Below, in pieces: positions 1 through 43,270 of a stretch of 43,270 nucleotides of DNA. Position 1 is the first letter of the stretch. Each line of letters opens with the position of its first letter. The DNA is from a virus. Taxonomy: Duplodnaviria; Caudoviricetes. Below the pieces are notes generated by a model. It was not told the DNA's origin and did not search any database. It saw only the letters and a list, made by a program, of their open reading frames with translations. Where the stretch lies: IMG/VR virus record IMGVR_UViG_3300036046_000012, positions 1 through 43,270 of that record; one strand, written 5' to 3'. The position numbers were made by a program, and so were the translations under genes.

Positions 1-30
1 GTACAATCTTTCTTTTGCGCTGATTGTCAT
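1..30 (-). CDS. N-terminal part (MTISAKERLY) of a 41-aa hypothetical protein that continues at 43270
   Basis: ATG at 30 after RBS AGGAGG; exactly 10 codons to position 1; frame stays open from 43270 to TAA at 43175. Confidence 0.6.
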   Translation of the reverse strand, partial: MTISAKERLY

Positions 31-51
31 TCCCTTTCCTCCTGATCCGTA

Positions 52-228
52 TTAAATAAAATCACTTATACTTAGTCCGACTAAGTGCATATAGCAATAT
101 TGGTCACAAGTCCCCCAAGTCAACTGATAATTATCCAGTAAATCCAATCTCTTTCCGCACTCTTGGCAGAATTGAAACTCTTCCGGAATTTGTTTTTTGC
201 GAATCTTTTTTAATTGTCTTTTGTTCAT
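52..228 (-). CDS. 58-aa Cys-rich hypothetical protein (CQECG...CDQYC); absent from ORF track
   Basis: Translated by hand: MNKRQLKKIRKKQIPEEFQFCQECGKRLDLLDNYQLTWGTCDQYCYMHLVGLSISDFI; ATGA overlap with upstream stop. Confidence 0.7.
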   Translation of the reverse strand: MNKRQLKKIRKKQIPEEFQFCQECGKRLDLLDNYQLTWGTCDQYCYMHLVGLSISDFI

Positions 229-659
229 TCCTCCACCCCCGCGCTTAATTTCGCCTTTCTGACCTGCTCGGCAAGGTGGATAGGTTCGTGGAAGTGTTTG
301 TTGTAACTCTGTTCTACCTCTTCAAGTGTTAGGCAGGAAACTTTATTATGAACTTTCATAATCACTATTGCGTTTTCCAAATCCCTCAAAAACGCTTCAT
401 GCGCCATTGTGATTTCTCTGCGCTCTTTTTCGAGTTCGGCAATGTGTTGCTGTAAAATTAAATTTTCTTCATCCCCGTGGAGAATGGACTCAAACCTGTT
501 TTGGCTTTCCTCCTGAAGCTGCTTGATTGTGGAAAGGAGAAAGAGGATATCATTATAAATCGCTTGGATATTCACAGCTCCATTTCCCACAACATCAGCG
601 GAATCAATTAAATGATTATTTTTTGTTTCAATAAGTTCTAATCGCTCGTTAATGTTCAT
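225..659 (-). CDS. Hypothetical phage protein, coiled-coil
   Basis: Start reassigned to ATG 659 (RBS AAGGGA, ATGA overlap). Confidence 0.7.
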   Translation of the reverse strand: MNINERLELIETKNNHLIDSADVVGNGAVNIQAIYNDILFLLSTIKQLQEESQNRFESILHGDEENLILQQHIAELEKERREITMAHEAFLRDLENAIVIMKVHNKVSCLTLEEVEQSYNKHFHEPIHLAEQVRKAKLSAGVEE

Positions 660-1024
660 ACATGCATCCCTTTCTTTAATATCATCATTTCCGCATGCCG
701 TTTTCGTTCGCTCTCGCTCTGCCCTTTCCACACCTTGATGCACTCGCCATGTTCGAGCTTATACATCCACAAAAGAACTTTATCAGCGGTGATATGCCCC
801 TTCTCGCGTTTTAAGGCGTTCTCAATCTGCTCCCAGCGGTAAATCCAATTGATATCCTGTGCAGCATCGAATTTATATCGTTCGTGATTCGCGACATCTT
901 GCATTCTGCCCCTGATATCCCATTTGTTTTTTGGATCCATTTCCTTCCTCTCTGTTTCTTGGATTAAATGGATAACCTCTTCTGCCTTTTTGTTAACAAA
1001 TGGATTAATGTGTATAAACGTCAT
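656..1024 (-). CDS. Hypothetical phage protein
   Basis: ATG 1024 with RBS AAGGGGTGG; translationally coupled. Confidence 0.7.
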   Translation of the reverse strand: MTFIHINPFVNKKAEEVIHLIQETERKEMDPKNKWDIRGRMQDVANHERYKFDAAQDINWIYRWEQIENALKREKGHITADKVLLWMYKLEHGECIKVWKGQSESERKRHAEMMILKKGMHV

Positions 1025-1113
1025 AAGATCCACCCCTTTAGAATCCTAATCCAGCCAATAACCGTCATAATAGTGATTGTCCATAAAGGTATTGATAGCA
1101 GCGTGGCGAACAT
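1021..1113 (-). CDS. 30-aa hydrophobic peptide (MFATLLSIPLWTITIMTVIGWIRILKGWIL)
   Basis: Exactly fills the gap, with TAATG and ATGA overlaps at both ends. Confidence 0.55.
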   Translation of the reverse strand: MFATLLSIPLWTITIMTVIGWIRILKGWIL

Positions 1114-1442
1114 TACCCCTTTAAAGAAGTCCATTCGTCATCTTTTCTATAACTTACAATTGGAAAATATGTCGAACTATCATTCGCAAGCAGGCGCAAT
1201 ACCTCTAAATAAACATCTGTTTTTGTTTCACCAAACACAACCCATTCTCTCCAACTTCCTTTATAGCGCATTGTTCTATATTCATTTTCGCGTTCTTTGA
1301 AACCCTCTTTGTTGTATGAGATTTTCATTTTGTTGTTACCCAATACAACTAAAGCTAATTTTTCAATGTCTTTCTGAACCTCTGCTTTTAATGCCTTATC
1401 AGCAAATACCCTTGCTCTGTATTCGATATTTTCACTCATCAC
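1113..1442 (-). CDS. Hypothetical phage protein
   Basis: ORF track; coupled within operon. Confidence 0.7.
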   Translation of the reverse strand: MMSENIEYRARVFADKALKAEVQKDIEKLALVVLGNNKMKISYNKEGFKERENEYRTMRYKGSWREWVVFGETKTDVYLEVLRLLANDSSTYFPIVSYRKDDEWTSLKG

Positions 1443-1651
1443 TTACACCCCTCACACAGCCAAAGCTTTTCTACAGTCGAATAAGTGACAGTTTTCTTGT
1501 AATAGCACTCTGAACAAAAATCAACTTTCGAGTTTTGTTTTGCTGATACATAGGACACCCTGGCCTTTCGTTCTTTTTCCAGCTCGTGCTTCGCCCACTC
1601 GCTGAATCCGAAAAGTACAATGCCCATTACAATCAGGAGTACAATTGTCAT
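1439..1651 (-). CDS. Small protein with N-terminal TM helix and C-terminal CxxC...CxxC
   Basis: Hydrophobic N-terminus; CSEC...CEGC; RBS AAGGAGG. Confidence 0.7.
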   Translation of the reverse strand: MTIVLLIVMGIVLFGFSEWAKHELEKERKARVSYVSAKQNSKVDFCSECYYKKTVTYSTVEKLWLCEGCK

Positions 1652-1770
1652 TTCTCATCTTCCTCCTTAACCTTTTTGCTGAGCAGATCATTCATGCAGC
1701 TTTCACAAAAAGATCGGTTCCAATGACATGCTGGCTTAACTTTGCATTCATGACATAATTTCATTGCCAT
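1648..1770 (-). CDS. 40-aa zinc-finger-like protein (CHEC...CESC); absent from ORF track
   Basis: MAMKLCHECKVKPACHWNRSFCESCMNDLLSKKVKEEDEK; RBS GAGGGGG; ATGA overlap. Confidence 0.6.
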   Translation of the reverse strand: MAMKLCHECKVKPACHWNRSFCESCMNDLLSKKVKEEDEK

Positions 1771-1786
1771 CCCCCTCACCAATGAT

Positions 1787-2386
1787 TTAATAACCTTGAT
1801 TTTGCCTTTCGTGGTTCACCTGATTCTTTTCAAAATAAGCAGCTTCGATTTCTTCATGAGTGAATCCAAGCATTTCTCCAAGCCCTAAATATATTTCGAA
1901 TGCTTCATGATAGTATCCGTCATGACCGAATTCCCAATTGTTCCAATCTGCTGTGAATAACATTGAAAACTGCGTAACAATAGAATCAAAGGTTAGGGGC
2001 TCAATATCCAAATAAGGCAATTCTTTGTCATACTCATGTTCAATCCCCAACTCAAGAACGAAATGCAGCCCGTCAACGTATTCTTCGAGAAGCGGATTTG
2101 TTTTATAAAGTCCCCACCCCCCACATTTTTCACAATGCGCCGTCCATCTTCCTGTTGCATTAAAATGTTCTGTTAAGCCGCTTCCTTTACAATCAGCACA
2201 TTTTATACCTTTATAAGTTTTCGGCTCCTGATCCTTACTCCAAAACTTAAATCCGCGCCATTCATTCGCACATTCTCCAATCTCCACCAACAAAGCAAGG
2301 ATCAACTTTTCAAATCTGTCCGGCTCGTTATATCCGATTTTGTCCCTTAACACTCGTTGTGTTTCAAATAGCTTTTCAAAATTCAT
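1787..2386 (-). CDS. dut: Dimeric (all-alpha) dUTPase with zinc-finger insertion
   Basis: Motifs ALLVEIGECANE, FKFWS, LLEEYVDGLHF, AYFEKNQVNHERQ. Confidence 0.9.
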   Translation of the reverse strand: MNFEKLFETQRVLRDKIGYNEPDRFEKLILALLVEIGECANEWRGFKFWSKDQEPKTYKGIKCADCKGSGLTEHFNATGRWTAHCEKCGGWGLYKTNPLLEEYVDGLHFVLELGIEHEYDKELPYLDIEPLTFDSIVTQFSMLFTADWNNWEFGHDGYYHEAFEIYLGLGEMLGFTHEEIEAAYFEKNQVNHERQNQGY

Positions 2387-2436
2387 CTTTTACCTCCTAT
2401 TCATGGTCGTAGAGCCACCCGATTCCGGCCGTTTGT

Positions 2437-2649
2437 TTATTTGATTTTCTTTTTCTTTTTCTTTTTTTCATCCACAATGTTCACTTCATAATCAGCATGC
2501 GGGTTTTCAGCTTCCAATTTGTCTTCAATACGTTCTTCTGCATAATCGCGTGTGGTTTCTTTCCCCTCAAAGATGATTTTACTTTCAGAGCATCCCACTA
2601 ACGTTATTACTGACATTCCAATGAATAAGCCGATCATTGATTTTTTCAA
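2437..2649 (-). CDS. Small lipoprotein
   Basis: Signal peptide with lipobox LVGC; poly-Lys C-terminus. Confidence 0.7.
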   Translation of the reverse strand: MKKSMIGLFIGMSVITLVGCSESKIIFEGKETTRDYAEERIEDKLEAENPHADYEVNIVDEKKKKKKKIK

Positions 2650-2894
2650 TTGTTTTCCCCCTCATTGCTCTTGAAATATTCTCGTCCAAAATGGTTAACG
2701 ACCTTCTCTAGCATCTTAGGCCCGATGCCTGGAACTTTTTGCAAGTTATCGAACTTGCTGGCCAGAATATTACATGCTTCTTCCTTTCCGATCTCTACTC
2801 CACTTTTAAAGCCAAGCTCAAACCCGTTGTTGTAACCTTCTTGTCTTGCCCTTTCGATAACGGGGTTTGGTTTTTTCTTTTTCAGGAGAACCAC
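2646..2894 (-). CDS. Hypothetical protein with helix-hairpin-helix motif
   Basis: LQKVPGIGPK. Confidence 0.65.
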   Translation of the reverse strand: MVLLKKKKPNPVIERARQEGYNNGFELGFKSGVEIGKEEACNILASKFDNLQKVPGIGPKMLEKVVNHFGREYFKSNEGENN

Positions 2895-3051
2895 CTCTTA
2901 TCTTAGGAATCTCTGAACCTCCAAGCTTTTTACATTCGTACCCAAAACGACTCGAGCACTTTTTGAAAAGAGAGCAGCGCATGCACGCTGCCATCCTATC
3001 CTCTGCTTTCATCCAGTCCGGCCGGCTATCGACGATAACGACCTGGGTCAT
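2818..3051 (-). CDS. Cys-rich hypothetical phage protein
   Basis: CMRC..C..C; RBS GAGG upstream. Confidence 0.65.
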   Translation of the reverse strand: MTQVVIVDSRPDWMKAEDRMAACMRCSLFKKCSSRFGYECKKLGGSEIPKIRGGSPEKEKTKPRYRKGKTRRLQQRV

Positions 3052-3053
3052 AA

Positions 3054-3767
3054 TTACGAGGCCTCTTCTTCGTCATCGTCACCAAAGTCTTCAATCTCAT
3101 CAAACTGCGAATCTGATGTTTCTGCAGTTTCCGGATCCTCTTTCTCAGGTACCTCTTCAGAGCTCTCAGGAGCTTCATTTTCGGCTTTTACGACTTTTGC
3201 TTCTCCTTGTTCCTCTTTCCACTCCCACCACTTCTGAGCAAGTGGAGCGACACGTTTCTGGTAGTCTGTGAGTACCTGCAGCATCTCAATCGAATTTAGA
3301 CCGTATTCTTTGCCAATTTTGTTAAAAGTGTCCCCGTCCAAACGTTTTTTCACAATGTCCTCAAAGTTGTAAGGAAGATCCTCATACTGTGGACCAAATC
3401 CTTCAAGCATGAAGCTGTTGAAAATATCAACATCCAGCTGCTCCTGCTTATCTTCAGTTTTGATTTTTTCAGCAGGAAGGCCAAGATCAGCTTCAAGCTG
3501 CTCGTGAGTTTTCTCGATTGGCTTAACGATCCCAGTTTCATCAACTTGGTATTCAACTACAGGCCGGCTTGTCCGAGTTTCCACCTTGATGGAATAGTTG
3601 ATGATTTGCGCTTCAAGCTCCACATCCACTTTCGTATCTATCATTCCTGATAAGCGCTCCATCTGGCCATCTAAAGCGGAATCCGTGATTTCCAGAACGA
3701 TTTCTTTTACACCCTTTGGCTTAAGATTGACCTTTTTTACAAGTGCTTTGAAATTAATAAGAGACAT
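3054..3767 (-). CDS. Hypothetical phage protein, acidic C-terminus
   Basis: ORF track; RBS GGAGG. Confidence 0.8.
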   Translation of the reverse strand: MSLINFKALVKKVNLKPKGVKEIVLEITDSALDGQMERLSGMIDTKVDVELEAQIINYSIKVETRTSRPVVEYQVDETGIVKPIEKTHEQLEADLGLPAEKIKTEDKQEQLDVDIFNSFMLEGFGPQYEDLPYNFEDIVKKRLDGDTFNKIGKEYGLNSIEMLQVLTDYQKRVAPLAQKWWEWKEEQGEAKVVKAENEAPESSEEVPEKEDPETAETSDSQFDEIEDFGDDDEEEAS

Positions 3768-3785
3768 GCGTTTTCCTCCCGGCTT

Positions 3786-4553
3786 TTAGTATTTTTTTAT
3801 TCCTTTTGCTACAAAGTAGTTTCCGAAGCTATCCCGTTGCATTGGCTTGTTGGCAACTGCAGGCTCTTTTTGAATCTTCACACTGCATTCATGGCATTCG
3901 CATGCATCTTCCTCGAGGCTAAGATACCGTCTGCTTTTCATGCCGCATGCGCACTCATAATATGTTTTGTAATGTTCTACACCATCTTTGATCTTGATTC
4001 CCGTAGTCCAAAAATCAGGTTGATCTTGTTTATCTGCTTCTTCCTCCGGACTTTTTTTGTCCACGGATTTAACCTTGGCGATATCTGCAAGGGTAAAAGT
4101 GCTGCTTGCCCCATCAATTAAATCCACACTTCGAGATCGCTTGGGTTGCGGCTCCTTATTCAAGGACGATAAAGCTTTTACTGCTTGCTCAACAAATTCT
4201 TGCGATTTCTTTTCTGCAAGCTCAATCTTCACCGGTTCGCTTTGTTTGGCTGCAAGAAAACCAAGGTCATTGTTTTTCACGAAGGACAGTAATGCAGGGG
4301 TCAATCGGCATACCAAATCTTCTTTGTTGTATTTGTCCATGCCGTACTCGTGCAGCATCCCATGAATCGCTTCATGCAATAAAACTTTGCTTCCGTATTC
4401 AAATTTCATTTGGTCGGTCAAGAGGATTTCTTGATTCGCATAGTTGATTTCCCCTGTGCAAAAATTCCCATTAGGATCTTCCTTTATGAATCCCTTTACA
4501 ACTTTCACTTCATACGGTACTCCACCAATAAGTAATTCCTTTGGATAATTCAA
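3786..4553 (-). CDS. HEXXH metallopeptidase-like domain fused to C-terminal zinc ribbon
   Basis: LLHEAIHGML; C-terminal CACG...CECHEC. Confidence 0.65.
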   Translation of the reverse strand: MNYPKELLIGGVPYEVKVVKGFIKEDPNGNFCTGEINYANQEILLTDQMKFEYGSKVLLHEAIHGMLHEYGMDKYNKEDLVCRLTPALLSFVKNNDLGFLAAKQSEPVKIELAEKKSQEFVEQAVKALSSLNKEPQPKRSRSVDLIDGASSTFTLADIAKVKSVDKKSPEEEADKQDQPDFWTTGIKIKDGVEHYKTYYECACGMKSRRYLSLEEDACECHECSVKIQKEPAVANKPMQRDSFGNYFVAKGIKKY

Positions 4554-4565
4554 GTTATCTCCCCC

Positions 4566-4976
4566 TCAGATCGTTCTCACTGTTATTTCAACCCTTGGAA
4601 CCTCGCTGTACCACTTACTGACGTTGAGCTCCACCACTTGGCTGTCATCCTTCCAGATGATTGATTTAAGAGCATCCTTGATGCCTTTCACGTAATTATC
4701 AACATCAGGCTTTGTCAGCGGCCGCAGCTCACCGGATTCAGCTGCAGCTGCTTTTTTCTTAGAGAAGCTTTTAAGGTTTTCCTTAAATACTTTCACTTCA
4801 AGTTTCAGCGGACCATCCAACAATGTGCCGGGCCGGTGATCAGCAGCAACCAGCTTCACGTACTCTTTAAAATCCTTTGATTTTTTCGGATCATAAGCCC
4901 GAGTAAAGCCGCCGTGCGAACTGAATCGCGGGCGCCCCTGAGCTACCGGCTGGCCATATACAGTAAACTGAATCAT
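4566..4976 (-). CDS. rusA: RusA-family Holliday junction resolvase
   Basis: QGRPR, KPDVDNYVKGIKDAL, WKDDSQVV. Confidence 0.92.
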   Translation of the reverse strand: MIQFTVYGQPVAQGRPRFSSHGGFTRAYDPKKSKDFKEYVKLVAADHRPGTLLDGPLKLEVKVFKENLKSFSKKKAAAAESGELRPLTKPDVDNYVKGIKDALKSIIWKDDSQVVELNVSKWYSEVPRVEITVRTI

Positions 4977-5203
4977 CCTGTTTCCTCCCTAGTCATCCTT
5001 ACGACAAACAATTCATGTTCTTCCGTTCCGATAAAATCTCTTCTGTATGCTTGATACCTGCCGCTCGAACGCCTCCAAAGCTTATGCGAAAGCTTTATTG
5101 ATGTTATAGGAGCTGAACATGTAAAACCGCGCTTTTCCAGTTCAATGACTCGCCTAACGAGATCTAATTTGCTTCCGGATTTCAGCACACACACCTGAGT
5201 CAT
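4973..5203 (-). CDS. Hypothetical phage protein
   Basis: ORF track; ATGA overlaps. Confidence 0.7.
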   Translation of the reverse strand: MTQVCVLKSGSKLDLVRRVIELEKRGFTCSAPITSIKLSHKLWRRSSGRYQAYRRDFIGTEEHELFVVRMTREETG

Positions 5204-5580
5204 AATTTTTCATCCTGTGATATTTCTCTACCAAACTGGCATTTTACGTTTATATGAATCTGTTCAAGTTCGGTCAAGGTTAATTCATACAATTGCTTTC
5301 CGTCAGGGGTTTTGAAATATCCGTATTTCATCAGTTCTGACTTAAGGAATTCTTTGCGATCTTCAACAGCTCGTCTTAATTGATTGTTAGCATTGTTCAT
5401 AACGTTTCTCTCCATTTCTTTCATCGCGGCTGCGAGTCTTGACAAAATAACTCGATGCCTGCTTTCTTGTTCCTCATCACTTTCAGGGCCGCAATTCGGG
5501 CAGTTATGAAAAGCGATGGCTGATGCATGCTCAACATGTAAAACACGAGAACCGTTGCATAGATCACACACCTGGAGCAC
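5200..5580 (-). CDS. Zinc-finger domain in frame with an FbpA-family (Fur-regulated basic protein) domain; internal start at 5400
   Basis: CDLC...CPNC then LRRAVEDRKEFL...DGKQLYELTLTELE; RBS GGAGAG before ATG 5400. Confidence 0.7.
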   Translation of the reverse strand: MLQVCDLCNGSRVLHVEHASAIAFHNCPNCGPESDEEQESRHRVILSRLAAAMKEMERNVMNNANNQLRRAVEDRKEFLKSELMKYGYFKTPDGKQLYELTLTELEQIHINVKCQFGREISQDEKL

Positions 5581-6547
5581 CTGCCAATCTATGATTTAAT
5601 TCTTTCCGTTCTCCCTTAATGACCACTGTGAAGTCCTTGCACATCTGAAAGATGCGGGTCCCAAGCGCTTCGTCAACGTCCACCAGTTCATCCACCGTGA
5701 GCTCAGAGGATATCAGGATAGGCAAGTGGTTCAAATAACGGTAGTTAATCACTGCGTACATCTGCTCTACCGTCCACTCCGTAGCCCTTGGAACGCCCTT
5801 CGTCGGCTTGAACAGGTCATCAATGAAAAGGACATCCACTTTCTTCATCCGTTCAAGCTTTTCTTCAAGTTTGCTGAAGTCATCCTTCAAATCGTTGAAT
5901 CCCTCAACATAGGGGAAGTAAAGCACCGATGTTTCCTTGCTGATCAGGTTATTCGCTATCGCAGTAAGTAAGTGTGTCTTCCCTGATCCCGGCTGCCCGA
6001 GAAGAGATATGCTATTGCAGCGTTCTTTCCGTATGCCGGCAAATTCCTTGAAATAATTCAAGGCGCAATTATAGGCATCTTCAATCACCTGAGGTTTGCT
6101 CTTCGTTACAAAAGAGCGGAAGCCGAGCTTTTTAAATTCCTCTGTGATTTCACTTGCCTTCAAGAGATTTTTCACCCTTGCTTGCTTAATGCAATCACAT
6201 TGTTTGGAATAGGTATCTTTCCATTCCCAAGCTTTATCCGGGCCACATACTTTCCCGGTCAGCAAATCATCTTCAGGAACCATGCTCGCAGGGACAGATA
6301 CCGTTTGTTCTTCACCGTTAATGAATCTGGTCTCTTCTATCCACTCTGTGTCTTTATGGACTCGGTAAAGGAGAAGCTTCAAATCCTTGCATTCAGGACA
6401 ATCATAAGTTTTTGTTTCTGCCGATCCAGCCGACCTGTCCTCCAGTGATTGAGTCTTCTGCATTTCGTGTAACCTTTGCATGACCTTTTCGAGGCTGTTT
6501 GTTGAAGTTTTCACTGGCTGCCTCCTTCCTGAATTTTTCCTGTTCAT
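5564..6547 (-). CDS. DnaC/IstB-like helicase loader ATPase (true start may be 6481)
   Basis: CPEC..CDC zinc site; Walker A GQPGSGKT; Walker B LFIDDL; INYRY. Confidence 0.9.
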   Translation of the reverse strand: MNRKNSGRRQPVKTSTNSLEKVMQRLHEMQKTQSLEDRSAGSAETKTYDCPECKDLKLLLYRVHKDTEWIEETRFINGEEQTVSVPASMVPEDDLLTGKVCGPDKAWEWKDTYSKQCDCIKQARVKNLLKASEITEEFKKLGFRSFVTKSKPQVIEDAYNCALNYFKEFAGIRKERCNSISLLGQPGSGKTHLLTAIANNLISKETSVLYFPYVEGFNDLKDDFSKLEEKLERMKKVDVLFIDDLFKPTKGVPRATEWTVEQMYAVINYRYLNHLPILISSELTVDELVDVDEALGTRIFQMCKDFTVVIKGERKELNHRLAGAPGV

Positions 6548-7235
6548 ATGCTTTTACACGTTCGATGGATTTTAGATTGTTGCTCGACCATTCTTTTAGC
6601 AGGTATTCAACAAATCCAAAATGTCTTTTGTTTTTATCGTCTGCGATTTTGATGGCTTCGTTAATAATTTCCGCTTCTCCACCAAAATCGTCTTGCCAGG
6701 CGTAAAGGTTATCCATTTGATTGGGCGACAGGCGGCAAAGTAATTTTTCGAAAAGCTGAATCGGATTCTCTGTAGTAGTAGTAATTCTTACATTCTTATC
6801 ATTCTTATCATTCTTGTTAGTTGCCCGGTCTTTGCCCGGTGTCTGCCCGGTCTTTGCCAGCTGACTGCCCGAAGCTTTGCCCGGTTCGTTTTCCAATCCT
6901 TGATAAACCCGCCAATTGACAATGGTTATAAGCCTTCCTGTCTTTGTCGATTGGTTTGCCAGAAATCCGTATTTTTCGAATCTTTTTAGCGCAGTTCTAA
7001 CATTTTTTAGAGTTATACCTTTTCCGCACTTAATGGTGATTGACTCTAAACTTGTTACAAACTGTCCTGGATCAGCTTTAAATTGCTTCCCTTCCCATTC
7101 CCATTCACGGCCTTCATGGTTTGCCATCATTAACAATGTTATAAGGATGACTTTTTGCTCTGGAGTGGAATCCAACCATATTGCTTTTTCCATCAAGGTT
7201 CTATGAAGTTTTATCCACCCTTGCAATATGTTCAC
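6402..7235 (-). CDS. Phage replication initiator, DnaD-domain
   Basis: GWIKLHR N-terminus, ITIVNW, C-terminal DnaD-like FGFVEYLLKEW; internal iterons. Confidence 0.88.
   Translation of the reverse strand: MNILQGWIKLHRTLMEKAIWLDSTPEQKVILITLLMMANHEGREWEWEGKQFKADPGQFVTSLESITIKCGKGITLKNVRTALKRFEKYGFLANQSTKTGRLITIVNWRVYQGLENEPGKASGSQLAKTGQTPGKDRATNKNDKNDKNVRITTTTENPIQLFEKLLCRLSPNQMDNLYAWQDDFGGEAEIINEAIKIADDKNKRHFGFVEYLLKEWSSNNLKSIERVKAYEQEKFRKEAASENFNKQPRKGHAKVTRNAEDSITGGQVGWIGRNKNL
6784..6885. repeat. Putative replication origin: six ~11-bp-spaced TGCCCGGT-like iterons plus AT-rich ATTCTTATC repeats
   Basis: Copies at 6822, 6833, 6844, 6855, 6866, 6878; 9-mers at 6784-6817; inside the initiator gene. 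Confidence 0.8.
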
Positions 7236-7777
7236 TCCTCGTAAAAGATTTGTTCCATGAACCGAATGATGTCAGTAGCACACCTCCGGGGACTTTTTAC
7301 AATCTCACTTCCTGTGAACCTCAGTATTCTGTAACCAGCCATTTGAAGGTCTCTGTCTCTTTGTTTATCAGAGCGAGACTGCTCTTTGGTTTTCTCATGA
7401 AAATCATGTCCATCGCACTCGATGATTAACTTCGGCAGGACTTCATCTCCTTGGTACGGGAGTGAATTTATCAGCAAGTCTACTCGATACTTTTTCCCGT
7501 TTACCCAAATAGAGGATTGACAGAAAATTTCATGGTATATCGGTCCAGTGAGGTTCAATGCTTCTAAATCATTTTCTAACTCGGCTGCTAAGAGAAATTC
7601 AATCGGAGTATGACATTCATTAGCGAGCCGTGCTAAGTTCTCTAATTTTCTTCCGAGATCGTTATAAATGGCTTCTTTAACTGAACCAGGCATCTTTTGA
7701 ATGCTTTCTTCCAACCCATTAAACAAACTCTCAAAGGTTCCTTTGACTGATGAATCCTCCATATATTGTTTGTTCAT
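7232..7777 (-). CDS. DUF559/Vsr-like endonuclease domain protein
   Basis: YRVDL...IIECDGHDFHE...DKQRDRDLQMAGYRILRFTGSEI. Confidence 0.85.
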   Translation of the reverse strand: MNKQYMEDSSVKGTFESLFNGLEESIQKMPGSVKEAIYNDLGRKLENLARLANECHTPIEFLLAAELENDLEALNLTGPIYHEIFCQSSIWVNGKKYRVDLLINSLPYQGDEVLPKLIIECDGHDFHEKTKEQSRSDKQRDRDLQMAGYRILRFTGSEIVKSPRRCATDIIRFMEQIFYEE

Positions 7778-7788
7778 AATGATGAATC

Positions 7789-7950
7789 CTACCTCCTCAC
7801 GCAAATTGCAAATCCGTTCTTGATGGCAATAATCTGATAGTGCGGGTAGCTCTCCATATATCTCAGGACCAGCTCCTTATATTCCTCCTTGGAGGAGGCC
7901 TGCTGCTTTAAACGATCCGGCAGCAGGACCCGGTATTTATCTGAGTCCAT
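7789..7950 (-). CDS. 53-aa hypothetical phage protein; absent from ORF track
   Basis: MDSDKYRVLLPDRLKQQASSKEEYKELVLRYMESYPHYQIIAIKNGFAICVRR fills the gap after recT. Confidence 0.65.
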   Translation of the reverse strand: MDSDKYRVLLPDRLKQQASSKEEYKELVLRYMESYPHYQIIAIKNGFAICVRR

Positions 7951-7953
7951 CGA

Positions 7954-8841
7954 TTAACTGAAATCCTCATCTTCAAAGTCAGTGTCAAATGCACCCTGCT
8001 TATCTTCTTTAGGGAATTTCAACTCGATCATTCGAGACAAGCCGACAACTTGCTGCAGCGTGAGTTCTTTAGGTGCTGCTCCGAACTGATCAGCAATCAA
8101 TTCTTTTAACTGCTTGTCCGTTACACTCAGCTCAATCATTTTTGCCTTAACAATATCCCATTGTTTTTTGAGCTCTTTCTCCGGATCAATAATGTCTCCC
8201 TCATCAACTTCTACCTGGTTAGGAGTGATATCCCGGCGCTCGCCCGGCTGATAAGAATCTCCCTGGGATGCATCATTGTATTCATCATCGACCTCGATGC
8301 CGAATTGCAGTTTCAGGGCCCGTTTTAAAGCATGTTTTTTAAACATGTCATTGTAGTAAGTATTCCATTGGCTGCCGGACTTCTTCTTCAGGTGCTCGAC
8401 CTCATCCGCCTCAATGATGACCACTTTATCCGGGTAGTCTTTACGTTTTGCCACAGCATAGGCGGCAGCTACTTTCCCGCGCGGGATCCGGACGGAATGC
8501 TTCGTAATCTTCAGCTCCTGTGTTTCTGAATCCAAATCAAGTTCAAACTCATCATTTTCATGAACAAGCTGCGATGTAACCCCGTTAAAGTCTTCACGCT
8601 GCTGGGCCAGATGCAGGATGCCCTCTACCGCAATCTGTATGCTCATCTGGTTTCCGTACTTGATGAAGTAAATATGGTTTTTGAACGGGCTCAATCCGTT
8701 GTGCTGGCAGATTTGAACAAACAGCGCAAGCTCCTCATTTGTGGCGCCTTTAGCAAAGCTGTTAATTACGACATCTAGCTCAGGTTTGGTGAAATACCCA
8801 ACCAGTTCCTCGGTTTTTACAGGCGCAAGTGATTTAGACAT
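7954..8841 (-). CDS. recT: RecT/Redbeta-family single-strand annealing protein
   Basis: GLSPFKNHIYFIKY, VHENDEF, W...YNDMFKKHALKRALK; ATG 8841 after GAGGAGG. Confidence 0.85.
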   Translation of the reverse strand: MSKSLAPVKTEELVGYFTKPELDVVINSFAKGATNEELALFVQICQHNGLSPFKNHIYFIKYGNQMSIQIAVEGILHLAQQREDFNGVTSQLVHENDEFELDLDSETQELKITKHSVRIPRGKVAAAYAVAKRKDYPDKVVIIEADEVEHLKKKSGSQWNTYYNDMFKKHALKRALKLQFGIEVDDEYNDASQGDSYQPGERRDITPNQVEVDEGDIIDPEKELKKQWDIVKAKMIELSVTDKQLKELIADQFGAAPKELTLQQVVGLSRMIELKFPKEDKQGAFDTDFEDEDFS

Positions 8842-9091
8842 TAAGTGTGACCTCCTCGATTTCTTCAGTATGGATTTTATGGATTGTATGCTTTTTAATA
8901 GTTCCATTAATTACAGTTGCAACAGATACTGCATCATCAAGATTTCGAAAACGCTCCGGATGATCATTTCCTTCAATGCCTAAACCAATGTATTTCTTGC
9001 TGCTAAAAACAGTGACTATCATATTTCCATTTCCGTGAACTGTGAAAAATACATCCATTTGGTTATGCAACACTTTAGAATCTTTATTCAT
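8834..9091 (-). CDS. Hypothetical phage protein
   Basis: RBS GGAGG; coupled in operon. Confidence 0.65.
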   Translation of the reverse strand: MNKDSKVLHNQMDVFFTVHGNGNMIVTVFSSKKYIGLGIEGNDHPERFRNLDDAVSVATVINGTIKKHTIHKIHTEEIEEVTLNV

Positions 9092-10607
9092 TTTCATTGC
9101 CTCCACCTTCAGATTGAATAGTAAGCTCTTTATCTACAACTCTAGCCGTGATCAGCTGTCCAGGCGGCGCGGTAAATTTAAGGATGCTTTCAGCGTTGTC
9201 CACGAATGTCGGCCCCACGAAATCAGATTGTTTGCTAAGAAGGTCAATTAGTTCAAGGCCGCATTTGATCTTCTCTGCTGTGCTTAGCTTGCTGTATGGT
9301 TTGCCGTCCATTTCCACTTCAAACGTAGCTTTCTCCTCGCCATTTTTCAGCTGCTCATAAAGCCGAACGGAGATGGTCGTAAACAAGTCATTCACTTTCT
9401 TAACCATAAGCTCAGATTTCTTCGTGCGGAATTCCTTGATGGTGTCAACAATGCTTTGGGACTCCAAGAATTCATTTCGAATGACTGTGGCGTTTTCCTC
9501 AGCAGTTTCAAGCTCTGCCTTTAGCTCATCTAAATTTGACGTGCCGGCCAACAAGGTTTTCAGGCGGACAACCTCATCATCAAGTTCAAATGACTTGGAC
9601 CGGTCCACTTCCGTAAGGCCAGGCAATTTCGATAATTCGCCTTCCAATGCCTTCCCTTTCTGGATGAGCTCTTTGCCGGTTTGGACCTCTTTTTGATAGC
9701 GTAGCTTCTGCTCTTCCTTAACCTTTTTCACAGACTCCTCATCTAATGCTTGTCCGCAAGTCCGGCATGTTTCCTGAACCTCTTCTGTCTTTATGGCTGC
9801 TACAAGCTTTTTCTGCTTGGCTACTTGCTCCAACAGAGAGTCAATTTGACTCTGGATCCGTGTCCGTTCCTGATTGCTCTGATAAACCTTTTGATTTGCT
9901 TCATCCAAGCTGTCACGTTCTTTTACTAACTTGTCAATTTGCTCAAGAAGCTTTTTCTCATCAATTTGCTCGCCATTAGATTGTTTCTCCAGTTGCTCTT
10001 TAAGAGTCAAAACTCTTTCCTTCGCACGCTCAAGTGCCTTTTCTTGTTTGTTTTTACGTTCTCTGTGGATCTTTTCAATGTCATCCAAAGAATTCTTTTT
10101 CAGTAAGGGACCGAGCTCATCTGATTGAACCGGATAAAGTTCAGCAAGAACTTCTTTATTTAGCGGCTCCGGAATATACTGTAGTAATTGTGAGCGCTGC
10201 GTCTGCCAGTGCTGAGTAAAGAAAAAAGCAGGATTAAAGATTGATAGGAACAGCTCCTTATTAAACATAGAAGCTACCAATTCATTGAATGCAGTGGCTT
10301 TCTCAGGAACCTCATTGATGTAATACTTAGCTGTTTTCTTCTGAGTCCGGGCAAGAAGGAATTGCTTACCGTCCACTGTAAGGAGCAGCTGAACTTTGAT
10401 TTCACTATCTGGAGCGTGAATCGGTTTTGGATCAAACTTATTTCCGACTGCATCTGTTCCGTACAGCAGCCATGTGATGGCATTTGCAATTGATGACTTT
10501 CCAGCACCGTTCCGACCTTCGATTTTTGTAATATCCGAGAATGAGATTGTTAAAGAATCGTGGTTATTAAAGTTATCCACAACAAGCTGTTGATAAGTTA
10601 GCTTCAT
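9084..10607 (-). CDS. SMC/Rad50-like AAA ATPase with zinc hook
   Basis: Walker A GRNGAGKS; coiled coils; CRTCGQ; LSTAEK signature; Walker B FVDNAE. Confidence 0.88.
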   Translation of the reverse strand: MKLTYQQLVVDNFNNHDSLTISFSDITKIEGRNGAGKSSIANAITWLLYGTDAVGNKFDPKPIHAPDSEIKVQLLLTVDGKQFLLARTQKKTAKYYINEVPEKATAFNELVASMFNKELFLSIFNPAFFFTQHWQTQRSQLLQYIPEPLNKEVLAELYPVQSDELGPLLKKNSLDDIEKIHRERKNKQEKALERAKERVLTLKEQLEKQSNGEQIDEKKLLEQIDKLVKERDSLDEANQKVYQSNQERTRIQSQIDSLLEQVAKQKKLVAAIKTEEVQETCRTCGQALDEESVKKVKEEQKLRYQKEVQTGKELIQKGKALEGELSKLPGLTEVDRSKSFELDDEVVRLKTLLAGTSNLDELKAELETAEENATVIRNEFLESQSIVDTIKEFRTKKSELMVKKVNDLFTTISVRLYEQLKNGEEKATFEVEMDGKPYSKLSTAEKIKCGLELIDLLSKQSDFVGPTFVDNAESILKFTAPPGQLITARVVDKELTIQSEGGGNENE

Positions 10608-10623
10608 AATGTCCTCCATCGCA

Positions 10624-10652
10624 TTGATTTTTTTTGAAGTCTTGCATAGAAT
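10624..10652 (+). promoter_or_regulatory. SigA-type promoter antisense to the early operon
   Basis: TTGATT-N17-TAGAAT. Confidence 0.5.
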
Positions 10653-10674
10653 GGAGTTAAGTTGATTTACTCCA

Positions 10675-10708
10675 GGATCCGTGTTGACGCACGGGTCTTA
10701 TTTTTTTT
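10675..10708 (+). terminator. Intrinsic terminator-like hairpin on + strand
   Basis: GATCCGTG-TTGACG-CACGGGTC followed by TTATTTTTTTT. Confidence 0.5.
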
Positions 10709-10967
10709 GAACAAAATCAATTGCTTCTTTGATGGCCGTGAGTGAAATAGGGTCATCTGTTAAATGCTGCAGCTTGATTAAGTTTTTAATCACTGTGTTC
10801 TTTTCTTCAGTAGGCGGATTGAACTTCCGGACGATAAATGCCCCATCGTCACCAGTAAACATTTCAAGCGGCGTTCCAGCTTCCCAACCATTTAAACGTC
10901 GGATTTCCATTGGAATAACAACGCGTCCCAAATCATCCAATTTCCTTACCAAACCTGTTGCCTTCAT
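10698..10967 (-). CDS. AbrB/SpoVT-family transcription regulator
   Basis: MKATGLVRKLDDLGRVVIPMEIRR; RBS GGAGG. Confidence 0.9.
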   Translation of the reverse strand: MKATGLVRKLDDLGRVVIPMEIRRLNGWEAGTPLEMFTGDDGAFIVRKFNPPTEEKNTVIKNLIKLQHLTDDPISLTAIKEAIDFVQKK

Positions 10968-10980
10968 TTCTTCTTCCTCC

Positions 10981-11193
10981 CTATTCAGCTTTTTTAAATT
11001 CAAGGCCGTAGACTTCTTTTAAGTACCGGTTTAAATTTTCTTTCAGGACAACCTCCCCGGTATTTGAATCAGATACAAGCTCATCGCCGTGAAGAATTTC
11101 GTCTCCGAAATAGTCAATGCCCCAGCTCACTTCTTCTTTTGGATAAACGTGTTTTAAGGTCCGGCTTACATCCGGGTGTTCGATTATAATCAC
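10981..11193 (-). CDS. YqaI-like phage protein (start codon uncertain)
   Basis: EHPDVSRTL...DYFGDEILHGD. Confidence 0.65.
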   Translation of the reverse strand: MIIIEHPDVSRTLKHVYPKEEVSWGIDYFGDEILHGDELVSDSNTGEVVLKENLNRYLKEVYGLEFKKAE

Positions 11194-11218
11194 CTCCTTT
11201 AATGGACTGTGCTTGTCC

Positions 11219-11386
11219 TCACTTAGAAGGCTTCATGTTCTTCCTCACTTCACTCACATGGTTCTTGTACTGTCTTATGTATGCTGCTTCTTCGATGTTT
11301 CCGTTTTGTTCGTGAAGTTCGATGATCTGGACCAGGAAGCTTTCATCATTCAGCAAGGAGTAATATTGACGCTGTGCCTCTGACAT
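11219..11386 (-). CDS. 55-aa hypothetical protein; absent from ORF track
   Basis: MSEAQRQYYSLLNDESFLVQIIELHEQNGNIEEAAYIRQYKNHVSEVRKNMKPSK; RBS AAGGGAGG. Confidence 0.7.
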   Translation of the reverse strand: MSEAQRQYYSLLNDESFLVQIIELHEQNGNIEEAAYIRQYKNHVSEVRKNMKPSK

Positions 11387-11461
11387 TCTCTTAACCTCCC
11401 TTCCTATGAAGTTATTAAGCTTGTCCTGATGTAAAAGCTCCCGGAGGAACTTTTATGTTTC

Positions 11462-11563
11462 CTAGATGTGAATCCCCAAAAGAGCGATATACCATGCTGC
11501 AGTCATTACGATTAAGGCCAAGACAACAAATGCTACATCAGTGTAATCTTTATCTTCTTTCAA
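11462..11563 (-). CDS. 33-aa single-TM peptide
   Basis: TTG after AAGGAG; MKEDKDYTDVAFVVLALIVMTAAWYIALLGIHI. Confidence 0.6.
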   Translation of the reverse strand: MKEDKDYTDVAFVVLALIVMTAAWYIALLGIHI

Positions 11564-11577
11564 GATTTTCCACTCCT

Positions 11578-11751
11578 TTAATCCCGATAACATGCATGGA
11601 CAGCAGCTGCGATTTCTTTTAATACAGGATTTCCTTTTTCCCATTCATCAAGGAACCATTTTTTTCTTTCATCTTTGGAAAGAACGACTAGTGGTGAATG
11701 TACGACAACCATCGTGTTCCCGATGTTGAATTCTTCTTTTGGCTTTTCCAC
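11578..11751 (-). CDS. 57-aa hypothetical early protein
   Basis: GTG 11751 after AAGGGGGA. Confidence 0.65.
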   Translation of the reverse strand: MEKPKEEFNIGNTMVVVHSPLVVLSKDERKKWFLDEWEKGNPVLKEIAAAVHACYRD

Positions 11752-11858
11752 ACGATCAATCCCCCTTGTTTCATCTGTATGCTCGGAGGATGTTTTATAT
11801 AGTGCTGATACCAAATTTTCCACCTGCTTAAGGAATAATAATTTTCTTTTTGGCAAAA

Positions 11859-12098
11859 CTATTCAAAGTGCATAGTTCTCGAATTGCGAATTTCCTTCCC
11901 AAAAAAAAGCTCTTCTACTGACACGCCTAGTGTTTGGGCAAGGATAGGGATCTTGTCAGAAGGCAAATTGCGTTTTCCTGATTCGATTTCTGAATAGCTT
12001 GAATGTGATTTAAACCCTAATTTCTCTGAAACAAAGGACTGCTTGATTCCTTTTTCTATTCGGATGCTTCTTGCTATTTGACCGATTTTTAATTCCAA
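11859..12098 (-). CDS. Cro-like Xre HTH regulator
   Basis: IRIEKGIKQSFVSEKLG..YSEIESGKR; first gene of the divergent lytic operon. Confidence 0.88.
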   Translation of the reverse strand: MELKIGQIARSIRIEKGIKQSFVSEKLGFKSHSSYSEIESGKRNLPSDKIPILAQTLGVSVEELFFGKEIRNSRTMHFE

Positions 12099-12116
12099 AT
12101 CTCATCACCCCCTAAC

Positions 12117-12215
12117 TTCACGTTCTGCGAAGTCCTTAATCAAATAATAATATCGCAATTCGCGAAAGTCAACACTTTTTTCCATTTTTGCGAATTTAAT
12201 TTCCTTATATGCGAA
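12117..12215. promoter_or_regulatory. Lysis/lysogeny switch: four operators (consensus TTCGC-N5-GCGAA) and leftward promoter
   Basis: Sites at 12117, 12152, 12180, 12201 (fifth at 11876); TTGACT-N17-TATTAT on - strand at 12172-12144. Confidence 0.75.
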
Positions 12216-12251
12216 TTTAGGTTAAAATCTTTTTATGGTGAGGTGTTGTCT

Positions 12252-12635
12252 ATGAGTGAAATCATGGGAAAGAGGCTAAAGTATTTAAGGGATAAAAGCG
12301 GATTATCTCAAAAGTTTGTGGCAGAAAAAATAGGTGTTAAGAATAACACCTTATCTGGATACGAATCTGGAGACAGAGAACCAAGTTCTGAAATACTCGG
12401 AAAAATAGCTCAATTTTATGAAGTGACAACTGATTTTTTAATTGGTGTAAGCGATGATCCTACATTCACAAAAGGCGAGATTGGATTTTTAAATGATATT
12501 AACCTTTCCCTTGAACAGATTAAGGACAAATATAACTTGACGGTTGATGGTGAGTTAGCAACGGAAGAAGAAATCAGGGGAGCTATAGCCTGGATAAAGG
12601 CAAATAGAATGATTTTAGATGGGCAAAAAAAATAG
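12252..12635 (+). CDS. CI-like Xre repressor without peptidase domain
   Basis: RLKYLRDKSGLSQ..LSGYESGDREP..TTDFLIG; divergent from cro. Confidence 0.9.
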   Translation: MSEIMGKRLKYLRDKSGLSQKFVAEKIGVKNNTLSGYESGDREPSSEILGKIAQFYEVTTDFLIGVSDDPTFTKGEIGFLNDINLSLEQIKDKYNLTVDGELATEEEIRGAIAWIKANRMILDGQKK

Positions 12636-12637
12636 GC

Positions 12638-12730
12638 TTATTCAGCCTTCGCAACTTTATTTTTATTATCCTTTTGTTGTTCTTCTTTTATTTTTTTTAT
12701 TAGTTCTTTTAAATCGACGGTCGTTTTCAA
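12638..12730 (-). CDS. Possible 30-aa peptide (MKTTVDLKELIKKIKEEQQKDNKNKVAKAE)
   Basis: TTG after AAGGGGA; fits between the two HTH genes without overlap. Confidence 0.4.
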   Translation of the reverse strand: MKTTVDLKELIKKIKEEQQKDNKNKVAKAE

Positions 12731-12768
12731 GTCTTCATCCCCTTATCTATAAAAAGCGAGGTGTCACC

Positions 12769-12993
12769 GTGCCATATCGTGTCGGTAGATGCCTACTTGC
12801 CGACCTGCTTAATCGAGCTGGTATGTCACAACAAGATTTAGCACTAAAAGTGGATATTCCTAAGCAGCAAATTAATAAATATGTAAGAGGCCCAAGACAG
12901 ATGTCATATAAAACAGCGAGGGCAATCGCTAATGCATTAAATTGTTCTATGGAAGATCTATACGAATGGATACCAGTCAAAAAAGGTAAGTAG
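12769..12993 (+). CDS. Second Xre HTH regulator
   Basis: GTG after GAGGTG; YRVGRCLL..MSQQDLA..LNCSMEDLYEW. Confidence 0.85.
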   Translation: MPYRVGRCLLADLLNRAGMSQQDLALKVDIPKQQINKYVRGPRQMSYKTARAIANALNCSMEDLYEWIPVKKGK

Positions 12994-13156
12994 GACCATA
13001 ATCAAGTAGTTTTTTACGGCTACTTGACGACACGAGTAATCGCTTGAGGTTACTTTATAGATAATATAGCACAGCATTTTTGACAAAAACAGACTTTTCG
13101 TAGTTCAAATTTCGACAGTTTCTCATTCCCTTTGCTTACTTTATGATAGCATAATA

Positions 13157-13170
13157 CGAACGGATGTTCT
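13157..13170. promoter_or_regulatory. LexA (SOS/Cheo) box
   Basis: CGAACGGATGTTCT matches Bacillus CGAAC-RNRY-GTTCY. Confidence 0.7.
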
Positions 13171-13242
13171 ATATTTTTAGAACATTTTTCTTTAAAAACC
13201 CTGGTGTATGGGGATTTTAACAGTTGGATAGAGGTGAAATGT

Positions 13243-14790
13243 ATGTACAGACCAAAAGGATTAGATGTCGATATTTATTTAAGAAAAAGCCGTAAAGACA
13301 TTGAAGCAGAAAAGTCTGCAGCCGATGATTCTTCAGATCGGGATACGCTCTCGAAGCACAGAAACCAGTTGTTCGCCATCGCGAAGAAGGAAGAGCATAA
13401 TATTATAAATATTCATGAAGAGGTTGTATCCGGCGAAACAATCTCCGAACGTCCCGAGATTCAGAACCTATTGAGGAGAGTAGAATCGGGGGTGGTTGAG
13501 GCTGTTCTGATAATGGATCTTGACCGGTTGGGTCGTGGGGATATGTTGGATCAGGGACTTCTTGACCGCGCTTTCCGCTATTCAGGAACCAAGCTGATAA
13601 CTCCTACTGAATACTATGACCCGGAAGATGATTCATGGGAATTGGTATTCGGGGTAAAATCCCTGGTTGCTCGTCAGGAGCTTAAAGCTATCACCAGACG
13701 TATGCAGGGCGGGAGACGTAATTCAGTCACGGAAGGGAAATCCGTCTCTAAGAAGCCGCCTTATGGCTATATGAGAGACAAGAATCTAAGACTTTACCCT
13801 GATCCGGATACGGCGTGGGTCGTAAAGAAAATGTTTGAAATGATGAAGAACGGCCATGGCAGAAACGCAATTGCCGATGAACTGGACAAGCTTGGCATCA
13901 AACCATCTTTTAAGGATACCTGGTCCCCTTCTACCATAACCGCCATCATCAAAAATGAAGTGTACCTTGGGCATATGATATGGGGAAAAATGAAGCATAC
14001 CAAAAAACATGGCAAGTACATCCGGACGAAAATGCCAAAAGAATCATGGATTATTAAAGAAAATGCACATGAAGCAATTGTCTCTCAGGAATTATGGGAT
14101 GCTGCTAACCGTGCTCACTCTGGACGATTCCGCCCATCAACAATTGAAACAAAAAAACTCTCCAATCCCCTTGCAGGAATTTTGAAGTGCGAGGTGTGCG
14201 GATACACCATGTTATTTCAGCCTCGAAAAGACAGACCCAACCCAGTTATTAGATGTACACAATCCAGTTGTAAAGGAATTCAGAAAGGATCCCTCCTACC
14301 ATTAGTGGAAGAAAGGATTCTTGAAAGTTTAAAAAGGTATATCGAGGATTTCTTTATAGAGGGAGATGGACCTGAAAAGTCAGATGCTAAGTCGGTTATT
14401 CCTTTAAAGGAAAAAGCGATAGAAAAGATGCAAAAAGAACTTGATGAATTGTCCGCGCAGAAAAATAACATGCATGACCTACTTGAAAGAGGAGTCTATA
14501 GCATTGATACTTTCATGGCCAGACAGCAGAATGTTACCGAAAGGATGAATGTGCTGCAAGATAATATTCAGGATCTTCAAAGAGATATCTCCAGAGAGCG
14601 AATGCAGGAGAAAAACATTCATGAATTTATTCCCAAACTAAAAAGTGTGTTGGAGGCATATCGCCAGACAGACGATATTGAAAAGAAAAATCAATTACTA
14701 AAATCAATCTTAGAAAAAGTAACCTATCTAAGAAAACAGGATTGGAAACAGAAAGACCAATTTAAAATTCAACTCTTTCCAAAAATATAG
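13243..14790 (+). CDS. Large serine integrase (resolvase + recombinase + zinc ribbon)
   Basis: IYLRKS catalytic Ser; SG..ERPE; DLDRLGR; PPYGY; CEVCG..C..C; coiled coil. Confidence 0.95.
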   Translation: MYRPKGLDVDIYLRKSRKDIEAEKSAADDSSDRDTLSKHRNQLFAIAKKEEHNIINIHEEVVSGETISERPEIQNLLRRVESGVVEAVLIMDLDRLGRGDMLDQGLLDRAFRYSGTKLITPTEYYDPEDDSWELVFGVKSLVARQELKAITRRMQGGRRNSVTEGKSVSKKPPYGYMRDKNLRLYPDPDTAWVVKKMFEMMKNGHGRNAIADELDKLGIKPSFKDTWSPSTITAIIKNEVYLGHMIWGKMKHTKKHGKYIRTKMPKESWIIKENAHEAIVSQELWDAANRAHSGRFRPSTIETKKLSNPLAGILKCEVCGYTMLFQPRKDRPNPVIRCTQSSCKGIQKGSLLPLVEERILESLKRYIEDFFIEGDGPEKSDAKSVIPLKEKAIEKMQKELDELSAQKNNMHDLLERGVYSIDTFMARQQNVTERMNVLQDNIQDLQRDISRERMQEKNIHEFIPKLKSVLEAYRQTDDIEKKNQLLKSILEKVTYLRKQDWKQKDQFKIQLFPKI

Positions 14791-14815
14791 AAGGCAGCGG
14801 ATCAGCAGCCTTCTA
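14788..14815. terminator. Hairpin after integrase
   Basis: TAGAAGGC-N12-GCCTTCTA. Confidence 0.5.
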
Positions 14816-14986
14816 ATTTGATTTTGCTGGTTCCTTATTCGTAAAGAACGTAGTAAGTGCCCTAAATATCTCTGTTTTTTTTGTGATAATATCATATCTG
14901 AAGCGTTCATCCTTGATTTGAGAATACACACTCATTAGTGTAGATGGTCTACGGTTATACTGATTGAACTGTTTACCATATACACA
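14816..14986. other. Candidate attP-containing intergenic region
   Basis: Non-coding gap between convergent integrase and ATPase genes; exact site not resolved. Confidence 0.4.
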
Positions 14987-17572
14987 TTATAGGGCGTTCT
15001 GTAACTCGTGCCAGCTGCGCCCAAACATTCTCGCATGCCTTAAGGTTAAGAATGAATTATCATACTTCTGCTTAGCCGGCGCCTTCATGTGGCAGACAAA
15101 AGCATTCTGAATAGATCCGCCGGCTCTTACAGAAACTATTGCGTGATGAGCTGGTAAGAGTGTAGCATCCTCCACAGTTAAAGTCGGTTTAAGCCTATGC
15201 TCTGACAGCTCAAATGTTTTTTTATGGTCATTCATAAATAGGAACTGCTGCACGCCGCCCCCCTGCAAATTGTCCTGAAGACTTTGCGGCAGCTTATTCC
15301 AATGGTGGAATGCATAGAGTGATCCAAAGCGTTCTTTCCTTCCTTCTGTTCCTATCCGCCCCATGAGACTTGTTAGCCCCTCAGTGGCATATTGTTCGGG
15401 TTCATTGAACACCATAAAGCATCCGTTCTTCTGCTGCTCTTTTGTCATCAGGAGTCTTGTCATGAATGTCTTGAGTGTAATCCAGTGCACCAGCGTCTTT
15501 GTGGCCAGTGCTCCAAGCTTCCGGTTCGGTATGCGGATGATAATGACTTTCCCCTCACTCATCCACTTAGCAAAATCCACCTCTTTAAGCGGTCCCTGAG
15601 CAAAGATGTCATGGAGCGTATCATTTCCGAAAAATTCATCTAATCGGTTAAGAACGGCATCCACTTTACTACCCAGATCTTCATTGCTTCCCCATGAAAT
15701 AAGATCTCCAGCAAGCCTGATGTTTCCTTCTGCCTGCAGCTGCTTAATTGTACTCAATCGGAATGTCTCGTCTTCAATAATCCTCTTGATGTTATAAAGC
15801 GAACCACCACTTGCCTTTGCCGCGGTGCGTAAATACTTCTTTGACCTTGCCATACTCTGCATATCCCCGAAGAAATCAATCACCTCATCCGCAAAGCGCG
15901 AAGCACCTTTTCTCCCTAGCTGGCTAATAACTTCTGTCAGATCCATCGGCACAATGAAATCTTCGTTAGACAAATCAATATCAATTATCTTTTCCGGAGG
16001 CAATGCATCACGTATACCGTCAGCCATGCCGCGCTCCCCTTCTTCCACAATGGCTTCTGGAATGACAGCGGATATTCCGTGCTGCAAGCAGGCATCTACA
16101 ACCCAGTTCTTGATTGCCGTATCTTTTCCGGCGCCTTGGCCACCGATGAACACATACCCTCTGTAAAGCTCATCCGGATTACTCACAGGAAAATATACCG
16201 GTATGCTGCTGTCTTTTATTTCTGCATTGCCAAGGTACAGACCGTTTGGTTTCTGGAGAGCTGCCGGCACTTCCACTTCAATTCGTTTCTTTGTTTTTAG
16301 CACGTCATCATATCTTCTCTGAAGTTCTGCATTCGGCATTTGTAAGGCGAGCTTATTCATTTCTTCCGTTGAGATCAGATTGACGTTTGCATCTAGTTTG
16401 GTCTTCTTGGAAAGCTGCAGTGTGTTCAGCTCATTGATGATATTTATTCGCTTACCATTTATTTTTACCTTGATTCCGTGCAGTTCATTGTTTTCTGCAA
16501 TTTCTCCGAATGAGGTGCTGAGAGTTTCTGCTATGGTCTCCCGAGTCAGCCGGTCTTGGGAATGGGCAACTACACGAATGCGTGATTTAAACACAGGCTG
16601 ATTAATCTTATCGCGGCTTGCTCCAGTCAGATTGTGGGCTTTGATTTCATCCTCAAGACTGAACGACTTTTCAATCACTTTATTCTTATCGAATTTCTTT
16701 TCTGACTTAAACATTACATTGGAAAACGCTTGGAACGTATCAGTAAGTAAATCATTTACCTCATTTACAATTCCGCCGATCAATGTTTTAGATGCAGCTG
16801 AAATCTTCTTTCCACTCACAGCAGCTCTTTGTGGAGTCCTGCCATTTTTCATCTTTTCAAATGCCCACTGGCCATTTTTGACCCACTTCTGTCTGCCCTC
16901 TACCTCATTGCAGATACTGAGTCTTGCCATATCCCCGTCATAGACCAGTTCATCCACAGTGTTCATGATGCTGCCTATAGGAGTTTTCACATCATTTGAA
17001 GCTGTGTTTAAAGAAAAGATGTCATGGTTTAAATACTTCATTTCTTGGACAATCGTATTGTCCTGCGGCACCTGCAGCTCGTCAATAGAGCTCTCTTCAA
17101 AGGTGGCACTCAACTTGTTCTCAAGCTTCCGCTTAAGTTTGAGCGCTTGGTACTCAGAAGTCGAAACAAAAAACTCGATCTTTTTCTGGCCATCCTCCTG
17201 TTTGAAAATGACATCAAACCAGAAATAATCTTTCTCCCTAAAATGAAATTTGAATCCTTCCCTTTCAAGCCGGGATCCTGCCCCTTCATACATCTCATAC
17301 ATTTTGTGGATGGCTTTCCACAGGCGTTTATTGTTATTAGAAATATTGGCATGAGGTGTGATTTTATATACAACCATTTTGTTCTTTTCGACTTCAAAAA
17401 AGTCACTCCATTTGTACGTATGGATTTTCTTATTTATCCACGGGATCTGTATTTTCGCTTTTTTCTTTTTCCCTTGTGATTCAATTTCAGCCGGCAGTCC
17501 GCCATTGTATAGAACAGGGTACTGCGGCTGGTAAACGGCCGGCAATGTTGAATCAATCCTTTTAAGCTCCAC
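14987..17572 (-). CDS. VirB4/VirD4/HerA-like P-loop ATPase, 861 aa
   Basis: Strand FIGGQGAGKD (Walker A); FMVFNEPEQY (Walker B position); EGRKERFGSLYAFH (RK finger and following strand); MSEGKVIIIRIP. Confidence 0.8.
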   Translation of the reverse strand: MELKRIDSTLPAVYQPQYPVLYNGGLPAEIESQGKKKKAKIQIPWINKKIHTYKWSDFFEVEKNKMVVYKITPHANISNNNKRLWKAIHKMYEMYEGAGSRLEREGFKFHFREKDYFWFDVIFKQEDGQKKIEFFVSTSEYQALKLKRKLENKLSATFEESSIDELQVPQDNTIVQEMKYLNHDIFSLNTASNDVKTPIGSIMNTVDELVYDGDMARLSICNEVEGRQKWVKNGQWAFEKMKNGRTPQRAAVSGKKISAASKTLIGGIVNEVNDLLTDTFQAFSNVMFKSEKKFDKNKVIEKSFSLEDEIKAHNLTGASRDKINQPVFKSRIRVVAHSQDRLTRETIAETLSTSFGEIAENNELHGIKVKINGKRINIINELNTLQLSKKTKLDANVNLISTEEMNKLALQMPNAELQRRYDDVLKTKKRIEVEVPAALQKPNGLYLGNAEIKDSSIPVYFPVSNPDELYRGYVFIGGQGAGKDTAIKNWVVDACLQHGISAVIPEAIVEEGERGMADGIRDALPPEKIIDIDLSNEDFIVPMDLTEVISQLGRKGASRFADEVIDFFGDMQSMARSKKYLRTAAKASGGSLYNIKRIIEDETFRLSTIKQLQAEGNIRLAGDLISWGSNEDLGSKVDAVLNRLDEFFGNDTLHDIFAQGPLKEVDFAKWMSEGKVIIIRIPNRKLGALATKTLVHWITLKTFMTRLLMTKEQQKNGCFMVFNEPEQYATEGLTSLMGRIGTEGRKERFGSLYAFHHWNKLPQSLQDNLQGGGVQQFLFMNDHKKTFELSEHRLKPTLTVEDATLLPAHHAIVSVRAGGSIQNAFVCHMKAPAKQKYDNSFLTLRHARMFGRSWHELQNAL

Positions 17573-18253
17573 CTAAACCCCTCCCAAGATGCATATCGCC
17601 AAGATCATGGCAGCGAAGTACCATCCAAGTGTTTTCATCATGTCAGACTTTCCGACCATTGATGACAGTATTATGAATACGCCGGCACCGACTGTCGTAT
17701 ACCCCATAATGTCAGGCAAATTCAAGACGAACCAATCTCCAAGATGAATAAAGGCTTTTCCGAATCCATTTACTATCGGCTTAAAAAGCCATTCTAATTC
17801 CTTATTAACGGTCCAATCAGCAAAACTGTTGTATTTATCCGCCAAGCTTCTAAAGAATCCTACCTGAGTGCCGCTCAATGCGCTGATATCTGTTGCCAAA
17901 GGCGTTGGGTTAACAAAGGACCCATCTGCTTGCTGGACAGCAAAATGAAGGTGTGGAGCTGTTGAGTGTCCTGTATTTCCACTTTCTCCAATAACCTGCC
18001 CAGCTTGTAGCAGCTGCCCCTTTTTAACCGTTACTTCGTCCATATGCCCGAATATGTGGAAGGTCCCATCATCTAAGCGGATTTTGACCCCTTCACCAAT
18101 CTTTCCTGAGCCATCATACACCTTCTCAACAACACCATTAGTCAGGCTTCTCAGCGTAGTCCCTTCAGTCATAGCAAGGTCAATGCCGGTGTGCGGCTTC
18201 CCATCCCTCACAAGTGACAATTCACCATATTCACTGCTTAATCTGAACTTCAT
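17573..18253 (-). CDS. M23 metallopeptidase with C-terminal TM helices
   Basis: HTGID, FGHM, GESGNTGHSTAPHLHF; two hydrophobic C-terminal segments. Confidence 0.92.
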   Translation of the reverse strand: MKFRLSSEYGELSLVRDGKPHTGIDLAMTEGTTLRSLTNGVVEKVYDGSGKIGEGVKIRLDDGTFHIFGHMDEVTVKKGQLLQAGQVIGESGNTGHSTAPHLHFAVQQADGSFVNPTPLATDISALSGTQVGFFRSLADKYNSFADWTVNKELEWLFKPIVNGFGKAFIHLGDWFVLNLPDIMGYTTVGAGVFIILSSMVGKSDMMKTLGWYFAAMILAICILGGV

Positions 18254-18256
18254 GGC

Positions 18257-18598
18257 TTATATCCCCTTTAGGAAGTTTCGGATGTCTACAGCATGACGGG
18301 CAAGGATATAGCCGCAGCATACGCCAATTAAAATCTCAATGGCTTTCCCTCTGTGGCCAAGACCCCAAGCAGCCCCGGCAAAAATGATGACCAGCACCAC
18401 TCCTGCATCAAATATGTTCATAATGGATCCGTGAATGTTCCCAAACGTTGAGTCCACAGATGCTGCAAATGCCGCTTTTGGCACAACAAGCATGAAAAGT
18501 CCTGCGGATCCTGCAGCTATTTTTTTCAAATTCTTTTTCTTCAGGTTGTGGGTGCCGGCCATAAAATCATTGAATTTAATCGTTTCTGTCTTTGCCAT
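18257..18598 (-). CDS. VirB2/TrbC pilin-like membrane protein
   Basis: ATG 18598 after GAGGGG; signal-like segment ending PKAAFAA, then two TM helices joined by a short basic loop (GHRGKA). Confidence 0.65.
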   Translation of the reverse strand: MAKTETIKFNDFMAGTHNLKKKNLKKIAAGSAGLFMLVVPKAAFAASVDSTFGNIHGSIMNIFDAGVVLVIIFAGAAWGLGHRGKAIEILIGVCCGYILARHAVDIRNFLKGI

Positions 18599-18616
18599 GG
18601 TGTTTCCCCTCTCGTC

Positions 18617-18645
18617 GTATAATTTCTCAGGTGCAGGAGATACTA
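18617..18645 (+). promoter_or_regulatory. Candidate SigF/SigG-type promoter
   Basis: GTATA-N14-GGAGATACTA (equivalently GTATA-N17-GATACTA). Confidence 0.4.
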
Positions 18646-18674
18646 CTAAAAAGTAATCTAAGGAGGTTACATTT

Positions 18675-18731
18675 ATGCATGCGATCATTGCTGTTATCGT
18701 AGGTTATATAATCGGACTTATTGCTTCTTAA
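18675..18731 (+). CDS. 18-aa hydrophobic peptide MHAIIAVIVGYIIGLIAS
   Basis: Perfect RBS AAGGAGGT 7 nt before ATG. Confidence 0.55.
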   Translation: MHAIIAVIVGYIIGLIAS

Positions 18732-19017
18732 TGAATACATTTGGCGCGGGCGGCGCTTGCTGCTCTCGCTTCTGCTGTTTCATCCGCTGCAGTTCCTCTG
18801 AGGCTGATGCTGCTTTCTTTTCATTTGCCGGGTCTGGCTTATTCCCAACAGCCGGTTCTTTGGTTTTCTTTTCCGCTTCTTTTCGTTTCATGTCTTCCAT
18901 AATCAACTTCTTTACATACCCGCTAAAATTACGCCTGCCAAAGTACTTGAGCATTTTTTTGTCATCCTCGTTCTGCTTGTTAAATGAAACCGACTTGATC
19001 ACTTTGTTTTCACTCAA
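18718..19017 (-). CDS. Ribbon-helix-helix-like DNA-binding protein
   Basis: KSVSFN strand, helix, NFSGYVKKLIMEDM helix; disordered tail; RBS GGAGG. Confidence 0.65.
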   Translation of the reverse strand: MSENKVIKSVSFNKQNEDDKKMLKYFGRRNFSGYVKKLIMEDMKRKEAEKKTKEPAVGNKPDPANEKKAASASEELQRMKQQKREQQAPPAPNVFIKKQ

Positions 19018-19046
19018 TTTCTATCCTCCCCTCTGGGCTTTAATTA

Positions 19047-19193
19047 ATGGTATGAACGGTATGACTAAATGATGTCTGTACACCGGTAATATCGGTCATA
19101 AAAAATAACCGCCCTTTGGCGGTCATACTTTTCGGATTTCGTTAATAACGCGTTTACGTTACTAACGATATGCGGCATACTTTCAATTGATGC
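19047..19193 (-). promoter_or_regulatory. Regulatory region of the ATPase module: two SigE/SigK-like promoter candidates, GTATG repeats, intervening terminator
   Basis: GCATC-N16-CATATCGT (19193-19165); ACATC-N16-CATACCAT (19075-19047); hairpin ACCGCC-AAAG-GGCGGT-TATTTTTT near 19100-19123. Confidence 0.35.
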
Positions 19194-19278
19194 ATGGTCA
19201 ATGGAACTTTTTAAAATGTTTACTTCTATGCCATTTTCTTTGGTAATATTTATGTAAATAATGTTTTCTAAAGGGGAA

Positions 19279-19449
19279 ATGAACTTGCTGAAAGAGGAAC
19301 TCAATAAGCAAACCGAACAGGAGAAGTTAGCTAAGACCGGAAATTTTTTGATTAAGGGAATCGCCCTTTGGTTCCTGCTACCAGTATTCGCGCTAATTGC
19401 AATCGCTGGATTGTTTGTATTTGTCTGGATTTGGGATATGATTTTTTAA
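19279..19449 (+). CDS. Small membrane protein
   Basis: C-terminal hydrophobic stretch; RBS AAGGGG; TGnTAATAT upstream. Confidence 0.7.
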   Translation: MNLLKEELNKQTEQEKLAKTGNFLIKGIALWFLLPVFALIAIAGLFVFVWIWDMIF

Positions 19450-19451
19450 TC

Positions 19452-19715
19452 ATGCAAATTGTAATTGCTTTGCACTATTATGTGAACGATGTGAAGACTC
19501 TCCAACAGGGTGAATTTCGAGTTAACCTGAAGAACTATAGGGAGGACCCGAACAAAGAAGCTGCCCGGATTGCTTATGAATGGTTACGAAAAGTAAGACG
19601 CGAATTAATTTATAGGGTAATTTTCTACAAAGCATTATATGATGGAATAGACATCACAGAGGAAGTGAAACAATGGGACCAGCAATTAAACCGGGAGGAT
19701 GATTTCAATGGGTAA
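19452..19715 (+). CDS. Hypothetical protein, 87 aa
   Basis: ATG 2 nt after the upstream stop. Confidence 0.65.
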   Translation: MQIVIALHYYVNDVKTLQQGEFRVNLKNYREDPNKEAARIAYEWLRKVRRELIYRVIFYKALYDGIDITEEVKQWDQQLNREDDFNG

Positions 19716-19770
19716 AGTGAAACCAGGCGGTGCAGTTATTCAAAAGGATCCGGGAACAGGCAGCTAAACG

Positions 19771-19807
19771 AAAAAAAGGCCCCTCTCAATTAAGAGAAGG
19801 GCTTTTT
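19771..19807. terminator. Bidirectional intrinsic terminator
   Basis: AAAAAAAGGCCCCTCTC..GAGAAGGGCTTTTT between convergent genes. Confidence 0.75.
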
Positions 19808-19809
19808 GT

Positions 19810-20820
19810 TTACAGTAAATTAAACATCTTGGCGAATGTGTTTGGACCAACAATTGCATCTTGAGACAGCCCGTAATCTTTCTGAAAAGCCAACACTGCA
19901 TTTGCTGTGCCTGCACCGAAAATGCCATCTAAACCATTAGGCTCATATTTTAAGCAGTATAAGGCGGCTTGAACAATCCATGTAATGTTTCCTTTCGCCC
20001 CCTTACGTACTGTCACAGCAGCGTTTAGGGTTTTCGGACCCCATACCCCATCTACTATTAAACGAGCCCCAAATTGCTTGTTAAGGTCCGATTGGAAAGC
20101 TTTTAATAGTGCTTTGCCTGTTTCAGGGCCCGGCAGTCCATCTACTGCGATGTTTAAGCCGTATCTGCTGTTTAATGTGGATTGTACGGTGCGGACAGTT
20201 TTACTGCCAGCAACAGGCTTATTGACAATAACTTCTGATTTCGTCTCTGTTTTTGGCGCCTCAACTTTTACAGGAGCATCACCAGTCCACGCATCGTAAT
20301 AAGCTTTTACATCGTTGATAAACTGCGCCCATGTTACACCATTAGGATTTAGCCAGCTTTGTGGATCAGATCGCCGGCGCGGATCGAGTACGCTGTGCGC
20401 TACAATTTCTTTATTCGGATTTAAGTGGAATTTCCGGCAAAGATAAGCATGGTACCATACATACCTGTCATAAGCCTTTTTGAAGTCACCAGTCCTGCAT
20501 AATTCCACACCTGCTGCAGTGTCGTTAGCATCTTCTCCAAACAATTGATTGTCTTCTGGGTTTGAGTACCAGTTATGCCATGCCTTTTCGTCAAGAGGAA
20601 CAATCTCCAAGATTTTTTTGTCATCGATGAAAGTATGAGCTGATGCACTTGGCTGATGGTTATTGAAATAATTGAAGTGAGCATCTGCATCTGCTGAATT
20701 GTTTGCCGTTTCGTGTGAGACTATAAAGGTCGGTTTGCCTTTGACCAGTTTTAGGCCTGAACGAGATTTCCCTTTTTTAATATACCTCTGTTCGATTGAA
20801 TATTTTTTCGAGATGGACAT
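19810..20820 (-). CDS. Endolysin: Amidase_2 N-acetylmuramoyl-L-alanine amidase with peptidoglycan-binding repeats
   Basis: IVSHETAN, ASAHTFID, EKAWH, GVELC, IVAH..DP; VDG.WGPKT repeats. Confidence 0.93.
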   Translation of the reverse strand: MSISKKYSIEQRYIKKGKSRSGLKLVKGKPTFIVSHETANNSADADAHFNYFNNHQPSASAHTFIDDKKILEIVPLDEKAWHNWYSNPEDNQLFGEDANDTAAGVELCRTGDFKKAYDRYVWYHAYLCRKFHLNPNKEIVAHSVLDPRRRSDPQSWLNPNGVTWAQFINDVKAYYDAWTGDAPVKVEAPKTETKSEVIVNKPVAGSKTVRTVQSTLNSRYGLNIAVDGLPGPETGKALLKAFQSDLNKQFGARLIVDGVWGPKTLNAAVTVRKGAKGNITWIVQAALYCLKYEPNGLDGIFGAGTANAVLAFQKDYGLSQDAIVGPNTFAKMFNLL

Positions 20821-20832
20821 ATTTATCCCTCC

Positions 20833-20860
20833 AAATAAAATAGCCGCCCGGAGGCAGCTT
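20833..20860 (-). terminator. Terminator-like hairpin between holin and endolysin
   Basis: AGCTGCC-TCCG-GGCGGCT-ATTTTATTT. Confidence 0.5.
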
Positions 20861-21119
20861 AATTTAAATTGTTTTGTTCGATTACTTTCTTCTGAGCTTT
20901 TCCTTTGTCGGTCACATAGTTGTTTTTAAACCATGCCACCAGGGAGGTAACGATCGTAAATACGAGTGATCCCACAAGATAAAGTCCTTCTACCAAGCTC
21001 GTAATTTGCCCTTCGTCGATGGGTAAGATAGAATACCCAAGCATGATTAACGACTGATTGATTAACGCAACGAAAAGAAGCACCGTCCGCAAGACCGTAC
21101 CTTCATCGAACTTATTCAT
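20859..21119 (-). CDS. SPP1-family holin
   Basis: [16 protein letters not shown]...AWFKNNYVT. Confidence 0.92.
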
Positions 21120-21133
21120 TTTGAGCCTCTCCT

Positions 21134-21391
21134 TTATCCTTTAAATACATTGAATAAAATGGTTGCAGTTCCCCCAATAACCGCGGATAAGACCGTCATG
21201 ATGATAGCATTAGTGATGGTCCTGCGCAGCCATTTGGTATCGTCTTTAATGTCCTCAAGCGTTTTTTTGACCTCTCTAATATCCCGGTCATGGTCCCTTG
21301 TCACGTTTTGCAGATCACGCACATCATTCTTTAAGTCATCTATGTCTTTCTGAACAGCTTGCTTCCAGATATCCACGGCATTCTCCTCCAA
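21134..21391 (-). CDS. xhlA: XhlA-family lysis membrane protein
   Basis: Coiled coil, [15 protein letters not shown]-terminal TM helix. Confidence 0.75.
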
Positions 21392-21450
21392 TTTCTTTCG
21401 CCCCCTTTTGTTTCATGTCTTAATGGATCACCTCCTTGGCGTATTCTCCA

Positions 21451-21477
21451 AAAGAAAAAGGACCTTTTCGGGTCCTA
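21451..21477 (-). terminator. Terminator after tyrosine recombinase
   Basis: AGGACC-CGAAAA-GGTCCT-TTTTCTTTT. Confidence 0.6.
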
Positions 21478-22317
21478 AAAATACTTCCTATACAATTCTC
21501 GTCGGCGCTCGCCACTAAGCTGAGCATATATGCGAGTTGTCTCGATTTTCTGATGACCGAGCAATGAACTTACAATTTCCATAGGTGCCCCACGATCAAG
21601 CAAGTGTGTGGCCATAGAATGTCGGAAACGGTGCGGGTAAATATTGACGTTCACTTCTGACCGTTTTGCAATACGCTTAACAACGTACCGTAACTGTGGA
21701 ACGGAAGACCGGGTAAATGGCTTTCTCTCTAAGATGAATAGTGCAGGGTCATTGTCGGTACGCTTTTTTAAGTATTCTTTAAGCCATAGGTACGTCTTTA
21801 TGTCAAAATACACTTCGCGCTCTTTGTTTCCTTTACCAAGCACGATGATGGATTTGCTCTCCCAGTTAATGTGGTTCCGATTCATGCCATGCACTTCACC
21901 TATCCGGCATCCGGTGGCATACAGAAGTGAGATAAGTGCCTTCTCCATTGGACCTTTACATGATTCGCGCAGCATCTCCATATCTTCTTCAGCAATAAAC
22001 TTTGGCACCCTTTTTCCCTGTTTGGGCTCCTTAAGCTTAGCTGCCATGTTCATATTAGTGATGCCTTCCTCATGTGCCCAGCGGAATAACGATCTTAAAA
22101 ATCGGACCCGGTGACCGATTGTTGAAGCTTTCAGCCTGTCCATATCCTTTGCGAGATAGCCTTTCAAGGCGACAAATGTTACTTCATTGATGCTAATGTC
22201 TCCGAAATGTCGAATCAACATGTTCGCTTGAATCTTGTACCCTTTCAGTGTGTGGATTGAGAATCCCTCGATTTTCTATTCGTATTCGTACATCGACCAA
22301 ATTTCTGATAATAACAT
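21475..22317 (-). pseudogene. XerD-like tyrosine recombinase with in-frame TAG at codon 14 (22276-22278); a restart at ATG 22221 is possible
   Basis: RBS AAGGGGAG + ATG 22317; MLLSEIWSMYEYE*KIEGFS...; catalytic TGCR, GKGNKER, HRFRH, LGH, Y intact. Confidence 0.8.
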
Positions 22318-22332
22318 GATATCTCCCCTTAT

Positions 22333-22414
22333 TGTTACGTTATTTGTAACGTTTTGTCATTTTAAGCATAGACTGTTACAATAAACGTGTCAATATGTTA
22401 CTCTTAATGTAACA
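22333..22414. promoter_or_regulatory. Three TGTTAC-N7-GTAACA operators overlapping the recombinase promoter
   Basis: Sites at 22333, 22374, 22396; TTGACA-N17-TATGCT on - strand at 22393-22365. Confidence 0.75.
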
Positions 22415-22433
22415 ATAAGACAGGAGGAAAGTC

Positions 22434-22646
22434 ATGTATATCTACATCAATTTAGGTAAGAAGCTTGAAGAAAAAGGCATATCACACAGAGAATTTGCAA
22501 GACGTACAGGAATTAGGCATCCTACAATAAGTGCACTTTGCAACAACACGGTTAAACAAGTGCCTTTAGAAAACCTTGTTGCCATTTGCGTAGAATTAGA
22601 ATGTGATCCAGGTGATTTACTTGAATTAAAAAACCCCGGCAAATGA
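22434..22646 (+). CDS. Cro/C1-type (YozG-like) HTH regulator
   Basis: ISHREFARRTGIRHPTISALCNN..ICVELECDPGDLL; RBS AGGAGG. Confidence 0.9.
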   Translation: MYIYINLGKKLEEKGISHREFARRTGIRHPTISALCNNTVKQVPLENLVAICVELECDPGDLLELKNPGK

Positions 22647-22663
22647 TATGCTGGGGCCTTTTT
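22628..22663. terminator. Bidirectional terminator-like hairpin
   Basis: AAAAAACCCCGGCA..TGCTGGGGCCTTTTT. Confidence 0.55.
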
Positions 22664-22700
22664 ATGTCCATTTAAAGTGCCACTCTAGAATTCAGAGAGT

Positions 22701-23510
22701 TTAAGTTGTAGCGCTGATTTTAAATGTGCTGTTTACCGTTTTAGTAGTATTGCTTACATTATAAACCCGCAATTCCACCTGATTTGTCCCTTTTGAACAT
22801 GCTCCCCATAGTAGTTGGGTACTTATCGAAGGTGCATCAGAAGGGGAAACAGTGATGATATCTCCATACTTAACACCCGTGCATGTGACAGTTTGAATAG
22901 CCATTGTGTTAGGGAGAATGTCTCCAAAGTTAACTGCGACATTATAAATACGAGGAACTACTCCTTCTAATCCGGAACAAACGATTTGTATACCAGCACC
23001 AAGACTCGCAACGCATGGCTTATCAGAGTGGAACGTTACTCCTGTGAATCCTGCACGATTTGATGTGTTTGTTCTTGGGATGTAAACGTATTTCCTATTA
23101 CTGCTCGGATGTGATAAATATACATCTAGCGTTAATCCAGTGCTATCGTTTTTAGAAATAACACCAATTATATTCGAATATGCGAAACCATTTGAATTTG
23201 TACATAAGAGATAGGCAGCTTTATTGCCAGTAGCTACCTCACCTTGAATGAACGCTTTAACCATAATGTCCGCAAAAACTACCTTTGTGTCGGGATAGGT
23301 TAAATCATAAATTGTAAATGCGGCAAGAGTGTATCTATCCTTATCAGATAGATCAATCGTACAAATTTTATAATGGATGTCTGTGGCGTTTGTTTTTGGT
23401 GTTATGATTAGGTGTTCTTTCTGATTAACGAATTGCGATTTGTCTAAGTTTCCCTCATGATAAACATCAAGTCCACCAACTTTAACATCAGATGGTAAAT
23501 TCATAGCCAT
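22701..23510 (-). CDS. Tail-associated beta-rich protein (fibre/receptor-binding candidate)
   Basis: Last tail-module gene; VYHEGNL motif; beta-rich C-terminus; low GC. Confidence 0.55.
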   Translation of the reverse strand: MAMNLPSDVKVGGLDVYHEGNLDKSQFVNQKEHLIITPKTNATDIHYKICTIDLSDKDRYTLAAFTIYDLTYPDTKVVFADIMVKAFIQGEVATGNKAAYLLCTNSNGFAYSNIIGVISKNDSTGLTLDVYLSHPSSNRKYVYIPRTNTSNRAGFTGVTFHSDKPCVASLGAGIQIVCSGLEGVVPRIYNVAVNFGDILPNTMAIQTVTCTGVKYGDIITVSPSDAPSISTQLLWGACSKGTNQVELRVYNVSNTTKTVNSTFKISATT

Positions 23511-24523
23511 TATACTTCCCTCCAATGTTCGATTACGACTTGTTCTGCTTGTTTATCAAGGTAATTCCACGTATAACCCTTGTTGATATGAAAAAGAATT
23601 AACGCTGAAAGAGCGCCTGTCTTAGCAACAACCTCAAATATATACTTGAAATATAATGCTTGCGTTTCTTCATCATAAACTCCCTCTGGTGTCCAGTCCC
23701 ATGTAGCTATGAGACCATTGGAATCAGGGAGGCATCCGATTTCAGTCAACCATACAGGCTTATTGTACTTGGTGTTCAATTCATTAAGCTCTTTGATATG
23801 GTTAACCCCTTCTAAATCATTAAAAAATGCTTTGCGGAGGTTTTTATCTGTTTCTGTCTTACCTTTCTTTGTAATGCTAGGCCAAAAATTAACCCCGATC
23901 GCATCCACCAAATCGTAAATCACACAATCTTTATACTCATAATGGTTTAAAGAAAAGAATGTTTTTACTCCAACTGCTTGCACACCTGCAATTAAATCTT
24001 GCCACTGTGTGTAATAATTATTTGTGATATACATTAACTCATTAGCGATTCCTAAATATTCAACTCCGTAATATTTACAAACGTAAGCAGTGTCTATGCA
24101 AACTTGTTTCCAGTTAGCGAACCAAGTTGTGATATTAGACGGCTGTATTTTCGTACCACCAATATCAATACCTGTGAGATTAAGTCTTACAACGGTTTCT
24201 ATCCCGATTGATTTACAATAATCCAGGACTAATTCCAGTGTTGTAATTGTGCTCATTTTTGTCATAACATTTTCTGTTACGTTTTGACGGTACTGAATGG
24301 CAACCATCAAAAAGTTAACCCCGCCGTTAATTGCTTGTTGAATATTCGCTTTGTGCTGATCTAATGTGACAGCACCGTCTAAATAAAGACTTGCGCCTTT
24401 TTTTAATTTATCTTGAGGGACTAAATCATCTGTTCTTTTTACAACATCTGATAACTGCAAACTAACTTCAGGACTTATATCAACAATAATCGGATTATTA
24501 TTCTTTTTTCCATATCCCATCAA
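23510..24523 (-). CDS. Clan GH-A TIM-barrel glycoside hydrolase (GH113/GH5-like), tail-associated
   Basis: GIANEL (acid/base), DAIGVNFW, KPVWLTEIG (nucleophile), ETQALYF. Confidence 0.75.
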   Translation of the reverse strand: MMGYGKKNNNPIIVDISPEVSLQLSDVVKRTDDLVPQDKLKKGASLYLDGAVTLDQHKANIQQAINGGVNFLMVAIQYRQNVTENVMTKMSTITTLELVLDYCKSIGIETVVRLNLTGIDIGGTKIQPSNITTWFANWKQVCIDTAYVCKYYGVEYLGIANELMYITNNYYTQWQDLIAGVQAVGVKTFFSLNHYEYKDCVIYDLVDAIGVNFWPSITKKGKTETDKNLRKAFFNDLEGVNHIKELNELNTKYNKPVWLTEIGCLPDSNGLIATWDWTPEGVYDEETQALYFKYIFEVVAKTGALSALILFHINKGYTWNYLDKQAEQVVIEHWREV

Positions 24524-24528
24524 ATCAC

Positions 24529-24834
24529 CTACCCTACTCGGTTAACGATATAAGACGTTGAGCCTGTCACCGTAACCGTATTTCTTGGAGTTCCTTCAAC
24601 TTTACCTTCCCAAGGAGTGGCAGGAGGGACTTTGATATTAAATCCATTCACATTAAAGGTTCCGATGTTTGTTGGATCAGCATTAAAGATTTCAACTTGA
24701 TTGATGACAGCACCGAACGTTAAAGTTCCGGCAACTGCATCAGCTTGAGTCTTTGAACTTTCTTTAAGACTACTCCCAGATACTTCAACTTTCAATTTAT
24801 CATTAACAATGTGTGCAGCTGTAAAATCACTCAT
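24529..24834 (-). CDS. Small beta-rich tail protein
   Basis: Position in tail module; coupled. Confidence 0.65.
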   Translation of the reverse strand: MSDFTAAHIVNDKLKVEVSGSSLKESSKTQADAVAGTLTFGAVINQVEIFNADPTNIGTFNVNGFNIKVPPATPWEGKVEGTPRNTVTVTGSTSYIVNRVG

Positions 24835-25544
24835 TATTTTACCTCCTTTGTAGTGCCGGCAAATTTGCCGTTTGCATCATAAACGATTGTGGTCACGACC
24901 GTTTTTCCATTCACAGTTTTTGAGAGGGTCTGAAGGTTTCCGTCTGGTTTGTAAACTAAAGTGGAGCTGCTGACAACCTGAGTGCCATCTTTTTCTTCGA
25001 CCTTAGTCAACTTCCCATTGGTGAATGTGGGGGTAAGTGAATAAGAATTTATTCCTTCCAGCTGATCAACAACTACTTCATTGGCCAACGATTCAATTTG
25101 ATCCCCTAATGTTTCTTTAAGACTGTTAAAATCTTTGATGTAGTATTCGGCTGTCGGGACGATATCGCTGTCCTTAAGAGCTGTTTGAACCGCAAAAGAA
25201 AACAGGCACACCGTCAAGGCTTGCCCGTTTGGATAATAAACATTTAATTCTCCTTTTGCAAAACCCGCATGAACGACTTCCTCGTTTAATACATATTCCA
25301 CAACGCCTGCGGCTGCATCTTTAACCACAGCAGGCTTTTCGTAGGTGCTTCCGTCACCCATCCTTAAGAAAAGCTTCACTGTCGCATTAAGCAAATTCAC
25401 AGGTGAATTACCTTTCTTAAGGTGGAAAATTAACTTAGCAGATCCGTTGTCTTGGGTTGTGTACTGAATAGTCGTCTTACTCGAAACCCCTGTCGCGGAA
25501 ACAGAGGCAACGATTGTTCCTTCTTTAAAAATTTCATCAGCCAC
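24834..25544 (-). CDS. BppU-family upper baseplate protein
   Basis: YTTQDNGSAKLIF..VNL..G.VEYVL..HAG..GEL; EYYIKDF. Confidence 0.8.
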   Translation of the reverse strand: MADEIFKEGTIVASVSATGVSSKTTIQYTTQDNGSAKLIFHLKKGNSPVNLLNATVKLFLRMGDGSTYEKPAVVKDAAAGVVEYVLNEEVVHAGFAKGELNVYYPNGQALTVCLFSFAVQTALKDSDIVPTAEYYIKDFNSLKETLGDQIESLANEVVVDQLEGINSYSLTPTFTNGKLTKVEEKDGTQVVSSSTLVYKPDGNLQTLSKTVNGKTVVTTIVYDANGKFAGTTKEVK

Positions 25545-25567
25545 TTCTTACAACCTCCTACACTCTT

Positions 25568-25927
25568 TTATCCAACTTGGTTTGTGGTACCAAGAAATTT
25601 ACCGTTGGCATCGTAATTAATGGTTGTTATGACTGTTCTTCCGTTGATTGTTTTTGTAATGGTATTCAATGAACCATTCGGATTATAAGCCAGTACAGAA
25701 CTTGAGAGAACTTCTGAACCCGATATTTCTTCAATCTTTGTCAGCTTTCCATCAGTTCCGTATGAAGGGACCATTGAATTGTTGTTAATTTCCGGATAAT
25801 TGATTTTAAAATCAATCAAGCCAAAGTTTTCATTGATTTTTTCGTAATTCGCATTATTGTTGTTTCGTAAATTACGCAAAGACACCTGATCCGGATGAAG
25901 ATCTAATTGTTTGATTTCGGCTGCCAT
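25568..25927 (-). CDS. Tail protein sharing its C-terminal domain with BppU
   Basis: LRNNNNANYEKI; C-terminal 65 aa paralogous to 24834-25040. Confidence 0.7.
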   Translation of the reverse strand: MAAEIKQLDLHPDQVSLRNLRNNNNANYEKINENFGLIDFKINYPEINNNSMVPSYGTDGKLTKIEEISGSEVLSSSVLAYNPNGSLNTITKTINGRTVITTINYDANGKFLGTTNQVG

Positions 25928-25952
25928 TTCTTCACCTCCAGCTTCCTTAATG

Positions 25953-26162
25953 CTATTTCAAAACCAGGCTTGCTTTGTACCCATCTAAAACAACTTTGTA
26001 TTTCTCAGAAAATACAAGGACATCTGTATCTTCATGTCCTTCTTCCAGATAAAAAAAGTAATCATATTGCTGAGTAGGAAGAGCGTTTTTTCCGAATACT
26101 GCGCTGGGTAAGATATTTCCTTCGTCATCTACATCGCAGAATAAGAGCATTGCGTAATTCAT
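25953..26162 (-). CDS. Small tail-associated protein
   Basis: FCDVDDEGNI..G..P..QYDYFF; follows Tal. Confidence 0.7.
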   Translation of the reverse strand: MNYAMLLFCDVDDEGNILPSAVFGKNALPTQQYDYFFYLEEGHEDTDVLVFSEKYKVVLDGYKASLVLK

Positions 26163-26166
26163 TTGA

Positions 26167-28035
26167 TCAATCCTCCTGGTACATCCTCAAAATGTATAAA
26201 TAAGCATCACTGCCGTAACTTCCGCTTTTCAAACGGAGATAAAACGTCAACCTCTGGTATGTCGGCTTTCCTAAATTAATTCTTACAAGTTTATAGCCAT
26301 CAGCCTCTGTCTCATTATAGAAAGAATAGCCATGATCTATATACTGACGGCTAAAATCGTCGATACCCCTTAGATAGAAGCCGCCTGCGCCTGAGGCCCC
26401 AACAGCTAATTTGTGATTCACCTCTACAACAAGTACGCTGCCGTCATGCCTCATAGAAAAAGCCTCAACAGTCTGCTCTACGTTGTAAGTATCTCCAGTC
26501 CCTTGTGCCATGTAGTAATAGCCATTACGTGATATTCCTGGCTCCATGCGGGAAGGCAGCATCGGCTGGACATTGTAATTTAAGTTTGCCATTCCATTCT
26601 GCATGAATACAGCTCCGTCCGGCCGTATGATGTTCATACTTCCCCCACTGGCCGTTATCTTGCCTGGAACTATCTCAACGAATTTGTTTGCGTTATTTGC
26701 GTCGACAGATTTGAACTGGTCACCTGTCATGAAGATCTTCCCTGACGCCCCTTCAATCCTCACAAAAGCTGTATTTAGAGTCCCCGTGTTTACTACGTCA
26801 GCATTAAAGCCTCCGCCCGTCATAGCAGTTTTAAATGTTTGCCCGCCGTCTTCAGATATTCCTAATCCGGCTGAATTAAAAAGAACCAACTTATTAGGGT
26901 CGGTTTTGTCTATTGCTAGTATTCCTCCATTATCAGGAAACACCAATTCAGTTTGTGCGTTCTGGAGTGCGATTGTGGCCTGCTGTACGGCGATTGCCAA
27001 AGCTTCGAAGGGTAAAGGTCGCTTACCGTCAATTGCATCCGCTATCGTCTTTGTAGCGTTATGGATGCGCCTCTGTTGCTCAAAGATATTGCTGAAATTG
27101 GATAGCGTAACATCACAATCAAGCACTGTTCCATTCTTGTCCAGCAATTCCACTATTTCAACAATCCTTGTATCAATCATTAAATCTAAACGATCATCTA
27201 CAAGGATTATGACATCACCTTCATCAGGATGATTTTTGTTATAGCCGCTGGCCCGCAAATCAGAAAGTTTAACTGTCAAAGCGATTTTAAGACTGCTATC
27301 TACAGCCTCCTTGACTTTGTTCAGTAGATTAGTGCTGTTTGTGAACCGTTCATCCCTTATGGCTTTTATTGGACGATCTCCGTAAATATCGGCCAAAGGG
27401 GACCGGTAAGTAACCTTGAGACCATCCTTCCCATAGCCTTCTCCGTAAGTGGAAAAGTCCAAGGCATCCACTGTTCGCTCAATTGATTCCAGATTGAACT
27501 TGTGGCGATACTGAAAATCAGTAGTGCTGCCAATTGTCTCCCGCAAGGTTACAACCTTTCCCTTAACACTGAACTCTGATCCGTAGCGCTCGAGTGCCGT
27601 TTTAAACAATTCCAGTCCGTAATCATCACCGAAGTCTTCAAACTTCTCAGCGAAAAACGAATCGATGATATTAAACGTGTAGCCTGATCCTGTGAAGATG
27701 AAATTCATCATATCCACAAACGTTCTCGAACCTGTGAATTTCTCGTAAATCACATGGTTTCTCATATCATCATAGAAACTGTGCAGGCAGCTGATTTCTC
27801 TTGTATAGCCATTACCTTCAGCAATATCCCGGTAAATTAGAACAGGATATTCTTCCCCGACAAAATCAATAATTCTCCAAAGCTTTTCAATATCATCGAA
27901 GAAATGAGCGTTCTGCTTTGTCTTTTCAAGTTTTAAAGACAATTCTTTTTCTCCGTTTACCCTTCTCTTACGGACGATATTAGAGGCGCCAGTAAGCAGG
28001 TAAACTTCACCTTGCAGATCTTTTATTGCTAACAT
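26167..28035 (-). CDS. Tail spike/baseplate hub (Tal, prophage endopeptidase tail family)
   Basis: RKRRVNGEKELS, YRSPLADIYG, DERFT, FNSAGLGISEDGGQTF. Confidence 0.85.
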   Translation of the reverse strand: MLAIKDLQGEVYLLTGASNIVRKRRVNGEKELSLKLEKTKQNAHFFDDIEKLWRIIDFVGEEYPVLIYRDIAEGNGYTREISCLHSFYDDMRNHVIYEKFTGSRTFVDMMNFIFTGSGYTFNIIDSFFAEKFEDFGDDYGLELFKTALERYGSEFSVKGKVVTLRETIGSTTDFQYRHKFNLESIERTVDALDFSTYGEGYGKDGLKVTYRSPLADIYGDRPIKAIRDERFTNSTNLLNKVKEAVDSSLKIALTVKLSDLRASGYNKNHPDEGDVIILVDDRLDLMIDTRIVEIVELLDKNGTVLDCDVTLSNFSNIFEQQRRIHNATKTIADAIDGKRPLPFEALAIAVQQATIALQNAQTELVFPDNGGILAIDKTDPNKLVLFNSAGLGISEDGGQTFKTAMTGGGFNADVVNTGTLNTAFVRIEGASGKIFMTGDQFKSVDANNANKFVEIVPGKITASGGSMNIIRPDGAVFMQNGMANLNYNVQPMLPSRMEPGISRNGYYYMAQGTGDTYNVEQTVEAFSMRHDGSVLVVEVNHKLAVGASGAGGFYLRGIDDFSRQYIDHGYSFYNETEADGYKLVRINLGKPTYQRLTFYLRLKSGSYGSDAYLYILRMYQED

Positions 28036-28047
28036 GCTGCGCCTCCT

Positions 28048-28965
28048 TTATCTGAAGTACCATCGGAAATCGAATGAAAGCGTTCCGTTCGTGGCACCAG
28101 TTACATAGATAACGTTTTGCCCTGGACTTAACTTGATTAATTTCAAGTTAGTATTCCGTACGATTGATAAACCGTTTAGCGTTGAGTGAACTCCTTCAAT
28201 CTTGATCTCGTCCCCTGCAACTGTATTTCCATTAAAGCTCCACTCAGAACCGTTAAAAACGTTCCTTATTTTCAGTTTGACACTTGCCCCTGTGTAAGTG
28301 ATTGCCAAGTACATTCCCTCTTCAGGATCTACAGTTTCTGTGCCCCCGTTATAGACCCCTATAGTTGTGGGGTTTATAAAGGTGTATTTCGGCTCCACAT
28401 CAAATATCTGAGCTTGTCCGACGGTCCAAATGCTGTTTTCTACTTCATCTGTGCCATTACCAATCATAAAAGGGGTAAGCGTCGTAGCAGCCGTTTCTCC
28501 AAATGGCAATTCCACAGTTTCAAAAGAAATTGAATCCAGACCCCACAGATCCTGCTGGTTCGGAGCTAAGTTGTTCGTTCTGCGCACCAGATACCTTTTA
28601 CCGTATATAATGTCTGAATTAAAATCATAGGCTTTGGAAGCCTCAGTTTGCCCAGGAGCTTCGAATTCGTATCCTCTGGAACTACGACCCTCGTATACCC
28701 AAAAGGGCTCTATTCCGCCCAGCCAGGCGTAAATTTCATCACGTAAGAACGGGTAATCGAAGTGATCCACTGCATTAAATAAAAAGGGGACCGTTATAGT
28801 CCTTGATCCATAATCCGCCCCTTTGTCTATCCTGCCTGGCCTACCTTGAATTTCAGAGCTGTATGAACGAACTGAAACGGTAGAAACAAGGAAATCACGG
28901 GGAATAAGCCCGATTTCCGAAAACTTCTTTCGTTCCCCATCTAATTTTTCTATGAGTACGTCCAT
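28048..28965 (-). CDS. Distal tail protein (Dit)
   Basis: Follows tape measure; IQGRPG..G..Y.SRTITV; LSPGQNVI; FDFRWYF. Confidence 0.85.
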   Translation of the reverse strand: MDVLIEKLDGERKKFSEIGLIPRDFLVSTVSVRSYSSEIQGRPGRIDKGADYGSRTITVPFLFNAVDHFDYPFLRDEIYAWLGGIEPFWVYEGRSSRGYEFEAPGQTEASKAYDFNSDIIYGKRYLVRRTNNLAPNQQDLWGLDSISFETVELPFGETAATTLTPFMIGNGTDEVENSIWTVGQAQIFDVEPKYTFINPTTIGVYNGGTETVDPEEGMYLAITYTGASVKLKIRNVFNGSEWSFNGNTVAGDEIKIEGVHSTLNGLSIVRNTNLKLIKLSPGQNVIYVTGATNGTLSFDFRWYFR

Positions 28966-28973
28966 CGGTTCAC

Positions 28974-31967
28974 CTACTTCCCGTAAAATCCATCAGTTAT
29001 TCTTGTTCGTTTCGCATTTCCTCTTTCAACGTAGGAGACAACTTTTTCGCCATCCCATTCGTTATAAACATTGATTGTTGGATCCGGAGTCTCCATGTCA
29101 GCAACATCTGCAGAGAATGAATGTTTTAATGCCTTAATGTCACTTGGTTTTACAACCGCACTTAAGGATGCTGTAGCTTGCATGTTCGCAATTTGTGGAG
29201 TGAAAGCATTGGATGCTGCTGCAGCCATGTTTGATGCTGCGTTTGCAACCTTATTGCCCATTTTATTTACACCGATGATATAACCTTCTCCGGTATACAC
29301 CCCGAACGATTTGAATAGTCTTGACGGAGAATTGATTCCGAGAAGTGCCTTGGCTCCCTCGATCGCACCGTTTACAACACCTTTCACACCATTTACCAAA
29401 CTGCTTGCCATGCTTTTAACACCATTGACCAAGCCTTCAATGATGTTTGCTCCTATCTCAAACAAATCAATGCTGCGGAAAAAGTTCATCACTTGATTCC
29501 AGATTTCTTTAATTCCGTTCCACACTTGATTCATTTTTTCTTTTACTGCCGAAACTATATCTGAAAACTTTTGCTTTACCGTGCTCCAAATATTTGATGC
29601 AACTTCAGTTGTTTTCGACTTGATTTTTTGCCATGTGTCCTTGATCCAAGTCCAAACAATGTCCCAGGCCTTTTTTGTCCAGGCGCTAATTTTATCCCAG
29701 TTGGCAATGATCAGGATGACCAATGCAATTACTGTAGCGATAACCCATCCGACTGGTCCAAGAGCGATAAACCAAGCAGCTGCTACCTTTGCAGCATGAA
29801 ACAGTGCCTGAACGCCAACCCATAGCCATTTCGCTACGAATATCGCCGCCGTGGCTACCATTTTAGCGACTGCTTTTGCCATAGCAACTCCAGTGGCCAG
29901 AGTCCACGCTGCTGCAACTTTAGCTGCATGGAATAATGCTTGTGCCCCCATCCATAGCCACTTAGCGACAAATACAGCTGCGGAGGCAATCATCTTGGCT
30001 ACTGCAACGACCATGTTTTTTCCTACGGTTAGAAGCCAAGCGGCTGCAATCTTTGCACCATGGAACAGAGCCTGAGCTCCCATCCACAACCATTTTGCTA
30101 CAAAGGTCGCGGCTGTCCAGGTCATCTTCGCAACGGACTTTACCATTTGAGCTATGAGTCCAGGTCCTAAAAAGGCACCCACTGCAATGATCAATGGGAG
30201 TATGAAGATAAATGCCCCTGTAAGTACGATGACTGCTGCAATTATCTTACCAACCCAAGGATGTGCGGCCATCATAGCTGCAGACCATTCCAAAAATCCG
30301 TTAATTGCATCGAGCATCTGAGTGCCTGTTGGAGCCAATGCAATCCCTAATTCCTTGATGAAAGTAACAATATTTCCGATAAGCTCAGCAACCTTCGGCC
30401 CGTTCTCTTTGATGTAGCTTATAAAACCTTTAAACTCTTCGTTCTGCCCCAAGGCTTTTGCCCATTCTTTAAATCCGGCCATCATTTCCTTGATTCTGTC
30501 CATCCATTCGGATGCTGAAGGACCAAAAGCCGCAAACATATATATGATTCCTGCAATGGCATCACGGAATATCGCGCGGATCTTCGGCATGTTTGTTTCG
30601 ACATATGATACAAATTCCTGAAATGTCTTACTTTTACCGAGACCATCTGCCCATGCTGCAAAACGTTCAGTCATTTCAAGAAAACCTTGAGCAGTTGATT
30701 TGGTTAACGGTCCAAAGGAGGTCATCATATTAAAAAATCCTTGAAGCAGATTGCCTAAGGATTTTAATACTGTTTCAGTTAGCGGCCCTGCTTCCTTGTT
30801 TAGATAATCAAAGAACTTTTTGACTGGAGGACTACCCACTGATTTATTCAATGATTCCATCAATCTGTTAAATGCATCAGCAACACTTACAAACATTGGC
30901 TTCAGTGATTTTAAAATGGTGGATACTGCTTTGAGGGCACTTCCGTATGCAGAAGCTGCCTTATCAGAAACAGATGCTTGAATTTCCTTCCACACACTTT
31001 TGACTACTTTAAGTGATTCATAGGCCTTCTTTTGTGATTTGGTCATGTCCTTTACTTCGCCATGAACAGCTTTAATAGACGGCAAGGCTACTGCTATAAA
31101 ACCGACAGCGCCAATAGCTGCAGCCGTAAAAGCGGATAGTAAAGCGAAAGTGGACCCTGCGATTGTCCCAATCATAACCCCTAAATTACCAAGCAAACCA
31201 ATCAAGTGAGCAATGATCGGCACTATCGCAGGGGAAATCATGAGGAGTAAGCCGGACCCGGAATATCGAATGATCTCACCAAAGGTGCGGATACTTTGTG
31301 CGAATCTGTCCATTGCCGCTTGAACATTATTATACCGGCGCTCGAAATCCCTGAATGTATTTTGGGTATGAGTGTTTATCAGGGCCATGGCATTTAAAAA
31401 TGGGTGGGTGTTTACATCTACATCAATCTCCACTTCATTGGGCAATGCGGCCGCCGCTGCGTCTACTGCAGCCAGTCCTGCTATTGCTCCAGCAACTTCT
31501 GCATCAACATCAATGTTCGCCTCATCCGGGAGAGAACTTACTGCAGCATCGACAGCTTCTACCTCTGCAATCGCCTCAGCAACACTTGTTTCAACATCTA
31601 TTTCAACTTCACTTGGAAGGGAGGAAATAGCTTGATCGACAGCTTCAATTTCTTCAATGACTTCGGCAATCTCAGAATCTATATTTATATCAACGTTTTC
31701 CGGCAGCGTGCTTAGTGCCTCATCCACAGATTCGATTTCTGAAATGACTTCCGCCACATCAGAGGTTATATCGATATTGTGTTCTTCGGCCAGTTCCGAA
31801 AGCATGCTGTCTACGACTTCCATTTCGGACATGAATTCCGCAATATCAGCGCTAATTTCTGCTTCGGCCCCCATAGCAGTTTCACGAATTTCACGATCTA
31901 CTTCTCGCATCGCACGCTGGAAGGCCTTAATATTAGCGCCAATTATCGCTTCAAAGTTCTCAGCCAA
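28974..31967 (-). CDS. Tail tape measure protein (~997 aa)
   Basis: Ala/Trp-rich helical repeats; GINSPSR; TTG 31967 after AGGAGG. Confidence 0.92.
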   Translation of the reverse strand: MAENFEAIIGANIKAFQRAMREVDREIRETAMGAEAEISADIAEFMSEMEVVDSMLSELAEEHNIDITSDVAEVISEIESVDEALSTLPENVDINIDSEIAEVIEEIEAVDQAISSLPSEVEIDVETSVAEAIAEVEAVDAAVSSLPDEANIDVDAEVAGAIAGLAAVDAAAAALPNEVEIDVDVNTHPFLNAMALINTHTQNTFRDFERRYNNVQAAMDRFAQSIRTFGEIIRYSGSGLLLMISPAIVPIIAHLIGLLGNLGVMIGTIAGSTFALLSAFTAAAIGAVGFIAVALPSIKAVHGEVKDMTKSQKKAYESLKVVKSVWKEIQASVSDKAASAYGSALKAVSTILKSLKPMFVSVADAFNRLMESLNKSVGSPPVKKFFDYLNKEAGPLTETVLKSLGNLLQGFFNMMTSFGPLTKSTAQGFLEMTERFAAWADGLGKSKTFQEFVSYVETNMPKIRAIFRDAIAGIIYMFAAFGPSASEWMDRIKEMMAGFKEWAKALGQNEEFKGFISYIKENGPKVAELIGNIVTFIKELGIALAPTGTQMLDAINGFLEWSAAMMAAHPWVGKIIAAVIVLTGAFIFILPLIIAVGAFLGPGLIAQMVKSVAKMTWTAATFVAKWLWMGAQALFHGAKIAAAWLLTVGKNMVVAVAKMIASAAVFVAKWLWMGAQALFHAAKVAAAWTLATGVAMAKAVAKMVATAAIFVAKWLWVGVQALFHAAKVAAAWFIALGPVGWVIATVIALVILIIANWDKISAWTKKAWDIVWTWIKDTWQKIKSKTTEVASNIWSTVKQKFSDIVSAVKEKMNQVWNGIKEIWNQVMNFFRSIDLFEIGANIIEGLVNGVKSMASSLVNGVKGVVNGAIEGAKALLGINSPSRLFKSFGVYTGEGYIIGVNKMGNKVANAASNMAAAASNAFTPQIANMQATASLSAVVKPSDIKALKHSFSADVADMETPDPTINVYNEWDGEKVVSYVERGNAKRTRITDGFYGK

Positions 31968-31983
31968 ACCATCCACCTCCTTC

Positions 31984-32457
31984 CTACGTCATTCCAGGTG
32001 AATAATTTCTCATTGCTTCTTTGGCCTTTTTGTAGCGCTCAAAAGATACAACGTCGTTTTTCTTAACCTCAGGATTTTCAATCTTTTTACGGATCTTATC
32101 CGCATCGTATATGTCTTTCAGCTTCAGACGTTTCCGGCTGTTACTGGCCTTTGCAATAAACATGGCAGACACAGCAGCATGCTCATATTCATCAACAGTT
32201 CTAAACTTTGCGCCTTTGACAAAATTTTTAAATTGGCGAGGCGTCCATGAATAAATCAAATCGATATCGTGCTCGTCCAGATAATGCGCGGCATCAATTT
32301 CAAGCTGATCGTAATCAATTACGATGTCATTTCTTTTTTGGTCTCGATCAGCATGTTGTAGACTTTTAGATTGCGGTCCTTCTCTTCGTCCGTTTTGCCA
32401 GTCGATTTCATCAGCTCGATGTTTCTCCAGAACTTCTTCGACTGTTGTTTGAAAAAA
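31984..32457 (-). CDS. Tail assembly chaperone C-terminal (gpT-like) frame, reached by -1 frameshift
   Basis: No RBS at TTG 32259; -1 frame is open from slippery T TTT TTC at 32457-32451 to stop at 31984. Confidence 0.7.
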   Translation of the reverse strand, partial: FFQTTVEEVLEKHRADEIDWQNGRREGPQSKSLQHADRDQKRNDIVIDYDQLEIDAAHYLDEHDIDLIYSWTPRQFKNFVKGAKFRTVDEYEHAAVSAMFIAKASNSRKRLKLKDIYDADKIRKKIENPEVKKNDVVSFERYKKAKEAMRNYSPGMT

Positions 32458-32774
32458 CCAGATTCATCGATTGCTTTGTAAGCTTCTTTAAGCATAGGCT
32501 CAGAATCCCCGTCCTCTTCAATGCGTTCCACAATCGCTTCCTGAATTTCTTCTAAGGTCGGTTTATCCTTACCCTTAAGATAATTCAGGCCGCAGTCCCA
32601 GAACTCCACCAGCGAATCATTGGACGCCTGCAGCAGCCCCATATAGACATTGTGGAATCCGCCTGTTTTCTTCCCGTTATCATCAGTAGTTCCGTACTTA
32701 TCATCTGCCATCTTCGAGAACTTGAAATTAAATTTTGCTTCATACTCTGTACCGTTGATTGTTAATTGAGCCAT
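32319..32774 (-). CDS. Tail assembly chaperone (gpG-like)
   Basis: LTINGTEYEAKFNFKF...DESGFF; between tail tube and tape measure. Confidence 0.85.
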   Translation of the reverse strand: MAQLTINGTEYEAKFNFKFSKMADDKYGTTDDNGKKTGGFHNVYMGLLQASNDSLVEFWDCGLNYLKGKDKPTLEEIQEAIVERIEEDGDSEPMLKEAYKAIDESGFFKQQSKKFWRNIELMKSTGKTDEEKDRNLKVYNMLIETKKEMTS

Positions 32775-32796
32775 GTTTGTTTCCTCCTAAAATTCA

Positions 32797-32823
32797 AAAT
32801 AAAAAAGACGGGATAAACCCGCC
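32797..32823 (-). terminator. Terminator after major tail gene
   Basis: GGCGGG-TTTAT-CCCGTC-TTTTTTATTTT. Confidence 0.7.
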
Positions 32824-32828
32824 TTGAA

Positions 32829-33350
32829 TTATGGTGTTACCGTTGAAGTTTGTTCCGGGAACTCTCCTGTTTTTTCGCCTGGAGCTTCGAAACCGTACCT
32901 TGCAAATTCAATTAGCTCAGGAGGCAACGCTTCAATTTCGCCCTCCTGTGAGTCACCAATAACCTGGACTGTTGCAGATACTTCCACAAACCCATCTTGT
33001 GGGGCAGATCGTTCCACAGATTCAACGATTGTATAGGCAAATACTGCATCATGCTTGCCTGCTTCATTAAGGTTAATGTCCACTTCCCAAACTTTCAGCT
33101 GCTTCTTTTTCTTGATTGCATCCAATACAGCTTTTTGACCCGGATCGCCAGTCTCTCCGTAAGCTGTAAATTCGAATGACTCACTGTTTTGGCCATACCC
33201 TACGATACGTCCAAACTTTGTGGACTCATCAAGGATTTCATTTTCGATTGAGTAAGTATTTTCTGTCAGGTTTCCAATCAGCAAACCAGCTGCAGCCAAC
33301 GCGGCATCTGTGGATTGAACCAGGAGGATTGTATCCTTACCATTTTGCAT
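32829..33350 (-). CDS. Major tail (tube) protein, TP901-1/SPP1 gp17.1 family
   Basis: GKDTILL, DESTKFG, KVWEV, YGFEAPG. Confidence 0.88.
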   Translation of the reverse strand: MQNGKDTILLVQSTDAALAAAGLLIGNLTENTYSIENEILDESTKFGRIVGYGQNSESFEFTAYGETGDPGQKAVLDAIKKKKQLKVWEVDINLNEAGKHDAVFAYTIVESVERSAPQDGFVEVSATVQVIGDSQEGEIEALPPELIEFARYGFEAPGEKTGEFPEQTSTVTP

Positions 33351-33362
33351 GCATTCCACTCC

Positions 33363-33767
33363 TTAATTGTTTTGTATTGTGTACTTCATTCTGAGAACAC
33401 CATGCCGAATCCTCGGATCAGTATCATCAAACACCCGAATGTTATCCACATCGATTTTTCTTACCGTAAAACCGTCCAGATTGACGCCTGACGAGAGGGA
33501 AGACAAACACAGGTTGATTATGTCTATAGCTTCTTTCTTGCCTTCATACAGGCTCCAAACGTGAATGACGATAGATAACTCTTCTCCGAATTTGCTCTTG
33601 GTGTTAAAAGGCAGCATACTGGGCTCCCCTATTGTGATATAAGGGAATGCCTGATTTTCGCCAACGGCATCAAAAACGCCTGTCACTCTTTCCGAAATAA
33701 TCGGGTCGGTAGACAGGCGAGTAAATATTCCTTTTTGTAATTCGAACATAGCTGTTTGTATCGCCAT
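33363..33767 (-). CDS. Tail terminator (DUF3168, SPP1 gp17-like)
   Basis: LQKGIF..VFDAV..FPYITIGE..IHVWS..HGVL. Confidence 0.85.
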   Translation of the reverse strand: MAIQTAMFELQKGIFTRLSTDPIISERVTGVFDAVGENQAFPYITIGEPSMLPFNTKSKFGEELSIVIHVWSLYEGKKEAIDIINLCLSSLSSGVNLDGFTVRKIDVDNIRVFDDTDPRIRHGVLRMKYTIQNN

Positions 33768-33771
33768 ATCA

Positions 33772-34197
33772 TCACAACCCCATCTTTCTCATTTCATTTC
33801 GGAAAAAGCGGCCGCCGGCATCAATGGCTGGTGCCCAGAACTCCTGAGGTCTTTGACCTTCGGTTGTAACAAATCGATTCAATTTGTCAGAGTAATAGGT
33901 CCAAGGAGTCTGCCGGCCATTACCTTTAGAGGCATAAATACCTGTACCGTACTCAACGTAAATAGCATAGTGAGCAGTAACGCGTACAATGGCCAGCAAG
34001 CCGTCTTGAAGTATCTCCATCTCTATTGAGTCCCGGAGGTTCCCATCGTCCACAGGAGCAAGAGCCTTTGCGTTCGAATGAATGATTGTGGCCGTTTCCG
34101 TGACAATCCGCTTGACCTGGGACTCGAAATCTTCAGCGTACTCCCTTACCGCTCGCCGCAAGTATCTATTTCCAAGTGTGATGCGATTACCTGCCAT
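33772..34197 (-). CDS. HK97 gp10-family tail completion protein
   Basis: APVDDGNLRDSI; YAIYVEYGTG. Confidence 0.88.
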   Translation of the reverse strand: MAGNRITLGNRYLRRAVREYAEDFESQVKRIVTETATIIHSNAKALAPVDDGNLRDSIEMEILQDGLLAIVRVTAHYAIYVEYGTGIYASKGNGRQTPWTYYSDKLNRFVTTEGQRPQEFWAPAIDAGGRFFRNEMRKMGL

Positions 34198-34519
34198 TTG
34201 GTATCATCCTCAGCTGCACTTTCATTACTTCCTTTTGGCCGCCCTGATCCTGAGGCTTAGCAATCAATTCGTAAATATCGTCTTCAAAGACGCACCTCAT
34301 CTTCTCTGTGATGTCTGTACGATACTCATAATAGAGATTGCGGTCGAAAGGCGTATTGAGCTGCTGAGCTTGAAATATCTCCCTGCTGGAGGGCGTATCG
34401 CAAAAGGCAGGCACGTCAATCAAGACATCTACCCAAGCCTGTTCAAATCCCCCAGCGCCATCAGGTACCTTTTGCAATTCCTGAAAAGTAACGCTGTGAG
34501 GATAAATTTCATTCATCAT
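34187..34519 (-). CDS. Head closure protein (SPP1 gp16-like)
   Basis: PDGAGG..W; PSSREIFQAQQ; DQGGQ. Confidence 0.85.
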   Translation of the reverse strand: MMNEIYPHSVTFQELQKVPDGAGGFEQAWVDVLIDVPAFCDTPSSREIFQAQQLNTPFDRNLYYEYRTDITEKMRCVFEDDIYELIAKPQDQGGQKEVMKVQLRMIPNGR

Positions 34520-34860
34520 ATGAACCGCAGCCTTTTGTACGGCTTCAGATACCGTTTGAAGCTATCAGGGAAATCAAGATCATAGGTATATGAAACGGAT
34601 CCCATTGTTCGAGACTTTAGGCCAGATACATTCAGATTGTGCTGAATTGTTTTGGCAATATAAATCTTTACGCCGCCGGGAATGTTCATGGACCCGGTAG
34701 CCGAAATGCCACCAAAGTTATTGTTTGTATAGACCATCACGTCTTCCAACAATAACGGCAGCATCGTTATGATGTAATCGTCATGTTTGGAGTCCTGAAT
34801 GTTTAAAATAGCTTTGATTTCTGCAACATCATCCGGAGTGGGTATGAATTGAACTTCCAT
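34516..34860 (-). CDS. Head-tail adaptor (SPP1 gp15-like)
   Basis: YTNNNF; PGGVKIYIA; SRTMGSVSYTY; LKPYKRL. Confidence 0.85.
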   Translation of the reverse strand: MEVQFIPTPDDVAEIKAILNIQDSKHDDYIITMLPLLLEDVMVYTNNNFGGISATGSMNIPGGVKIYIAKTIQHNLNVSGLKSRTMGSVSYTYDLDFPDSFKRYLKPYKRLRFI

Positions 34861-34868
34861 TGCAGCAC

Positions 34869-35186
34869 CTACTCCCCAAGAATTAAGCTGATTAGTTCCT
34901 TTTTGTTATCATCTGATTTGTACTCGATGTTTTCATCATCCAAGAAAGCTTTCAAATCATCATTTTTCACTTTCTCCAGTTCCTCACGCGTCATCATGAA
35001 GAAGTCTAATGAACCGTCTGTTCTCTCGATAGACAAGGACCCAGGATTCTCTTCCTTAGCTTCTGCCATTTTATAACCTTGTGCTTTGTAAACAACATCA
35101 AAAGCCCGCCGTGTTACCTTGCGAGCTCTCCCTTTAGGATCAACAACATCAAGAATGGTGTCTGGAGACTTCATATATTTGGTCAT
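34869..35186 (-). CDS. Small head-associated protein with HeH/Rho-N-like C-terminal domain
   Basis: KNDDLKAFLDDENIEY..KKELISLI. Confidence 0.7.
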   Translation of the reverse strand: MTKYMKSPDTILDVVDPKGRARKVTRRAFDVVYKAQGYKMAEAKEENPGSLSIERTDGSLDFFMMTREELEKVKNDDLKAFLDDENIEYKSDDNKKELISLILGE

Positions 35187-35215
35187 GGTATCAAATCCAC
35201 CCTTTCTGAGATTAA

Positions 35216-36166
35216 TTAAGGCGTTACGTCAGGAGTCAGTGCAGCAAAGGCATCATCAGCAAGCGTCATAAATCCGACTTGTTGAGTCACGCGTAGGGCG
35301 AACATGTCACGTTCGAACAGGTTGATTGGCTCTCCATCAGATCCCAGGACAGTTGTCAATGTAGCATCTTCTGAAATCTTGTACTCCATCCCTTGTGGAA
35401 TGCCGTAGCGTGTATAATCCCAATCAGCAGCCATCAGAAGGGCTTTCGTGTAATCCCAAGACTTTGAATCCACATAACCAATTGGAAGTCCCAGTGCCTG
35501 CTGTGTGGCTCCTGCTTTGGCGTCATTGAAGATTGGCAGTCCTGATTGATCTTTCGTACCACGGAGCTTTTGACGGAAGCGACGAGTTGTTGTGAAGCCG
35601 TCAGCATCCTTATCAGCATCTTCAATAAGTGCCATGATGCCGTTCAGCTCATCATAAAGATTTCCTGCTTCGTCATGTGCAATAGTATTGCCGGCAGCAG
35701 TTGCTCTTTCAAATACTGAAATACCAGTTCCGAAAGGGGAAGCTGTTCCGTATAGAGCAGCCTGGTCAAACTTGATCGCAAAAGCTTCAGCGATAGCCGG
35801 GCGCATTTGAGCGAAGAAATCTGAAACAGAGTAACGCAGAAATTCTTTAGAAACCGGGATGATAACACCAAGTTTCTTAGATTTCATTGTTGCTGTTAAC
35901 CATGTGGCCTTAGAAGTTTGGATCTTCTCTCCTTCTCCCACCCAGTAAGCTCCCGGTCCTGATGCAAGGTACGTGAATTTCTTCTCCGGCTTCGTCATTG
36001 GCTCATACTTAGCCAGCTGCACAACAGCCGATTGAGTCATGAAGTCCTTTAGTACCAGTGTCCCTTGTTCTTGCGGCACTGCACCTGTTACCGCATCCTG
36101 TAGCAATACATTTGCCGGGTTAAACGTTTCAAACATACGAATGTTAACTGTGAGTAATTTTGTCAT
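35216..36166 (-). CDS. Major capsid protein
   Basis: FNPANV; GAYWVGEGEKI; KKLGVIIPVSKE; NLFERDMFALR. Confidence 0.93.
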   Translation of the reverse strand: MTKLLTVNIRMFETFNPANVLLQDAVTGAVPQEQGTLVLKDFMTQSAVVQLAKYEPMTKPEKKFTYLASGPGAYWVGEGEKIQTSKATWLTATMKSKKLGVIIPVSKEFLRYSVSDFFAQMRPAIAEAFAIKFDQAALYGTASPFGTGISVFERATAAGNTIAHDEAGNLYDELNGIMALIEDADKDADGFTTTRRFRQKLRGTKDQSGLPIFNDAKAGATQQALGLPIGYVDSKSWDYTKALLMAADWDYTRYGIPQGMEYKISEDATLTTVLGSDGEPINLFERDMFALRVTQQVGFMTLADDAFAALTPDVTP

Positions 36167-36180
36167 TGAATAATTTCCTC

Positions 36181-36807
36181 CTATTTTCGGATACTTGCTT
36201 GTTCAGCAAGAGCTCCGATGTCAATTGTTCCGGTATTGCTACCGCCGCCAGTTGATACGATCCGGCCATTCTCTTTAAACTTAACGTCCACGGCTGCTTG
36301 AACAGCTTTTGTGTACTCTTCTTCAAACTTTTTAAGATTATCGAGTGTGCCAGCTTCGTCTTCCCCAATAAAAAAGTCAATAACGCCATCCGGTAGGCTC
36401 TTTTCCTTAGCCACCTTCAGTGCTTTATTGACAAGTCCTTCCCGGATACGGGCCTTTTCTGCAATTTCAATCTTATTAGTCAACTCTTCAATCTTGATTT
36501 GCTCCGGCGACTTTGTTGGATTGCGCTTATTTACCTCTTCAGTAATAAGATTTTCAAGATTGTTCGTTTTCCATGTTTCAAGTGATTTGGTGAAATGGGA
36601 ATCTAACCTTGGCTGCAGGAGCTTTTTACCCTCTTCTGTATCCAAGAACCCTTTCACCTTATCAGCTGATACGGCAGAAAGTTCTCCCAGATATGTTTTT
36701 ACAGCTTCTTGCTCCTTATTTTCGGCTAGAAACTTCTTTACTGCATCTAATGTGATTGCAGCTTCAAACTGCTTGATATTGACTGGCAATAACACTTTTT
36801 TAAACAT
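36181..36807 (-). CDS. Capsid scaffolding protein (DUF4355-like)
   Basis: ATG 36807 after AGGAGG; helical and charged; precedes capsid gene. Confidence 0.85.
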   Translation of the reverse strand: MFKKVLLPVNIKQFEAAITLDAVKKFLAENKEQEAVKTYLGELSAVSADKVKGFLDTEEGKKLLQPRLDSHFTKSLETWKTNNLENLITEEVNKRNPTKSPEQIKIEELTNKIEIAEKARIREGLVNKALKVAKEKSLPDGVIDFFIGEDEAGTLDNLKKFEEEYTKAVQAAVDVKFKENGRIVSTGGGSNTGTIDIGALAEQASIRK

Positions 36808-36897
36808 TTCTTTTTTCCTCCTAGCCATGCAGTTCGAGCCTGCATGTCTGTTTTTAGGTATAACAAAGCGCCTGACAACTCTCATATCAGGCGCGGA

Positions 36898-37077
36898 CTA
36901 TCCTTGCTTTATTGTTACCTGCAGATCTTCAGGGTACTGAGTAGACAATTCTTGTAAAAACCGTACAGATGACTGCAGTATAGTTGAAACTGATGCACAT
37001 ACAACGCTTTGTGCGTGACCGGTGGCTTCGATGATCATGTGGCCGTCTTCTCCCACAGTGACTTCAATTTTAGTCAA
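36898..37077 (-). CDS. prp: Miniature Prp-family (peptidase C108) cysteine protease, 59 aa; absent from ORF track
   Basis: TTG after AGGAGGGG; MTKIEVTVGEDGHMIIEATGHAQSVVCASVSTILQSSVRFLQELSTQYPEDLQVTIKQG carries GHA...VCASVS and QYP motifs. Confidence 0.8.
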   Translation of the reverse strand: MTKIEVTVGEDGHMIIEATGHAQSVVCASVSTILQSSVRFLQELSTQYPEDLQVTIKQG

Positions 37078-37136
37078 GATTTCCCCTCCTACTCAATGCC
37101 ATTTAACGCAATGGCTGCGAGATGTTAGATCACCTC

Positions 37137-38174
37137 CTATTTGAGAGCGTTCTGTTTGCCGTTATACCACTCGTCGTAGCTTACGAAGGGTATAACTCTA
37201 CTCGGCGCCTGAATCTCTTTCTGCGCCTTCTTCAGTGCCTGTTTATAGGTAAGTCCGAGGTCCGCCATGTACTGGTCAATCTTATCAGCCATTTTTTGCT
37301 GATACTTATCATCCATATAGTCGCGCTCTCTGCGGTATTCAGGAACCTTTCCGTTCACCAGTAGGATTTTCACGCACCGACACTGGATATCCATTGATGC
37401 AATTCCCCACATTCGTGGAGCTTTTGATTTCCATGCCTTGTAATGAAAATAACCATTCTTATCGGTCTTTTTCCCGTCTAGTTCCTGGTGGGCCTCTCTT
37501 ACACGGTGATCAAGCATGCTCATCCAAATTGCGCTCATCTCTGCATACTCGGATGCCTTTTCCATTACTTTTTCTGCAGCAATGGATCTCGCCCGGCCAA
37601 CTTCCGTCCGAGCTACTAATCTTGCTTTCTTCTGACTGAATCCCACAGCCTTCTCGATGCGTTTGGCCATAGTGGCATAACCTTCTCCGGCAATCATGCC
37701 CTGAGCAAGCTCAATTTTTATCTTGCGGACAATTTCATTGCGATGCTGCTCCATTACTTTAGGAAGCGTTAATTCAGCAATAGGATTAAGCAGTGCTTCA
37801 GTGATTACACCTTTGCTCGGAATATCAAAACCCATATCTGTGCCGTCTGCGATTCCCATCTCGATGATGTAGGCCGTCATAAGGTATTTGCTCACGAATT
37901 GGTTTTCTGTCTGCGCCTGAATATCCTTAATGACTTTCCTATAGTCTTCAGTCAGGGAGTCACCGATGAGTTTCATTTCCTTCTGAAACCTGTTGAATTT
38001 ATTCAACTCTGTGAAGGACAGCTCCCCGTTCTTTTCGTACTTCCTGTACATTCTGGCCACTTGATTCAAGATTGTTTTCAAGCGCTTAGCAAAAACGATT
38101 TCCAATGCGACTTCTGCAGTTGCTAAGAGCTTATCAAGTATTTCTTCAATCTCCAGTTGGTCCATCGTCATCAC
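37137..38174 (-). CDS. Minor head protein (SPP1 gp7/Mu gpF-like)
   Basis: RLVARTEVGR; W..LDHRVR..HQELDG; IQCRC. Confidence 0.9.
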   Translation of the reverse strand: MMTMDQLEIEEILDKLLATAEVALEIVFAKRLKTILNQVARMYRKYEKNGELSFTELNKFNRFQKEMKLIGDSLTEDYRKVIKDIQAQTENQFVSKYLMTAYIIEMGIADGTDMGFDIPSKGVITEALLNPIAELTLPKVMEQHRNEIVRKIKIELAQGMIAGEGYATMAKRIEKAVGFSQKKARLVARTEVGRARSIAAEKVMEKASEYAEMSAIWMSMLDHRVREAHQELDGKKTDKNGYFHYKAWKSKAPRMWGIASMDIQCRCVKILLVNGKVPEYRRERDYMDDKYQQKMADKIDQYMADLGLTYKQALKKAQKEIQAPSRVIPFVSYDEWYNGKQNALK

Positions 38175-39534
38175 CTGCTATCGGTTCTAACTTTGCACCG
38201 AGGCGGAACTCATCGTCTTCCATCTCTTTAAGCTCAAAGTCCACATCATCCACGAAAGACAGCTGTGAAAGCCTTGTACGTTCGCTGACATGCCCTTTGA
38301 GTGATTGAGTGGTTTGAGCCTCTTGGAGCAGATCGGCAGGCAAATTGCGCTTAAAGGTGAACCACACTTTCAAGTAATCTTCCTTATTCGCTTTGCTTCG
38401 TTTATTCCAGGCAGAGAATAGAATCTTAAACTGATAGCGGAGAGCAGCAGTCATTTTGCGCTCCATGGTTATGCACTTATTCTCTAAAGCGAGTATCTTG
38501 TATTTCATGGCCACTCCGGTAACCGTGCCGCCAAAAGCCTCATCAGAGAAATTAACTGACTTCGAAAACCTGAGGATATTTTCCTCCAGGCGGTCAAGAT
38601 GATGCTCAATTAACAAGTCATTAATATCTTTTGTCAGATACTTAACATCATCTTTTTCATCGTACAGCTCGAACATCCCTGTTTCTTTTAATTTGGCAAG
38701 TGTTTCTTCATCGGCCCCTAAGCCTTTTAAGATTAAGTACGCCAGGCGGTACTGTTCAATCTCGTTGCTTGCATCCGACAGCGTCCGGTCATATGCATCT
38801 ATGAGCTTGAGCACTTTTTCCGCATCACCCATGAGCTCCTTGTTGTTCGAAAGTCCGAATAAAGGGCATCCTTCAAACAAATGTGGCTTCACTTCATCCA
38901 GCGTAAAGGCTGAGCTGTCCTTTGTGCTGTAGTAATGGACCTTATCATCGTCATAAAACTCTGCCTTCAGCTGCCCGTTGTACGTCTCATAATACCTCAG
39001 GGCATATTCAGGCTCGTGGATGTGATGATCCGTGAAGAAGATGACCTCCCAGGGATTTATGCCGACAATGCGTTCGTTTCCTTCTTTGTCGATGTAAGCC
39101 AATCGCGCTGCCTGTCCACAGATGGCTGCCATTTTGCCCCATTCACTATCTTCATCAGCAACATGGTTTCGTAGGTTGAATTCATCAATCAGCTGTTTTA
39201 AGGATGATGTGGTACCTGGTTCTCTCTGGTCATCAAGTTCATAGGTGATGGGATTCCCGAACATGTAGCCCACCTTTGTATCAACGATGTCCGAATCAAA
39301 GGAGTTATTGAGGGTATTATTCACTTTATTATCAAGGCGAATCATTCTCCCTGTTTCAAAGTCCTCATAGTCGATTGCCTTTCTGCTTAGAACAGGAACC
39401 CCATCAACTGCAACTTTGTAACGCTTGTATAAATTTCTCATCCGGTCTGCATCATTTTTGTGAGCTGCTATGATCTCAGCTATCAATTCAGGCGTAATCC
39501 CGGTTTCTCTAATGATTTGCAGGAACTTAATCAC
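38146..39534 (-). CDS. Portal protein, SPP1 gp6 family
   Basis: IVDTKVGYMFGNPITY; LIDAYDRTLSD; GVAMKYK; FKRNLP. Confidence 0.95.
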   Translation of the reverse strand: MIKFLQIIRETGITPELIAEIIAAHKNDADRMRNLYKRYKVAVDGVPVLSRKAIDYEDFETGRMIRLDNKVNNTLNNSFDSDIVDTKVGYMFGNPITYELDDQREPGTTSSLKQLIDEFNLRNHVADEDSEWGKMAAICGQAARLAYIDKEGNERIVGINPWEVIFFTDHHIHEPEYALRYYETYNGQLKAEFYDDDKVHYYSTKDSSAFTLDEVKPHLFEGCPLFGLSNNKELMGDAEKVLKLIDAYDRTLSDASNEIEQYRLAYLILKGLGADEETLAKLKETGMFELYDEKDDVKYLTKDINDLLIEHHLDRLEENILRFSKSVNFSDEAFGGTVTGVAMKYKILALENKCITMERKMTAALRYQFKILFSAWNKRSKANKEDYLKVWFTFKRNLPADLLQEAQTTQSLKGHVSERTRLSQLSFVDDVDFELKEMEDDEFRLGAKLEPIAGDDDGPTGD

Positions 39535-39546
39535 GTTGTCTCACCT

Positions 39547-40746
39547 CTATCCTGTCTTTCTTCGTTTTGGCTTCAGATGGGTGTATATGGCGTACCTGAT
39601 GCTGTCCAATACATCGTCCCATTCTTTAACCGGCTCCCCCGTCTTTGCATTCCAGACGTACATGAAAATCTCTTTCTTGAACCGGTCAACCTTGTCTTTC
39701 ACAACTTTCAATTTGCGCTTCTTGAACAACCTGGCCACTTCCTCGATTCCTGATACGACAGCCTTATCAGCATTTATGGCTCTAATTCCTTCACGTCTGA
39801 AGCGGATAAGATGCTCCGGCCGCGCTGAATCACAATAGAAATTAATGTTTCCGTATCGACTCTTCACACCTTTTGCAACAGTTACCCAGTAATCGATTTC
39901 TTCATGCTGCTTGGAATGCTCTTCCAGGACGTACAGATCACCTTTGTCATCTTCTCCGATGGCAACAATGGAGCCTGGATGCTCATACCCCCAGTCAACA
40001 CCTGCCCAGTAACGAACAAAGTTGAGCTTTTCTGCCTCAGCAGATGAAACGTAATGGGCGCTTTGGTCAAAGTCCTTATAGATAACACCTTCAGCTGCTA
40101 CCCACTGACCTTTAATATCCCGGTCAGTAAACATGCCGGTTGGAGTTGAAGCGACAATACTTTCCACGTATTCAGGATCCAAGAAGATATTATCGTACAA
40201 CGTAAAATGGAACGCTCTGATGTTCAGGCGTCCGCTTTCTAATCTTTGTCCATCCTTGTCAATTAAATCTTCTTTTACAGGATGGCTGGGATTCTCCGGG
40301 TTGGTATCAATAATGATTCTTGAGCCTTTGTAGGAGCAACGGGAAATGACTTCCTTAACAAACATGTCATGGAGTGCTGTTCCCTCGTTCAATAGTGCGC
40401 CAGCTGCTGTAAATCCACGAGCTTTTTTCCAAGCATCAGACGTGGATCCGTCAAAAACATAAATCCTATTTCCGAAAAGGTTAAAAGATTTCTTCAAATC
40501 AAGTTTAATTTCTCGACCGAGTATCTTCTCCATATCATCTAAGATATTACGCCAAATGGATGAATAGGTTGCTCCTCCGATAATAAAAGCGAGCCCCTCG
40601 CCCTCATATTTGGCCACGTGAGCAAGAAATAGCAGTAAGGCAATATGCGTTTTACCTGCACGCTTAGCACCACTTAGAAGGAGTATTTTGGGATCTTCAG
40701 TACGAACGCTTTGAACGACCTCAATCTGCTTTGGAGTTAATTCCAT
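39547..40746 (-). CDS. terL: Terminase large subunit, PBSX family
   Basis: GAKRAGKT; DTNPENPSH; GVDWGYEHP; DDVLDSIRYA. Confidence 0.95.
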   Translation of the reverse strand: MELTPKQIEVVQSVRTEDPKILLLSGAKRAGKTHIALLLFLAHVAKYEGEGLAFIIGGATYSSIWRNILDDMEKILGREIKLDLKKSFNLFGNRIYVFDGSTSDAWKKARGFTAAGALLNEGTALHDMFVKEVISRCSYKGSRIIIDTNPENPSHPVKEDLIDKDGQRLESGRLNIRAFHFTLYDNIFLDPEYVESIVASTPTGMFTDRDIKGQWVAAEGVIYKDFDQSAHYVSSAEAEKLNFVRYWAGVDWGYEHPGSIVAIGEDDKGDLYVLEEHSKQHEEIDYWVTVAKGVKSRYGNINFYCDSARPEHLIRFRREGIRAINADKAVVSGIEEVARLFKKRKLKVVKDKVDRFKKEIFMYVWNAKTGEPVKEWDDVLDSIRYAIYTHLKPKRRKTG

Positions 40747-41542
40747 TGACTAACCCCCTTAAAGCCGCAGCAACATCTTTTTCCTGATTAGTGCCTTCTT
40801 TTATGACTTTTTCCTGAGCAATCTTCAATTTCTCTTGCTCGATTTCCCTTTTAAACTTGTCAGGGAACAGGTCAAAGTATAAGGACAGCTTCTCCAGGGC
40901 CTTCATCTTATCTTCAAGCTTGATAGACACGCCATCTTTCCCCTGTTTCACCTCGGAAATAATGGAACCATCAACATTTGCAGACTCATTGAATTGAACA
41001 TAGTTCACTTCAGCCGTTATCGCGTTACCGTCCTTATCACGGTCAATTTCAATCTGCTTGCGGCCAAAGGACAGGTAATCATTAATGTCACTGAATGCAA
41101 TTTTGATGTACTTATTAAGCACGTCCATTGCATCTATGAACAAGCCTTGAGTCATATCTTTTTTAATGCGCCGGATTTCCTCCGCGATTCTAACATTACC
41201 TAACAGTCTAGGACCCTGCACATGAGCTGTGCCTGCTGAATAACCAGCTTTAATTGCAGATTGAGTAGCATTAAATGATTTCACGTAATAAAGACAGAAA
41301 AGACGCTGTTTTTCATTTAACTCATCCGATTCTATAACCGGCTCTTTTTTAGGAGCAACTTTCTTTTTAGGGGTTGCAACCTTCTTTTTAGTTGCATCCT
41401 TTTGGGTTGCATCCCTCGACCATCCATCACGGCTTTTCCTGCTCTTCAACGTTCCGAGTTTGACATTGTGTTTTTCGGCGAGTGCCTTTAGGGTGATATC
41501 GGTCGTTTCGTATTCAATTCTTATGGCATCCCAATTCATCAC
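40721..41542 (-). CDS. terS: Terminase small subunit with N-terminal HTH
   Basis: LNEKQRLFCLYY..NATQSAIKAGYS; DKMKALEKL. Confidence 0.93.
   Translation of the reverse strand: MMNWDAIRIEYETTDITLKALAEKHNVKLGTLKSRKSRDGWSRDATQKDATKKKVATPKKKVAPKKEPVIESDELNEKQRLFCLYYVKSFNATQSAIKAGYSAGTAHVQGPRLLGNVRIAEEIRRIKKDMTQGLFIDAMDVLNKYIKIAFSDINDYLSFGRKQIEIDRDKDGNAITAEVNYVQFNESANVDGSIISEVKQGKDGVSIKLEDKMKALEKLSLYFDLFPDKFKREIEQEKLKIAQEKVIKEGTNQEKDVAAALRGLVNGINSKAD
41352..41414. repeat. GTTGCA repeats inside terS (candidate pac region)
   Basis: GGAGCAAC, GGTTGCAACC, AGTTGCATCC, GGTTGCATCC separated by T tracts. Confidence 0.4.
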
Positions 41543-41578
41543 ATCATCACCTTAACCCCCTCTAACGAGAATTAAATG

Positions 41579-41749
41579 CTATTTCTTCCTGCTTCTGATG
41601 GCCCCTCGACGGCGGCCGTAAGTGTCTCGATTACTGCCCATAATTTCATGCCAATTCACATATTCTTCTTTCTTTTGTTTTTTCTTAGGCGTGTGCAGCT
41701 CATCGATCTTTTTCTTTTGGTCATCAGGTAATCTGTCGCTGATCTTCAT
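41579..41749 (-). CDS. Small basic protein upstream of terS
   Basis: MKISDRLP...WHEIMG..RDTYGRRRGAIR; RBS AGGTGAAGGG. Confidence 0.7.
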   Translation of the reverse strand: MKISDRLPDDQKKKIDELHTPKKKQKKEEYVNWHEIMGSNRDTYGRRRGAIRSRKK

Positions 41750-41775
41750 CCCTTCACCTACTTTTAAGGACATAG

Positions 41776-41808
41776 AAAAAGCGCCCTCCCAATTGGAAAG
41801 ACGCTTTT
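41776..41808 (-). terminator. Hairpin with U-tract in late leader
   Basis: AAAAGCGTCTTTCC-AATT-GGGAGGGCGCTTTTT. Confidence 0.6.
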
Positions 41809-41827
41809 GATGTATTTCGTTAATATC

Positions 41828-41893
41828 ATATTAGCACGGTTAAAGCCTAATGCTCTGCCGTTCTTGTGCCATTTTTCTTTCATTTTTCTGCCA
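41828..41893 (-). promoter_or_regulatory. Putative late promoter: four 11-bp direct repeats plus extended -10
   Basis: TGGCAGAAAAA TGAAAGAAAAA TGGCACAAGAA CGGCAGAGCAT then TGcTAATAT. Confidence 0.6.
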
Positions 41894-42457
41894 TTCTGCG
41901 TACATCTTTTTATCCATATTAAAATGATCAAGCAATGCAGTATATAATTTCTGTGATTCCGAAAAGTACAAGTCGTTATAACTTTTCTTGTTTTCAATTT
42001 CAGACATCGGATTGGAACGATAAGTTTCCCGCCATTCTATGACTTGATTTATCCTGGTAATGTAGTTATAGAATGTCCTTAATTTCAATTGAGCGGTTTC
42101 ATCCTCTAATACCATATCCTTTTTGTTGTACAAAACGTGTTTTACAATATCATCTTGAAATTGAAACAATGGTAAAAGTATGAACTTTGATTCGTTAAGA
42201 GCTTTGTAATCTTGTTGAAGAGTATCTTCATTCACCCTACAAAGATCAAGGTTCTTACTAAACTCTTCAAGTAATTGCTTTTTTAGTAATTCCACTTCTT
42301 TTTTATCCTTGCTTTTCTTTTGCAAGCTTTCTTTGGATAGTCCCAGTAAAAGAGATATGACTGCAACAATAGAACCTGTGAATATTCTTGGATCAATCAT
42401 GGATGCTATTTCTTTTAACAGCAGCAAAATATTGTTGAACAATTGAATCTGATTCAA
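41840..42457 (-). CDS. Low-GC moron; N-terminal TM hypothetical protein
   Basis: TTG 42457 after AGGAGG; IFTGSIVAVISLLLGL; AT-rich. Confidence 0.7.
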   Translation of the reverse strand: MNQIQLFNNILLLLKEIASMIDPRIFTGSIVAVISLLLGLSKESLQKKSKDKKEVELLKKQLLEEFSKNLDLCRVNEDTLQQDYKALNESKFILLPLFQFQDDIVKHVLYNKKDMVLEDETAQLKLRTFYNYITRINQVIEWRETYRSNPMSEIENKKSYNDLYFSESQKLYTALLDHFNMDKKMYAEWQKNERKMAQERQSIRL

Positions 42458-42485
42458 AATAAATCCTCCTCGTAAGAAAGCACCC

Positions 42486-42944
42486 TTACACAGGGTGCTC
42501 TTCATTCTTATAAACTTCAATTCTCAGAATAAATGCGAGCTTGTAGAATATTCTCGCTTTAATTCTGTAATACCTGCTTTGACTGTATCCGATTTCATTA
42601 TATATTTCATAATCAAATACTTCCTCATCGTCCAGGTACCTTCTGTATATCAATTCCCGTTCCATTTTGTTGAGTCGGTTTACTCCTCGGACAATGTATT
42701 CCAAATAACGATCCCGTTCTATTTCAAAATCCACTTTCTGTATTGCTGCATTTTCAGTTGATGAGTTGAACGTATTTGAGATTGAAGGAGGGACCAGTGA
42801 ATAGGTTGCCGTAACCTTTGGAAGGTTTTCTTCTGGAACAGTGAGTAGATAAAAGCGATATTTTTCAAGTGCAGATTCCACAGCTTCTTTTGTTCTTTCT
42901 CTGTCTATCTCAGGAAGTTTGAACGTCATTTGATTCCCCGCCAA
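42486..42944 (-). CDS. arpU: ArpU-family late transcription/packaging activator
   Basis: PEIDRERTK..LEKYR; PKVTATYSL; SSTE; ERELIYRRYL; YYRIKARIFYKLAF. Confidence 0.9.
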   Translation of the reverse strand: MAGNQMTFKLPEIDRERTKEAVESALEKYRFYLLTVPEENLPKVTATYSLVPPSISNTFNSSTENAAIQKVDFEIERDRYLEYIVRGVNRLNKMERELIYRRYLDDEEVFDYEIYNEIGYSQSRYYRIKARIFYKLAFILRIEVYKNEEHPV

Positions 42945-42958
42945 GCAGATCCCTCCTG

Positions 42959-43003
42959 TGTTATACTTTAATTGGCCGAGTCAGGAGAAATCCTGGCTTT
43001 TTT
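42959..43003 (+). promoter_or_regulatory. Antisense extended -10 promoter followed closely by a terminator
   Basis: TGtTATACT at 42959-42967; GTCAGGA-GAAA-TCCTGGC-TTTTTT at 42980-43003. Confidence 0.5.
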
Positions 43004-43184
43004 AGTCTTCATAACTCCAAACAAATCCCCCTGCTGTTTTTCGTTCCTTTCTTAGAGCGCCCTGAATGCTCTTCAGGTGAATACCAGTTCTTTCAGCTGC
43101 TACCTTCGCTGATAAGTAAACGCGGATTAATTCGCCACTACGTTCGTACTTCCCTACTTTTCTTGCTGGTTTTCTTACTGGCAT
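43002..43184 (-). CDS. Stand-alone NUMOD1-like DNA-binding domain protein
   Basis: GELIRVYLSAKVAAERTGI..I..AL..KTAGGFVWSY. Confidence 0.8.
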   Translation of the reverse strand: MPVRKPARKVGKYERSGELIRVYLSAKVAAERTGIHLKSIQGALRKERKTAGGFVWSYED

Positions 43185-43270
43185 TCCCTTTCCTCCTGAT
43201 CATTCTCGTAGTCTGCAATAGCCTTATCTAAAATTTCTTCTGCTTCCCGGCTTGTATAACCACGCATGAC
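43175..43270 (-). CDS. C-terminal part of the 41-aa junction-spanning ORF (VMRGYTSREAEEILDKAIADYENDQEERECQ)
   Basis: Open from 43270 to TAA at 43175; in frame with 30..1. Confidence 0.6.
   Translation of the reverse strand, partial: VMRGYTSREAEEILDKAIADYENDQEERECQ

Follow-up and report, generated by a model that had tools for sequence, protein, structure and literature searches.

A conserved 59-residue relative of the Prp protease encoded beside leader-bearing scaffold and capsid genes in a phage head-gene block

Genes and signals around mini-Prp

The window analysed here is the whole stretch of 43,270 nucleotides that makes up IMG/VR virus record IMGVR_UViG_3300036046_000012 (Duplodnaviria; Caudoviricetes). 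A short open reading frame on its minus strand, the product of which we call mini-Prp, sits in the head-gene block of a Bacillus-type prophage. The features of this region are given below in the order in which they are read.

38146..39534, minus strand: SPP1-type portal protein (PF05133, E 7.9e-108)
37137..38174, minus strand: MuF-like minor head protein, directly upstream of mini-Prp (PF04233, E 4.4e-19)
37078..37092, minus strand: ribosome-binding site of mini-Prp, GTAGGAGGGGAAATC, then TTG, as read from the sequence
36898-37077, minus strand: mini-Prp gene, encoding 59 aa from a TTG start, located between the MuF-like gene and the scaffold gene
37015-37017 and 36997-36999, minus strand: codons of the putative catalytic residues His21 and Cys27, respectively; Gly20 and Ser31 complete the family motif
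36868..36894, minus strand: terminator-like hairpin directly 3' of the mini-Prp stop, with a 10-bp stem containing 6 G-C pairs, then TTTGTTAT
36826..36846, minus strand: conserved hairpin of 7 bp with the loop GCUCGAA, just 5' of the scaffold ribosome-binding site
36766..36807, minus strand: scaffold leader, MFKKVLLPVNIKQF, 14 aa; predicted cut before Glu15 (…VNIKQF/E)
36181..36765, minus strand: scaffold protein, mature part, DUF4355/Gp46-like (PF14265, E 2.7e-22; phrog_172)
36131..36166, minus strand: capsid leader, MTKLLTVNIRMF, 12 aa; predicted cut before Glu13 (…VNIRMF/E), giving ETFNPANV
35216..36130, minus strand: major capsid protein, mature part, HK97-type (PF05065, E 4.1e-35; phrog_10)

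The first-pass annotation had placed a 59-residue open reading frame with the His and Cys motifs of Prp just upstream of the scaffold gene. This is borne out, as the frame opens with TTG, its product matches the Pfam family Peptidase_Prp (PF04327) at E 1.2e-5, and 90 nt separate its stop codon from the scaffold start at position 36807. The AGGAGG lying 7 nt 5' of the TTG is a strong ribosome-binding site. The N-termini of the scaffold (MFKKVLLPVNIKQF-E) and the capsid (MTKLLTVNIRMF-E) also read as they were first described. A frameshift or read-through into a second Prp half was considered and rejected, since the scaffold gene begins only those 90 nt further on, and the last 19 residues of mini-Prp already match the C-terminus of full-length Prp.

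The intergenic region between mini-Prp and scaffold has an RNA fold z-score of -2.95. Its GCUCGAA-loop hairpin shows compensatory changes at 5 of the 7 pairs, with 0 pairs broken, across 11 aligned loci, and a comparison of the intergenic hairpins with Rfam gave no family at or near threshold. Hairpins resembling the terminator-like one are also seen at two other loci (L020 and L024).

No classical prohead protease (HK97 gp4 type, ClpP/S49 type) was matched by Pfam or PHROG among the six head-module proteins tested, and the same two libraries gave no other protease family in the head block from terminase to capsid. The label ‘head maturation protease’ (phrog_595) lands on the MuF-like protein, the best match of which is ‘minor head protein’. 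A megablast search of positions 35000-39600 against 50,697 phage records returned no match. A tblastn search of the same number of phage records with mini-Prp was also without a match, which indicates that no isolated phage of this subfamily is among them, and our literature search found no study of mini-Prps.

Homology to Prp and architecture of the short chain

A search against the Peptidase_Prp profile had been suggested as a check on the first-pass annotation. The hmmscan match places residues 1-49 of mini-Prp on profile positions 1-55 of 90, and supports the assignment by its E-value of 1.2e-5 but not by its score, as 25.9 bits (22.8 bits in the own-genome search) falls short of the gathering score of 27. 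mini-Prp also matches PHROG 4478 (‘peptidase’, E 9.7e-5), aligns by hhalign to seven full-length Prps with 97.3% probability (E 2.2e-11), and in a PDB profile search finds 1s12 (the best match, E 1.7e-5), 2idl and 4peo/7kld. The Prp descent that had been proposed for the frame is therefore one on which Pfam, the PDB profile search and hhalign agree, and by these sequence comparisons mini-Prp is homologous to Prp. Residues G20, H21, C27 and S31 are invariant across 45 aligned mini-Prp sequences, so that the family dyad is present together with the Gly and Ser that support it. In S. aureus Prp, His22 and Cys34 are described as the catalytic dyad, and the G21A and S38A mutants as inactive (PMC9405229). 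Comparison of the structural model gave no Foldseek match in the PDB at E 0.001 or better, and VIA-align gave weak Z scores of 2.0-3.6 to residues 53-106/113 of 2idl, 4peo, 7kld and 7jvs, among unrelated rows, values too low to establish that one half of Prp superposes on the other.

Homologues of mini-Prp carry the NCBI name ‘ribosomal-processing cysteine protease Prp’, and some are elsewhere named ‘protease’. mini-Prp scores far under the NCBIfam equivalogs for ribosomal-processing Prp (NF0111xx), the best being NF011132, for which it reaches 16.5 bits where the cut-off is 133; the host Prp at L031 passes its own equivalog cut-off (144 vs 135). The neighbours of mini-Prp are the phage MuF-like and scaffold genes rather than rpmA (L27). 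The name that these phage genes bear in the database is probably wrong.

The topology of the Prp family is given as bb-a-bb-a-b, with b for strand and a for helix (PMC9405229). We see that the mini-Prp profile matches T. maritima Prp (1s12) in two stretches, with residues 16-42 aligned to 11-38 and residues 33-57 to 66-90, and the same two-stretch split is found against the full-length phage Prp of locus L089 and in the multiple alignment. Against the separate halves of Prp, hhalign matches mini-Prp to the N-half with 97.4% probability and to the C-half with 62.6% (E 7.2e-5), and a comparison of the two halves of full-length Prp with each other gave nothing (probability 0.3%). Relative to full-length Prp, mini-Prp lacks two in-frame segments, namely six residues of the His-Cys (L2) loop and one whole beta-beta-alpha repeat. 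The deleted repeat runs from mid-alpha1 to mid-alpha2, such that beta3, beta4 and half of each helix are gone and the remainder is beta-beta-alpha-beta. Both the alignments and the AlphaFold2 monomer model (pLDDT 93.2; strands at 3-8 and 14-19, a helix at 23-47 and a C-terminal tail) fall short of the complete bb-a-bb-a-b fold. The description of mini-Prp as a ‘half-size’ Prp holds for its length of 59 residues, but the chain is not a C-terminal half-protein; it shows an internal, in-register repeat deletion together with the six-residue loop deletion.

The spacing from His to Cys is 6 residues in mini-Prp compared to 12 in the full-length Prps of hosts and phages, and three residues before the Cys, where the long L2 loop has Asp, mini-Prp has Ser24. 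For S. aureus Prp it is reported that the L2 residues Gly29 and Asp31 bond the P3 Gln of the substrate, and that Asp31 is essential (PMC9405229). The deleted repeat also takes in the beta3-beta4 turn, which in S. aureus Prp comprises Asp62-Gly65 and hydrogen-bonds Gly21. A predicted complex of two mini-Prp copies with capsid residues 1-40, made without controls, scored 0.00, which gives no verdict and is evidence neither way.

Conservation of mini-Prp and its pairing with the leaders

All 44 candidate relatives of mini-Prp were matched, each 48-71 aa long and 66-97% identical, and no close relative, whether fused or full-length, was found when longer proteins were searched. The median pN is 0.17 and the median pS 0.78 (16 distinct DNA sequences, 120 pairs), and for the 47 pairs with computable Ks the median Ka/Ks is 0.10, with a maximum of 0.28. 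As the relatives are all 48-71 aa long, and as few protein changes have accumulated despite saturation at synonymous sites, mini-Prp is not a stump; on this comparative evidence it is a selected gene, under strong purifying selection and of fixed small size. The half-size form is not special to this phage; about 40 further mini-Prp clusters (50% identity) of 53-85 aa exist with the same single-repeat architecture. A metagenome scan for distant short-loop mini-Prps returned four loci, all without Prp.

A degenerate six-residue leader motif has three matches in the six frames of the window, these being the two N-termini and one antisense match. In 200 mononucleotide shuffles the mean was 0.99, and 13 of the 200 gave three or more, so the motif count alone is within chance. 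What is beyond chance is that the leader stands at the start of two neighbouring head-gene products and is conserved in relatives. Across 32 leaders from 16 loci, Phe at P1 and Ile at P4 are constant (32/32 each), and Asn at P5 (30/32), Gln at P2 (30/32) and Lys at P3 (26/32) are nearly so; P1' is occupied by D in 21 cases, E in 5, A in 3, V in 2 and F in 1. The F/E junction had been proposed as the hallmark of the site. This is not upheld, as P1' is mostly Asp, and it is P4 Ile, P3 Lys and P2 Gln that consistently set these leaders apart from the host site. Gln at P3 is found in 2 of the 32 leaders of the short-loop family, and in all 7 leaders that accompany long-loop mini-Prps (L112, L113, L114, L116 and L118), which represent few lineages. 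The five host genomes of relatives each encode a full-length Prp of 110-118 aa with a long L2 loop, directly upstream of L27, and the L27 site in these genomes reads LDLQ[FL]F/ASKKG.

The LLxVNIKQF leader heads both scaffold and capsid in 18 of the 18 distinct mini-Prp loci with downstream sequence (16 loci with exactly two leaders each, plus L081 and L106). Among 79 loci encoding homologues of the capsid, a count that includes related contigs, mini-Prp is present in 10, and all ten have the NIKQF-type leader on both proteins. In the 67 Prp-less loci the NIKQF type is found 0 times; in 57 neither protein has a leader, and nine have a host-like xLQxF/A leader. Host-like leaders are also found at both of the loci that encode a full-length phage Prp (2/2). 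In the 57 loci without leaders, the proteins begin at the predicted cut position. Leaderless scaffold relatives start with MPTLEEVKKFL, and capsid relatives, up to 85% identical, start with M-PTFNPANV and have the same length as the predicted mature capsid. On the capsid tree (a quick tree, not a finished search) the mini-Prp state needs at least six changes, five of them forced by well-supported branches, and the same mini-Prp and leaders accompany a different capsid family at L003 and L019, making two capsid families in all. The proposal that leader and protease are paired is thus well matched by strict co-occurrence with mini-Prp of a leader unlike the host L27 site. The co-occurrence of leader and gene, along with the leaderless relatives that start at the predicted cut, gives comparative support to site-specific leader cleavage after Phe as the predicted reaction.

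Proposed function and comparison with known systems

Overall, we consider it probable that mini-Prp, a conserved single-repeat relative of Prp, cuts the leaders of scaffold and capsid, likely as a homo-oligomer. The protein would be catalytically active and, judged from the register shared with the L27 and 80alpha sites, would cut after the leader Phe. The altered P4, P3 and P2 residues and the shortened L2 loop may render the protease-leader pair independent of host Prp, and two mini-Prp chains may together rebuild the two-repeat fold. The interpretation in the first-pass annotation, of an orthogonal maturation protease that may oligomerise to restore its fold, is partly supported. A bolder form of the proposal is possible but doubtful. 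It would make mini-Prp a minimal, self-sufficient protease of 59 residues, with one-repeat chains pairing to rebuild the fold and loss of L2 accompanying a rewritten site (NIKQF/D or E, not LQFF/A), all within a cassette insulated from the Prp-L27 system of the host and moving between unrelated capsid modules.

The earlier statements on host Prp, 80alpha and Cp-1 can be found in the literature (PMC9405229, PMC5744158). Cleavage of the 80alpha capsid and scaffold is carried out by host Prp and is described as dispensable for viability (PMC5744158), and therefore the presence of a leader does not by itself mean that its removal is essential. As the register of the host site is kept, host Prp might still cut a leader of the mini-Prp type. 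It is nonetheless unlikely that host Prp is the enzyme that cuts these leaders and that mini-Prp is an accessory, for instance one that redirects a host Prp chain to the phage leaders by pairing with it, or one that damps L27 processing. Such a role would suit the host register of the leader (P8 Leu, hydrophobic P6, Asn/Asp at P5, Phe at P1), the loss from mini-Prp of the beta3-beta4 turn that stabilises Gly21, and the description of Prp as a biological homodimer with substrate P4 and P6 at the dimer interface (PMC9405229); nine related loci have host-like leaders with no Prp gene, and 80alpha uses host Prp. However, an adaptor needs no His, Cys, Gly and Ser that are invariant in 45 sequences, and the leaders depart from the host site exactly at P3 and P2, which the enzyme reads. 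They also place Asp or Glu at P1', where the S. aureus structure, as described, shows a size limit (PMC9405229). Furthermore, loci with host-like leaders manage without mini-Prp, whereas the NIKQF type occurs without mini-Prp in 0 of 67.

That mini-Prp binds the leaders without cutting them, serving scaffold and capsid as a chaperone or clamp during assembly, is quite improbable. The enzyme core is strongly reduced, and in 80alpha assembly is reported to require the scaffold leader but not its cleavage (PMC5744158), but the dyad residues never vary, nor do the Gly and Ser that support them, and close relatives assemble with leaderless proteins that start at the predicted cut, which fits removal and not retention. 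A functionless, decaying remnant of a full-length phage Prp gene, as the half length, the score under the Pfam gathering threshold and the TTG start might suggest, is a reading that sequence evidence brings close to refuted and that we regard as very improbable, given 44 relatives of the same length class, about 40 further clusters of the same architecture, a protein conserved despite saturated synonymous sites, a strong ribosome-binding site and strict linkage to the leaders.

If active, mini-Prp would rank with the smallest site-specific proteases known, holding its two catalytic residues within a chain of 59, and would be a natural case of a two-repeat enzyme cut to one repeat. One capsid family is found in three states (leaderless; with a host-type leader; with a private leader and mini-Prp), and this makes it well suited to studying the reason for Prp-type leaders on phage scaffold and capsid proteins. 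A protease this small, reading some eight non-prime residues and accepting D, E, A, V and F at P1', would also be a candidate tool for tag removal.

Among known systems, S. aureus Prp (MEROPS C108, PDB 4PEO/7KLD) shares the Gly-His … Cys-x-x-x-Ser motif with mini-Prp, and in its 80alpha substrates scaffold and capsid alike begin with a leader of 12-14 residues, the cut being predicted after Phe. The register of the L27 and 80alpha leaders is that of the mini-Prp leaders (hydrophobic P8 and P6, Asn/Asp at P5, Leu/Ile at P4, Phe at P1). In contrast to the 106 aa of the S. aureus enzyme, mini-Prp has 59 aa and is without one beta-beta-alpha repeat and six L2 residues; it is encoded by the phage, away from rplU and rpmA, and not by the host; and its leaders have Lys at P3, Gln at P2 and Asp/Glu at P1', where the S. 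aureus system has Gln, Phe and Ala. T. maritima Prp (TM1457, PDB 1S12) has a similarly short L2 loop, with 7 residues from His to Cys compared to 6 in mini-Prp, but is a bacterial protein of 94 aa with the full two-repeat fold. A short L2 loop of this kind is said to keep the dyad in an active pose without substrate (PMC9405229).

The full-length phage Prps (L088 and L089, of the same capsid family, and L010-L017) occupy the same place in the head module and have a cognate leader on scaffold and capsid, and the mini-Prp helix motif VCASVSTL.Q is nearer to these proteins than to host Prps. They differ in their length of 95-125 aa, complete bb-a-bb-a-b fold, long L2 loop and xLQxF/A-like leaders. 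The capsid-processing protease of Cp-1 is listed as the only other member of clan CR in PMC9405229. Gene 6 of Streptomyces phage Kromp (MH744420, 62 aa, ‘protease’) and the other mini-Prps of 53-85 aa are single-repeat proteins like the one in the window, encoded between or beside the scaffold and capsid genes. They differ from it in hosts, loop lengths and leaders, with mutual identities of 34-50% or less, and tblastn with the mini-Prp of the window matched neither Kromp gene 6 nor the other distant mini-Prps. In Kromp, scaffold and capsid share a distinct leader, WF[RQ]L[DT]RH, with D as the next residue.

The head module and its small Prp-like gene

The record spans 43,270 bases, is rated 99% complete, and belongs to a temperate siphovirus, with Pfam matches to Cro/CI-type repressors, RecT, RusA, a dUTPase, an amidase endolysin and tail genes. 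Pfam also identifies a large serine recombinase (13204-14790, +) alongside a tyrosine-type integrase (21475-22221, -). The head block reads as follows, in window coordinates:

40721-41542, minus strand, small terminase (PF03592)
39547-40746, minus strand, large terminase
38146-39534, minus strand, SPP1-type portal
37137-38174, minus strand, MuF-like minor head protein
36898-37077, minus strand, mini-Prp ORF of 59 aa
36181-36807, minus strand, DUF4355 scaffold
35216-36166, minus strand, HK97-type capsid

The mini-Prp ORF starts at a TTG seven bases past AGGAGG. No other peptidase families were found in the head block; the MuF-like protein does match a PHROG labelled ‘head maturation protease’, although its top match is ‘minor head protein’.

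The first-pass annotation had taken the ORF for a Prp derivative, and profile comparisons agree. The Pfam search that it suggested gave a match to PF04327 (E 1.2e-5), but the 25.9 bits fall slightly below the gathering score of 27 and only profile positions 1-55 of 90 are spanned. Profile-profile comparison with seven full-length Prps gave 97.3% probability (E 2.2e-11). A word-indexed search returned 44 relatives from 44 candidates, all of 48-71 aa and 66-97% identity and none longer, drawn from Bacillaceae genomes (Metabacillus, Priestia, Cytobacillus, Peribacillus and others) and metagenomes. Invariant alignment columns include G20, H21, V26, C27, A28, V30 and S31. For 16 distinct DNA sequences, non-synonymous differences have a median of 0.17 against a saturated 0.78 at synonymous sites, and the median Ka/Ks is 0.10 (47 of 120 pairs with computable Ks). 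Mini-Prp is under selection as a gene of constant small size; that it is a degenerate stump was rejected because of the uniform length of its relatives and these low non-synonymous differences.

Several records need care. One titled Chryseobacterium sp. ISL-80 (L022, JAGGQZ010000008.1) holds a Bacillaceae-type prophage with a mini-Prp at 78% identity, and homologue P0035, from a 263-base contig, bears an Escherichia coli label; both appear to be contaminated or mislabelled. Five long proteins (P0046, P0064, P0105, P0108 and P0131; 662-1800 aa) hit short segments of the mini-Prp profile in 5-10 repeated stretches, probably repeats or low-complexity sequence.

Two hairpins lie between mini-Prp and scaffold. 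A 7-bp hairpin with the conserved loop GCUCGNA (36826-36846, -) precedes the scaffold ribosome-binding site by 5-10 nt and recurs in L005, L007, L018, L020, L021, L022, L024, L025, L026 and L081. Over the 11 loci, window included, compensatory changes are seen at five of the seven pairs and no pair is disrupted; no Rfam family matches it. Possibly it serves in processing or stabilising the scaffold-capsid mRNA, which is highly expressed. A terminator-like hairpin (36868-36894, -), comprising a 10-bp stem then TTTGTTAT, sits immediately 3' of the mini-Prp stop, with similar hairpins 3' of the gene in L020 and L024.

Leaders on scaffold and capsid

In the window, MFKKVLLPVNIKQF-E opens the scaffold and MTKLLTVNIRMF-E the capsid, as the first-pass annotation had read them. 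Mini-Prp genes were found in eight viral loci (L002-L009) and nine bacterial genome loci, giving 17 distinct loci once repeated fetches were merged. All 16 with downstream sequence have exactly two leaders, one on scaffold and one on capsid; L081 and L106 likewise carry both, bringing the total to 18/18.

Table. Residues at leader positions (n = 32 leaders; P1 precedes and P1' follows the predicted cut, written below as a slash)
P8: Leu 28
P6: Val 21, Leu 8
P5: Asn 30
P4: Ile 32
P3: Lys 26
P2: Gln 30
P1: Phe 32
P1': Asp 21, Glu 5, Ala 3, Val 2, Phe 1

The P1' residue is mostly Asp and mixed across the leaders, so F/E is a detail local to the window. A specificity change at F/E, as originally proposed, does not stand; the change lies at P4, P3 and P2. 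Leaderless capsids, at most 85% identical, begin M-PTFNPANV, against …NIRMF/ETFNPANV in the window, and leaderless scaffolds begin MPTLEEVKKFL, against …NIKQF/EAAITLDAVKKFL. We infer that the leader is cut off at that Phe, and these starts are the strongest of the indirect evidence. On balance we favour mini-Prp as the protease that would cut the leaders, its catalytic activity being presumed.

Capsid homology was used to fetch 80 loci, of which 79 had a capsid ORF, and Prp genes were scored within 3.5 kb.

Table. Prp genes within 3.5 kb and leader types
Mini-Prp: 10 loci; NIxQF-type leader on both proteins in 10/10
Full-length phage Prp: 2 loci; host-like xLQxF/A on both proteins
No Prp gene: 67 loci; 57 leaderless on both proteins, 9 host-like on one or both, 0 NIxQF-type

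In the remaining Prp-less locus the capsid is leaderless and no scaffold ORF was called. The nine loci with host-like leaders (L044, L082, L085, L087, L093, L105, L109, L110 and L111), six of which have a leader on one protein only (no scaffold ORF was called in L105), presumably depend on host Prp, by analogy with 80alpha. A quick maximum-likelihood tree of 64 distinct mature capsids (identical rows merged; L079, L081, L082 and L087 left out; quick search only) requires at least six changes of the mini-Prp state, five forced by well-supported branches, and the neighbours of mini-Prp loci are leaderless and host-type alike. L003 and L019 combine the same mini-Prp and leaders with another capsid family (PF25209, a weak match). 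The gene and the leader pair behave like a single cassette, and the earlier picture of a Prp-derived gene linked to co-diverged leaders was right in outline.

Architecture of the small protein

The half-size form is an internal deletion, not a truncation. The family profile matches T. maritima Prp (1s12) in two pieces (16-42 on chain 11-38, 33-57 on chain 66-90), and a full-length phage Prp from L089, in the same capsid family, is matched likewise (4-41 on 22-63, 41-59 on 102-120). Against host and phage full-length Prps, alignment A3 places one gap of six residues between Gly-His-Ala and Val-Cys, and a second of about 38-46 columns that opens where helix 1 ends and closes where helix 2 ends. 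With hhalign, mini-Prp falls on the N-half of Prp at 97.4%, and its helix end plus C-terminal strand (LLQSSVRFLQELSxQYPEDLQVTIK) on the C-half at 62.6% (E 7.2e-5). The published family topology is bb-a-bb-a-b (PMC9405229); an in-register loss of one bb-a unit thus gives bb-a-b. An AlphaFold2 monomer (pLDDT 93.2) has strands at 3-8 and 14-19, a helix at 23-47 and an extended tail after. Pairing of chains to rebuild the fold, as the first-pass annotation suggested, would fit the bb-a-b topology.

Other phage Prps and the host enzyme

The form, called unannotated in the first-pass annotation, is not special to this phage: it is widespread, and NCBI already names the relatives ‘ribosomal-processing cysteine protease Prp’. 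At E 0.001 or better, an exhaustive representative search yielded 89 clusters, about 40 of them 53-85 aa with a single-stretch match, while clusters of 96-125 aa mostly match in two stretches. Mini-Prps with a long His-Cys loop occur in viral contigs L112-L120, beside scaffold and capsid leaders such as FNIQRF/S, MNLQRF/N and LNLQMF/N; in L112, L113, L114, L116 and L118 these leaders read …[ND/M][LI/M]Q[RM]F, then N, S or T. As a partial natural control, Gln is at P3 in 7/7 leaders with long-loop mini-Prps versus 2/32 in the short-loop family, so the single-repeat form is separable from changed specificity; among few independent lineages, the changed P3 goes with the short loop.

IMG/VR contains many full-length phage-encoded Prps with cognate leaders (of 600 stretches scanned, 504 were confirmed, and the collection is estimated to contain about 1,100). 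In viral contigs L013-L015, a full-length phage Prp of 102 aa lies beside scaffold and capsid with leaders F[ND]LRLL then D, where the presumed P1 is Leu, not Phe. PMC9405229 gives the Cp-1 capsid protease as the sole other clan CR member. Full-text searches, covering few subscription journals, turned up no paper about such a half-size or phage-encoded Prp. In Streptomyces phage Kromp (MH744420, L192), gene 6 (record 5680-5868, 62 aa, ‘protease’) is a mini-Prp between scaffold and capsid, which share the starting motif WF[RQ]L[DT]RH, then D, suggesting a cut after His.

According to PMC5744158 and PMC9405229 (Table 1), host Prp cleaves L27, as well as scaffold and capsid of 80alpha, at F/A; in 80alpha cleavage is dispensable, yet the scaffold leader is required for assembly (PMC5744158). 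In five host genomes carrying mini-Prp prophages, L27 starts M(L)LRLDLQFF/ASKKG or MLLKLDLQLF/ASKKG, and directly upstream is a Prp of 110-118 aa whose loop is long (GHAxFAxxGxD[IL]VCAG). The phage leader keeps the L27 register (P8 Leu, hydrophobic P6, Asn/Asp P5, Leu/Ile P4, Phe P1) but differs at P3 (Gln to Lys), P2 (Phe/Leu to Gln) and P1' (Ala to Asp/Glu). We infer that mini-Prp would be independent of host Prp. In the S. aureus Prp-peptide structure (PMC9405229, PMC9261936), loop residues Gly29 and Asp31 bond P3 Gln, P1' is limited in size, and P4 and P6 lie at the dimer interface. It is this P3-reading loop that is shortened in mini-Prp.
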